A stretch of 61,296 bases of DNA, filler included, from Vannella sp. (lineage: Eukaryota), in NCBI GenBank assembly GCA_023345925.1. It is 5 parts of 5 records of this genome, joined end to end, with 100 filler letters (N's around TTAATTAATTAA, not from the genome) between each part and the next. Parts side by side here need not be neighbours in the genome. Positions count along the whole stretch, not along the records: positions 46,702 to 55,061 come from JAJQQN010000660.1; 4 more parts are not named here. One strand, given 5' to 3'. Shown here piece after piece: positions 1 to 61,296 of this stretch (position 1 is its first letter; each line of letters opens with the position of its first letter). The position numbers and the translations under genes were made by a program. Under the pieces are notes generated by a model, which had not been told where the DNA came from, ran no database searches, and was given only the letters and a program-made list of their open reading frames with translations.

Positions 1-2945
1 GAGGAGGGGGCGACGGTGAGGGGGACAGGACCTGCTGGGTGGATGAGAGAGAGTAAAGAGGAGAGAATAGAGCTAACCTTTCACTGCTATGGTCTGTGAG
101 AAGCCACAGGAGGCCTCGACAATGTGCTGAGTAGATAAATAAGAGACTTGGTACGGAACAGTCTGGATGGAATAGTCTCCGTGTCCCAATTGCCCATTCG
201 ACCCGTTTCCCCAAGTCAAAAGAGCACCTTGGTGAGTTACAGCAGCAGAATGGAATGCTCCGCAAGAAATGGAGCGGATTTGGCACTCGTGCAGGAAATG
301 GACTTGGTGAGGGGTGCAGCGGGTGGTGGTGTCTCCCAGCCCCAATTCGCCATGTTCTCCCCATCCCCAGGAGTACAGTCTCCCGTCACGACTGAGAACC
401 ATGGTGTGGTTAAACGACTCCACAAATTGGATTGGGCCAAAGTCGAATGGGACTTTGTCAGGACTTAGGCGGTCGGTAAAGTCGCCGAGACCGAGTTGAC
501 CGTCGGCACCGCATCCAAAGGTAAATAAGGCTCCTTCTTCTGTGACGCAAATAGAATGACTCCAACCGCAGGTGATGGTTTGGATCGGGCTGTCTGAAGG
601 GAGGCTTCGGATGCGGGTGGGAGTGTTTCTGTTCTCTTCGTCTCCATGGCCAAGGCGACCTCCTGAGCCCATTCCCCACGACCATACAGAGCCATTAGAG
701 AGTAGAGCCAAGTTATGAGCTCCACCACAAGCAACTTGGGCCACCTTTGCAGTCGAATCGAACTCAACCTGCTTCGGAATGGGAACGGACTCGCACACAA
801 ATCCCATTCCTATTTGGCCCCAAAGATTGCCGCCCCAGCAGAACAGCTTGCCATCTGCACTGACTGCAGCTGAGTGGCTTCCTCCTCCTTGAATTTGTTG
901 GATAGCTTGAGACTCGAACAGGCCAACCTCAGTAAAGTTTAACTTGTCCCTTTCATCACCGTGTCCCAGCTGCCCTTCATCACCTTTGCCAAAAGTAAGA
1001 ACACCGCCCCTATCTAGTTCACAGTAAGTACGCGTTCTCCCTCAACAAGAGTCCTTACTGGTCAATGCAATGATGTGCTTTTGACCACATCTTATCGAGA
1101 TGATGTGCTGGTCATCCAGACTGGGGCAGTTAATCGGGAATGACTCAATCTGGCCTCCAACAAGGCCCCAGATGTAAGACCTGTACAAATGGGAGTCGGG
1201 TACTGTCAAACTTGAAGTCGAGGTATTCAAAGAGCTCTTATGTGGCTCAGTGTCCAACAAAAGGGCCACGCTGGACTGGAAAATGGTTCGAAATCGCCAT
1301 AATGAAGCGGAGTTGGTGTCGCTGATTGAATGGAAGAGGATTAAGTCCAAGTGAGCTTGGAAGTTCTTAGGGGAGTGATGAATGAGAAGCAACAAGACAA
1401 GCTGCATCGTCTCCTCCCGCCAAAAGCCAATTTCCTCTTCATTTGGTCGCTTCTCTTCCGGGAACCTCTTTTGCAGCGCTGGAGCTGGCTTGGAGGTTGC
1501 AGGGGTGTGTCGGTTCTTTGTCAGCAACGAAGAGAACGGGGATCCCAGCAAACTTGGCCGAGGGTTCTCCGTAGGAGGCCCTGGCGCTGGATTTTGAGGC
1601 GGAAGCCGCGCCAAAACAGCATTCTCTAGACTAATGAAAGCTAGCTTGAGGCAGATGAGCTTCTGAATTGGTGTGCGGCCCTTCTCAGAGTTCAGATTTG
1701 ATAATTCCTTCTCTGCAGCCTTCAGAGAGATCCGCCGCAGCTCTGGAGTAATCGAAAGTGGCTGGTGAGTGAATGGATGATCCCGCATATTACGAATGGC
1801 ACATTGCCAAGCTCTTTCCTGCGCAGTATGCTGTCCAATAAGGGCCTCCATCAAAGAGTCATGCACTTCAGAGATAAGAAAGCTACTTTCAGTGAGTTTC
1901 GGAGAATGTCGAAAAAGGAGTCTTACTCTTCGAGTGGCTGGTACAAATGGGCGAATGGAACGATAGAGAAAGTGCTGTAGTCAGTGATGCTCATGAAGCA
2001 AGCGAGAGCATCGCGCTGCAGACTCTCCAGGCGAGTGGAGGCCCAAGCAATGCACTGTAAAGAGACCTCCCCAGTGAGGTTATTCCTCATCAAGCTGGCC
2101 TTTTCTGATTGATAGAAGGAGGATAGATGAGATTTGAACTTCTCTGTGTGCTGGAAGATGAAAGTGAAGAAGTCATCGACCATCAACTGTCCCGCATCGG
2201 AATCCCCCGCCAGAGAGATCATCGCTCGCTCTAGTGTTTGCACGGCCCTTTGAGGAGAGTATGCAAGATGATCTTGCACCATTCGGAGACCGCTACTACC
2301 AGGAGTTGTGGGGAAGTTGTCATAATCCTCATGAGCAAGAAGGATCTCTTCAATGTGGTCAGTCTGCTCCGATGAAGACAGATTGTTCTGCTGCTCTTGA
2401 TCAATCAGATGCTCATAATCGTCTTCATCCTCTGGTTCTCCCTCTGCCTTTAGCGCAACCTCGTTCTGCGGCCAAGGGGAAAGACTTTCCTCCAACATCA
2501 GCAGTTGGAAGGAGTTGTAGTGGTTTGTGTTGATAGAGGTATCTTCCTGGACTACCAGCTTGCGAGGAAGAGACACCACCGAGTCTGCTGGAGTAACAAT
2601 AAGGAAAACATCGGTCATCGTGTGGATCACCTCAGCAGTGATGAGTCCAGTGAGAGAGCGATACTTGGTAGTTTCATTGTTGCTCTGAACCACAAGAATG
2701 TGTGAGAGAACAAACTTCAAAGCCTCCGGAAGCGGTGGGGAAGCCGTTCCCAGCAAATGCGGTCCTTCCTTCGGGCAGCAGAAGAATGCCAAGCGCTCCC
2801 CTGGCACACCACTAGTCAACGAACGATAAGCACTTGGCTCCACCTCTCTCAGCACTTCCAACCACTTGGAAGCAAACTGAGAAGGCGAGAGGTCCGGTGG
2901 AGGCGGCGGCTTCGCCTCCCTCGCCTTCCGCGCAAAGAAGGACAT
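1..2945 (-). CDS. Multi-exon protein with a degenerate VPS9-like domain followed by RCC1 repeats; 3' end runs off the window
   Basis: ORFs 1923..2948, 1042..1866 and 73..807 can be joined by short GT-AG introns (~1887-1926, ~1016-1058, ~31-77). Many RCC1 motifs (ACGGAHNLAL, WGMGSGGRLGHG, CGWSHS, GQLGLG). AEKELSNLN..TPIQKLICL resembles the VPS9 core. Confidence 0.75.
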
Positions 2946-3086
2946 CACAAAATGACCACTTTATCACTTCCTAAGGGCGATTCCTTCTCTTTCAGGCCAA
3001 TCAGATGAGGATACAGAGTTGCCCAAAAGCGGAAGCCTCCGGACAAGTCCATTGTTCCGCGTTCCTTCGTGTTCTCTTCGTTCCAG

Positions 3087-3524
3087 ATGGCGGAGGAGCA
3101 GGTCTTGCGGATGCTCTTCGGTTCGATGCACAGGTGCCGTTATCTAGTGAGCGATGGGTGCTTGGAGGAGTACAGTTTCAGTGGCCTGTCTGCGTCCATC
3201 GCGAATCGCTGTACAGTGGAGGTGTTGAGAGATATCAAAGTACATGGTGAATCCTTTACTGTTGTGTCAGCCTGCTGGTCCAAACCGCACTACTTTGTCA
3301 TCAACAAGACCACCAACGACGTCACTTGGGTCAAAGGAGACCTCAAAACGCCCTACATGGACCATTTTGAGAAGCTCTACATCATTGTCACGTCTCTATC
3401 CAACTGGGTGTCCATCATACGAGACCTAGCGTTGGAAAAGCTTCTCGTAGCCTGGGTGGAGAACAGAGAGTTCGTCCCCGTCAAGACCGCCAGGAAGAAG
3501 CTTGGGTGTGCAACTCATCGATGA
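3087..3524 (+). CDS. Hypothetical ~145-aa protein
   Basis: Open ORF starting at ATG 3087 (MAEEQVLRML), head-to-head with the RCC1 gene; no family recognised. Confidence 0.5.
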   Translation: MAEEQVLRMLFGSMHRCRYLVSDGCLEEYSFSGLSASIANRCTVEVLRDIKVHGESFTVVSACWSKPHYFVINKTTNDVTWVKGDLKTPYMDHFEKLYIIVTSLSNWVSIIRDLALEKLLVAWVENREFVPVKTARKKLGCATHR

Positions 3525-3694
3525 GTGGGATAAACTTGTTTGCTTATAACCAAGAGCTGTCCATTTGAGGGGAGTTTCGCCACAAAACCACCCTTTGCCT
3601 TGCTTGGCCATGGTTGGCTGCAGTTGAAAAGTGCGTCAAAATTCACCATTTAGACGAGAAAGGAAATCTATTCGTGGAATCGTGTAAACGAGAG

Positions 3695-4577
3695 TTATCC
3701 GAAGAAATACCAAATGACAAAGGAGATCACACCAATGAGGGTCAGCGTGCAACACTGCAGAAGGGTGAGAAGAGTGGTTGATTGTTGGTTCAATACGTAC
3801 CACAAGGACCGCAGCAAGGATTATAGCCATCTTGATGTTTTCCTTGATCATTTGGCACTTCAAGGACTTGGCCCGCTTGTGGAATACAACAGACTTGTCC
3901 TCCAACGCTTCAGCTTGAGTCATGATGTGATCCAATGCCTCTCCACGTTCCAGAACCTTTTCTACAGCGTATGTAAGGCGAGAGTCTCTGCAACAGTGAA
4001 GGACGGACCGATGTTCGAGTGCATGATGTTCTTCACTTCTGTCACTTGGCTGTTCAGCGCCCGAATTTTGTCGACGCTCACGTCTTCAGAGTAGAATTTC
4101 TAATGCCCGCCACCCTTCATCAGACTGATTGACCAGGAGACGGCATCAAGAAAAGCCGTTGGCTGTCGTACCATTTTGTCCTGGAGAAACAGCTGCAGTT
4201 GACGTTGCCCCTGTGCAGTGTTGAGATCTCCATTGGACTGATACTCCTGCGAGATAGCTTGCAAAAACTTGAAGCAGATGCGATGGGGGAACTCCGCTGT
4301 TGCAGCGGAGATGAAGACGATTTCATCGTCCACCAGGTACTGAATTGTATGACTAAATCATGCTCCACTATCAGATCGCTGCCTGCTACTTCTGTTGGGA
4401 GTTGGCTTACCCCTTTGTCTGGGGAGCAGCACCAAAGGAGCGCTTCTGGTCAATCTGGTAGTCAATGCTTGTAAGCAGCGACTGAATCACTGGATTGACA
4501 GCAGGAACGTCACTGTGGAAAGCCTTCAGACCACTAACAGTGGCAATCCCACCAAAGACGATACTCCCCTCAGACAT
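3695..4577 (-). CDS. Longin-domain R-SNARE (VAMP7-like)
   Basis: Longin-like segment (EFPHRICFKFLQAISQEY), SNARE coil (IMTQAEALEDKSVVFHKRAKSLK) and C-terminal TM helix after splicing (..TLIGVISFVIWYFFG*); several short introns. Confidence 0.85.
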
Positions 4578-4729
4578 CCACTGAGAGGGGAAGAAGAAAT
4601 GAACTTTCCACTTCACCCAATCGCCGAATGTCGCTTGAATTTGATTTCTCGCAAATTCTACATTTTATCAACACAGCGAGCAACGTTGCTGAACTGAGAG
4701 CTTGGAGTGAGTCCACTAGGGAGGGAAAG

Positions 4730-5956
4730 CTAGGACTTGTATTCGGTGGACGACAGCTCCACAACGAAGCCGAGACCAAGCTTGGCGAACTCAAGGCCGT
4801 GTTCGAGACTGGCGTGGGCGAGAGTGTCTTTGTCGGTGTGAATGTACGGGTTATGAGCGAGGAACTCCGACTCGAATGGGAATGTAGATCTGTATCCTGC
4901 TTTGGTCCAAGATGCATGATCGGAGCAACCATATCCACACTACGTGGGCACTGTGAGAGACAATTCAGTGATGCAGCCAATGACATACCACTGTGTTTAC
5001 CCAGGGGATGTCACAGTAAGCATCCACAAGCTCACGGGTGAACTGAGTGAGTTCAGCGCTCACAAAGTCAGTGACAACGCCAACCACATTCTCGTTGTTG
5101 GTCCCCACGTAGAAGGTCATGTCCAGCTGCATCATACCCACAATCACCTTCTCTTCTGAAGCATAGTCGCTAGCAACAGCTTGGCTTCCTAGAAGGCCCA
5201 CTTCCTCAGCACTACAAAGGTGTGAGACTTCTCAAAGACCTCCTTCCGGGTCACGCACGCGTAGAAGTGGAATTCAACAGTGCGGTTGGGCTTGAATCCG
5301 TTTGCCATCAAGACACGGAACACCTCAAGCACGCATACGGTACCGGAGCCGTCGTCGTCCACTCCAGGGGAGCGTCCCAAAGGTCCAAAGTGGATGCTAT
5401 CCTCGTGGCTCCCGAGAATGACAGTGTCTGACGATAAAGCACCCTCAACCCTTTGCTGTGGTTAGATGGCGAGAGTCACAGAAGGAGCCTCGTACCGAGC
5501 AATGACGGAAGGTTGGGGCGCGGTGGTGGTAGAGTTGAAGAAGGTGATGGTCACGTCCTTGCGATTGGAAGCGTAAGCAGTAGCAGTCGAGTAGATGTAT
5601 TCGGCTGCTTGCATGCCTGTTTGGGTGGCGTAGAAGCGGGTGTGGAAGGAGGAAAGAGTCTCCACGTTTGCGCGCATGTTGTTCATATCCAGTTTGCGCA
5701 GAAGGGAGCGAACATAGCGCTTCTGCTGTGGTTGATTGGGAAGAGGAGGCCCAGAGGGAACAGCAGCTTCACCCAGGTCCTGAAAGTTGGTAATATCCAT
5801 GAAAGACACGCCGTCTTCCTTCAACGCCAGCATCTCCTTCTTCGACATCCATTCAGGCGCTCCTTCCTCAGTTTGTTGAATCAAGTGAGACTTCTCTCCG
5901 CCCAAAGCGGCAACAAAACCGACACAAACAAGAACCACCCAGAGCCAATGCGCCAT
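4730..5956 (-). CDS. Secreted M28-family leucyl aminopeptidase
   Basis: Signal peptide; after splicing, motifs [37 protein letters not shown] and YIHT. Confidence 0.9.
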
Positions 5957-6213
5957 GCCCGCAGAAAAGGAAAGGAAATGAAGCCACTTTCATGAAGTCG
6001 TTTGTAAAAGAGGCTCTCCACAGTCCACACAATGCCAAGGGTCCCTAATCACTCCCCAGGAGGAGACAACGGATCTCACAAACTCAATGAAGAGGGAGGA
6101 ATGTCACTCCCTTGTTGAGCCAGCCTCTTGAAGCAATAGCGGAGGGTAAAACACACAAGCTCTTCTGGAAGGAAAAGCTGCTCCCCTCATTCCAGGGGAA
6201 CAAAAAGGTTCTG

Positions 6214-6941
6214 TCAAAGTGGGTTCGTATTCTCCTCCAGCAGTGGTTCAGAGGATAAGTGGACCAGTTTCTCTTGGAGAGTGGCGAGAACGTTCTTTTC
6301 GTATTCTAATGAGGCTTTGGAACGTTCCAGCTGGAAGTGAGAGTGAGTTTCGAGAATGCACATTCGGGAGAGAGCTTCTTGCTCACCTGGCTTTGGCATT
6401 GCTCAATGCAGCGATTCCAAGCTACTATGGCCTGTTCCTGTTGTGCAATGCGGTTCTCTAAAGCTCGTGATCGCGATGGTGGGCCCGTTTCCAGCTCTTC
6501 TGTTTTTGAAAGGAAGAAGTGGCGCTTCTTCCATGCTTGATAAGTCTCTTCCTCTTCAGGTGTAAAGGAACGCTTCTTTCCTATCTTCGCCTCGCTATGT
6601 GAAGTCTCCTCGTCCGAGATATCCTCCGAAGGCTCATCAAACAGTTCGATGATGTTCGAGGAAGGCTTCTCCGGACCCTTTCCACAGTAAGGTTGAAGTG
6701 TAAACGATAAGAGAGTATTGGTTCCTGCTTCCCACACCGGTCCACGGGTAGGATGAGGCAAGACGGGTCTCTTCATCAACTTCTCCCATTCGTCCTCCTC
6801 CGAGCTCTTAGCAGCTTTGCTCTCCCCCCTCTTCCCATCCTTCTTCCCCACCTTCCTCTCCACCTTCTTCGACGTCTCTTCCGCCACTCTAGGTCGAGCA
6901 GCTCCATCCTTTGAAGGAAAGAAGGATCGGATGTCCATCAT
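6214..6941 (-). CDS. Hypothetical charged/coiled-coil protein
   Basis: Starts MMDIRSFF; one GT-AG intron (~6331-6387) joins it to LERSKASLEYEK...NPL*. Confidence 0.55.
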
Positions 6942-7029
6942 CCAGGATGCACCAGGAGCAAGAAAAAATGATTTAAAAAGGCTGCAAAGGACAGAGCCAG
7001 AGCCAGAGCCGAGAGAATGAGTCACTCAC

Positions 7030-8573
7030 TCACTTGCATGGCCAAACTCGCACATTTTGGTCCACACTGCCAGTGACCAAGTGAGGGTCTCGCGAGTTAA
7101 AGTCAGCGCAGGCAATAAAGTGCTCGTGAGCCTCCGCCAAGATTTTGATGCAGCGGCGCTCGGCCAGGTCCCACACTCGAATGCTCTTGTCATCAGAGAC
7201 GCTCAAAAGGTGTTTGCCATTGGGATGGAAGATCACTTCGCGAATCCAGTTATCGTGGCCCTCCTAGAGGGTAAGGATGCCCAAGGGTCAGGTAGGAAGG
7301 GTGGAAAGGGAAATAGTGACTTACGAGCATAAAAATACATTGCTGGGTGGATGTCTCCCACACCCGGACAGTCTTATCGCGTGAACCTGATGCAATGAAG
7401 GCCCCATGAGGTTGCGCCTTCTTCTTATTCTTCTCAGCCTCAGGCGTGAGCGGGACAACGTTGGTGGGAGAGAAAGCAATGCACTCGACCACGTGAGTGT
7501 GCTCCCGCAGAACGCCCATGGGCTGGCCTGTTACTGCATTCCATGTGCGAATCGTCTGTTTGGTCTGCATGAGGGAGTGTGTGGCACTTCTGGGAGAGAG
7601 CTCACCTGGTCGCTGGAGCAAGTGGCAAGGATAGTGCCTTCCTCATTCACAATGACCTTGCGCACCCAATCGTCGTGGCCTGTGATGGTTTGAGTGCAGT
7701 AGCCCGTGCTGATATCCCACTTCTTGATGGACTTGTCCCGAGAACACGAGTACAGATAGTCCCCAGCAGGTGCAAAGATCACACAAGAGACGTTGTGCTC
7801 ATGCCCACGCAAGGTCTTCATGCATTCCTTGCCAGAGGAGCTGAAGTTCCAGAGCTTCACGGTCATGTCCGCTGAGGAAGTAGCCAAGACGTTGCCTGTG
7901 TGATCAAAAGCAAGGGACTGGACTGAGTTGGTGTGCCCTCGTAGCGTCGTCTCGTATTCTCCTGTTTCAAAGTCCCACAGACGGACCGTGGCGTCTTCAG
8001 AGGCGCTAACGAGGGAGCTACAGAGCGGCGCGCCCGCTTGTAAGCACCCCTGAATGATCTAAAGAGAGGAGGGCTCGAACCTGAAGATAGGATGGAACTT
8101 GACGGCAGTAATGTTCCCTTTGTGGCCCCGGAGCGTGTGGATAGACGGAGGACGAGGAATAGCATCCGTGTTCTGCTTGCGACGAGCTCCTGATCCAGAG
8201 GCTAACTCGGAGGTCATCAGATCGACCTTTGTCTCGAGTTCGAGAATCTGAACACCACCCAGACGTGAAGGGTGAGTGACAAGACCTCCTTACGCCCACC
8301 AAGGGCCAAGTCTGTCCCCTTTCCCTGGTGACAGGTGCACCCTACCTTCTTTTGTTGTCGTAGCACTGAGGTCCACTTCTTCACCAACATTCCAGACGAG
8401 GAGGCGGGAGAAGGCTCCGTGCGCGACTCGTTCTTAAAAATCTCCGCGCTCTCTTCGAATCCACTCGTCTCCAGATAGTCCAAGATAGCCTGATGACTAA
8501 CCACCCATTAGACCCTCCCCTCCACCAACCACCCAGCCTACAGGTCACGTTTCTGCTTGTGGGAGAGCGCCAT
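7030..8573 (-). CDS. LIS1: LIS1 (PAFAH1B1/NudF) dynein regulator
   Basis: N-terminal LisH ([10 protein letters not shown]), [12 protein letters not shown] coil and WD40 repeats ([31 protein letters not shown]); multiple introns. Confidence 0.95.
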
Positions 8574-8721
8574 GGCCCGTCGCCCTCGACCAACAAGTAA
8601 CTGCCAATCAATTAGCGCCAACCTAAAGAACCACCATTTAATTCTAAATACGAAGCCACTGAAGGATTATGAGTTTGGGTGATTCATTGGTTCTTTTCTT
8701 TGGGTCCCGCCTGCGCTTGAC
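8574..8721. promoter_or_regulatory. Short bidirectional promoter between LIS1 and eIF1A
   Basis: 148 bp between divergent ATGs; contains a CCAAT box (~8604) and TCATT (~8684). Confidence 0.5.
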
Positions 8722-9370
8722 ATGCCGAAGAACAAAGGAAAGGGAGGAAAGAGCAAGCGAAAGGGAAAGAATAATGGTGGAGAAGGGAGCAAGCGACAGC
8801 TGATCTTGAAGGTGGAGGGCCAAGGTGTGTAGGGAAGGGAGTGTTTGTGGGGATGTGGTGTTGATCGAGGGTTCAGAGTACGCTCAGGTGTCTACCGTTC
8901 TTGGTAACTGTCGTGTACGTTGTACTTGTTTTGATGGAGTGGATCGCCTGTGCCATGTGCGCGGCAAGTTCCGAAGAAGGGTTTGGATCAACAGAGATGA
9001 CATCGTCCTCATTGGACTCCGCGATTATCAAGACGAGAAGGCCGACATCATCCACAGGTACTCCCTAGAGGAGGCACGTACTCTCAAATCTCTTGGAGAG
9101 TTACCCGCGAAAGGTATGTGCAACTGGAGGCTGCCCTTAACGAAACTAACGAAACTGGTTGCAGCTCGTATTGATATTGACACTACGGACTACGGAGATG
9201 GAGATGAGCTTGATGAGCGTGATGAAGTCGCAGCACAGAGCTACTTGGGTCTTGATGGCATCGATCTCTCTGATTCTGAAGAGGATGAGGATGACGATGA
9301 GGACGATGACGAGGATGATGACGATGAAGAGGATGAGGACTCTGTAGACTCAGAGTTGGATGCATTGTAA
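8722..9370 (+). CDS. EIF1A: Translation initiation factor eIF1A
   Basis: [10 protein letters not shown] start, GQEYAQV..LGN.R..C.CFDG..RLCH.RGK, long acidic tail; two introns (~8825-8876, ~9114-9164). Confidence 0.95.
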
Positions 9371-9490
9371 CCATCTTAATACCTTTGAAGACTTCCGTCG
9401 GCTAAAATCGCTTTGTTTACCCCCAGTTGAAGGACACATTGAAGGAGAGAGGTTCACCTTTCTGCGTCGCAGTCTGAGGCTTTATCCAAG

Positions 9491-11213
9491 TTATGATATG
9501 ATACGGCGGGAGACTTCCATTGGGAGTCCGTGGGACATGCTCAGGGTGAGGGCCCACTCATCATCGATGATAGCGCCTTCGGCTACTCGGAAGGAGAATG
9601 AACGGAGAAGAAGAACTATAACAGCGAGCATCTCGTACAAAGCCATCTGTTCCCCAATGCATCTGCGCACACCAGCACCGAAGGGAACGTAGGCACCAGT
9701 TGGGATGCTTTTCGGGTTGTCTCCTTCCCACCGAGAAGGATCAAAGCTATCTGCATTCTCCCATACATCCCGTCGGCGATGCATGGCGTATGGAGCCCAC
9801 CTGACGAAGTGTGAGAGAGCGAGGAGGACCTCTTCGAGAGTGTCTTACGTGACGTGAGCGCCTTTCTTCAACTTGAACCCGCAGATTTCATCATCTTGCG
9901 TCAATGTCCGTCCACGAACGGGAGCTGGAGGCCGTAAACGAAGTGTCTCTTGCAGAACGCATCGAAGATACTTAAAGTTCCCCAAATCCTCGAAGGAAAG
10001 CTCTTCTGACGTGGCAAAGGAGGCATCAATCTCTTCTAGTACTCTCTCTTCCACTTCTGCATTCTCTGTAATGTAGTACTGGGGTAAAGGGGGTCAGTGC
10101 GAGAGCCCCAAGATCAAAATAGTGACTTACAAGCAACCAACAAAGCGTGCTTCTGGTGGTGTCATGTCCAGCAAACATGAAAGTTAGCAGCTCACGCTGA
10201 ATCTTTGTGTCGGTGTACACAAGAAGGTCAGCACCTGGCTGATAATTGATCATGAGGGAAAGAAGATCAGTTGCATCAGCATAGGATTCATTCCCTCCCA
10301 TCTCCTTGCGGCGCAAGGTTATAGAGTCTTGAATAGCGCCTTCCAGTAGTCCAAAGGATTGATTAAATCGCTTCACAGCTGGAAGGAACCCGAGCCACTT
10401 CCACGCGAACTTTGGCAAAGGACAATAGAACTGGAACATCAGCTGCTTCAACACCACATCCCACGCGCTCTCATAAGGATTAGAATCTTGCGTTTGAGAC
10501 TGAAAGTCGATTCCCAAAGCGACCAGCCCGATAACATCAAAAGTGAGTTTCTGGAATTCAGTTTGCATGTCCAAGGTCCTGGGAGCACCCGCTTGAGTTG
10601 AAGCGTTCACAAATCGGTCTAGATTGGTGCACAAGAGGTCTGTTCGTTGTTGGAACAGAGGAATCATCGACTTTAAGCTTTGTCGATGGAATGCAGCCCC
10701 CACTGCCCTCCCAGGTTATCTTTGCTGGTACTCTGATGATGTGAGGACTTACAAACTTGGCGAGAGCTCTTCCAGAGAGGTCCATTGTCCTGCATGAGCA
10801 ATCCGCCTTCCAACATGCAAGCGAGTGACGTTTGCTCGAGCGTACTGCGGTTGTACTGAGGCTGGTGCTTGACGAGGATGTGGTGGATCCCCTCCGGATC
10901 GTTGACAAAGATGACTGGCTGCACTCGCTGTTAGAGATCCAGTTTGGAGCCATCGTTCCTTGAGGCCTCTTACGATCATTCCAGCTAACCACACACGAGC
11001 GACCTTTCCATAGTGTTCATACTCGGGCGCACCCAGCATTTTGTGCATGTCTTTGAGGTGGAATAAGCACGACACCGTGTTCCCTAGCAAAGGCCAGGGG
11101 GTCGGTCCTTTCAGTCCATCCCTCGCAGCCCATCGCCACCTACGCCCATCAGATACCTCACCATTCAATCTCTCCCCACTCACACCACCAACCAATGAAG
11201 GAGAATCGCCAAG
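9491..11213 (-). CDS. Cytochrome P450; 5' end lost in the gap
   Basis: GPTPWPLLGN hinge, I-helix FAGHDTT, ETLR, PSRW and heme motif FGAGVRRCIG. Confidence 0.95.
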
Positions 11214-11313
11214 NNNNNNNNNNNNNNNNNNNNNNNNNNNNNNNNNNNNNNNNNNNNTTAATTAATTAANNNNNNNNNNNNNNNNNNNNNNNNNNNNNNN
11301 NNNNNNNNNNNNN
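11214..11313. other. Artificial contig spacer N44-TTAATTAATTAA-N44
   Basis: The identical 100-bp spacer, which has stops in all six frames, recurs four times. Confidence 0.95.
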
Positions 11314-12961
11314 GAGGAGGGACCTCGTCATTCACTATCGAAAAGAAGCCGAGGGGAGAAGCAGAGATAACACAGGAGCGCTTCGCACCGTGTTGTAGCT
11401 CTTCTCTGGGACTCCTTTTCCGGGCTTTTTGCAGTAGCTTGCATTGAGAGCAGGTCACCTCCTTCCCATGACCTTTGGTGACCTTCCGATGCAAAGTGCA
11501 GTACGAGAAGTGCGAACATGGTCGGAGCCCCTTCTGAGGGTCCGCTGGAACGCTCTTCGAACAAACATCAGCGTTTTGGACGAGGACGCCAACTCGCAGG
11601 ATGAGGGAGGAACGCATTTGATCGTAGGATTCTTCTACTCGGCGTGTACATGCGCGACTGCAGAGCTCTTTGGTCAGTTTCTTCTCGCATCGAGGGCAGT
11701 TGCCTGTGTTGACCGGCTCGTCTGGTCCATCGGTGTCCACACAGCTACCGCTTTTGCACACGGGGAACTCACCAGCCAACTCTGTACAGCACGATACGCA
11801 GCGTAGCAAGCGCCTCACTGTTCTCCCGCGGCACTCATTGCAGGCAACAAAGTGTCCGCATGAACTCGTCATGTTCCCCTTTGCGGGTACGGTTAGGACA
11901 CTGGTAGATTGGCATACTTGGCAGTTGAAGTTGTACGTTCCTTGGTGGAAGGTGAAGGCGGAGAGTTTGGGGGCAAAGTAGTCATTCAGGGGGCTGAATG
12001 AAAGACCTGGGTCACCGGACGCTTCCACGGCAACAGGCAGAGTATGCAGACGAGAAGAGGAAGGGAGCGTATTTGATAAGGTTCTTACAGCCCGAGGGAG
12101 GACTGGAGAGGTCTGTATAGGCGGGGTAAAGTGAGAGGAATAAGGTGTACCAAACAGCGAATAGGTGGGAGCGGGCTGTTGGAAAGATTGCTGTGAAAGC
12201 TGGTGGGGCTGGGAGGTGTGTAATGGGCCTTTCTGATAGGGGTGATGTTGCGATTGGTCGTACGTCCTTGGCGGTCTTCTAGGGGTTGGGCGCCGGGGAA
12301 ACAGTCGGGAGGCTGCCGCAGCTTCACCCCTATCAAAGGAGAGATCAGTAGTTGGAGGTGCAAAGCTCACAGGAAGTGAACAAGCTCGTCTGACGGTAGG
12401 GAAAAACACCTGGTCGTGAGGACCACCAAGCGCGCTCCAGCCGGGAGGGTCGTGGTAGTACTGCCCAGGCTCTGTAGCATGGTATTGCTGAGGAGTTGGG
12501 GTTGCGTAGTGTTGGTTGGTTACTTGGAAGGCTTGAGGAGGAAAGAGGAGCTGCTCTTGCTGCTGCCGGTGGTATTGAGGGGCGATTGGGGCTCTTTCCC
12601 ACTCCAGTGTTTCTCGTTGGTTCCATTGAGCTACCTCTGCATCCCACAGATCGAGAGAGAGGTTGGAAGGTCTAAAGGTTTGCTGGAGTTCCTCTATTCC
12701 GGAAAGGACAGGAAAGGCTAAGCTCTCTTCTCCTTCTCCCTTAGCTTCGTCGGTGCTATTCTCGGAGAACTGTTGAAGACCCTTCGGTTCCCATAGGGCC
12801 TCTAAGTTGTCGGGGCTGGGAGTGTTGATGGTAATGGTCGGGGAGAAAATGGCTTCCGTCGGCTCTTCCCGATTCCTTGAGTAATGCTGTACTTGGTCAA
12901 GTTCTCCGTCCTTAAATGGTCGGTCGTTCACTTTGCTCGTGTCAGTCCCCCACCAGCTCAT
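11314..12961 (-). CDS. Hypothetical protein: acidic/Q/P-rich N-terminal half and Cys-rich (multiple CxxC) C-terminal half; 3' end truncated
   Basis: Single long ORF from MSWWGTD; CQVC, CGH..CNEC, CVSC, CPRC, CSRAC and CSQC, followed by basic KARKR. Confidence 0.7.
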
Positions 12962-13238
12962 CCTCAGTGAGTTCTCAAGGCTTCTTTGGTGGCAGATCTC
13001 CAGATGGCTTCCTTGAACACGATCGATCGGTTGCACGCAAACAACCATTTGACGAGAAAGCAAATAATGACATATGTCGGATGACACTGATGTCAGTGAT
13101 GATGAATTCATTAAGATTCTGTCGTTATTCACATACAAACCGGTTCAGTTTCATGCAATGATCGTGCTACCTACCAGATTTATTCATTCTTGGGTTCAGG
13201 GAGGCTGTTGGAGGAGAATATGATACAAATGCCATCAG

Positions 13239-16200
13239 TTAGGGAATCAGTTGCTCCAGGGTGGCACCACGAGGTTCACGCTTCTGAGATAGATCGAAGA
13301 GACTGTTTTCATCATTGCTGGCAAGCTCAGTGAGAAAGTGGGCGATATTGACAAACTGGTCCGTATAGCTCTGCTGCTGATACTGTTGGATCTCTCGGAT
13401 CACAGCGAAAACCATCTCTCGTTTACGGTAATTGATAAGTCCTTGGACAAAGTCGGGATTTCCGTCTTCAATGAAGGTGATGTCTGTCAGATACGTGCCT
13501 CTGCATTCGATATGTTAGGTGGTTCAATAATTAGGTTCCCTGAACATACAAGAAAGGTACACAGGGAGGGTCGACGTCGTGGAGTTTCTGTCGATAATTG
13601 CCGTACGATTGCGTGGGATCCATAAGCTCCGTCAGTTCTTCGAAAATCTACTTTGGCGTTATTTCTCATGTAAAGGGTAATCCGAGGTTGCCCTTACTCG
13701 TTTGGTCTGATCAGGAATTTGTTCTCGTGTGAACTTAAGTCGGTAGATGGCGGACATGTTAATGCCAGCAAGGACTGCCATCAGAGAGTTGAAGTTGTTA
13801 AGATGGAACATGTGCTGCCAAGGTGTTAGCTCCATTCAGTGGGCTTCAAGGGAAGGACTCACTTGGGCAATATGGACCATTTTCGTGTACGCTCGTACTC
13901 TTCCTCGTAACGACTCCTGCCACAGAATGACACTGGCCACCCACATGGTCAATGCAGTTGATCTAGCAATCAAGGCCAAGACGTTTTTTGCTCGGTATCG
14001 ATACTTGGGTTTACTCCAAGCGCAGTTTAGCAGCTCCACGGGCTACGAAGGGGTTAAGCGACTTTCCTCCAAAATGAAGACCCACTCACCTTAATGGCTT
14101 CGTAAATGCGGAAATCGACCAAAGTGAGCTGACGGGCGATTTCCTCTTCGTTAATTACAAAGAGGAGCTTACTCGGAAGAAGGGGAATCTTCTCCTCCAC
14201 AGTAAGGGCAATAATCTCAGACTTTGTGGTTTGTCGGTCATCCCGTTTCTACCTGGGGTGAGTTCTCCGTACTTCAGTAGCAGAATGAAAAACTTACCTT
14301 CTGCAAGGCCGTTTGAATGGTATTAGCAAACTTCAAATAGGCCGGTTTTGTAGCCAACTCGCCAAGGAACTGATCAAGAGAGGAGAGGAATGTATCACTG
14401 AATTCCTCGTACTGCGTTTCAATGAGATATTTGAGTGCGTTGCAGCACCTCAGTTGAATCGGCAGAGATTCAGCAGCGTCATTTGTGGGGACATGGTAGC
14501 GTTGAATGATCTTGTCCAGCAGGACTTCTGGGGTTGTGAATGAGCGATATGTGGTGATGAAGGTCTTCATGCGGTTCATGTCCAAGTTGGCTGTTGTGTG
14601 AATGATCAACTTATTGAGCGTGGAACAGCGCAGGTTCCCGTTATCTGAGAACAGAACGCGCCCTTCGTCCTCCTCCGGTTCATCCCAGATGGACTCTGTG
14701 GACTCCACATAGTCATCAGGGATATCCAAAGAAGATTGGGTGAAACTGGCGGGTGGAGGAGGAACGATCTCAGGAGGATCAGCCACGATTGTCTCTGCTT
14801 TCTTCAGGTGCTCTTCGGTGGGTTTGATGACATCATCCAACGATTCTCGATCAGATGTGTCAACTTCTGAGAAAGCACGGAAGGAAGCGACTATCTCATG
14901 GAGGAGAGCGCGCATTGGGCGTTCATTCTCTTTCATGATAGCGAATGCATCAACGGAAGGGTTGGCGACTTGCTCCTTTGTTCTTTGCATGAAGTCCGCA
15001 AACTGCTGTTTGATTTCAACGCCAAAGGTGCTCACGGTCTCTCGTACAGCTGGCATGGCTAGCATGTTGGTCCCCGCCAAGCTTTCATTGAGGACACCCC
15101 ACAGCTGGGCCACACAGCAAGAAGCTACTTTTGCTTCTGTAAGAATGCTCTGCTCGAGAGGGCTATTGAAGGAGTTAACAAGCTTGGCGATGCTCACAAC
15201 TGCTGCACGAGCAGCTGCTTCTGTCTCCATTCGGGCTCCAAGGCTGATCAGTGGTCCTGAGCACTTGTTTCCAACCAAACTCGCTAGAGTACTGCTTGTC
15301 TTCTTCAGGTGATCTTGAAGCTGAGGAATGAGGGACGCGTCGACCTTCTCTGCTGTAAGAGAGAGCGCATCAACCAGTCCTGCAAGCGAGTCCCTGACAG
15401 TAGAGATGGAAAGGAAGCTTGTCTTGAACACGCTGGCGTCCGACTCGCACTCTGAAGCCGCCAGCTTGAGGGCAGCGCAGATGATCGAGGAGAAGTTAGC
15501 GAGGTCAACTGTCAAGCAGGAGATGTTGCAGGTCTTCTTATGATCATATGCCTTTTGAGCTTCCTTCACAAAGACTAGGAAGCGGTTGTTAAAGTCCAAA
15601 AGGTCCTCCGCGGCAACGCCCAACTGAGCATTGAGGAACTCAACTTTGACAGGCGAGAGGCTCGCTCGTACCTTCCCGAGAGTAGACCGAGATACAGCTA
15701 GGAGCTGTTTGTTTGCGTTACCGAACTTCTTGCACGCCTCGCACACAAGATCGTGCTCTTCTTCGGTTAGAACGACAGGTTTGGGAGGCAGCTGTGGTTT
15801 GGGCGGAACTGCAGGTGGTCTGGAAGCTGTCAGTGTATCTCCCCTTGCGGGTGGAGTCGGAGAGGGCTTGCTGGGGATAACAGGCTTTGGGGGAGTCGGT
15901 GTGAGCGGCCCAGAGGTGGCACCAACCTGCTCCACGCTGGATGGAGGAGCAGTGCATGGGGCCGGCGGCATCTTGTGCTTGTTGAGTCGAACTGGAGCGG
16001 GGGGAGGAGGTCGGTTGCCTGGAGGGCGAGGTAAGACCACCGGCTTTGTGGGTTCTCTTTGGTTTGAATCAGGGGTAGACTGTGTTCTTTCCACCATCAT
16101 CTTCCTTGGAGGTGGAACTGGGCTCCCTTCACCTCGCACGTCGGTGAGGCTGGTTCCTGTTGGGAGACGAGGAAGTGCGCGGCCTCCTCCTACGTTAGAG

Positions 16201-16421
16201 GGAGCCTCTTGAAGTGGTACCTCTGCCCCAGCACCTTCATCTGAGCTATTTCTTTCCGGTGCTACGAGAGAGACAGCGGACATGCGCTGCCCACCCATCA
16301 TGGAGAGGCGCGAGTTCTTGTTGGGACCAGCCACTGAAGGAGAGCGGAACATGTTCTCATGGCGTGAAAGCTGCCGTGGTGGGGGCTTATCAGGAATCAC
16401 TGGTGTGACGGGCGCGGACAT
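13239..16421 (-). CDS. RasGEF (REM + CDC25 domains) with a Pro-rich N-terminus
   Basis: REM motif TFITTYRSFTTPEVLLDKIIQRY, downstream EEEIARQLTLVDF, WSK, NFNNFNSL and PYM-type motifs; ends LSQKREPRGATLEQLIP*. Confidence 0.9.
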
Positions 16422-16699
16422 TGGGAGGAAGTCCACCCGCTTGCGCCAACAAAGAAATCCTCTCGCCGGCCCGCATCGATTTATTCATATAATAATAACA
16501 CACAGAAAGTTCCTATTTATTCTCTTTGTGGATGTCTGGATGAAGAGTTTGGCCATCTCTGCTCCTTCGTTGTCCCCTTTAGGTTTGTTGTGGAGCTCGA
16601 GAACGGTGATGGCCAGCGTCTTGGCAAGCGGTGATGCATCAAAGGAAGCGGGTACTCTTCTTTCTGCTGCGGGTGGCCGAAGGAGGGGCGGGCTGGATG

Positions 16700-16990
16700 G
16701 ACGAAAGCGTGGGAGTGGATTGATTCCTGATCCTGTGGTTGATTCCGAGTTGTCCTTTGTGATTGCGCCCGAAGACCAGCAAGCCACCTTCCTCTAGGAA
16801 CACCAAAGAATGGTGCCATCCGGCGAGGGTTCCCAGGGCGCTCATTCCTTTCAAAGAAGGTGCCAGAGTTGGTGCTCGATGAGAATGGCAACCAAGTTGC
16901 CCAGTGTTGTTCATCCCACAGCCAAAAGGCCCCCTTCGAGGGAGAGGAGGAGCGTGTGGTGCCCCAAAGGTATCCCAAGAAATACTCCTC
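16700..16990 (-). pseudogene. Frameshifted RCC1-repeat relic
   Basis: HTLLLSLEGG / GCGMNNTGQLG / AGWHHSLVFLEEGGLLVFGRNHKGQLG are split over different frames. Confidence 0.65.
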
Positions 16991-18669
16991 AACTGGCTCT
17001 TTCATTGTGCCGATCAGATCGGCATCAGTTCTAAGGGATCAGTCATGGTACTGAGCGAGGTGTGTCGCGGAACTCGATTGCATCCACGTTTCTTTATCGT
17101 GCGCTTCGAGGATGAGCCTATCCTCGGATGCCATAACTCCTTCTTCCTCCCTGACGATCTGCGCCTTCAAAGCACTGCCTGGAGAGCCCAGTGGGCCCCG
17201 AAAGAACAAGACAGAGCGAAATAGGACCTCGCAAGAGGCTTGCTGGTCTGATCCCTCTACCTTTCGTACGAGATCTCTGGCGAATCACGTCCTTTTCAAT
17301 ACCAAGAACTGCCGAGCCGGCAGCAAAGTACTGGCTCCCGTCTTGTTCCCCTGCTCCTTTGCTCACGACCAGGAGAAGTCATTGGATCTGTCGGGTGGAA
17401 CGAGGGCTTTTGTATCCTCAACAGCCAAGAACATGCAGTGGCTCTTGTGACCAGGAAAGGCAGCCAATCACTGTGCTGGCTTCTCCCTTCTCCCATTCCC
17501 TTGGGCACAAAGAGGAGAATGGACTGATCAGTCCACTGCTTCTGGAGTTCAATTGGGACACCATGAGACCATCCTTGGTATTGATTTCGATGGTCTTGAT
17601 GGCACTGGTTGTTCTTTGCAGTGGAGGAGAAGGTGGAGGAGATGGTAGCGGACTGATATATATGATATCACTTCTATTTCAAGAACCCCAGTAACCATTG
17701 CAAGAACGACGACTCTTCAATTAGTAACAAAGAAGGAGTGTTTGGGCTCACTAAATCATCTGGAAATCGGGCTCTTTTGAGTTTCATGCAATTTCCATCC
17801 TCCCCCAAGCTCGCTTCTCTGTTAGCCTTTGGTACGATTTTGTTTCAGGAAAGCAGAGCATCCATGCCGCGGTAATCAGGGCACACTGCCAAGTGCTGCA
17901 GCCATCCGATCCCAGGAGAGAGTGTCATCTATCTCTGTGCTTCAGCCACCCGAGAACGCCGCGTTTCCTGAAATTGCCCTCAATCGAAGTCAGGCGGAGA
18001 CCGTCCCGTCGAGGGCTACTCTGCTCTCTCCACTCTCCCATCACACATTTCTCCTGACGGCATCATGATGAGGAGGCTGAGATGGCTATGGAATGTATAC
18101 GGCGGAGTAGGGCCTAGATAGGTTGAAGGGGAACTCTGGTTCCAAAGAACCACCTCAATGACGCTACAAAAGCTTTTCAGTATTCGCCAATTCGAACCGC
18201 CTCACTTCAGAGTGAGACGCCGAAGCCATTCTGGCGGAACTCTGGGAAAGGGGAAGTGAAGAGGGAAATGAGGGAATCTCCCATAATCCAGCTGGGAAGG
18301 AAGAAAGCAAATATAAAGGCTCACCTAATGCTTTGGAGTTGGGCATCTACTGTCAAACCCTCATCTCAAGCTCCAAAGAATGAGCACTCCTTGATCTGAA
18401 CGCAAGCATGTGAAGGCGCATGTAAACATCCGGGGCTGAAAGTCCGCAAGAAAAAATGAAGGCCAGCTGATTGGTGAAGCGCGGGGCGCCTCGAGGTTGA
18501 CCAATCGATGAGAGGAATAGGTAGAAGGGGTGCTGCTATGCACAAAACCCCCCAGATCAAACAAACACTTCTGACGAGAAGGACCCGGAGAAAAAGCCCG
18601 AGGCCCGGCTGAAAAAAAACCTCATTTTTTTATTCCCTGAGACTCTTTCTGGGCCAGTGTGTCCACAAG

Positions 18670-18830
18670 CGAAGGAGAACGCATTTGGAGGGGAAGATGC
18701 CGCGTTCCTCCTCGTACATGCCTTCCCACCCGAGTCCGCGGCACTTTGTAAGACTAATAACTTGGCCCATGACCAAACTCAAGTCCCTCGGTTGGCCACT
18801 TCGTAGGCTTTGATGACTTTGACCCACCCT
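18670..18830 (-). pseudogene. SH3-domain relic with a 1-nt frameshift
   Basis: VKVIKAYE in one frame continues as GQPRDLSLVMGQVISLTK..GWEG...RGIFPSKCV in another. Confidence 0.65.
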
Positions 18831-19269
18831 CAGCTCCTTCGTCCTCAGCAACTCTATCCTCAGAGGCCCCTCCATGCTCCCTTTATCCCCAGCCCCTCAA
18901 CCCTCAGCCGTCAGTCTCAGTCCCTCAATCTCAGCTCCCCTCCATTTCCCTTGACCCTCAGCCTCTTCAACCTCAACTTCCATTGCCACCATCCACAGCT
19001 CCTTCAAGCCCAGCCCTCCATCTCCCTTACCCTCAGTCCCTTCATTCACTGCAGAAAGATCACTCCAGCCCTCCTTCCTTCATCCTCAACTCCCCTCACT
19101 TAACACCCGGGAGCCGTTAAGCGCAAGGAATGGGAAGGTATTGACAAGCCGCCTATCCTAATGAATCGCGGCGCTGCTTCATTACTCATAGAATCTTCCG
19201 TATCATCTTGTGTTCCATTCCCACCAAATAAACAAGCAAACCACCAAGTATTAATATGTTTCAACGCAA

Positions 19270-19420
19270 AGAGAAAATCCACGAAGGGGAAGAGGGTTCC
19301 AAAACTCGTAGAGTGTCCTGATGACCTCCATCTCTTCAGGATAAGCTTTTGAGCTGATTTCATTTTTTGAGTTTTGGGTGCTGAATGAGGGGAAATGCCC
19401 TCACCGCTCGTGACTTTTCT
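19270..19420 (-). repeat. Dispersed repeat copy A, homologous to 34870-35035
   Basis: 28-bp identical core TTATCCTGAAGAGATGGAGGTCATCAGG (19317-19344, reverse strand) with similar flanks. Confidence 0.85.
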
Positions 19421-19750
19421 CAATCCCATTTTTTGGCGAGTGGACCTCTCAAAAGGCCTCAGGCGGTGAAAGGATGCAAGCTTCCTCAAGTGCAGACAAA
19501 AAGATGAATTCCGAAAGGCCAAACGGACTGTCAACAGTTGTCCTCAGCTTGTGAAAGCTTCTTCAACAGTTGGACGATCGATAAACGGACACGCTATCAG
19601 CAGAAAGCCAAAGGGAGCAGAGAGTTGGTCCGGGAGCAGAGTTGGTTGCCCTAAGCGAGGTTAAAACTGACCAATCAGCAATCAGGGTGTCCAAAGAAAA
19701 GGGAACCACTAAACCCTCAATTAAACAGCGAGAGTCGAATCCACTTTGCC

Positions 19751-22700
19751 ATGGCTTCCTTTGAGGAGCCGGAAAGGATGGATGATGGCCCTCCAGACGA
19801 TGTGGTAGTGAAGATCATCCAGCTAGTTGGTAAGCGTTCTAGGCAGCAAACTGCAGATGAGACACCGACAAAGAGAAGGAAGGAAGAAAGCGCCTCGCGA
19901 TTGGGGGAAGGGTTAGGAAAAGCGTTGAACCTTCATTTTTCGCGGTCCACGAGCATGAGTGGGGGTGGAGACGTTCGTGATACTCTGATTCGCGATGTCA
20001 TACCTCATGCTACTGCTATTGTTACTGTCAAGAAGGAGGATTCCATCGCCACGGCTCTCAAGGCACTGAAAGACCACCAGATCTCTGCTGTTGGAGTGAC
20101 GGACGCGGGGGGCGACTGCTTTGTTGGTGTATTGACTGCGTTTGATTTGATGACCTATGTCTCCTTCTCCTCTTACAAGGAGGATCTTCCTGATGAGGTG
20201 AAGGCTGTCAAGTCTCTCGAAACCGCTGTTGGCGGTGTGGTTGGCGTCTTCCATGCGGAGGACAAGAAGATCTGGGACTTTGACGAGGACCTCCCTGTCG
20301 TACAGCTTCTTGAGCCCATGAGCAAAGGCGTTCATCGCGCTGTTGTTGTGACTGCGGATGGCCGCTTCAAGCTCATTTCCCAGTTGGACGTTGTCCGCTT
20401 CGGTTACGAGAAGAAGGAGGAGTTCAGTGATTGCTTGACTACTCTCGAGGAGCTTGGCTTGGGCAACCCTTCTGTATCAAAGGTGTACAGCGTCTCCTCT
20501 GACCAGACGGCTCTACGAGCCTTCCGTACGATGCAGATGGAAGGATTCACTGCTCTCCCTGTGGTGGACAGCGAAACCGGTGTTCTAATCTCCACCATCT
20601 CAGCAGAGGATGTCCGCGAACTGTCCCCTTCCAATCTTGACGTTGTTCGTTCGACTGTTGTGGACTTCCTCAAGACCATTCATGGCTCAGTCCCTGCCCC
20701 TCTCTCGGTCACACGCAGCTCTCTTCTAGGAGACGTGATGAAGCAGATGGTCAGTGAGCGCCACAAGCATGCTTGGGTGGTGGACGACAACAACCGTCCT
20801 GTATCGACTGTGAGCTTCTCTGATGTCATCAATCGAATGCAAGGCATCAACGAAGATCTTCAGAGCCGTGCACTGGCTGTCTACGGTCGAGGAGCGATGA
20901 AGAAGCTCTTCGAGACCAAAGTGCTCATCTCAGGGCTCAACGGACTCGGTGCTGAGATCGCTAAGAACGTTATTCTGGCTAACGTCAACTCTGTGACCCT
21001 CCACGATACCAAAGACACCGCGTTCGCTGATCTCAGTTCCCATTTCTACCTTGGTGAAGCTGACGTTGGCACTAACCGGGCTGCAGCTTGTCTCAACAAG
21101 CTTGCAGAGTTAAACCCTTCAGTCCGTGTGACTGCTGTCTCGGGGGAGACCCTTTCAGAGGAGATTCTTGCTCAGCACAACATTGTTGTCCTCTTGGAGA
21201 CCTCAAACAAGGAGTCTATCCGCATCAACGCCTTCTGCCGTACCAACGGCATCTCTTTCATCAAGACAGACGTGAAGGGATTGGCGGGATCGGTCTTCTG
21301 TGACTTTGGACCCAACTTTACTGTCCACGACGTGACAGGCGAGCAACCTCAGACTGCCATTGTTCAGGAGATCAACGCTGATGGCCGTGTGCAGTGCGTG
21401 AACGAGGAGATGCTTACCTTGCAAGATGGGGACATTGTCACCTTCGCTGAGGTCAAAGGCATGACAGAGCTCAACCAGGGAGAGTACACAATCGACCGTG
21501 TCACTCCTTATTCCTTCTATATCAAGGATGCCGGGCAGCTTTCTCAGTATGAGATTGGTGGCATTGTCACCCAGGTCAAGAAGCCCAAGGTCATTGAATT
21601 TGAGTCACTTGAAGCTCGTTTGAAGGGATGCGACATGCAAGAGCCTCCAGATTTCTCCAAGTGGGACCGTCACCACGTCTTGCACGCGGCCTTCCTAGCG
21701 TTGGATGCCTTCCAGGAGGCCAATGGTCGCAATCCCCGTCCAGCAAACAAGGAGGATGCTGAATCGTTTACCAAGCTATGGAGCGAGATTAACAGTACCT
21801 GTGAGGCTCAATCGGACTTGGAATCTTGCAAGAAGGTGCTTGAACAGTTTGCTCATGGAGCAGGGACTGTCATCAATCCCATGGCTGCGGCCTTTGGTGG
21901 AATTGTGGGACAGGAAGTGACCAAAGCCGCTACTGGAAAGTTCCACCCCATCAACCAGTGGTTCTATCTGGATGCTTTTGAGGTTCTCCCTGACGAGTTG
22001 CTTCCTGAAGAGGAGTATGCATCTCAAGGCAGCCGATACGATGCCCAAATTCAGCTCCTCGGAAAGAGTTTCCAAGAGAAGATCAAGAACCTCCGCTACT
22101 TCCTGGTAGGCGCTGGAGCACTTGGATGTGAGTTCATGAAGAACTTTGCCATGACTGGACTTGGCTGTGGAGAGAAGGGTCAGGTTGTCATCACAGATGA
22201 CGATGTCATCGAAAAGTCCAACCTTTCCCGCCAGTTCCTCTTCAGAAACTGGCACATTCACAAGCCCAAGTCCATCTGCGCCGCAGAGAGCATCCGTGCT
22301 ATGAACCCTAGCATCAATGTTGTTGCCAAACAGGATCGAGTTTGCACTCAAACGGAAAACGTCTTTGACGTGGACTTCTGGCGTAGTCTCGATGGTGTCT
22401 GTAACGCACTCGACAACATCAAGGCCCGCTTGTACGTGGATGAGCGTTGCATCTTCTTTGAGAAGTCCCTGTTGGAGTCTGGCACTTTGGGACCCAAGTG
22501 CAACTCTCAAGTGATTATCCCTCACAAGACCCGCCATTATGGTGACCAACCTGACCAGCCTGAGAAGGAGGCTCCTGTTTGTGTGCTTCACCATTTCCCC
22601 CACAACATCCAACACTGTTTGACTTGGGGCCGCTCTGAGTTCAACGGGAACTTTGAGATTGCCCCCTCTGAAGTCAACAAGTACGTGGCAGACGCTCAGT

Positions 22701-23932
22701 ATGTCTCCACTCTTCGTGAGGCTCAGATTGCAGAGAATGACATCAAAGAGAAGTTGCAAGTCATCCATCGAGTGCTGAAGATGCCATGCAGGACCTTTGA
22801 GGATTGCGTGAAATGGGCCCGTTTGGACTTTGAAGAGAACTTCTCGAACAAGATTAAAGAGTTAATCCACAACTTCCCTGAGGACGCCAGGAACAAGAGC
22901 GGAGCGCTCTTCTGGTCTCCTCCCAAACGGTTCCCCACTCCAGTCACTTTTGATGCCAAGGATCCCATGCACATGCAGTTCATCATGGCTGGTGCCAACC
23001 TCAAGGCCAGTACATTCAACATTCCCCGTCCCCGCCAAAGCCGAAAGCCAGACTTCCTGGAGGACATTCTCTCCCGTGTTGAGGTCCCAGTCTTCGTACC
23101 CAAGTCCAAGAGGATCAAGGTCGAGGAAACAGAGGCTGACCCTGATGATGAGACCATCGAGGAGCTCCACAAGAGATTGCCTTCCGGGGAGGTCTTGAAA
23201 GATCTGGGTATGGCGCCAGAGGACTTTGAGAAGGACGACGACACCAACTTCCACATGGACTTCATTGCTGCGGCTGCTAACTTGCGCGCTCGCAACTATT
23301 CCATTGAAGAGGTGGACAAGTTGAAGGCCAAGCTAATTGCTGGTCGCATTATCCCGGCCATTGCCACAGCGACAGCGTTGGCCACTGGTTTAGTGATGCT
23401 GGAGCTCTTTAAGATGGTCAATGACCGCCCCATGGGTGACTTCTTGACCACGGGGGCGTACCGTTGCTCATCGAACAACCTGGCCCTTCCCCAGTTCTCC
23501 TTCTTCGAGCCTCTGACTCCCGTTGTGATTGAGGACCACGTAGAGAAGACCGTCCCTGATCCCATTAATCATCCTGAATACGAGGAAGAGGAGGAAGTGG
23601 TGGCTTATCCCCCCAAACACACTATTTGGGACAAGATCAATGTCAAGATTGGGTCTGAATTCACCTTGCGCGAGCTGATTGACCACTTTAAGAGCGAGCA
23701 CGGGCTCACTGTGGATATGCTGACTATGGTAGTCAGTGAGAGTAAAGCGGTCTTGGTGTACGGGACATACAACGCCAACACCCACTCCCGTCTCGATGTC
23801 AAGTTCTCGGACCTGCTGCGAGAGCGTGTTGGAAAGGAGTTGTCTGACATGCATTACTACGTTCCTGAGATCCTCTTCTCCAAGGATGGAGACACTGTGG
23901 CCAGTCCTCCTGTCGTGATCCACATCAAGTAG
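19751..23932 (+). CDS. UBA1: Ubiquitin-activating enzyme E1 (UBA1-type) with four N-terminal CBS repeats
   Basis: One uninterrupted 1393-aa ORF. CBS repeats ~19990-20836, then INEDLQSR, GLNGLGAEIAKN, GAGALGCE, IEKSNLSRQFLFR, catalytic PVCVLHHFP, FEKDDDTNFHMDF, IAGRIIPAIAT and a C-terminal UFD. Confidence 0.95.
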   Translation: MASFEEPERMDDGPPDDVVVKIIQLVGKRSRQQTADETPTKRRKEESASRLGEGLGKALNLHFSRSTSMSGGGDVRDTLIRDVIPHATAIVTVKKEDSIATALKALKDHQISAVGVTDAGGDCFVGVLTAFDLMTYVSFSSYKEDLPDEVKAVKSLETAVGGVVGVFHAEDKKIWDFDEDLPVVQLLEPMSKGVHRAVVVTADGRFKLISQLDVVRFGYEKKEEFSDCLTTLEELGLGNPSVSKVYSVSSDQTALRAFRTMQMEGFTALPVVDSETGVLISTISAEDVRELSPSNLDVVRSTVVDFLKTIHGSVPAPLSVTRSSLLGDVMKQMVSERHKHAWVVDDNNRPVSTVSFSDVINRMQGINEDLQSRALAVYGRGAMKKLFETKVLISGLNGLGAEIAKNVILANVNSVTLHDTKDTAFADLSSHFYLGEADVGTNRAAACLNKLAELNPSVRVTAVSGETLSEEILAQHNIVVLLETSNKESIRINAFCRTNGISFIKTDVKGLAGSVFCDFGPNFTVHDVTGEQPQTAIVQEINADGRVQCVNEEMLTLQDGDIVTFAEVKGMTELNQGEYTIDRVTPYSFYIKDAGQLSQYEIGGIVTQVKKPKVIEFESLEARLKGCDMQEPPDFSKWDRHHVLHAAFLALDAFQEANGRNPRPANKEDAESFTKLWSEINSTCEAQSDLESCKKVLEQFAHGAGTVINPMAAAFGGIVGQEVTKAATGKFHPINQWFYLDAFEVLPDELLPEEEYASQGSRYDAQIQLLGKSFQEKIKNLRYFLVGAGALGCEFMKNFAMTGLGCGEKGQVVITDDDVIEKSNLSRQFLFRNWHIHKPKSICAAESIRAMNPSINVVAKQDRVCTQTENVFDVDFWRSLDGVCNALDNIKARLYVDERCIFFEKSLLESGTLGPKCNSQVIIPHKTRHYGDQPDQPEKEAPVCVLHHFPHNIQHCLTWGRSEFNGNFEIAPSEVNKYVADAQYVSTLREAQIAENDIKEKLQVIHRVLKMPCRTFEDCVKWARLDFEENFSNKIKELIHNFPEDARNKSGALFWSPPKRFPTPVTFDAKDPMHMQFIMAGANLKASTFNIPRPRQSRKPDFLEDILSRVEVPVFVPKSKRIKVEETEADPDDETIEELHKRLPSGEVLKDLGMAPEDFEKDDDTNFHMDFIAAAANLRARNYSIEEVDKLKAKLIAGRIIPAIATATALATGLVMLELFKMVNDRPMGDFLTTGAYRCSSNNLALPQFSFFEPLTPVVIEDHVEKTVPDPINHPEYEEEEEVVAYPPKHTIWDKINVKIGSEFTLRELIDHFKSEHGLTVDMLTMVVSESKAVLVYGTYNANTHSRLDVKFSDLLRERVGKELSDMHYYVPEILFSKDGDTVASPPVVIHIK

Positions 23933-24064
23933 ATCTCATTCTCACAGAAATAGACGCCTTCACTCCCTTCCTTCCCTGGAGTAGTCGGAGAGGGATCTAG
24001 GGCATTTAGGGGGTTATTGCCGGGGATCACACTATGTACACCCCTGCGGAAGGCGGCACAACCC

Positions 24065-24950
24065 TCAACAAGGACAATCTGGTTCTGTTCGGCGTGTCTG
24101 AGGGTTGAGCCGAAGAGTGCTCGGATCCGGCTGGGTGTCAACCAGGGGCATACCTTCGATGAGCTTCTCGCCTGAATGGGAGTTAGAATGCTCTCCAGGA
24201 CGAGGGGGCTGAGGGGCTCACCTAGGCGTTGGAAAAGTTCTTCAATGTTCGTCCCTAACTTGGCTGAGGTCTCAAAGAACAGTAATGACTGTTCCTTAGC
24301 GTAATCTGATGCTTCCTGGGTCCAGTGTGAGTACAGGAGGGCTTGGTAGAGGGCAAACCCACTTGCTGAGTAACTGTCCGCTTCTCCTCGAGGTCGCTCT
24401 TGTTCCCAACGAAGAAGATCACGCAGTCCTTCCGACCACCAGAGTGGAGCTCTCCTAACCATCGTTTTGACTTCTCGAGAGAGTCCTAGCAAGAGTCAGG
24501 CTCGTCCCTTCATCCCCTTCACCCTAACCTGGTCTGAGATGTCGAAGACAACCAAAGCTGCGGCTGCATCTCGGTAGTACATAGGAGCCAAACTAACTTC
24601 TACGTGAGTAGGTGTGACTCACACAGAGGTAGACCCACCTATGGTAGCGTTCTTGACCGGCCGTGTCCCAGATTTCGAACTTGACTCGTTTGCCAGCTAC
24701 GGTGATGGTCTTTGTAAGGAAGGCAGCTATCTGAGGTGTGAGGAAGTGCTGCAGACGGTGCCTGCTCTGTTCGTACCGCCGATCGTGTTCTCTCTCCTCT
24801 CAAAGAACTTGCCCTTCACAAAGCGGAGGACCAGGCTCTGCCTTCAGTGAGCCAACAACCACAAGTACACTACACCTGAGCACTCACAGATTTGCCAACA
24901 TCAGAGGCGCCAAGCAGAACGACCTTTTGAGTGCAGAAGGGCTCGTCCAT
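24065..24950 (-). CDS. Rab GTPase of the Rab5 group
   Basis: [50 protein letters not shown] and C-terminal CPC prenylation site; several introns. Confidence 0.9.
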
Positions 24951-25238
24951 CAGCGGAAGGGGAAATGCCCCCTTTTTGAGTTCTCTTCCTTTTTGTCTCA
25001 TATTTGGACACAAAATGTTATTTTCTGCCCCACACTTGTCTTGATGGATTGGTCTCCAAGCAGATCCGGGAGTCCTGCCTCGGACCAACACCAGGTGTTC
25101 TAAGGAGGAATGCAGGCTTTTCCTCCATGATACGTTCATCTGAAGCTCTCTCTAACGAGCACGGGTTGTGTGGTTGCTCGTCAGCCTCCCAGATTCCTTC
25201 CGGACACAAATACTCGTTTATTCCATGTAGATTCACAC

Positions 25239-27765
25239 CAGGGATGGTTAAGAATATGAATTAGCTAAAAGCTTAATCCCTTATGGCTTTGGGTAGTAGC
25301 TGTAAAAACCCAAGTTTTTAGAATTGGGTTTTTAAGAATTATGGCTTAAGCCGTAGCTTTTAGCTTTATGGCGAGCCGCGGCTCTTCGCGTAGACAGAGG
25401 CCTTCAACGCCTTATGAGAGACCTCAGGGATCCAACGAAGGGATGGCGACATCCACAGAAGACTCAAACGAACTTGAACCAGCTACTAACACAGGAAGGG
25501 TTCGCCGGAAGACGTGTTGGGCCTGGGGTGAACTTGTTCAGTCTGAATCAGTCTACAAGTGCAGCTCTTGCAACCACAAGGGTTGGAATCCACTCAAGTT
25601 CAAGATAGGAAACTTCAAGACCCATTTTACCACGCGACATCCTCAACTATGCGTGGAACGGGGCTACGTCGTTGCTGCATCGGCCAGCATCACCTCCAAC
25701 GATCAGCTTGATCTTTCTGTGAGTAGATGGGTACTTACCAGCAACCGTCCGTTTTCAATCGTGGATGATCCAGGCTTCAGGAGCATCATCCAAGGTCTGA
25801 GTCCTTCTCTACAGCTCCTTCACCGTCAGCAATTGATGAAGAGTTACCTCCCCCGCTTTTCTATCGCTCTGAAAGATAAAGTAAGTGCAGAGAATAGTAT
25901 CTCAGTCTCTGCTACTTACTTTTACGCAGATCCAGGATCTATTCAGAGACTCTGGTATGAAGTTCTTTTCGATGACATCAGATGGTTGGAAGTCTCCATT
26001 GAGCTCTAGTGCTCATTGGTACAGCATTACCATTCATTGGATTGACAAAGACTTCAGACTCCAGTTCGTTTTATTCGATCTTTACGATGCGGAGCTTCAC
26101 TCAACAGCCGACAACATTCTGAAGCAGTGGAATATCCATCTGCAACCTCTCGTTGAAAAGTATTCACCATTTGGAATTGTGACCGATGGTGAGGCTGCTA
26201 CTCAAAGTGCTCGCGCCACTCTGTGTTCTACTTTAGACATGAAACCTATCTGGTGCGTTTGCCACCGATTGAATCTGGCTTCGAAGTACATTGTCAAGAT
26301 TGAAGAAGTGGAAGATGCATACAAGAAATGCAAGGCGATCTCGAAATTCGCTAAGAAGAGCACTGTTTTCGGTGGGATCTTTCAGATGCTCAAGTCAAAA
26401 AAGACTATCCAACTGTGTTCTGCCTCTGAAATAAGGTGGAACTCTTCTTACAACATGTTTAAATCATTCTTGGACAACAAAGATGCTCTGGAACAGGCTT
26501 GTAACCAGACAGGCTACCCGAACCGACAGAGACTCAATTCTCGGGATTGGTCCTTTATTGAGATGGCCAGCGAAGTTTTGCTCATTATCAAGCCTGAGAT
26601 CAAGTTTTTTCAAGCTGAGAAAGTCCCAACTATCTCCTCTGTGCTGCCTCGTCTGCTTACCCTGAAGGAAATCATCACTGGTCTCTCTCCTCGCAACAAG
26701 ATTGCGCTTGATGCTGTTGTCGAGCTCGAAGACTACTTTCCATGGCTCTCTTCCTGGGATCCTCCTTCGGAAGAATTCTCAATCTTGAGCTCAGCCTCAT
26801 TCCTGGATCCCCGGTACAAAGACTTCTTCTTTATTGAAGATCAAGGAAAGAGAGATCAGCTTGTGTCCAGCATCAGACCTGCAATCGAACAGATTCTTTT
26901 GCCAGGAGGACCTGCTGTTGAAGCAGACCATTCGAGGGAATCTCCAGTGACAATCCAAATGCGGCGAAGGTCTCTGGCTGCCGAGCGTCAGGGAGAGATC
27001 GAGAGGTACCTTGCACTGGCCAGGGATCCAGAGGTAACCGAAGATCCTCTGAACTTCTGGAGGTCGGTCAGACCAAACGACTTTCCAACACTTTCTCAGG
27101 TTGCGAGAAGAGTATTGTGCTTACCTGCATCTTCTACAACTTCTGAGCGTGCTTTCTCTTCAGCAGGCTCCGTGCTGTCGAAAAGTCGCACCAGACTCTC
27201 AAGCGTGTCTTCTCGTTCTGCATGTTTGATTAATGTCAACAGGAGTTTGATCTCTTCCATTACTGAGCTGCCCAATCTCTCTAATGATCAGATCACAGCA
27301 TTCTTCAGAGGAGAAGAGGAGGGAGATGGAGAAGAGGGAGAAGAAGGAGAAGAAGGGGATGATGAACCCAATGAATGAGATTAATAAAGCCACACTGACT
27401 AATGCTAAGAGAGAGGGAAGCATACAATGTGTTAAAAAGTGAGGTGTCCTCCCACAGATGGAATGATCCACCGCTCGCGTGCGCATCGCTATGATTCCTC
27501 GATCTTTCTGCCAGATTGGATCTATGCCCTGAAACAGATGAAAGACTTTCACAAGAACGCAACAAACACGACCACAGGAGACTTTCAGCGAACAAAAGTT
27601 GTTATTGCCTACCGACCTCGAACCCACGACCTTCCAATCGGAACGCCAGGAGAGTGTGGTCAGACCACATTCCCCCAGAAAAAATTGCCGTGAGCCTGTT
27701 TCGTGTTTAATTTGAACAACCCAATCCCCTTACGGCTTTTAAAAACTTAGCCATAACCATCCCTG
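25239..27765 (+). mobile_element. hAT-superfamily DNA transposon, apparently full length (~2.5 kb)
   Basis: Perfect 12-bp TIRs CAGGGATGGTTA (25239-25250) and TAACCATCCCTG (27754-27765) flank a transposase gene. The right flank is the gap, so the TSD cannot be checked. Confidence 0.92.
25368..27378 (+). CDS. hAT transposase (~653 aa, one intron 25881-25929)
   Basis: BED-like finger (W..CSSC..HFTTRH), catalytic D (TSDGW), D (VTDG), CxxH (CVCH), RWNS, E (SERAFS) and C-terminal dimerisation motif (DPLNFW..FPTLSQVAR). Splicing restores one frame. Confidence 0.93.
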
Positions 27766-27865
27766 NNNNNNNNNNNNNNNNNNNNNNNNNNNNNNNNNNN
27801 NNNNNNNNNTTAATTAATTAANNNNNNNNNNNNNNNNNNNNNNNNNNNNNNNNNNNNNNNNNNNN
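27766..27865. other. Artificial contig spacer
   Basis: N44-TTAATTAATTAA-N44. Confidence 0.95.
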
Positions 27866-28532
27866 GATTTGCTGAAGCTTTCGGAGATCCCCAGAAGAGC
27901 GCCCCAGTTGGCCTATCGAGTTGCATCCAGAAGAGAAGACGCCTCCTTGCGAGTCAATGAGGATCACTCCTTCAAAATGGGTAGTCAGACATCGGAGAGG
28001 TCCTTCAGAACAGTCTTCCACCAAGGTCGGTTGGAGAACGCTGTTGGTGTGGCCGAGGCCCAGTTGCCCTTTCTCGTTGTCACCCAGAGGCCATCTTCAG
28101 CCTCTGCCACGAGAAAGTTCATGCCGCAAGCCACCTTGACAAGTGGAGGGAGTCCTTCCACTCGTTGGGGAAGAGAACTCGCCCAAGAGAGATCATTGAC
28201 TGCACTTCACACACCCAAAGGCCGCCTTCGGTGTCGATGGCAGCGCAATGAGACCAGCCAGCAGCTACCAAAGCTATACAAGGCATCCCTTTCGCTCTTT
28301 CAAAGGCTAAGGAGAAGAAACCAGCCTCCCACACACCGCTCTCCTCATCCAAAACGAGGGAGTGGGCGTATCCCCAGTCCACCTGGACTGGCTGCGGGCC
28401 CCTTCCAGGGAACCTTTACGGACGTTTGCTTGTTGTAACAACCGAGACCGAGTTGGCTGCAGTGGTACCCAAAAGCCAAAAGGGCCCCTTAGAGGGAGAG
28501 GAGGAGCGTGTGGTCGCCCAAAGGCATCCCAA
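27866..28532 (-). pseudogene. Degenerate RCC1-repeat gene relic, paralogous to 16700-16990
   Basis: GYAHSLVLDEESGVW, VAAGWSHCAAIDTEGGLW and GCNSIGQLG, with stops and frameshifts. 28475-28532 nearly matches 16921-16978. Confidence 0.7.
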
Positions 28533-28539
28533 TGAATGA

Positions 28540-31500
28540 ATGGCAATGAATCTACGTTACATGGACGAAGGAAGACGAGAGCTGAAGGCCATTTGGATGC
28601 CTTCAGCGGGCTCTGTGAGGGAGCGCAGCTTTGGGGAGGGATGGTTGGAGAGCACCGTCAGCTCGCATCTGCGGCCAGAGGTAGTCACTCCTTGGAGGAT
28701 CTTAACACGGGTAAGTGAGTATCGCTGTGTGGAGAGGCGGTCTGACAGGAGGGGGATGCCTTTCAGATGAAAACAGTCCATTTGGCTCTCGCTTTGGCTC
28801 TCAACAGGGGCACGGATCCTCCTGATGTGATGAAAACTCTCCCTTGTGCTCGCATGGAGTGCTGGATCGCTCCAGAAGACCTCCCCACCGACAAGGAGAA
28901 GGCGGGCGACCTTATTGCTCAGACTCTTCAAGAGCAGGTACGGCAGCCTCTCTCCCCCACTTCCTGTTCTGTATGGAATGCAGAAAGGTCTCTCTCTGAT
29001 GCTCTGGCGCCATGCAAGCCCCAAAAGGAACTAACCGAAGGTCCCTCTGTGTAGTACATGCGCTGGCAGCCCCGTGGGCGCTATAAGAGATGTGTGGACC
29101 CTTCTTTAGACTTTATACAGCGCTTAGCAAAGTCTATGAGGCGTGCAGCGAAGGATACACGCGTTCTCTTCCACTACAATGGCCGCGGCGTGCCCAAGCC
29201 CACTAGGAACGGAGAGATCTGGCTGTTCAACGCAGCCCATACACAGTACGTGCCACTCTCCTTGTTTGACCTCGATCTGTGGGCTGAGGGCCCAACCATG
29301 TACGTGTTCGACTGCTCCAACGCTGGCATCCTCGTCAAGTGGTGCCACGAGATCATTCTCCAACGGGAACAGATCCCTGGAAGTGCTCCCCATGACTGTA
29401 TCGTCTTAGCAGCCTGTGGGGAGCTGGAGAGCTTGCCACAGAATGTTGATCTTCCTGCAGACATCTTCACGGCTTGTCTGACGACCCCGATCAAGATGGC
29501 ACTGCATTGGGCATGTGCGAGGAGTATCCTCTTCAAGCTAGACCCAGACTACATCGAAGAGATCCCTGGCCAGTACCCAGATCGAAAAAGTCCGTTGGGC
29601 GAGTTGAATTGGATCTTCACCGCTATCACAGACACGATTGCGTGGCTCATTCTGCCAACACCTTTGTTTCATAGGCTCTTCCGACAAGATGCCCTGGTCG
29701 CTAGCATGTTCCGGAACTTCCTTTTGGCAGAACGCATTCTGCGTGCGTTGAATTGCACCCCTGTAGCGTTGCCGACACTTCCGCCCATGTCGCAGCATGC
29801 TTTATGGAATGCTTGGGATCTTGTGGTTGACTTTTACCTCGCACAGCTCCCTTTAATGATGCGCACAGGGCAAAGCTTCGCGCCCAATCCTTTCTTCCCT
29901 GACCAACTGACAGCCTTTGAGGTGTATCTGGCGTTTGGTCACGCAGAGAACAAGAAGCCAGCACAGCTTCCCATTGTCCTCCAAGTCCTCCTCAGTAAGC
30001 AACACCGCCAAAGAGCCCTCCATCTCCTCGCAAGGTTTCTAGATTTGGGCGCCTGGGCGGTGCAGCTGGCTCTGTCAGTTGGAATCTTCCCATATGTGCT
30101 CAAGCTCCTTCAAACGGATGCTCCAGAGTTAGAAAGTGATCTGATACTGATCTGGACCAAAATGATTGTTGTCGATCCCACTTGCCGGAATGACTTGATT
30201 AAGGAAGAATCAGAGAGCTTCTTTCTCCAATACCTGATTTCTAACGAATCTTCTACTCTCTTGACCACGCAAACGGCTTTCATCTTGGGGGCAATCATGA
30301 ATGAGTCCCCAGATGGCCAAGATGCGTTGCTTCGTGCCGGAATAATGCCGGTAGTCGTACACCGACTAGCTGATCCTCATTACGATGTCCGCTACTGGAT
30401 GCTCCTTTTGCTGGCCAAATTGTGGGAAGACAATCCTGATGCTCGCCAGCTTGCCATCAGCAACAGAGTTCACGAGACTGTGGCCCAAATGCTCGTTGAT
30501 CCACACCCTAAGGTGCGGTCAGCTACTGTTTATGCCATCAGCACTTTGTTAGAAGGCCCTCTTGAAGAACACGAATCTCCAGAAGAGTCTCAAGGACTGG
30601 AACTTCGCCTCGTCAGTGCGTTAGCTATCACCACTGCCGATATGAACTCCAGTGTGAGAAGGGAAATGATCTCTGCTATCATTCGGTTCATTTTCCTCTA
30701 CGAATCTCATTTCCAAGTGCCTCTTCTCGCTCTTATGAGAGAGAATCTTAGATTCGTTGCTGAAGCAGCAGTTTTAAGGCGCGCTGAGTCAACCCGAAGG
30801 AGCCTCCCAGTACGAGATGAGTTCCCTCCTGGTCTTAGTCCGGACCAGCACCGAATGATTCGCACTTGGAGAGTTCTTTTGTCTCTTCGAACTGATCCTC
30901 ACCCTGACTGTGCTTTCATATCCCAGAGATTCGTTCGCGGCTACTATCTCTATCTCTCTCGCCTTCCTATTGTCAAGAAGGAACCAGAATTGGTTGCATT
31001 CCTTGCACGACTTGGAGAAGAACCTCAGCAAGTCACTAATCGCTTCTCTTCTCCCAGCTCCCAACGCGTCTCCTCTTCCAGTAGCACAGACCGCAATTCA
31101 AAATCGGGACCTCGTTTAGTCAGTTTGAATGTCTCCCAATCCTCAGAAAATAGTGACTTGCTGGATCCAGCCAGTTTTGCCTCTCAACTCTTCCAGCAGG
31201 CTGCTCACTACTTTGCCCAAAACCTTTCTGAGATATCTGAAGACGACTTAACCTCCCCAATGGCCATGGAAAGGGAGTGGAGGCGCAAACAACAAGAAAG
31301 CTATTTCGAGCAAGCACTTTCTCTCAAAGAGGAATCTTCCCGGAGCAAGTTTGCCACAGAGATAGCTCTGATCAACGATAACGCTATTGACATTCCCAAT
31401 ATCCTTCGAATGCACCCCAGCGAACCTCTTTGCGCCTTTTCAGGCCGGAAGAAAGACTACGTTAGTGTATGGAACTGGGAAGCTGGCTCTCGCTTGGGTC

Positions 31501-32486
31501 ACTTTCACAACCTCTCCTGTGCACCTATCACAGCATTGAGCCTTGTGAACACAGAAGGGCGCTTCCAACTGGTCGTCGGCTCGGCAGATGGAGTTGTTCG
31601 AGTTTGGGGAGAAACTGACTCGGCCCCACGCCTTCTCACTGCCTGGAGGGCATTTGCAGAAGATCACAGTAACGCGAGACCTGGTTTAGTCTTTGATTGG
31701 AACTCGGACTGCAAGTACCTGGTGAGTGAATGGAGTCTCCAAGTCTTCCAAGAGACACTTACAAGTTGATGCAGGTAACAGCGGGGGCCCATTCAGCCAT
31801 CCGCGTGTGGGACGTAGAAAGGTGCCTTTCTGTCCAGGACATTGTTTCGGAAACCTCTGAACGGTTCGTGGCGACCTCGCTTAGTCATCATTATGGATCT
31901 CCTCTGTTCGTTGTGGGGTACGATAACGGGGCTTTGGAGATCTTTGATAGTCGTTCGCCCCCCAAGTACGGCTCTCTTCAGATGTACCAGGAACACCGCA
32001 CCCCCATCCTCAACGCAAAGATTCCCCATTCTGTTTCCGGCAATCTAATCATCTCTGGTGCGGCTGCTGGAGAAGTTAAACTGTGGGACTTGCGCCAAAC
32101 AGGAGGGAGCGTTCGCTCTTTACAAATGCACGCTCGTGGCATGTCCGCTTTCGATGTCCACAATCATTCTCCCATCTTTTCCACGTAAGTTTCGTTTCGT
32201 TGTCCATGTTAAGTCACTCAACCGCTCCATCTGGGCCAGGGGAGGGACTTCGCAAATAGTGAAAGTGGGGAGTTACCAAACTGGTATGGAACTTAGTGCT
32301 ATCCGATATCATAGTACTGGCCTTACTGGCCAACGCATTGGCCCTATCTGTAGTCTCGCTTTCCACCCGTACGTTCTTCCTTCTCACCTGAAAGGGCTCA
32401 CCAAAAGGTTATTCAGATACCGTCTTGTTCTTGCTGCAGGAGCAACAGATTCGTTGGTCTCCATGTACAAGAGCTCGGCTTCATAG
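28540..32486 (+). CDS. RPTOR: Raptor (TORC1 subunit, KOG1); the true start may be ATG 28597
   Basis: MKTV..DPPDVMKTLPCARMEC, RVLFHYNGRGVPKPT, DCSNAG, DLPADIFTACLTTP, QLPIVLQVLLS, HEAT and WD40 repeats; ~5 short introns. Confidence 0.95.
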
Positions 32487-32544
32487 TAAAGGAGACTTTG
32501 ACTTAACCTCACGTTTATACGGGCCGTTGGAACCAAGAAGGTTC

Positions 32545-34806
32545 TCAAGCCTTAACGCGCGCATCCATCTGGTCCGTGATGTGCTTTTTGTAGGATTTCA
32601 TGTTTCCTGGCCAAACCTGGACTTGGTTCTCCTCCAAGTTCCAGATTTCGTCACAAACGAGCTGAATGAGTCGCTGATCGTGACTGACCATGAGAACCCC
32701 GCCCTCGAAGGTGGCCAGTGAGCGGGCCAGTCCTTCGATTGTTTCAATGTCCAAATGATTGGAGGGCTCATCAAGAAGGAGGACATGGGGCCGTTCATAA
32801 GCAATCTTGGCAAAAACCACGCGACTCTTCTGTCCTCCTGAGAGTGTTCGGATTCCTCGAAGAGCAATGTCTCCGACAATACCGTACTTTCCGACGTGTG
32901 ACCGGATTTCTTGAGATGTCAGTTTGGGGTAAAGCGACGAGAAGTACTCGAGAGTGGACATGTTCAAGTCCAACTGGTCCACAAAGTGTTGAGAGAAGGT
33001 GGAGAAGCGGATATTCGCATTACGGTAGACAGAACCTTTGTTTGGGTCCAGCTCACCAGTTAGTAGCTTCAGCAAAGTGGACTTTCCACTTCCGTTCGCC
33101 CCAACCAAAGCCACTCGGCTTTCCATGTCCACTCCCAAGTTGACATTGCGGAAGAGTGGGTCTTTGTCATCTGGATGATAGCGGAACTCACAATCCTCCA
33201 GCTGTAGGATGGGAGGACTGATGGGACCGGGAGGGAGGAATGGTAGCTCCACTGCACCTTCCTCCACCATGGGAGCAAGCTCAGCCATCCGTTGAAGCTT
33301 CTTAATTCGACTTTGTACCATCGCAGCGCGGTTAGCATTCACACGGAAGCGGTCAATGAAGGCTTGAATGTGCTTCTTCTGCATATTCTGTGCCTCAATG
33401 GACTTGGAGAGCTGCTTCAGATGCTCATTCGCAGCCTTCTCAAACGTATCGTAGTTGCCACGGTACTGTGTGATGGTCTTCTGGTGCAAATGGGCGATAT
33501 CCGTGCACACTTTGTTGAGGAACTCGCGCTGATGACTCACAATAACGATCGTTCCTTCCCACCCTTCTAAGAAGCGCTCCAGCCACACAATCGCGTGGAA
33601 ATCCAAGTGATTGGTGGGCTCATCAAGCAAAAGCAAGTCGGGGTGACAGAAGAGAGCTCGGGCCAAGGCAATGCGCATTCGCCAGCCTCCAGAGTAGTCT
33701 TTGGTAGCTTTCCGTTGCATATCAGGATCGAATGAGAGTCCAGCAAGGATAGCAGACGCTCGGGCCTCAGCAGAAGACGCGTCAATCTCTTGCAGGCGCT
33801 TGTAAATCACTGGGAGCTTGACGCTTTCGGGATCCTTCTCTAACAGCATCTTCTCTTCATTCCAGAGGTCCACCAGCTCTAGATCAGCCTCCAAGACACT
33901 GCGCAGAGCGGTTGTATCGTCTCCGACAACTTCTTGCTCGACATGAAGGATGGAGATGTTGCTTTGCACGGGCAGCTCTCTCGTGGAGATGTGTCGAAGA
34001 AGTGTGGACTTACCACAACCGTTGCGGCCCACCAAACCATACTTTCGGCCTTGAATGATGGACAAAGAAGCGTCCACCAGCAACTCTGACTTTCCAAAGG
34101 ACAAGGAGAAGTACTCCAACTTGATATCCTATTTCTCTCTCGTTAGTGAACGGCTCGCATGTGGAAGGGGGGCAGAGAAGGGCGCATACCCGAGAACCAC
34201 TGTCGACTGTGCTTCGTTTGAAGCCAGCAGTCACCTGAATGCCTTCCTTGGCCATCTGAAGACATCAATAAAGAGACAATATTAGTTCCCTCACTGTGGT
34301 TATGGAAGAGAGAGCGCTACGTGCCTTCTCAATGTACTTGAGTTCGTCTCGACGAGCTTTCTTGTCTTGTCGGCTCTTCTTCTTCTTGGCAGCACGTTCA
34401 AGTGCATCTCGATCGACGTGACTGATTTGATCGGCTTGCTTGATCCAGTCTCGAACCTCACTGGCCTTCTGCTGATCGCCCACGTTGATGGGAGCATCCA
34501 ACAAGCGAGCCATTTGCTTGGCTTTGTCCAATCCGTTTGCCTTGATGTATGTCTCAATGATATCTCGGCTGACGTTGCTTGCCTCGCCCTCTTCCGCTAC
34601 CCTCAGACTATGTGAGACAAGGATCCAGCTCCTCCTTGCTGGAACTCACCCGCTCCATCGATTAGGGACGTCAACGTCTCCACCGCTTCTTCCACATCAT
34701 TAGAAGCTTCCTCCACAACGGAGATCAAGTAATCCACAATGTCCCCGAGCTCTCCCAATCCACCTCCAAGCTTATCCTCCAACACCTGCCTTGCTTCCAC
34801 TCCCAT
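32545..34806 (-). CDS. ABCF3: ABCF-family ATPase (ABCF3/GCN20-like)
   Basis: Two NBDs (GRNGCGKST, YSGGWRMR, LLLDEPTNHLD; GANGSGKST, LSGGQKSR), no TM domains and an N-terminal DIVDYL extension. Confidence 0.9.
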
Positions 34807-34869
34807 CTTGCAAGTGAGTGAATGGCATCACGCATTAGAAAAGTCTTTTTCACAAATCGTTACTAAACA

Positions 34870-35035
34870 GAGAAGTCACGTGAGAGGGCATTTCCCCATG
34901 TTGGGGTCTCAAGCAGCCAAAAAGTGAAAAAATGAAATCACTCCAAAAGTTTATCCTGAAGAGATGGAGGTCATCAGGGCAAGCTACGCAAACACGAGTT
35001 CTTCCCCCCTCTTCGCCTTCGCTCGTGGATTTTTA
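34870..35035 (+). repeat. Dispersed repeat copy B, homologous to 19270-19420
   Basis: Core 34951-34978 is identical to the reverse complement of 19317-19344; shared AAGTCACG..GAGGGCATTTCCCC and CGTGGATTTT flanks. Confidence 0.85.
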
Positions 35036-35509
35036 CGATGTGTATCAATAACATGTGCGAGCAGCTTGTCTATCAGGAAATTCTTCATGTTGGCTCACTT
35101 TGCTCACATTGCTCACTCACGTCATTCCGACGGAGAGACAGTGACCAACGATGATATTCGCTCAACCACCATAGAGTATGGTTGATCCCTAAAGGGTGTG
35201 TTGATAAACACATGCTAGCAGCTTCTCAATCGGCAAAGCCTTCATGCCCAAAGTGTCTTGCTCACTTAACTCCCCCGCTTTGCTCGAAGGTCTTTCTCCC
35301 TAAGCATGCGATTTGGATTAAAGACCGTATGATATCAATGCCTATTGGTATGTCAACAACCTCCTCTCGTAACTTTCCGAAAAGCGAACCTTTCATGCAT
35401 TTCTAGCGCACTCCCAAGTGAGATAGAAAAAAGCGTTTGCAAGCGTTAAAATACCTCCAAAAGGAGCCCTGCCACAACATTTACGATGACTTTAAGTCAA
35501 ATAATGGTT

Positions 35510-38417
35510 TTACTGAGAAGGGGCAGCCAGGGATTTAGAAGGGCTGATTTTCCCGGTTGCCAGTACTAAATCGTGTTGGCGGCGATGCTTCCAATAGATG
35601 AGAGATTCATTGGCAACCACACACAGGCAGACAATAAAACTGGCCCCCAAAATCATCCCAAAAGATGCCCAAAAGATGCTATCGTCACCACTGGCTGAAT
35701 CGGAACCGCACTTATTGCCCTTGTGGCTTCCTTGGCCTGTTCCTGACAAAAAAAGTGCATAGTCGGTAAGATGGTCGGTTTGACCGCAAAGCAAATCTCC
35801 TCTCTCAATAAGGCATTCGTCCTGACATCTCCATTCTGATTCCTCCGTGTCAAAGAAGCTCAGACAAATGTCTCTGCTTTTGACGCCTTTGGAAGTAGAA
35901 CGTGGAAGGCAAATCGTCAGTGGATAGTCCAGTTCGGTTACGGAAGTATTTTGATCATTTACCAAGGTGATCTCGACAACAGAGCTCTCGAGCTGGTCGG
36001 ATTGGCTTGAAGGGACCTTTTCCACAATTGAAAGGGTCAAGGTGGTGTTAAGTTGGGTGCTCAACTCAACAGGGGCTAGCAACAACGCTAAAGTCGTTCC
36101 TTCAGAGTTGAAGAGCTCCACAACAACGGTCTGATTTTTTGGATTCAAAGACGTTTGGTAAAACACAGGAGAGCTGGATGGGGCCACAAATGAGGAAGGG
36201 AAAAGAGTTTGTGCCGGGGAGTTGGTTTCCGTTTCTAAGAGAAAGGAAGGTGAAGAACTTGCTTGGGCCAAAACTGATAAAGAAGGTGTTTCTGAAAAAT
36301 CTCTCACAGAAGAGGAAGCTGCCAAAGGTGAAGTTTCCGAAGGGGAGGTTGTCAACGTGAGTGAGATTTCGGGAGGGAAAGCTGTCACAGACGGTGTAGA
36401 AATTTCGGAAGGGGATAGCGTCGAGAGGAAGGCTGTTGAGGATTGTGTGGACGTTCCAGAAGGGCTCACTGTCAGTGGAGGCGTCCCAAAAGGGGATGTT
36501 GTTAGTAGAGGCACTCCAGAAGGGGAGACCGTCAAGGATCGTGTGGACGTTTCAGAAGGGGACATGGTCAGAGAAGGGGTCCCAGAAAGGGAGGTTATTA
36601 GTATAGGCGTACCAGAAGGGGAGGCCGTCAAGGACCGTGTGGACCTTTCAGAAGGGGATATTCTCAGTGAAGGCGTTCCAGAGAGGGAGCCCGTCAGTGA
36701 AGGCGTTCCAGAAGGGGAGGCCGTCAAGGATCGTGTAGACGTTTCAGAAGGGGACACTGTCGGTAAAGGGGTTCTGGAAACTGAACCAGAACTTGACATA
36801 GAAGGGGAATGAGAAGAAGTGGAAGATTGACTGCGGCTTCGAGAGTTGCTCGCGACGAGGGATTGGGTTTCTGTGAGACTAGAAGTTACTGTCTTAGAAC
36901 AGGTAATACTTGGCGATTTAGAGCAAAGCGGGAAAAATCGGTTTGACGAAAAAGATAAAACTGTGACATTCCTCTCAACACGCCCATTTCCGGACGGGCT
37001 GTTACTTCCTTCACCTCCTTGGACAAAAACTGAACTTATAGCAGATGCAGATGTTGCAAAGTACCCTCCTCCTCCTCCTCCTCCCTGCCCTTCATTAGGT
37101 TCTGAGCGAAGACCATTTCCCCCGCTGAGTTTCCATGTGAACTGTTCAGTGTTGAGCCCTGATTTGTTGTTGCAAAGAATAATTGCTGTTCCTCCACCTC
37201 CACCTTTCGATGTTTCTCAGAAAGATGAATTTCTCCGCCACTTCACTTACCTCCAGGTCCTCCTTCAATGTAGTCAAGGAGAACCCTTCCAGAAGTTCCT
37301 TGAAGATTGATTGTATGGTGTCCCTCAATGGGAGTTATCTGATTCAATGCATGAAGATAGAGCAGGCCCCCTCCAGATAGCCCTGTTCCTTTCTCCAACG
37401 GGAGATTGTTGTTCAAAGAAGCACTTCCACCACCACCACCTGAAGCTATTAGATAGTGCCAAAGATGACGGCTTTCTCACCAAGAAAAATGCGGTTGGTC
37501 GCATTTGATGGAGCAGGTGCTCCTCCTAAACCGGGCTTACCAGGGTAGTTTAAATGTCTACCCCCGTTTCCTCCTTGCCCGGCATTTGCCCCGCCTCCTC
37601 CTCCAGCAGCTATCCAAGTGGAGCCTCCTCCGGCGTTTCCAGGTGCACCCTTGGAGCAATCAAGTGTGTCAGGATAAGTAGTAACTTCGCTTTGGTTGGG
37701 AGAGCGTGGGAAGCCAATGAATCCCTCTCCTTTGGGAGCGTTGTAAGTTTCCAAATTGCTTAATCTAGTCGCGGAGGAGTTGTCCCGAAAGCTGTCACGG
37801 GAAGTCACTACATTAATGTCTCCAATGTAAGGCACCGGAGGACCACCGCGGAAGCCCTTTCCCTCCAAGGAAACATTTCCAAGGAGAATACGTTCCGCCA
37901 TGACAACCAAAACACCTCCTACGGAGCCGTTCCAAGCAGGAACATTCGTACTGTTCACAGTCGCCTCCCTACAAAAAGCGACTCGGATGGCTTGGAATCG
38001 GTTGTTGCCCGTGCTGGAGAAGTGAAAGCTGAGCGACTGGGAAAGAGAGAGTTTGAGAATGAGGTTTGGTGTTGCCACCTCAGCCACCTCAGCCACCTCA
38101 GCAAAGTCGTATTGGCCAGCCAGCCCCACATCGGTGAACCCGTTTCCAGTTCCGTTGTTTGACCCGTAGTTGGGGGTATCGGAGTTGTTGATGGTTCCTC
38201 CTTGCATTTGAATGATCATTAGCACATCCCCAACAGCAGGAGAAGAAGAACCGCCCTCAAAAGCAAGAAGAAGTTGTGTTCCGTTCCCCTCCACTCCACT
38301 CCAGTACTTATTCACTCCATCGCAAGTTTCCGGACAGTTCGGATCACCCCTCACACTCCAAACGAACATGGAGAAGAAGATAACCCTCCACCAATGTGCC
38401 CGCAAGAGAAGCACCAT
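35510..38417 (-). CDS. Type I membrane protein: signal peptide, Gly-rich head, S/T/P stalk, GAIN/GPS-like module and a single TM helix
   Basis: ORFs 37449..38450 and 35510..36799 join through two GT-AG introns (~37440-37480, ~37205-37250). GPS-like CLSFFD....W.C...C......CGQTDHLTDYALF, then a TM helix (IFWASFGMILGASFIVCLCVV). An upstream in-frame ATG at 38450 is possible. Confidence 0.8.
36320..36770 (-). repeat. Coding minisatellite with a ~30-bp unit (SPSGTPSLTx / SPSETSTRSLT)
   Basis: Recurrent CCAGAAGGGGA..CCGTCA(A/G)..TTTCAGAAGGGGA units. Confidence 0.85.
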
Positions 38418-38645
38418 CGTCGCAATGAAGAAGTGAACTCTCTCTTCCATTCTTGCTTCCCAATTTGGCTCCGATTGGTGGAACGGAAGTCATCCCGGGT
38501 TTGCCAGAAAAGGAGAGACCATAAAAAGGCAATCATTATAATCCCTACTGTGCGCATTTGAAATGTTTGACATCATAAATAAGTTCATTTAAAACTGATA
38601 CATGCTGGGTTTGATGTTCACATGTTGAGGATCTCCAACCGTCGT

Positions 38646-38702
38646 AGAAATGAGTGAAGACCTCACGGTGGAGAAATGAGTGAAGACCTCACGGTGGAGA
38701 AA
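38646..38702. repeat. 26-bp perfect tandem duplication
   Basis: AGAAATGAGTGAAGACCTCACGGTGG twice, plus a partial copy. Confidence 0.9.
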
Positions 38703-39005
38703 GGAGATGTACGAACATATCGCGTTCACAAAAGTAGGACTGGTGGGAGCATCCACACGATCCAGTCCTGGAAGGAGACCAACCAAACCGCCTAACAAAG
38801 ACTAAAAGACCTTCTTACTCTCCATGTTGGTGTAATATTGTGACACCGCCAACTCATCCCTCGAAAGCCGAGGCGATATCGCGAGACGGAGGCCAGAGAA
38901 GCCTTCGATAAGTCTGTCATTCTCCTCTTTGGGCTGTTTGAGTGTTTTGAGGTTCCCTTCACTGATTTCCTTCATTTGTAGGGAAGCGGGAGCGGAAAGA
39001 GGGCG

Positions 39006-40077
39006 ATGAGGGTGGCGAGGTTGGGGAGGGGTTTGATCCTTGGAGGGGTCCTCATGCTGGTGTGTGTGAGTCTGATGGTAGTCTATTCGTCGAGGGAAAC
39101 GCCTCGGCAGAACCCTGATATGTCTTGGGAACGGTCTGCGGAGATCTCCCGGCTGTTAGCTCCCATCGCGTATCAAACGGAGATTGTTGGAGGTGTTACA
39201 ACCTTCTGGAAGAACCTTGATTCACCGAAGGGGATTCTGTTCATGTTCCACGGCTGCAAACATAGTGGAGACCACCTCTTCCTCCTGCCAGAAGGAAAAC
39301 TTCTCATCCAAGCCATCCTCTCTCGCCACCTCGTTCCCGTTGCCTTCACCTCACAACAACAGAAGGGATCCAAGTGTTGGGATCCACTTGGTTACTTCCC
39401 TGGAGGAGATATGAAGCTAATTCCAAGTGCAATCAGGACAATGGTCGAGCAAAACCGCTGGAACAGTGCTCCAAAGTATCTGTTTGGCATCTCTAGTGGT
39501 GCTGAGATGGCTTCTGTCATGCCAGTTACTATGATAGATACTCAGTTCGCTGGTATCATCAACAGCATCAACACAGGGCCTTGGGAGGTAAGTGTGATCT
39601 ACGGAAGCGGCCAGTTCTGACCTCAACCAGGTGTTTGAAGCCTTCCCAGACAAGCCAAACTTCCCTAAAGTGGCTTTTATCTCCCTTGAGCGCGATGAAA
39701 TGACCACACGAAGAATGCAGAGCATCCGATCCTCCTTGGCAGTCGAACTTGTCCCCAATATGCTCTGGAAGGTGGATGGCAGCCGCCCTATCACTACCAG
39801 CTACTTGAAAGAGCGCATCCCCGTCTCAGAGCGACAGGCAGAGGAGCTCTATCTCATCCTCAAGCGGAACAACTTCCTCAAAGACGGCGATCACCTTCGC
39901 CAAGACCCTGCCGGCTCCCGCTGGTTGCCAGCCCTCCAAGAGGAGTTCTCAGACCAACCCCTCCTCAAGATACACGTGGAGTTCTTCATTGAAGCCCTGC
40001 AGAGCGCCTACGGCTTCCACGAGACGACCGCCCTCCACTTCGACCAAGTGCTTGATTGGCTCCTTACGGCCTCCTAA
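39006..40077 (+). CDS. Membrane-anchored alpha/beta-hydrolase-fold protein
   Basis: N-terminal TM helix, LFMFHGC, nucleophile elbow GISSGA and C-terminal FHE; intron ~39588-39630. Confidence 0.7.
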
Positions 40078-40099
40078 ACGGCTCATTTCTTCATTTCGC

Positions 40100-41399
40100 A
40101 TGTCGGACTACGACTACAACGCGCTGTTGACGCCGGGCGTGTGGAGGGGCAAGTGTGGGCAGAGGGAGATCTTGGAGAGCCCTGCGCGGGTGAGGACCAA
40201 GTCGGAGGAGTTAGCTGCGCTTGTACGAAGCGCAAAGCATGTGGTGGTCTTCACTGGGGCGGGGATCTCGACCTCTTCAGGGATCCCGGACTTTCGAGGG
40301 CCAAAGGGCGTTTGGACCCTGGAGAGTGCCTCTTCCAAGGACAAGAGGCGGACTAGTCCCCGTCAAGAGGTGTCTCCTCCGTCTGTTGGATTCCAGGACG
40401 CCAAGCCAAGTCCCACCCACATGGCACTCGTCGCCATGGTCCAAGCGGGCATCGTTCAATGTGTCATCTCTCAGAATGTCGATGGCCTGCACATGGCTTC
40501 GGGCATCCCTCGTGACAAGCTTTCAGAGCTGCATGGGAACGTGTTCATGATCTGCTGTGAGAATGTGAGGGCGCCATGAAGCCTCTCCACCTCCGTCTCT
40601 AACTGTGACTAGTGTGGAAGGGAGAGTCTTTGGGACGTTCCTGTACGTTCTGTGGGGTTCAAACAGGTAGACTCACTTGGTATTCCTTCCTGCGAGATGT
40701 GCCAGGGGCCCATGCGAGACTGCACTTTGGATTGGAATAACAGTCTTCCTCAAAGAGACTTCTCCATGGCAGAGGTAACCCTTCTGCCCGGATGGTAACA
40801 AGAGAGGCTGACGTTGTGCATAGGAGCATTGCAAGAAGGCTGATCTCTGCATCTGCCTTGGCTCTAGCCTCCAAGTGACACCAGCAGCAGATCTTCCTCT
40901 TAAAGCTACCAAACGCTACTCCAAAGCGTGCCCAGGAAAGCTAGTGATCATCAATCTCCAAAAGACACCCAGAGACCAGTGGGCTAACATGGTAATCCAC
41001 GATTATGTCGATAATGTGATGAAGAGTCTCACTCAATTGCTGGGAATCGCCATTCCCCCTCCTTCTAAGCTGCCTTTGGAACACCTTTCGAACACCTTTT
41101 GTCACTATCGTCCCTCAGACTGGCTCTACGAGCAACTAAAGGATGAAACAGAGAGCTCAAGCTCCGAAGAGGAAAGTGACTCTGCCACTCCTCTGACCCC
41201 GGTTAAGCTGGAGCTGAAAGAGAAGAAGGAAAGAGAAGAAGAATCTGATGATGAATCACTCCTCCCCACAGAGGCTGACCCAGAGTGGGATCCCCAACCA
41301 AAAAGCGGGAAACGGGAACTCACCAAAACCGAACTTTCTCTGTTTGGCCTTCCCGGATCCAAACGCCACTGCACCAGAGCTCGCACGAAAACAGAATGA
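40100..41399 (+). CDS. Class IV sirtuin (SIRT6-like)
   Basis: TGAGISTSSGIPDFRGPKGVWT, SQNVDGLH, ELHGN, LGSSLQV.PA and INLQKTP; multiple introns. Confidence 0.92.
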
Positions 41400-41442
41400 A
41401 CCCATTGCATTTCAAACCCCGCCATTTTCCCTTCGCCCTTCG

Positions 41443-41991
41443 ATGCTGCCTTCGCTGCGGGTTTTGTTGGCTTTGCTCTGGGTCCACATCTCTGTGTCGC
41501 AGATTCAGGGCAATGGAGTGAGTGAGACTGTGGTCAGTCTCTCTCAGAGCTGTGTGAACTCCCCTGGTGGGTGTGTTACTCAGGAGTTTGTGGTCAACAC
41601 TTGTTCGGCCTACTGTGATCCCTGTCTGGGTAGCTGTTCAGGAAGCTACCAGCTTTCCGAGTTGAGTGAGGCTAGCTTTGCCTTTAGTACGTTCCCCTCA
41701 GCGGACTGCAGTGGAGCGATCAAGTCAACCATCAACATTCAATGCGGCCCCTGCCACAGTGACATCAACCTTTCCTTTAGCATCAGTTGCCCTTCCCCTT
41801 CATACCCCTGGGTACTAGGAACCTTACTACTTCTCGCTCTATGCTGCTTCGCAGCTGTATGCCTGGTCACCTCTACCACAGCCATCATTCGTGCACGCAA
41901 CAAGAACGCTGGTCTCGATCATAGCTTTGTCCATGCTTCACTGGAACAGAGTGTCTACCAATCCCAAAGCTACCAATCTGCAGGGCATTGA
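41443..41991 (+). CDS. Small Cys-rich single-pass membrane protein
   Basis: Signal peptide MLPSLRVLLALLW, a Cys-rich ectodomain and TM WVLGTLLLLALCCFAAVCLV. Confidence 0.7.
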   Translation: MLPSLRVLLALLWVHISVSQIQGNGVSETVVSLSQSCVNSPGGCVTQEFVVNTCSAYCDPCLGSCSGSYQLSELSEASFAFSTFPSADCSGAIKSTINIQCGPCHSDINLSFSISCPSPSYPWVLGTLLLLALCCFAAVCLVTSTTAIIRARNKNAGLDHSFVHASLEQSVYQSQSYQSAGH

Positions 41992-42089
41992 ATGAAACGG
42001 TCACAGAAAAGCGGGTTGATGTAATAATTACGAGATAATTTCTTCGGAAAAGGAAACCGAGAGAGTCCACTTTTCAACAGCCCGCCGCG

Positions 42090-43282
42090 ATGAGTATGAA
42101 TGGAGAGCTTGACGAGTGGCTTGCGCTTGTACGCAAGTGCAAGTACCTGCCAGAGGCTGGTCTGAAAAAACTCTGCGACAGAGTGAGCCCAATCGGTAGC
42201 TGCAATGTGGCTAGTTTCTCATTGTTCGCAGGTCAAGGAGCTCTTGCTTGAGGAGTCCAATGTCCAGCCTGTATCTAGTCCAGTTACCATCTGTGGAGAC
42301 ATTCATGGGCAGTTCTATGATCTCTTAGAACTCTTCCGCACCGGAGGAGAAATCCCTGACACAAACTACATCTTCATGGTGGGTGGCAATGACTACAACA
42401 ACACCCTAAGGGCTCTAGGAACATCCACTGATTTTTCTGTAATTTAGGGTGATTTTGTTGACCGAGGTTACTTCAGCTTGGAGACCTTCACCCTCCTGTT
42501 GATCCTCAAGGCCAGGTACGCTTCGTCATGCACCAGTGCAGTGCATATGATATTTACTAATATTTATTTAAGATATCCCGACAAGATCACACTCCTTCGC
42601 GGAAACCATGAGAGTCGCCAAATCACTCAAGTCTACGGCTTCTACGACGAGTGCCAGCAGAAGTATGCCAATGCTAATGCGTGGAAGTATTGCACTCAAG
42701 TATTCGACTACCTTACTTTGGCTGCTGTGGGTACTCAACCGGTTGAGCATGATGTGTTCTAACGTCTCTCTTAGCTTGTGGATGGCAAGGTTCTGTGCGT
42801 CCATGGTGGTCTCTCCCCTGATGTCAAGACACTGGACCAGATCCGAACTATTCCTCGTAGCCAGGAGATCCCTCATGAAGGAGCATTCTGTGATCTGATG
42901 TGGTCCGATCCTGAAGATATTGAGACATGGCAAGTGAGCCCGCGTGGTGCTGGATGGTTGTTTGGATCTCGCGTCACTCTCGAGGTAAGGAGTTGGACCC
43001 CGTTGTACTCCACTTGCTAACGTCTTCCCTCAGTTCGTCCAAACCAACAAGTTGGACCTCATCTGCAGAGCCCATCAGCTTGTGCAAGAGGGACACAAAT
43101 ACATGTTCGACAACCACCTAGTGACAGTCTGGTCTGCTCCTAACTACTGCTACCGCTGCGGAAACATTGCCTCCATCCTCCACTTGGACGAGAAGCTGAA
43201 CCGAGACTTCAAGTCATTCCAAGCGGTTCCCGACAACCAGCGAGAGGTCCCTCCCAGAACATCCCTCAACTACTTCCTCTAA
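42090..43282 (+). CDS. PPP6C: Ser/Thr protein phosphatase 6 catalytic subunit (SIT4-like)
   Basis: [62 protein letters not shown] and C-terminal YFL; many short introns. Confidence 0.9.
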
Positions 43283-43417
43283 TCTCGAGCGGTGGTCGCC
43301 GTTGGGCTCGATCGGCATCAATTCTCCTGAATCTTCTTGTGTCTTGTAATCTTTACTCGCTTTAAACTCGTAATTCTACTTTGTCATCCATTTCCTGCTC
43401 CCTTCCACTGCCAGCCA

Positions 43418-45795
43418 TGGACTCGTCTCCCCATCAGGCGGCCTTTCACATCCTCGGCCTCCTTCAGGAACCTGACAGGCTGGACGATACACAACAGGAA
43501 GAGGGCTTGGAGCGCTTATTATCAATGCAAACGGAAGATGATCGAAAGGCCCTTCTGGCCCTTCTGGCGGATTACTTCGCCCAACCCGGCGCTTCCATCT
43601 TCCCCTCGGTTTACTTCCTGTGCTTTCACTCCCGAAAACCCATTCAGTGAGTGAAGTGTTCGTACAGAGTGGCGAACTGACATCCTATTCACTTTGCAGA
43701 AGCTTTGGGAAACTCCTCTTGCTACATCTGAGTTTTCTCATGCCCAAACACCCTACTTGCGCGAGATTAGCACTTGAAACACTCACTTGTAAGCATTGAC
43801 AGATGTTTGGGATGCCAGCCTGCTGATGAGAAGCGGACAGTCTTGGTCAAAGCCAGCTCCAACCCCGCCCAATTCGCAAAAGAGCCTTCTTTTCTTGCCC
43901 GTTCGGCTGAAACTTTCTGGGAAGCACTTTGCTTCATTACGGGGACGCTTTCAGAGGATCAAGCAATCGATCTGGTGAAGGAGATTCCTGAGCTCATTAG
44001 TGCATTGCTGGATGGGATTCGGTGCATTTGCAAGGCATCGAAAGTGTCCATTACCCAACGATTCTCTGCTATGGGAGTTTTGAATTCCCTACTTCTTCAT
44101 TTGGGTGAGTCACAGTGAGCATCACCATTGCATGACCTTCTAATTGCCGTAGCAAACGACTCCAGTGCCTTATGGAATCAGGTGCCTTATCAAGAGCTTT
44201 TAGAAGGGACTTTAAGGCTATCAAGTTCACAAAATTCTCAACTGATTGAGCAGGCTTACAAAGGGATGCTCTCTTTGGTTTCAAAGGCATGTAGTTTAGG
44301 TAAGTTGCTTTCTCCCCGAGTGACCTACTCACACGTGTTGAAGAAGCCAGTGTTGGTTTACAATACGAGCGGATCATTCGTTCTATCTCATCCCAATATC
44401 GGAGCACTGATGACGAATCTATTCGTCGCATCTGCTCTCGGACAGCTTCACAGATGATTTTGAGGGTTGTTCGGGGAAGTGGAACAAATAGCCTCCCGCG
44501 GTTATCAAAAACCACTTCCGAAAAGCTTATGGAACTATTTGATAATAGTCAAGAGGAGGGGGACGAAGCTCTGACGACAATATTTAGGAGTGAGGTAGAG
44601 GAAATCTATGCCTACTCTCTGGGCCGCTCGGCCAACAGAGTTGTTCAATTTAACGAAATGTGGCAGCCTCAATTGTGGTTAAACGCCTCGAAGCTACCAC
44701 GGTGGCAGGCAAAATTGGTGGATACATACTGTTATGTCCTCCCATTCCTTCCTCCTTCCGCTGAGGAAGGATCTCGACTTTCTCAAATGGAAGAATTGAT
44801 CTGTCAATTCCTTGAATCGCTTCCTCTGACTGTTATGCAGAATGACTCTTCCATTTCGAAGGCGTTGTTGCACGTCTTTTGGTGTCCTTCAATTGAGGTT
44901 CAGAAGGTGGCTGAAGACTTTGAAGCTGTTCTCCAGAGAAGCCAACTCAACTTGGTTGAGACTATCATCCAAACGAATGAGGCCCTCTTCACTGCAGAGC
45001 TGAACTACTGCTTGAAGTTGTGTTGGGAGATATCAGGCTCCATCCAGTTGCTGGATCACTTCCAGCCCTTCTTATGTACACTATTTTCAAGAGTGTCATC
45101 ATTCGTTGGAAAATCTCCCGTTTACGAGGAAGAAAGAGTCATCCAGAGTCTTTGGAATTTGTTTGCAGAGATTGTACGCAAGGTGAGCTCTTCCTGGTAC
45201 CTTTCTTTCATCTCACAGTAGACAGTGCCAAGTTTCTACCAAGTGGCTTGAGTTATTTGAGTGTGCAACAGAAATATTGAAGGGAGGATTTACTGTCTCC
45301 TTTGACAACTCTTTTCTGAGATCAACTCTTCGTTGGTGTCCTGAGCGGGGGTTCGCGAAAATGAAGAAAAAGTACTTCGAATGGCTTTACCTCTACTTCC
45401 AATTCAAAGCGAAGGAGGATAGGTTGGACAGGACAACCCAGGAGACTTTACGAAAGTGTGGAATCCATCTAGTCAGCGATTTGAAAAAGCCTGTCTTGAA
45501 CGACTCCGCCGTCTCTAAAAGACCCTACTCACCCAAAGAGGAGAGGCCCTCTCAACCAATCCTCCCAGTGAAGAGAGAGAGAGAGTTCGTTGATCCGATA
45601 CCGCCTAAGCCTGCAGCTCCTGTTGCTTCCGTCAGACCATCCACCATGAAAGTGGAGGATATCGCGCGAATTAACAGAGAATCAGCAGCAAAGAGGCCAA
45701 CCACAAAGATCCTCACACCTGAAGAAGTTGCGAGGATCGGTCACAAACCCATCTCCCGTTCCCGTTCAAAATCTCGTCGTCGGAACGGTCCATGA
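43418..45795 (+). CDS. Hypothetical multi-exon alpha-helical (ARM/HEAT-like) protein
   Basis: Successive Leu-rich plus-strand ORFs separated by GT..AG segments; no family recognised; 3' end uncertain. Confidence 0.55.
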
Positions 45796-46601
45796 TTGCA
45801 AACATAATCTCTTGAAGGCACCGGCGCAGGCATCGTTCCTCACTCGGCAAAGCACGAGCTTTTGCTTCAGGAGAGAGTTCGCAGACCACTAAACACTAAA
45901 CCACGTCTGCGGACCCTCCTCCGTTGGAAAGTGCACTAAAATTCGACTGGCACTGATACGAATCACGATTTTTTATGTTCTTAACCCCCTCAGTTGGTTT
46001 AGAGGCAGGGAGAGCCGCCAACATCGGAGATGATGGCGAGTTCACACCAGATTACTCTGATGAGGAGTATCCATAGCCCAATGATGAGTACGCTGAGAGG
46101 GAAGAAGATGATGAAGAACGACTGTGGAGAGAAGCATCAAGAGGAGGAGGAGGAGGTCTCAATCAGTGTTTGAACCATTGTGGAACCTCGTGGAGGAGCT
46201 AGCAGATGATGAGAATGAGATCGAGGTCAGTGAGGACGACGACGACGTAGACCACATCAACAGCATGACGAGCTCAACATGAGACTTGTTTTCTCTGGTC
46301 CATGCCGTGCCATCCGTGAAGTGGCTTCAGATGCCTTTAGACCTCTTTGGAAGAGGAAAGGACGTGAGAGAGTACACCTGCCGAAGAGTGCCTCTAGGGG
46401 CACCTTACTGGAGGTAAAGCGGACGAGGGAGAGCGTCTCTAATGCTTGACCTCCTGCTGTTCTCTCAGGACTCCAGTTTGACAGTGCAATGCAGCGCCTG
46501 GCATGGAGAGCTTCAGAAAGCCTCATTCTGTGACAAGCTCTACCGATAAGCGACCAAAGCTTGAGACAAGCACGAAGGCTTGCGCCTCTTCGCAACACTC
46601 A

Positions 46602-46701
46602 NNNNNNNNNNNNNNNNNNNNNNNNNNNNNNNNNNNNNNNNNNNNTTAATTAATTAANNNNNNNNNNNNNNNNNNNNNNNNNNNNNNNNNNNNNNNNNNN
46701 N
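46602..46701. other. Artificial contig spacer
   Basis: N44-TTAATTAATTAA-N44. Confidence 0.95.
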
Positions 46702-46702
46702 G

Positions 46703-46897
46703 ACCGTCCAGCCTTTCAACCCGTACTTGGCGTGGATCTTCCGGACGGTGGCCATCATTTATGCGTTCTCTGCAACAATGCTCTTGCAGTTCGTTCCCAA
46801 GCTGATTGGCATCTTCATCCTCGATCGGGGAACCAATCCCAAGCACCGCATCAAAACCACGAAATCCGGACTGGCCACCGCTACTGCCGAGTTTTAA
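46703..46897 (+). CDS. 3' fragment of a class C (GABA-B-like) GPCR
   Basis: Manual translation, absent from the ORF track: TVQPFNPYLAWIFRTVAIIYAFSATMLLQFVPKLIGIF...AEF*. FVPK is the class C TM7 signature. Confidence 0.6.
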   Translation, partial: TVQPFNPYLAWIFRTVAIIYAFSATMLLQFVPKLIGIFILDRGTNPKHRIKTTKSGLATATAEF

Positions 46898-46989
46898 TGA
46901 AAAGAACATTCTTCGCTCCTCTCGCTGCCATCATCAAGTACGGGGAAAAGGGTATCTTCTTAAGCAACAACTTTCGCGTTAAAGTTGAA

Positions 46990-48918
46990 TTACTCTTTGA
47001 TAGGGCTCTGAGTAGGAGGGAAGAGAATCCCGTCACGAATAGAACTGGCCAAGTCAGAGATTGGCCTTCGAATTTGGGTCATCGTATCTCGATCTCTAAT
47101 CGTAACAGTAGCTTGGTGCGGATCCTCTGCATATTCTTGATCGGTCTGCTCATCGATGGTGATGACGAAAGGGGTGCCAACCTCATCAATGATGGAGTAG
47201 CGCTTTCCAATCGACCTTGACTTTGTGTCTTTGTGACAATTGACACCTTCTCTTGAGAGTGACTTGGACACAAAGTCCATTATTTGGAGATAAGGAGCAC
47301 TCTTCCTCATTGCCAGGATTTCACAAGTGATTGGTGCCAAATGGGTTGGCAAAGAGAGGAATGTCCGATCTGCGTCCTCTTCTCGGATCCGATAACTGTG
47401 CTCTAAGATGCAATAAAGGATGCGATTGATCCCAAAGCTTGGCTCAATCACAAATGGCACAACGTGGTATCCTGTTCGGGTGACTTGCGCCTCTACAAAC
47501 TCGAGAGCATCGCTCGTCAAACAAAAGGACTCTTCCAGTAAATTGATGTTGCAAGAACCAGACTCTTGTAAGCCTCGCTGCAAGTCAGAAAGAGAGGAAG
47601 GGGGCAGTTCGTTGAGATGTGCCAAAAGTTGTGCAGCTTTCTGTTTGAAAGTTTTGCCAAAGAGAGGTTGCTTGGCTTTGGCGGTAACAACTGTTTCCAA
47701 AACGGTTTGGCCATCAGGGAAGGGAACAAAGGCATTGAGTTGGTTGTGGCGACCACTAAATTGAGCGTGGCGCTTCAAATCGTAGTCTGTACGATTAGCA
47801 ATGCCCACACACTCAATCCACCCATATTGAGTCGTTTGAATCTCAACGTCCCAGCAATCAGAGGCATAATGGGCCATCTCATTGGAGAGATGCTGGCGGA
47901 ATCGGATTCGCTTTGGATCAATTCCATTCAGGACAAGGAACTTGTGAGTCTTGTGGATGAAATAGAGGATGATTTGGTGCGTTATGACCCCTTCTTCCAT
48001 GATTTGCTTGACACTCTTCATCTCAATAGCATCTGATGACTGTTGTTGTAGAGCAGATAGCAAAGGAAGTTCATAAGTGTCCGGTACATCACTAAATTTA
48101 GGGTGGATTGGATCACTGGGGTTGAAAAAGTACTCGAGCTCGGCCAAAGTAAACTCTCTCGTGCGGACAAGTCCTTGTCTTGCAGATGTTTCATTGCGGA
48201 AGACATTTCCAATGGAGGCCACACCAAAAGGAAGTGAGCCATCTGTCTGGCGAAGGGCATTGCCAAAGTTCATGAAGATTCCTTGGGCAAGTTCCGGGCG
48301 GAGGAAGGCATTCCGCTTCCCTTCCACTCCCATTCGAGTCTGGAACATCAAATTGAACTCAAAAGGAGCAGACAAGTCGTTTCCCGTACTTGGATTCTTG
48401 GTTAAACCAAGCTCTTTGAGTATATGAGAAGCTGCCTCAACACAGTTCTCTCCATAAATCACTTTCTGGATCTCATTCCACTTCTGCGCGCTATCCAACA
48501 CATCCTTGTTCTTCTCAAGATGGGCTTGAATGAGATGGTCCACACGGAGAGGCTCGCCAGTGACGACATCACGCACGAGCATATCTTGGAACTTCTCCAC
48601 ATGTCCAGAAGCCGTCAAAGCCACCTCTTGCATGACAGACGCTGTCTCTACAGGGAGAACATCTTCCTCTTCATCGATAAAGTGCTTACGCCAAGAGTCA
48701 AGGAGCCTCCACTTCATCTGCGTACCAAACGGCCCAAAGTCAAACAGCCCCGATGCGCTCCCGTACAGCCCCGCAGAGGGATGGAAGAAGAAGCGCCTCT
48801 TCATCGTCGAATCAAACTGTTTCACATTCTCCTCCGCCAACGGACGACAAGCATAACCCGCCCGCCCCACCCGAAAGAAGCCTTTCCCCCTTCGAGCCGG
48901 CCCCATCGCCACCAACAT
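46990..48918 (-). CDS. GARS: Glycyl-tRNA synthetase (eukaryote-type homodimeric), probable mitochondrial presequence
   Basis: SGHVEKF.D, FNLMFQT, LRPELAQGIF, REFTLAELEYF, EMAHYASDCWD, VIEPSFGINRI and SIGKRY; Arg-rich N-terminus; intronless. Confidence 0.93.
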   Translation of the reverse strand: MLVAMGPARRGKGFFRVGRAGYACRPLAEENVKQFDSTMKRRFFFHPSAGLYGSASGLFDFGPFGTQMKWRLLDSWRKHFIDEEEDVLPVETASVMQEVALTASGHVEKFQDMLVRDVVTGEPLRVDHLIQAHLEKNKDVLDSAQKWNEIQKVIYGENCVEAASHILKELGLTKNPSTGNDLSAPFEFNLMFQTRMGVEGKRNAFLRPELAQGIFMNFGNALRQTDGSLPFGVASIGNVFRNETSARQGLVRTREFTLAELEYFFNPSDPIHPKFSDVPDTYELPLLSALQQQSSDAIEMKSVKQIMEEGVITHQIILYFIHKTHKFLVLNGIDPKRIRFRQHLSNEMAHYASDCWDVEIQTTQYGWIECVGIANRTDYDLKRHAQFSGRHNQLNAFVPFPDGQTVLETVVTAKAKQPLFGKTFKQKAAQLLAHLNELPPSSLSDLQRGLQESGSCNINLLEESFCLTSDALEFVEAQVTRTGYHVVPFVIEPSFGINRILYCILEHSYRIREEDADRTFLSLPTHLAPITCEILAMRKSAPYLQIMDFVSKSLSREGVNCHKDTKSRSIGKRYSIIDEVGTPFVITIDEQTDQEYAEDPHQATVTIRDRDTMTQIRRPISDLASSIRDGILFPPTQSPIKE

Positions 48919-48983
48919 CCCGCCAAGAGCCAATGAAAGGGGAAATGCGAGGGAAATGCAAATGAATCATTATTTATCGTCTT

Positions 48984-49589
48984 ATGAAGGCGGGTGGGCT
49001 TGTTGGAGCGGCGGGGTTTAGTGTTTGCGTGTTGGCCTGGAGCTTTCAGATGGTATCGGTGAAGCCGTTGGGGATAACAAGTCAACTGGTGGAAGATGTA
49101 GCTCTTTGTGCTCATGCGGAGGGGTGGGAAGGGGCGTTGCCGCTGGTGCTTCGGTTCTTTGTAGTGTTGATTGCTCATGTCGTGGCTTTTGGTGGTGTTC
49201 GCGGGGCTTTCTTTCATCTGTTTCCTCCTGGGAGCTTCTTTGATGTCATGCAAGGCTGTGAGATACTCCCTGTCCTCAATCCAGTCCTGGATCTGACCAA
49301 AAGTGTCATCCTCCTCCTTGAATCGTCACACAGCACAGCCACGATGCTTCACTGGCGATTCCTTCACACATGGCTAGACTCTGTCCATCGGATAACCTTT
49401 GGATGCACTCTCTTCCTCCTCCTCTTCTCTGTCATCCTGATGGGACTTTCCTTCACTTTCCCTCCCCGAGCCCCCGAGCCCGAGCCCGAGCCCAACCCGG
49501 AGTCAGACACATGGAAAGTAGCCAAGCCATCAACCCACATCCCCGCCACGCCTCCAGAGAGCTCTGAACCAAGCGTTACAGAAGAATGA
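48984..49589 (+). CDS. Hypothetical multi-pass membrane protein
   Basis: 201-aa ORF with ~3 hydrophobic segments and a PE-repeat tail; TCATT just upstream of the ATG. Confidence 0.5.
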   Translation: MKAGGLVGAAGFSVCVLAWSFQMVSVKPLGITSQLVEDVALCAHAEGWEGALPLVLRFFVVLIAHVVAFGGVRGAFFHLFPPGSFFDVMQGCEILPVLNPVLDLTKSVILLLESSHSTATMLHWRFLHTWLDSVHRITFGCTLFLLLFSVILMGLSFTFPPRAPEPEPEPNPESDTWKVAKPSTHIPATPPESSEPSVTEE

Positions 49590-49747
49590 AAGACCTTGAA
49601 GCGTCTCTCTCCCGTCTCTCTCTCACAAGGAGGCTGTCACTCAGACAGACACAAGACCAAGGAGTGGTTCTAACGTGTAGATACCCAAAAGGACTGCCAA
49701 GGGAAGGGGATTCCGGAAAGTTTCTCATTTGCGAGAGGACCCGACGG

Positions 49748-51262
49748 ATGAGCCACTTCTCCAAGGACTTTGATCAGGAGGCCAATTGGGAAGCTCAGAG
49801 TGATGAACTAGATGCTTTGGGAGCTATTTATGAGGAGGAAATGGCGGAGAGGAGTGGTGTGGACGTGCTGGGGGAGTCTCGGAGTGTCCTACTGATCCTT
49901 CCGGTTCTTTTACCAGAGGAGGGCGCTATCTTCCGTGTTTGTGATGTGAATGATGGTCAAAGACAGTTTTTGGGATGCTATACCTTCTTTCATGTGCACC
50001 CCATCACGATTACCTTCACTTTACCTCCAAAGTATCCCGATCCCTCTCCACCTCTGTTCACTGTGTCCACTGCTTGGCTTGGAAGCCCGCACTTTGATCT
50101 TCTGTGTCGAGAATTAGATAGGTTATGCGAAGAAGGAGCTGGAAGTCCTCTCCTATTCACACTTTGTGACTGGGTGCAACATGACTTTGTTCCTTTCCTC
50201 CTTTCTGCCTTCCCAGAGGGCATCGAAATCACACAAAACACATCAGATGGAGATACAAGAGGTATTCAACAATGTTATTCTTTGGCAGACACTGCAATGA
50301 GCTTACTCCAGTACAATCGAGAGACTTCTGAATTCGTATTCCGGCAATCTTCGCAGACTTGCACCCTTTGCTACGAAGAGCGTGACGGCAATCTCTTTGA
50401 TTTCCTTCCGTGCTGCCGACAGCCATTTTGCCGAGAATGCATTCAAGATATGTGCTCTCGGCTGACCAAGTCGGGAAGTGTTGAGCTTCTGATGTGCCCT
50501 TCTTGCACCAAGGACTTTCACCCTAATTTCCTTCAGCAATATCTCAGCAAAGAAGAAATGGAACGATGGGACCGCTTGACGCTCCAAAGGTCGCTAGATG
50601 CAATGGAAGACGTCCATTATTGCCCGCGTTGTGATGCGTTGGCAATCTCTGACGAAGATCACTTTGCGCAGTGCCAGAAGTGTCATTACACCTTCTGTAG
50701 TAGATGCCGCGATAATTATCACAATAACTCATCCTGTGATGAGATGGCCGCTGTGATGAAGCAAGTTTCTCATTCTCAGGATCGAGAAAACGAGTTAAAG
50801 AGCCTTCGAGCCATCTTACGACAAGCCCGTAAGTGTCCGAAATGCAATATCTACATCAGCAGGGCTTCTGGGTGCAATAAGATGACTTGCACGCAGTGCA
50901 AAGGCTTCTTTTGCTATTCTTGTGGGAAAGCTATTAACGGCTACGACCACTTTAACACAACTCCAGGCCCGGGAATGGGTCGGAGTGGCGGTTGTAAGGT
51001 GTTTGATGAAGTCACAGACGATATGCTGTACTTCTACGCGAATGTCCAGGCCAACCAAAACCCCGAAGGCGATGGAATGAGGCCTTTCGACTTCAATCGA
51101 CGGAAGCCCTGCCCCTTTTGCGGGCAGCACAACTATAAGCAAGGGCGTAACAACGATATCTGTTGCTACCACTGCCGCAACCACTATTGCTTCCAATGCA
51201 CTGCCAAGATCAAAGGAACCTCCCACTTCAACACTTCCACTTGTTTGCAACACTCCAACTGA
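49748..51262 (+). CDS. RWD + RBR E3 ubiquitin ligase (RNF14-like)
   Basis: EAQSDELDALGAIY, LPPKYP (RWD), RING1, IBR, RING2 (CPKC..ISRASGCNKMTC) and an extra Cys cluster. The ORF opens at 49586, but ATG 49748 fits the family start and has TCATTT upstream. Confidence 0.9.
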   Translation: MSHFSKDFDQEANWEAQSDELDALGAIYEEEMAERSGVDVLGESRSVLLILPVLLPEEGAIFRVCDVNDGQRQFLGCYTFFHVHPITITFTLPPKYPDPSPPLFTVSTAWLGSPHFDLLCRELDRLCEEGAGSPLLFTLCDWVQHDFVPFLLSAFPEGIEITQNTSDGDTRGIQQCYSLADTAMSLLQYNRETSEFVFRQSSQTCTLCYEERDGNLFDFLPCCRQPFCRECIQDMCSRLTKSGSVELLMCPSCTKDFHPNFLQQYLSKEEMERWDRLTLQRSLDAMEDVHYCPRCDALAISDEDHFAQCQKCHYTFCSRCRDNYHNNSSCDEMAAVMKQVSHSQDRENELKSLRAILRQARKCPKCNIYISRASGCNKMTCTQCKGFFCYSCGKAINGYDHFNTTPGPGMGRSGGCKVFDEVTDDMLYFYANVQANQNPEGDGMRPFDFNRRKPCPFCGQHNYKQGRNNDICCYHCRNHYCFQCTAKIKGTSHFNTSTCLQHSN

Positions 51263-51361
51263 CCTCCCAATCATAACAAATTAACTTTATTCAGTTTTAA
51301 CATTATTAGGAAAGTTCTGATTGTTTTGGGCGTTTTCGTCATTCTTTGTCCTCCCTCTCCG

Positions 51362-51634
51362 ATGGCTGATCTCGAGACCCGTTTCAAGAAGGCTGTTGAG
51401 TTCGTGAGAAACAGCCCTGCTGGTGACTCTTCTACCGACCACAAGCTGTCTGTCTACGCTTTGTACAAGCAGGCCAACGAGGGTGATGTGACAGGCGCCC
51501 AGCCTTGGGCTGTCCAACTAGAGGCTCGTGCCAAGTGGGATGCCTGGAAGAAGGTCGAGGGAACCTCAAAGGAGGCTGCCATGGAGCAATACATTGAGAA
51601 GCTCAACGCGACTAACCCTGATTGGGAGAAGTAA
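51362..51634 (+). CDS. ACBP: Acyl-CoA-binding protein
   Basis: FKKAVEFV, KLSVYALYKQA.EGD, RAKWDAW and AMEQYI. Confidence 0.95.
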   Translation: MADLETRFKKAVEFVRNSPAGDSSTDHKLSVYALYKQANEGDVTGAQPWAVQLEARAKWDAWKKVEGTSKEAAMEQYIEKLNATNPDWEK

Positions 51635-52026
51635 ACGACGGAGTGCGAACAACAATAAACACAACGCCAAGCTCGAGCATTCGCTTTACCCTTCGTTGTC
51701 CTCCAATGCTCATCCCTTCTCTTCAGACCTACAGTGTTGAAGTCCTCCCATAATGTAGCTGAAGGACGAGGGGAATGGGACAAGTCCTCCCCTTCATTTC
51801 TTCAAACAACGAGTGGTAGTGTTACACTGTAATCTGAGCTGCGGCTGATGGACTCCATGTGTGTCAAGCCATTCGAAAATGAACGGGAAAAGGAAGCTCC
51901 TTTGCTCGCTTGCTTGTGCAAACTGGCTCGTCTTCCCTTCCCACACTCCTCTCGCGCCCTTCCTCCCCTTTCATCCTTCTCTTCCTCCAGCAACGTTCTG
52001 TTTATGAATGGAGGCTGGTGGAGTGC

Positions 52027-55000
52027 TTAGCAGGTGAGGAGATCCGGCATCGAGAGGGACTGGGAGCCTTTCACTTTGGCTTTGGTGTCAGGGAAGTAGA
52101 CGACTTCAGGTTCAATGTGCCCGTCCGCTTCCATGCGGATGGGGTAGTTCATGAGATGGCTGTGTTCCATGCTCTCCACCGTGTCCGAGGTAAAGCGGGC
52201 CCAGTTTCGTCGCCCAATGTCCGCAATCTGCCCCCACAATGAGTCGCTCGCCTTCCCAAGCGCCCTGAACGTACCAGATGAGAGCAATTGAGAGTGTTGG
52301 GAGTCAGGAACTCTGGATAGGACTGGCCAGCATGCTCACTCCAAAGAGACATGCGGAACCGATGAACGTCCCCTCGTGGCTGAGCAGCGGCCAGATAACC
52401 GGGTTGCCAGCACTCTACCGCTATCTCAGAGTCGCGGTCACCTGCCATAGAGCGTTCATTGATGTTAGCACTCCCCAGAATGATGTAGTTGTCGTCAATG
52501 ATCATCATCTTCGAGTGAACGTAGATCGGCACCCGCCGGGAGACCTTTAACGCAGCCTCTCTGGACTTGGCGGGAGGATCAGACTTCTCTGCGCGGTTGT
52601 GAATCAACTCCTCGCGTTGTCCAACACAGAGGAACTTGAGATAGTCGTTGGGGAAGGTGCAGAGCCCGGCCATTTTGATGGCGGTGTCGATGTGACGGTA
52701 CATCATAGCCATGGTGTTCCACTGCCAGCATAGTTGTTCTTGGATGGCAGCATCAAGAGGGTATCCTTCAGGGTAGAGAGGAATAAGGATGTAAGCCATC
52801 ACTGGGTTCACAGGGTCAGCCACAATGCTCTTGCCAATGCGGTCGGCAATCTCAAAGGGAATGATGTTGACACATCCAGTGTTGCGGTCGCTAATCCAAT
52901 GCTTCGAGCCGCCCATAAAGTATTGATTCTCCATGTAAATGAAGCGGTTGGCCTTGCGAATGGCCTCCACATAGTGGTACTGAATACTATTATCCACCAC
53001 TGGGATGTCCGCCGAGAAAGGATCAATGGAACGGCACAAACGCGTGCACCACGAGTTGGACTCGTGAATTTCCTCTTCCATCTCGCTGATGAACTCAGAG
53101 CCGAGATGGTACAAGTGCGTTTTGGCTTGCTTGCGCCAACGCTGCTCAAAGTTGGTCATGATGTCACGTGCAATTGGTCCTTCCAGCTTGCTGTGGATGT
53201 CATGCCAAGGCTCTCGAGGTCCGAAGCATTGCTTGAGAGCCCAGCCATGAAGGAAGTCAGTTTGATGCTCAGCATCTAATGTCTTGAAGAGCGGGTGGCT
53301 TGGAGTGTCCCAACGGCCATACGTCATGTCAAGTCCCCCCACAAAGGCGATGATTCTCCGTCGGCCCACATCCTTCTTCGGCTCTGAGATGTGAACGGAC
53401 TGAACACCAGCAACTAGCGCATCCTCTGGCTTAGGACACACATCTACACCCAAAGGAGGACGGCGAAGGCAATAGTAGCCGGTTTGCTCCTCATCAGGAG
53501 GCAACTTGTACCCATCTTGGACACAGAAGCAGCCTGTTATCAGCCCGCTGGTGCGGGGAGTGATAGAGAAGATGCTCATCTTAGGACCCCCAATGGAAGC
53601 GCGAACCTTGGCCTTGTTCGTCCACAGAGCCTTGTGGTTCTCTTCAAACACGGCGTGCCCTTGCTCCAGAGCGTCACGGTGGACGCATCGGATCAGGTTT
53701 GTAGGTGGCTGAACAGCAGAGCTTGTGGCAACAAAGCCCAGTGCCTCATAGCCCTCTGGCGCGATGGGCTTCCAGAAGACGATGGAGCCTGACTTGGAGG
53801 AGAACACTCCCGTTGGCGGCCACACTTGCGTGTAGCCTGTAGGACATGCGAGAATAGGAACTTCTCCTGGAACGTACGGAGGCTCTTGAACGACGAGCAC
53901 CTTGGTAAGGCGACCAGGCTCGGAAGAGCAGCTGCGTTCGACAAAGTCTCCGAGGATGTGCCATCCCTGTGGTGGACAGGGGCGGAAGACTGCCAAGCTG
54001 TTGGGTTGGCACCAGGTTGCATTGTCGTCCCAGATCTTAGCAAAGGTGTGCTCGCACGTCATGAAGGAAGTGATGGCGAAGCGAGCTCCGTTCGCGTTCT
54101 TCCGTCCGTAGTCGTTCTCAGTGACGGAAGTGGGAGCCAGGAAGGACATGTAGGAAGGAGCGGAGCTCATGGATGCGTAGATCTCGGTAGTCAGAGCGGG
54201 GGCATCGACAATGATAGACTTTTGGTGATGAGTCCAAAGGAACTGGTTGTCCTTGGTAGAGCCAGTGCGGTACGACAGACAGCACTCCACCCCTGTTCCA
54301 GAAAAGTATTTCTATTGCCAAAGGGGTGTCAGAAGACCCTCTCCAAAGGAGAACGAGGGAGAAGAAGCGTACTTTGGTCTCCTCATCGAAGGTGCACATA
54401 ACACCAGCGGTTTGGAAGCCTGCAATGTTGACAGAAAGAGCTTCGTCCCATACATGAAGCATCACACGGACTCCCTGGGACGCCTTGTAGCGGAGAAGCT
54501 CGCCAATTGTCATCTTCCCCGCGGGAGGTTGGTCCGTCGTTCCTTTGCATTGTTAGGTCCAGTTCGCATCTCTGGTGGTAGAGGGAGACATACCTTCTTC
54601 CTCAAAGATCGGTTTGCGGCGAAGGAGGCTGATCTTCGTGTCTACCGACCAGCCTGTGATGTAGACGAAGCGCTTGGCATCAAGAATGGCCCTGGGTGAT
54701 GTTAGAATGTAATGGTATACTGGTAGGGGCACGTACTGGTACATCTGCTCGAAGCAGTTGGGAGGGACATAGGAGGTATCGGGCATTCCGTTGTCTTTGA
54801 TGGAAAAGGGGGGATAGTCCCCTTCACAGTGGGCATCTTGGAATAGGGTGACTCTGCATCCTTTGCGCACCTCAAACTGGCTTGGCGTCAGGTCCTCTAG
54901 CTCGTAGTACTTGACCGTGGTCGTCACAGCGCTCGCCACATTGCCTGCCGTCTTCCCCCGCCATCACTCCTTCATCTTCTTCACGCTTCACCCTCACTGA

Positions 55001-55037
55001 CCTTGCCAATCACAGAGCGAAGTCCTTTCAGAGCCAT
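52027..55037 (-). CDS. Phospholipase D (plant PLD-like, two HKD motifs) with an inserted Vps62/DUF946-like domain
   Basis: GCRVTLFQDAH, VYITGWS, HHQKSIIVD, AFVGGLD..GRWD, PREPWHD.H, YMENQYF, IYVHSKMMIIDD..GSANINERS..RDSEIA. The 5' end is close to the gap, so the start is tentative. Confidence 0.92.
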
Positions 55038-55061
55038 GGCCTTCTCTCGAAATAGAGGAGA

Positions 55062-55161
55062 NNNNNNNNNNNNNNNNNNNNNNNNNNNNNNNNNNNNNNN
55101 NNNNNTTAATTAATTAANNNNNNNNNNNNNNNNNNNNNNNNNNNNNNNNNNNNNNNNNNNN
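55062..55161. other. Artificial contig spacer
   Basis: N44-TTAATTAATTAA-N44. Confidence 0.95.
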
Positions 55162-57828
55162 CTTCAGGTTGTCACCACACTGAGCCCAAGTATTAGCTCA
55201 TTGGAGCGGCAGACTAAGAAGGTGGGGAATGACCAGATTTGCTCATCTTCCTCCTCACACTCCGACAGGAAGGGAAAGCAGAATCTCGCGATCCAGACTT
55301 CAGCAACAGAGACGATAGAGAACACCCACCGATCCACAGCTCTTCAGGAGTCGAACAGGAGGACGTGTACTGCCTCGTTGATGGTGACGAGCCGCTTCTT
55401 CCGGAGGGAGCTGGAATGACACCCATCAAGCCTGTGTTCTCCTCTTCCGTCTTTGCTGCTTATGAGGCGTCCACCTACGAGGACTTTGACACAATCGGTG
55501 AGCGGAATCCTCTGCCAAGCTTTCTCTCCTCTGGGCCTCACCCTTCCTCCTCGCTCTAGATTGGATCAGAGACTCCATCTCTGATCGTGTTAAGCGTGCG
55601 CAGGTAGACGATACTATTGCGAAGGACAAGGTAGGGAGCAAGCAATCCTTCTCCCTTTCGTCCGGGCCTCACCAGAGGGACGCGTTGTAGCCTGGCAAAG
55701 TGACCAAGTTCCTCCGCAAGCTGTACCGCCAGTTCTATCGAAGCCAGGGCTGGCTGTTAGTGACCCTCCTCGCTGTCGTCTTGGGTTTCCTCGCGGGCTT
55801 TATCGACGTTGCGGTGGACTTCCTTGCTGACACTCGCTTCGGCTACTGTCGCAAAGGTGTCTTCCTCAGTCGCAAGCTCTGCTGTCAGGAAGTGGAGGCT
55901 GGAGAGTGTCCCAACTGGGAAACTTGGGGCGAAGCCATTGGCGCAGAGTCGGAGTGGGGCATCTACATCATTAACTATGCAGTGTACATTCTCTTGGCTG
56001 GTATCTTTGCAGGCCTGGCGGCCTGGTATGTCAAGTCTCTGGCCAAATGGGCGGCTGGAAGTGGTATTCCTGAGGTGAAGACCATCTTGGGAGGCTTTGT
56101 CATCCTCAAATTCAACTCCTGGCAGACCCTCTTCGTGAAAGTCCCGGGTTTAGTGCTCTCTGTGGCATCTGGTCTCAACTTAGGAAAGGAGGGTCCCCTC
56201 GTTCATGTATCTTGCTGCGTTTGCGAGGTCGTCTCTCACGCCTTCCCAAAGTACAAAGGCAATCAGGCTAAGCTGCGCGAGATGTTCTCTGCTGCAGCTG
56301 CAGCAGGAGTTTCAGTGGCTTTTGGTGCGCCCATTGGCGGCGTTCTCTTCAGCCTGGAAGAAGTTAGTTACTACTTTCCTCACAAGACAATGTGGCGCGC
56401 CTTCTTTTGTGCTTCTGTGGCTGCGGTGACACTTCAATTGATGGATCCTTTCCACAACGGGAAGCTGATTATCTTCCAAGTGGCTTACACTCACACGTAC
56501 ATGCTTTTTGAGTTTATTCCATTCATCTTCATTGCTGTATTATCCGGCGTGCTTGGTGCGTTCTTTATTCGGATGAACCTTCATATTTGCCGCTTCCGAA
56601 GGGCTAATATTGCTGCCTGGTCAATAACGGAGGCTATTAGTGAGTTCCCTGTTGTTTATCGGTATTTATTAACATTTATAATTAGTTGTTGCGATGTCTA
56701 CGGCGTTCATTAGCTATTCTAATGACTACCTGCGTGGTGGAGCATCAGAGATCATCTCTCAATTATTTTCTCAATGTGAAGAGGGCTCAATCAGCCCTCT
56801 TTGTCATATTGACACAGCTCCCACGGAAATCACAATCCTTGTTTTTGCTACTGTCATTCGCCTTCTCTTAACTATCTTCACGTTTGGTGTGAAAGTCCCC
56901 GCCGGATTGTTCATTCCCACACTGGCCGTTGGAGCCAGTATCGGACACGCTGTCGGATTGACAATGGCGTATTGGCAGAGTCAATATCCTGGATTCTGGT
57001 TGTTTTCTGAGTGCAATTCCAGCTACTGTATTGACGCTGGTGTGTATGGATTGATTGGCTCTGCGGCTATGTTAAGTGGAGTGACTCGCATGACGGTCTC
57101 TCTCGTTGTGATTATGTTCGAGATTACTGGCGATGTCCAGTATATTGTGCCAATTATGATCGTTGTAATGGTCGCCAAGTGGGTGGGAGACATGATTTGC
57201 AAGGATTCCATCTACGAAGAGCACATTCTCTACAACGAGTATCCTTTCCTGGATAACAAAGCTTCCTACCGCTTTGATGAGGTAGCCAAGACTATCATGA
57301 AGCCAAACCTCTTTGTATTAGAGCTTCGTCCGTACACAGTGAATGTAAGTTCCCACTCTCCGAGACGTCCAACGCACTTTCTCACTCGCAGGACAGGAGC
57401 TACGCGCCCATCTCGAGAACAATCTTTATACTGGATGGCCAGTCGTGACCAAGCGATCTGAAATGTATCTTGTTGGGTATATTGCTCGCTCAGAACTCCG
57501 CCACGCGTTGGAGTTCTCATGCAAGAACAACAAAAAGATTCATGGCGATAGTCTTTGCTACTTCTCTACCAAAGTCGATGAAAGAGAGGCTTTTGTAGAT
57601 CTTCGACCTTGGATGGACTCCACTCCCACGCAAGTCACTCCGAGAACGCCAGTGAACATCATCTTTGACATGTTCAAGAAGATGGGAATGCGTTACATCC
57701 TTGTGTCTTATCGTGGCCGGCTGGCTGGCATCATCACCAAGAAAGACATGCTTCAACACATTGCAGTCAAATTCCACGGCAAATTCCGCACTTTTGTTGT
57801 GCCTGATGACGTCAAGGTCACAGAATAA
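55162..57828 (+). CDS. CLC Cl-/H+ antiporter (CLC-3/4/5 group) with C-terminal CBS domains; start uncertain
   Basis: YEDFDTID, GSGIPE, GKEGP (gating Glu), LFSLEEV (proton Glu), GLFIP and GIITKKD. Confidence 0.93.
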
Positions 57829-58137
57829 GAGAAACTCTCTCCTTTTACATTCCCAACTTAATACAACGCACTTTTGATGTTTCCTGTTCCAAAAGCGGAG
57901 CATCTCGCGTTCTTCTGCGTTTCTTTTCCTATTTGTGAGCTCGACTGGAGTCTTTATGGAATCTAGAGTGAAGCTTTCAATTGCTTTACGCGAGAAAGTG
58001 TAAAAGAAATGCTCCAAAGGTCACAAGGGAGAGATGGACGGGCGGGAACAATTCTGTGAGCCAAAGCAGTCCCACTGCGCATCCAAACAACTTTAAGCGC
58101 TCTTTCATGGCTTTCCCTATGCCATGTTGTGAGAAAT

Positions 58138-58921
58138 CTACTTGCAAGTGCCACAAAACTCACTCTGTAAGGGAGAAGAAGGCAACGGAAGATTGAAAGT
58201 ACAGGATTGGTAAGAGAAGAAGCCCACAATGCCACCGTATACCATCTGACGCAAGCTATGGTAGCCTCCTGTATACGTGTTGTTGAGGTTGATGCCAGCT
58301 AAGATGACTAGGAGGAGGAATCCTGCATTCCAAAGATTGCGCTTCCACGTTATTCCATCACCCTGAGGGGTTCGGCGCATTCCTAGGAAGTAGAGCGTGC
58401 ACAGATAGAAGATAAAGTAGCAGGTATGCCCTGAGACACTGCAAGATCCCTGTCAGAGGAAGAACGAAGCAAAGCAAGCCAACGTACCTGTTCGGCTTAT
58501 GATTGCAAGCAGTGTCGTTGATGAAGTTCTTACCAAACACTACAAGAGCGTAGGTAACTATGAACCATATGATACAGTAGAGAGCATCGAAAGCCAACGG
58601 GAAGTTGAGGAACGGCACCCAGTTCTCCAACTTTCGCCTTTTCTCCCTTACACGAGCACTTGCTGGGGAGAGCACACCCTTTGGTAAAGCCTCCATCACA
58701 TCACTCTCACATAAGGGCTCCTTCCAGCACGCGAGGAACAGAGCCATGACGAAGACAAAGACTTCCGTCCAAAACATGACGAAACGGTTAAAAGCTTGCT
58801 GACTGCCTCGATCAGACCGATCCTCGTAACATCTGTTCCAGACAGAGTCTTCTTCTGGCACAAGGTGAAGGTACACGCACAACGCGACCATCCCCGCCGC
58901 AATCCAAGCGGAAGCCCGCAT
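58138..58921 (-). CDS. PAP2-superfamily membrane lipid phosphatase-like protein
   Basis: After the intron at ~58440-58486: KPN|SVSGH and TYTGGYHSLRQMVYG, resembling the PAP2 SGH and C3 His motifs; several TM helices. Confidence 0.6.
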
Positions 58922-59033
58922 CGACCCAACCGCCACGACCAAATGACCTCCCAGCTCGTCCCATCCGTTCCCCCTGGCGATCCAGACATGCCCATTCAGT
59001 GAGAGATTCTGTGTTGCTTCATTCAGGCATCAT

Positions 59034-61296
59034 TCAGTTGGCAAAGGCGCGCTCAGTAACGCGGCCGTCGGCCCCACAGGAGAACAATCTGCGTTGTTCG
59101 AAGACTAACTGCATTACTCCCTTCGTGAAGACAGCTGAACCAGGGTTCAGTAAGTCTGGGCGGATGAAGCGGTGCTGCTCGTGTGCATCTATCCATGAAT
59201 GGACAATCTCCAAGTCGGGAACGGTTAGTACTTTGATGTGGCCGTCGGTGGAGCCGGTGACGAGATAGTCTTCGTCTTCTGATAGGATCATGGTCTGGAC
59301 ATTGCCATCATGAACGTTTGGAACGTCTCTTATCTTCTCCATGGCAACGATGTCAAACGCACACAAATCTCCAGATTTGCCGCCAGAGATTAGCATCCGG
59401 TGCTTTCCACTGTACACAAGAGACTGTGCACCTTCGTTATCATGACATACGAATGCTGCTACACGTGCTCTGGCAGGAGGGAGGAGAACATCGTACAAGC
59501 AGACATTCCGGCGGTTCTTGGACTGACCGCATGTGGCAATCCAACTGCCGGAATTGAGAAACACAAAGTCACTGCACTTCTTGCTGTGGACTTGATAGCT
59601 CCAGAAGGCATGGGAGAAGACAGCGTGGTCAGCTGGGCTGAAGCGGAAGAGGGAAACTTTGCCCTCCCAATCGCAATAGCCAAACTTCGTGCCTCCCCTG
59701 TTCCAACGGATCTTAGAGACGCGCGCAGTGGAGGTTTTGTACTGTTGCAAAGCTTCGTTATGATGGAAGAGCCACAGTAGAATCGCTCCGCTATTGTCGC
59801 CGCTGAGATAGAATGGATGCTTGGGGTGGGATGCCAAGTGACTTGCAGAAATAGTACCATGTTCTGGTAGTCCTGAAGACCGAGAAGGGCGAGGCTTGGT
59901 CGGTGTTCCTCCCTGGATTCGAGGCTTGATTGCAGACTGGCGTTTACCCACAGGGTCAGTCAGTGGCGCTTTCAACTCAGAAATTCCTGATGGTTCCTCC
60001 GAGGGGTGCTGGCGTTTCTGCTGCTTTAGGAACTCCACAGATTTGAGGACTGACTGGTGCTTGACCTGTGCAGACTTGTCTCGAACGCTCACTTCCATTT
60101 CACGCATCTCTCGAGTGTTGGCCACGATGATGTGAGAGTGGTCGAGCGGATTCATGCAGAAGCTCTGAATAAGATCGTTTTCCCGATAAAGGATGTTCTC
60201 GAGACCACTTTGCTCCCATTTGATGAAGGAATGGTTGGTTGGCATGGACGCTAATTGAGTTCGGAAGGTCGAGACCTTCTCTTGGAGTAAATCTGTTCCC
60301 TGAGACCGGAATAGTGCGGAGAAGAGCTTTCCGGCACTCTCACGGAAGGAGGAGAGCTTCATTAATCCATTGAATGTCTCTTTGATCTTATCAGATCCTC
60401 CGAAAAGGGATCGCGGAAGGTCAGAGGCATCTGTTTGTTGAAGGAATGGCACCACCTTCACTGCACCGCGGAGCTCCTTAGTCATCAATTTGAGTTCGTC
60501 ATTGAACTCCGTTGATCCATTGCCTTCTCTGATAGATAAGAGAGAGCGAGCAAGTAAATAGTGCAGAAGTTTCTCGAGGAATCGCTGCCCTTCCATTTTC
60601 CCGCCCTTTACTACTTCTCCAGACTCAATGGCAAAGCGAGAGAGAATCTCTTCTTGGTACTCATGGGATAGGAGCCTCTCTGAGGTGGCTTCGAGAGCTT
60701 GCAAAAGTGTTGGGCTCCAGGAAAGAGTGATTTCCTTGACCCCATTCAATTCTAGAAGAGCTTCAAAGTCGAAACAGCTCCACGCAGCGATGAAGAAGGC
60801 GGTAAAGATCCCCGAGAGAACGTAGCTAACGTCAGAATCCTTCACAGCCCCTTGCTCGACCATTTGTTCTAGCGCCGCCTTCAACTCCTTCGCTTGTCTT
60901 AGATAACTTAAAGCTTGAAGAGGGGGAATGATCATTGTCTGCGGTGCTTTCCGAGCCATCAGAGAAACTAATGAATGCAATGGCCGAGCCAGAGAGCGGA
61001 GAAGTGCCACAACTTCTTCGCTTCCTCGCTGGGCAAGAACCATTGGGAGGAGCTTCGAGTACATTTGCTGGGAAAGGCAATACCGGAATAGATCCTCATA
61101 AACCTCCTTTGGGTCTGCAGGAAGCCCTAAGCTGTTCACATACGAAGATGTCTCTTCTGCTAGATGGGGAGAACACACTCGAGTTAGTTGGGCGAGAAGG
61201 CTTTGATGAACGAAAAGAGGGTAAATCAGTTTCTCTTGGATGCTGTCGAAGCTGGCACCGTCATCACTGTCTGGCTCCCCTTCTGGGTCCTCTTCT
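59034..61296 (-). CDS. DmX-like / Rabconnectin-3alpha, C-terminal part
   Basis: SHPKHPFYLSG, HSKKCSDFVFL.SGSWIATCGQS..RNVCLYD.L and LFSCGADG match the DMXL C-terminal WD40 propeller. Confidence 0.85.
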   Translation of the reverse strand, partial: EEDPEGEPDSDDGASFDSIQEKLIYPLFVHQSLLAQLTRVCSPHLAEETSSYVNSLGLPADPKEVYEDLFRYCLSQQMYSKLLPMVLAQRGSEEVVALLRSLARPLHSLVSLMARKAPQTMIIPPLQALSYLRQAKELKAALEQMVEQGAVKDSDVSYVLSGIFTAFFIAAWSCFDFEALLELNGVKEITLSWSPTLLQALEATSERLLSHEYQEEILSRFAIESGEVVKGGKMEGQRFLEKLLHYLLARSLLSIREGNGSTEFNDELKLMTKELRGAVKVVPFLQQTDASDLPRSLFGGSDKIKETFNGLMKLSSFRESAGKLFSALFRSQGTDLLQEKVSTFRTQLASMPTNHSFIKWEQSGLENILYRENDLIQSFCMNPLDHSHIIVANTREMREMEVSVRDKSAQVKHQSVLKSVEFLKQQKRQHPSEEPSGISELKAPLTDPVGKRQSAIKPRIQGGTPTKPRPSRSSGLPEHGTISASHLASHPKHPFYLSGDNSGAILLWLFHHNEALQQYKTSTARVSKIRWNRGGTKFGYCDWEGKVSLFRFSPADHAVFSHAFWSYQVHSKKCSDFVFLNSGSWIATCGQSKNRRNVCLYDVLLPPARARVAAFVCHDNEGAQSLVYSGKHRMLISGGKSGDLCAFDIVAMEKIRDVPNVHDGNVQTMILSEDEDYLVTGSTDGHIKVLTVPDLEIVHSWIDAHEQHRFIRPDLLNPGSAVFTKGVMQLVFEQRRLFSCGADGRVTERAFAN

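Follow-up and report, generated by a model that had tools for sequence, protein, structure and literature searches.

A plant-type phospholipase D without a C2 domain carries a beta-tripod directly after its first HKD motif in Vannella sp.

According to the available text of PMC9550806, eukaryotic phospholipases D (PLDs) are classed by the targeting domain at their N terminus, which is either C2 or PX/PH. A locus in Vannella sp. raises the question of how a PLD that carries neither might reach its membrane, and what a folded segment might be doing inside its catalytic core. The locus lies in a window (the whole stretch of DNA analyzed) of 61,296 nucleotides, filler included, from assembly GCA_023345925.1. 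The window consists of contigs joined by N-filled linkers, and gene order across the joints (11214-11313, 27766-27865, 46602-46701, and 55062-55161; each of 100 bases, with two N runs flanking a 12-base linker) may therefore be arbitrary. The gene encodes a plant-type PLD without a C2 domain, with a beta-tripod inserted directly after its first HKD motif (HKD1).

The predicted PLD gene occupies 52027-55037 on the minus strand and comprises six exons (55037-55002, 54951-54737, 54691-54594, 54542-54373, 54311-52275, and 52227-52027) encoding 918 amino acids. All five introns are GT-AG and short (45-61 nt), and their sites match homologues that are uninterrupted there: P0012 runs through two of them, and P0002 and P0003 through the others. 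A joint (55062-55161) sits 24 nt upstream of the ATG and the frame is open between the two, so the window alone leaves room for an upstream exon; P0002 and P0003 begin at the same position, likewise without C2, and all three proteins start 47-51 residues before a QDAH motif. Neighboring plus-strand frames at 49568-51634 and 55233-57828 encode an RWD-RBR ubiquitin ligase, an acyl-CoA-binding protein (ACBP), and, beyond the joint, a CLC channel, with no evident link to PLD.

Both catalytic motifs are intact copies of HxKxxxxD on the minus strand, namely, HKD1 (H202, K204, D209; 54204..54227) and HKD2 (H772, K774, D779; 52494..52517; PLDc, 2.9e-13). The remaining catalytic core (52275..53363), which holds Ca2+-ligand equivalents and the second catalytic half, matches the plant PLDalpha structure 6kz8 by phmmer (E 1.5e-88) and is 68-82% identical to homologues, and the last exon (52027..52227) encodes the PLD_C C-terminal region (PF12357, 3e-15). 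Equivalents of the four active-site Ca2+ ligands of AtPLDalpha1, given in the accessible part of PMC11174929 as D187, H372, H406, and E722, are all intact in alignments to 6kz8. With both HKD motifs and all four equivalents preserved, we predict from sequence that the protein is an active, Ca2+-dependent enzyme. Its core resembles 6kz8 more closely than it does human PLD1/2, and the protein shares with Arabidopsis PLDalpha1 (6KZ8/6KZ9) the two HKD motifs, four Ca2+ ligands, PLD_C tail, and fold. In contrast, the Arabidopsis enzyme has a C2 domain and a short turn, where the window PLD lacks C2 and carries about 280 residues with a beta-tripod at that turn. An AlphaFold model of the full-length homologue P0003, built on a 34-row alignment (mean pLDDT, 79.5; pTM, 0.66), places both halves of the core on 6kz8 in one superposition (Z 43.6, rmsd 2.4 over 593 aligned residues at 41% identity), and the HKD pairing, which an initial annotation made from the sequence had marked for checking by AlphaFold, is intact in the model. 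The model predicts a normal two-lobed core and an independently folded tripod on disordered linkers.

The insert itself comprises 277 in-frame codons (53367..54197, minus strand) in the hairpin after HKD1, lies entirely within exon 5 (2037 nt) between HHQKSIIVDAP and RRRIIAFVGG, and matches Pfam Vps62. The initial annotation had the size right, at about 277 residues, and its ends (53366..54198) one base off. The insert contains no stop in frame against nine in each of the other minus-strand frames, and the open frame that carries it (52149-54311, minus strand) also contains HHQKSIIVD and RRRIIAFVGG. Relatives have about 14 residues here. The spacing of about 10-20 residues that the initial annotation gave for these two motifs in plant-type PLDs agrees with a median HKD1-to-return-strand gap of 14 residues in 111 fetched proteins with both motifs and with gaps of 7-20 in 78 motif pairs among the 79 metagenome loci listed, although both sets were selected for resembling the query and so give the norm rather than a frequency. 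Outliers among the 111 comprised four gaps of 286-304 residues, one of them the window gene, and two of 126 and 154 residues filled by low-complexity sequence. The latter type is seen in P0023 and P0024/P0165, which lack C2, begin with a hydrophobic segment, and carry a charged low-complexity insert of 126-154 residues in the same hairpin, indicating that the hairpin after HKD1 tolerates insertions.

It is very likely, judging from the sequence, that the insert is exonic. Contigs of run X1, which may be the source sample of the window, span both insert junctions. Strain differences inside the insert fall at third codon positions in six of seven cases, and over 111 codons compared with metagenome locus L001 the differences number 36, 35, and 64 by codon position. 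P0012, which carries the source label of a catalogue assembled from metatranscriptomes (bioRxiv 10.1101/386110, in its available text), also has insert and core in one uninterrupted sequence. An intron or an assembly chimera is largely ruled out by the conserved open frame, the third-position bias, and this transcript-derived protein. A single contig of run X2 joins 53357 to 54202 with the insert absent; its ends are not GT-AG, only 33 letters lie on one side, and its flanks are unlike the window, so that it fits another, insert-less PLD, either a paralogue or one from another organism.

The tripod occurs at the same PLD site in at least eight other sequences, one of them from the metatranscriptome catalogue, and the carriers of this layout are several protists, likely amoeboid. 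A query with the insert region returned 10 proteins among 2074 candidates, of which one was the window gene and three had the full insert at about 52% identity; further carriers came from the clusters of these proteins and from running phmmer against 1.84 billion representatives. HKD1, tripod, and return strand are all spanned in the window PLD, P0002, P0003, and P0012; HKD1 and the tripod only in P0019/P0164 and P0098; the tripod, or its last part, and the return strand in P0004, P0018/P0163, P0020, P0162, and L001 (the one of the 79 listed metagenome loci with part of the insert); and the second linker only in P0005 and P0006. P0098 and P0162 could be fragments of a single gene. Against the window protein, the tripod is 52-60% identical (four homologues), whereas the C-terminal core reaches 68-82% and the linkers 30-50%, and the six complete insert tripods are 50-65% identical to one another, with 68 invariant columns. 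A query with the tripod core only returned 1 protein among 73 candidates. In the ESM Atlas all leads fell below 0.9, and the tripod had no usable match.

What was inserted is a beta-tripod (53457..54083, minus strand). The initial annotation had called it a Vps62/DUF946 module, and the insert does match PF06101 (E 4.5e-19; 68.7 bits, cut-off 22.1), though only at profile positions 36-224 of 541 and not over the whole profile, as a full-length Vps62 protein would; the available text of PMC7613979 identifies this matched N-terminal half as a beta-tripod and the Vps62 name as the product of a spurious alignment. By sequence, the insert matches the GNIP1Aa chain 6fbm (phmmer, 5.2e-08). By fold, residues 265-481 of the P0003 model superpose on 6fbm 315-516 with Z 18.8 and rmsd 2.7 over 188 residues, followed by the C-terminal domain of PlyB (Z 10.3, rmsd 3.2 over 149). 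The modeled tripod is all-beta, with pLDDT mostly 80-97 and a dip to 60 at the third loop.

Compared with GNIP1Aa (6FBM) and PlyB, which share its fold in MACPF hosts, the insert tripod sits on a lipase, has lost the recognition signature D-X-G-S/T-G-X3-D (PMC8624791, as far as its text was available), and has a basic third loop. In a comparison of tripod loops (60 domains extracted, 10 dropped as near-duplicates or fragments), the signature was present in none of 8 insert tripods versus 26 of 42 other tripod domains. The third loop (53580..53621, minus strand), canonically the acidic DxG(S/T)GxxxD loop, has a charge of +4 in the window protein. Each of the six complete insert tripods carries +3 to +5 in this loop, whereas 41 other tripods average -0.98. 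Loop 1 of the insert tripods is mostly acidic, loop 2 of P0004 reaches -4, loops 1 and 2 usually have an aromatic residue, and net charge over the whole domain ranges from -3 to +6. Because the domain has three-fold symmetry, its three equivalent loops probably form one face. Two stretches just outside the tripod, EHxxxKxWDD and EExxxxxWxNK, are conserved and specific to the insert clade. Plant VPS13M offers a parallel, with a tripod in a loop of a lipid-handling protein and the signature likewise absent from all eight VPS13 tripods compared, albeit in a different host protein.

The tripod is joined to the core by two linkers. Linker 1 (54084..54197, minus strand) is predicted to be disordered, is 32-50% identical among homologues, and falls below pLDDT 50 at residues 215-249 of the P0003 model; between HKD1 and the first tripod strand lie 55-72 residues in four proteins and 414-437 in three, a spread that suggests a flexible tether. 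Linker 2, leading to the RRIIAFVGG strand (53364..53456, minus strand), is 29-40 residues long in homologues and also falls below pLDDT 50 (residues 487-500 of P0003). In the model the insert exits after strand 204-209 and re-enters at strand 508-516, and since the exit lies about seven residues along the strand from the catalytic His, we place it roughly 20 A away from that residue. The module is beside the active site, as had been proposed, only in sequence; in the model it sets out at the distal end of the HKD1 strand, on a disordered linker whose length varies among homologues (55-437 residues). An extra segment inside the first PLD half is also found in the human PLD1 loop, whose sequence is unrelated to the window insert. 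The peripheral domain of Pseudomonas PldA is a further precedent, again unrelated in sequence; according to the available text of PMC9550806, this domain (PD1, residues 215-441) starts about 48 residues after His167, whereas the window insert starts about 10 after the catalytic His.

The lack of C2 or PX-PH domains noted in the initial annotation was borne out. Pfam gave no match to C2, PX, or PH in the PLD ORFs scanned (C2 and PH in five window ORFs) and none to C2 in the six frames of the window or in P0002, P0003, and P0098, and C2 is absent from every full-length insert member. The N terminus has a predicted basic amphipathic helix (residues 3-20; 54928..55031, minus strand, spanning intron 1) with a hydrophobic moment of 0.445 and a charge of +3. 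The corresponding shuffle test over the first 30 residues gave p values of 0.022 for the window protein, 0.007 for P0002, and 0.021 for P0003; the helix is absent in P0098, and residues 1-38 of the P0003 model have pLDDT below 50. To judge from its sequence, this helix could be a rival membrane-targeting element to the tripod. P0040 has a similar N-terminal helix and retains a weak C2 match, suggesting that C2 once lay between helix and core and was then removed, and the insert-less relatives P0023 and P0031 have N-terminal hydrophobic segments. The PLDs of Pelomyxa (P0029), Thecamoeba (P0166), and Pellita (P0026) belong to the same 100/98 tree group as the window PLD and none has a tripod; Thecamoeba P0166 keeps C2, whereas Pelomyxa P0029 shares the short, C2-less start of the window PLD. 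C2 loss therefore happens without a tripod, and P0029, which lacks both domains, rules out tripod gain as its necessary partner.

In a tree of 34 rows computed without the insert, in which three rows had less than half their columns filled and the outgroup that had been chosen was not set apart by one branch, the nine insert-bearing rows formed one clade (93/93; 91% of bootstrap trees) nested in the group holding the Pelomyxa, Thecamoeba, and Pellita PLDs, and a quick tree of 75 rows agrees. The host is thus probably an amoebozoan itself. We infer that the ancestral enzyme combined helix, C2, and core, and that it lost C2 and acquired the tripod a single time, probably within the Amoebozoa. 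The tripod tree places seven of eight insert tripods together (100/100); neither the best tree nor any of 200 bootstrap trees included the P0098 tripod in this clade, though a single clade was not rejected (AU p 0.16). Grouping of the insert tripods with VPS13 tripods, or descent from them, was weakly rejected (AU p 0.04). A tripod also stands at the N terminus of P0076, an EF-hand/PH-type PLD of 1298 residues unrelated to the insert clade; this is a single sequence, its N-terminal 345 residues retrieving only P0076 itself among 1786 candidates, and a shared origin of its tripod with the insert tripods was not rejected (AU p 0.12). Another membrane-type context for a single tripod is P0113, which combines PH, tectonin, and a C-terminal beta-tripod.

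What, then, might the tripod do? We give about even chances to its being a tethered docking module that keeps the enzyme at anionic membrane through its basic loop, jointly with the N-terminal helix. Basic and aromatic residues of the tripod loops would bind anionic lipid head groups, the loosely tethered tripod would dock the enzyme in concert with the amphipathic helix, and docking would set the site of phosphatidic acid production. The conservation of the insert, the basic third loop in all six complete tripods, and the existence in P0076 of a second tripod-bearing PLD speak for this reading; the lost signature, the net charge of -3 to +6, the mostly acidic loop 1, and the modest helix signal speak against it, and the existence of relatives with neither C2 nor tripod shows that a C2-less PLD does not require one. 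Tripods elsewhere are described, in the accessible parts of PMC7613979, PMC10683392, and PMC8624791, as target-recognition domains in a MACPF toxin and accessory domains of the lipid-transfer protein VPS13M, and in the literature, as far as its text was available, we found no ligand reported for any eukaryotic tripod. A protein partner such as an adaptor, GTPase, or membrane receptor could instead be what the tripod binds, recruiting or regulating the enzyme while helix and core contact the lipid. The fold match to the PlyB C-terminal domain, which binds a partner protein, points in this direction, as do the clade-specific conserved EHxxxKxWDD and EExxxxxWxNK just outside the tripod and the amphipathic helix predicted in three full-length members. 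Toxin tripods are moreover described as receptor-recognition domains and possible protein binders in the available portions of PMC7613979 and PMC10683392. However, anionic lipid is at least as good a match for the conserved polybasic loop, and the neighboring genes (ACBP, RBR ligase, CLC channel) suggest no partner, and we consider partner binding unlikely, if well short of negligible.

We regard as improbable an arrangement in which the tripod packs rigidly on the core, occupying the face that C2 covers in plant PLDalpha and standing in for that domain structurally or allosterically. Such packing would accord with the C2-HKD2 contact reported as essential in AtPLDalpha1 (PMC11174929, in its accessible part), with the missing C2 in every full-length insert member, and with the fairly constant length of linker 2 (29-40 residues), but linker 1 varies from 55 to 437 residues, Pelomyxa P0029 does without both C2 and tripod, and both linkers are of low confidence in the P0003 model, where the pTM of 0.66 is close to the core's share of the chain and so would fit a mobile tripod. 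It is more improbable still, to the point of being hardly credible, that the insert has no role, whether as a passenger that the enzyme tolerates, an intron, or a chimera of the assembly: the hairpin does accept low-complexity inserts of 126-154 residues in P0023 and P0024, and the X2 contig does skip the insert, yet the frame is open across homologues at 52-60% identity, differences are biased to third positions, the transcript-derived P0012 contains the insert, and the X2 joint, with its non-GT-AG, loose ends and 33 letters on one side, fits an insert-less PLD. A broader proposal, which we put forward tentatively and with more doubt than confidence, is that the tripod joins C2 and PX/PH as a third targeting domain of PLDs and was recruited on two independent occasions, within the catalytic half of a C2-class enzyme and at the N terminus of the EF-hand/PH-class P0076. 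Eukaryotic tripods would then have exchanged the acidic loops of the toxin type for basic ones that read anionic lipids; if true, this exchange would account for the plant VPS13M tripods as well.

We conclude that this is a real, conserved PLD architecture assembled from two known folds and, apparently, undescribed. The initial annotation had not seen it described, and it proved rare, with none found in print: our literature search found no paper joining phospholipase D with Vps62 and no description of the tripod-in-PLD layout, which is not mentioned in the available text of PMC12242099, while supplementary domain tables, subscription journals, and InterPro architecture pages could list it. 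The insert clade fits neither the C2 nor the PX/PH class and has its folded domain inside the first catalytic half. InterPro has about 6000 sequences with a beta-tripod, among them plant VPS13M, for whose tripods a role is only conjectured according to the accessible text of PMC10683392; a single-tripod enzyme whose activity is simple to measure provides a direct route to the binding target of a eukaryotic tripod. Importance is limited by both parts being known folds and the carriers being protists.

Elsewhere in the window, a single open frame of 1425 codons (19655-23932, plus strand) encodes three CBS-domain stretches followed, stop-free, by a complete ubiquitin-activating enzyme E1, possibly a nucleotide-sensing CBS-E1 fusion, and frames resembling a hAT-family transposase lie in a lower-GC stretch (0.447) at 25350-27378 on the plus strand.
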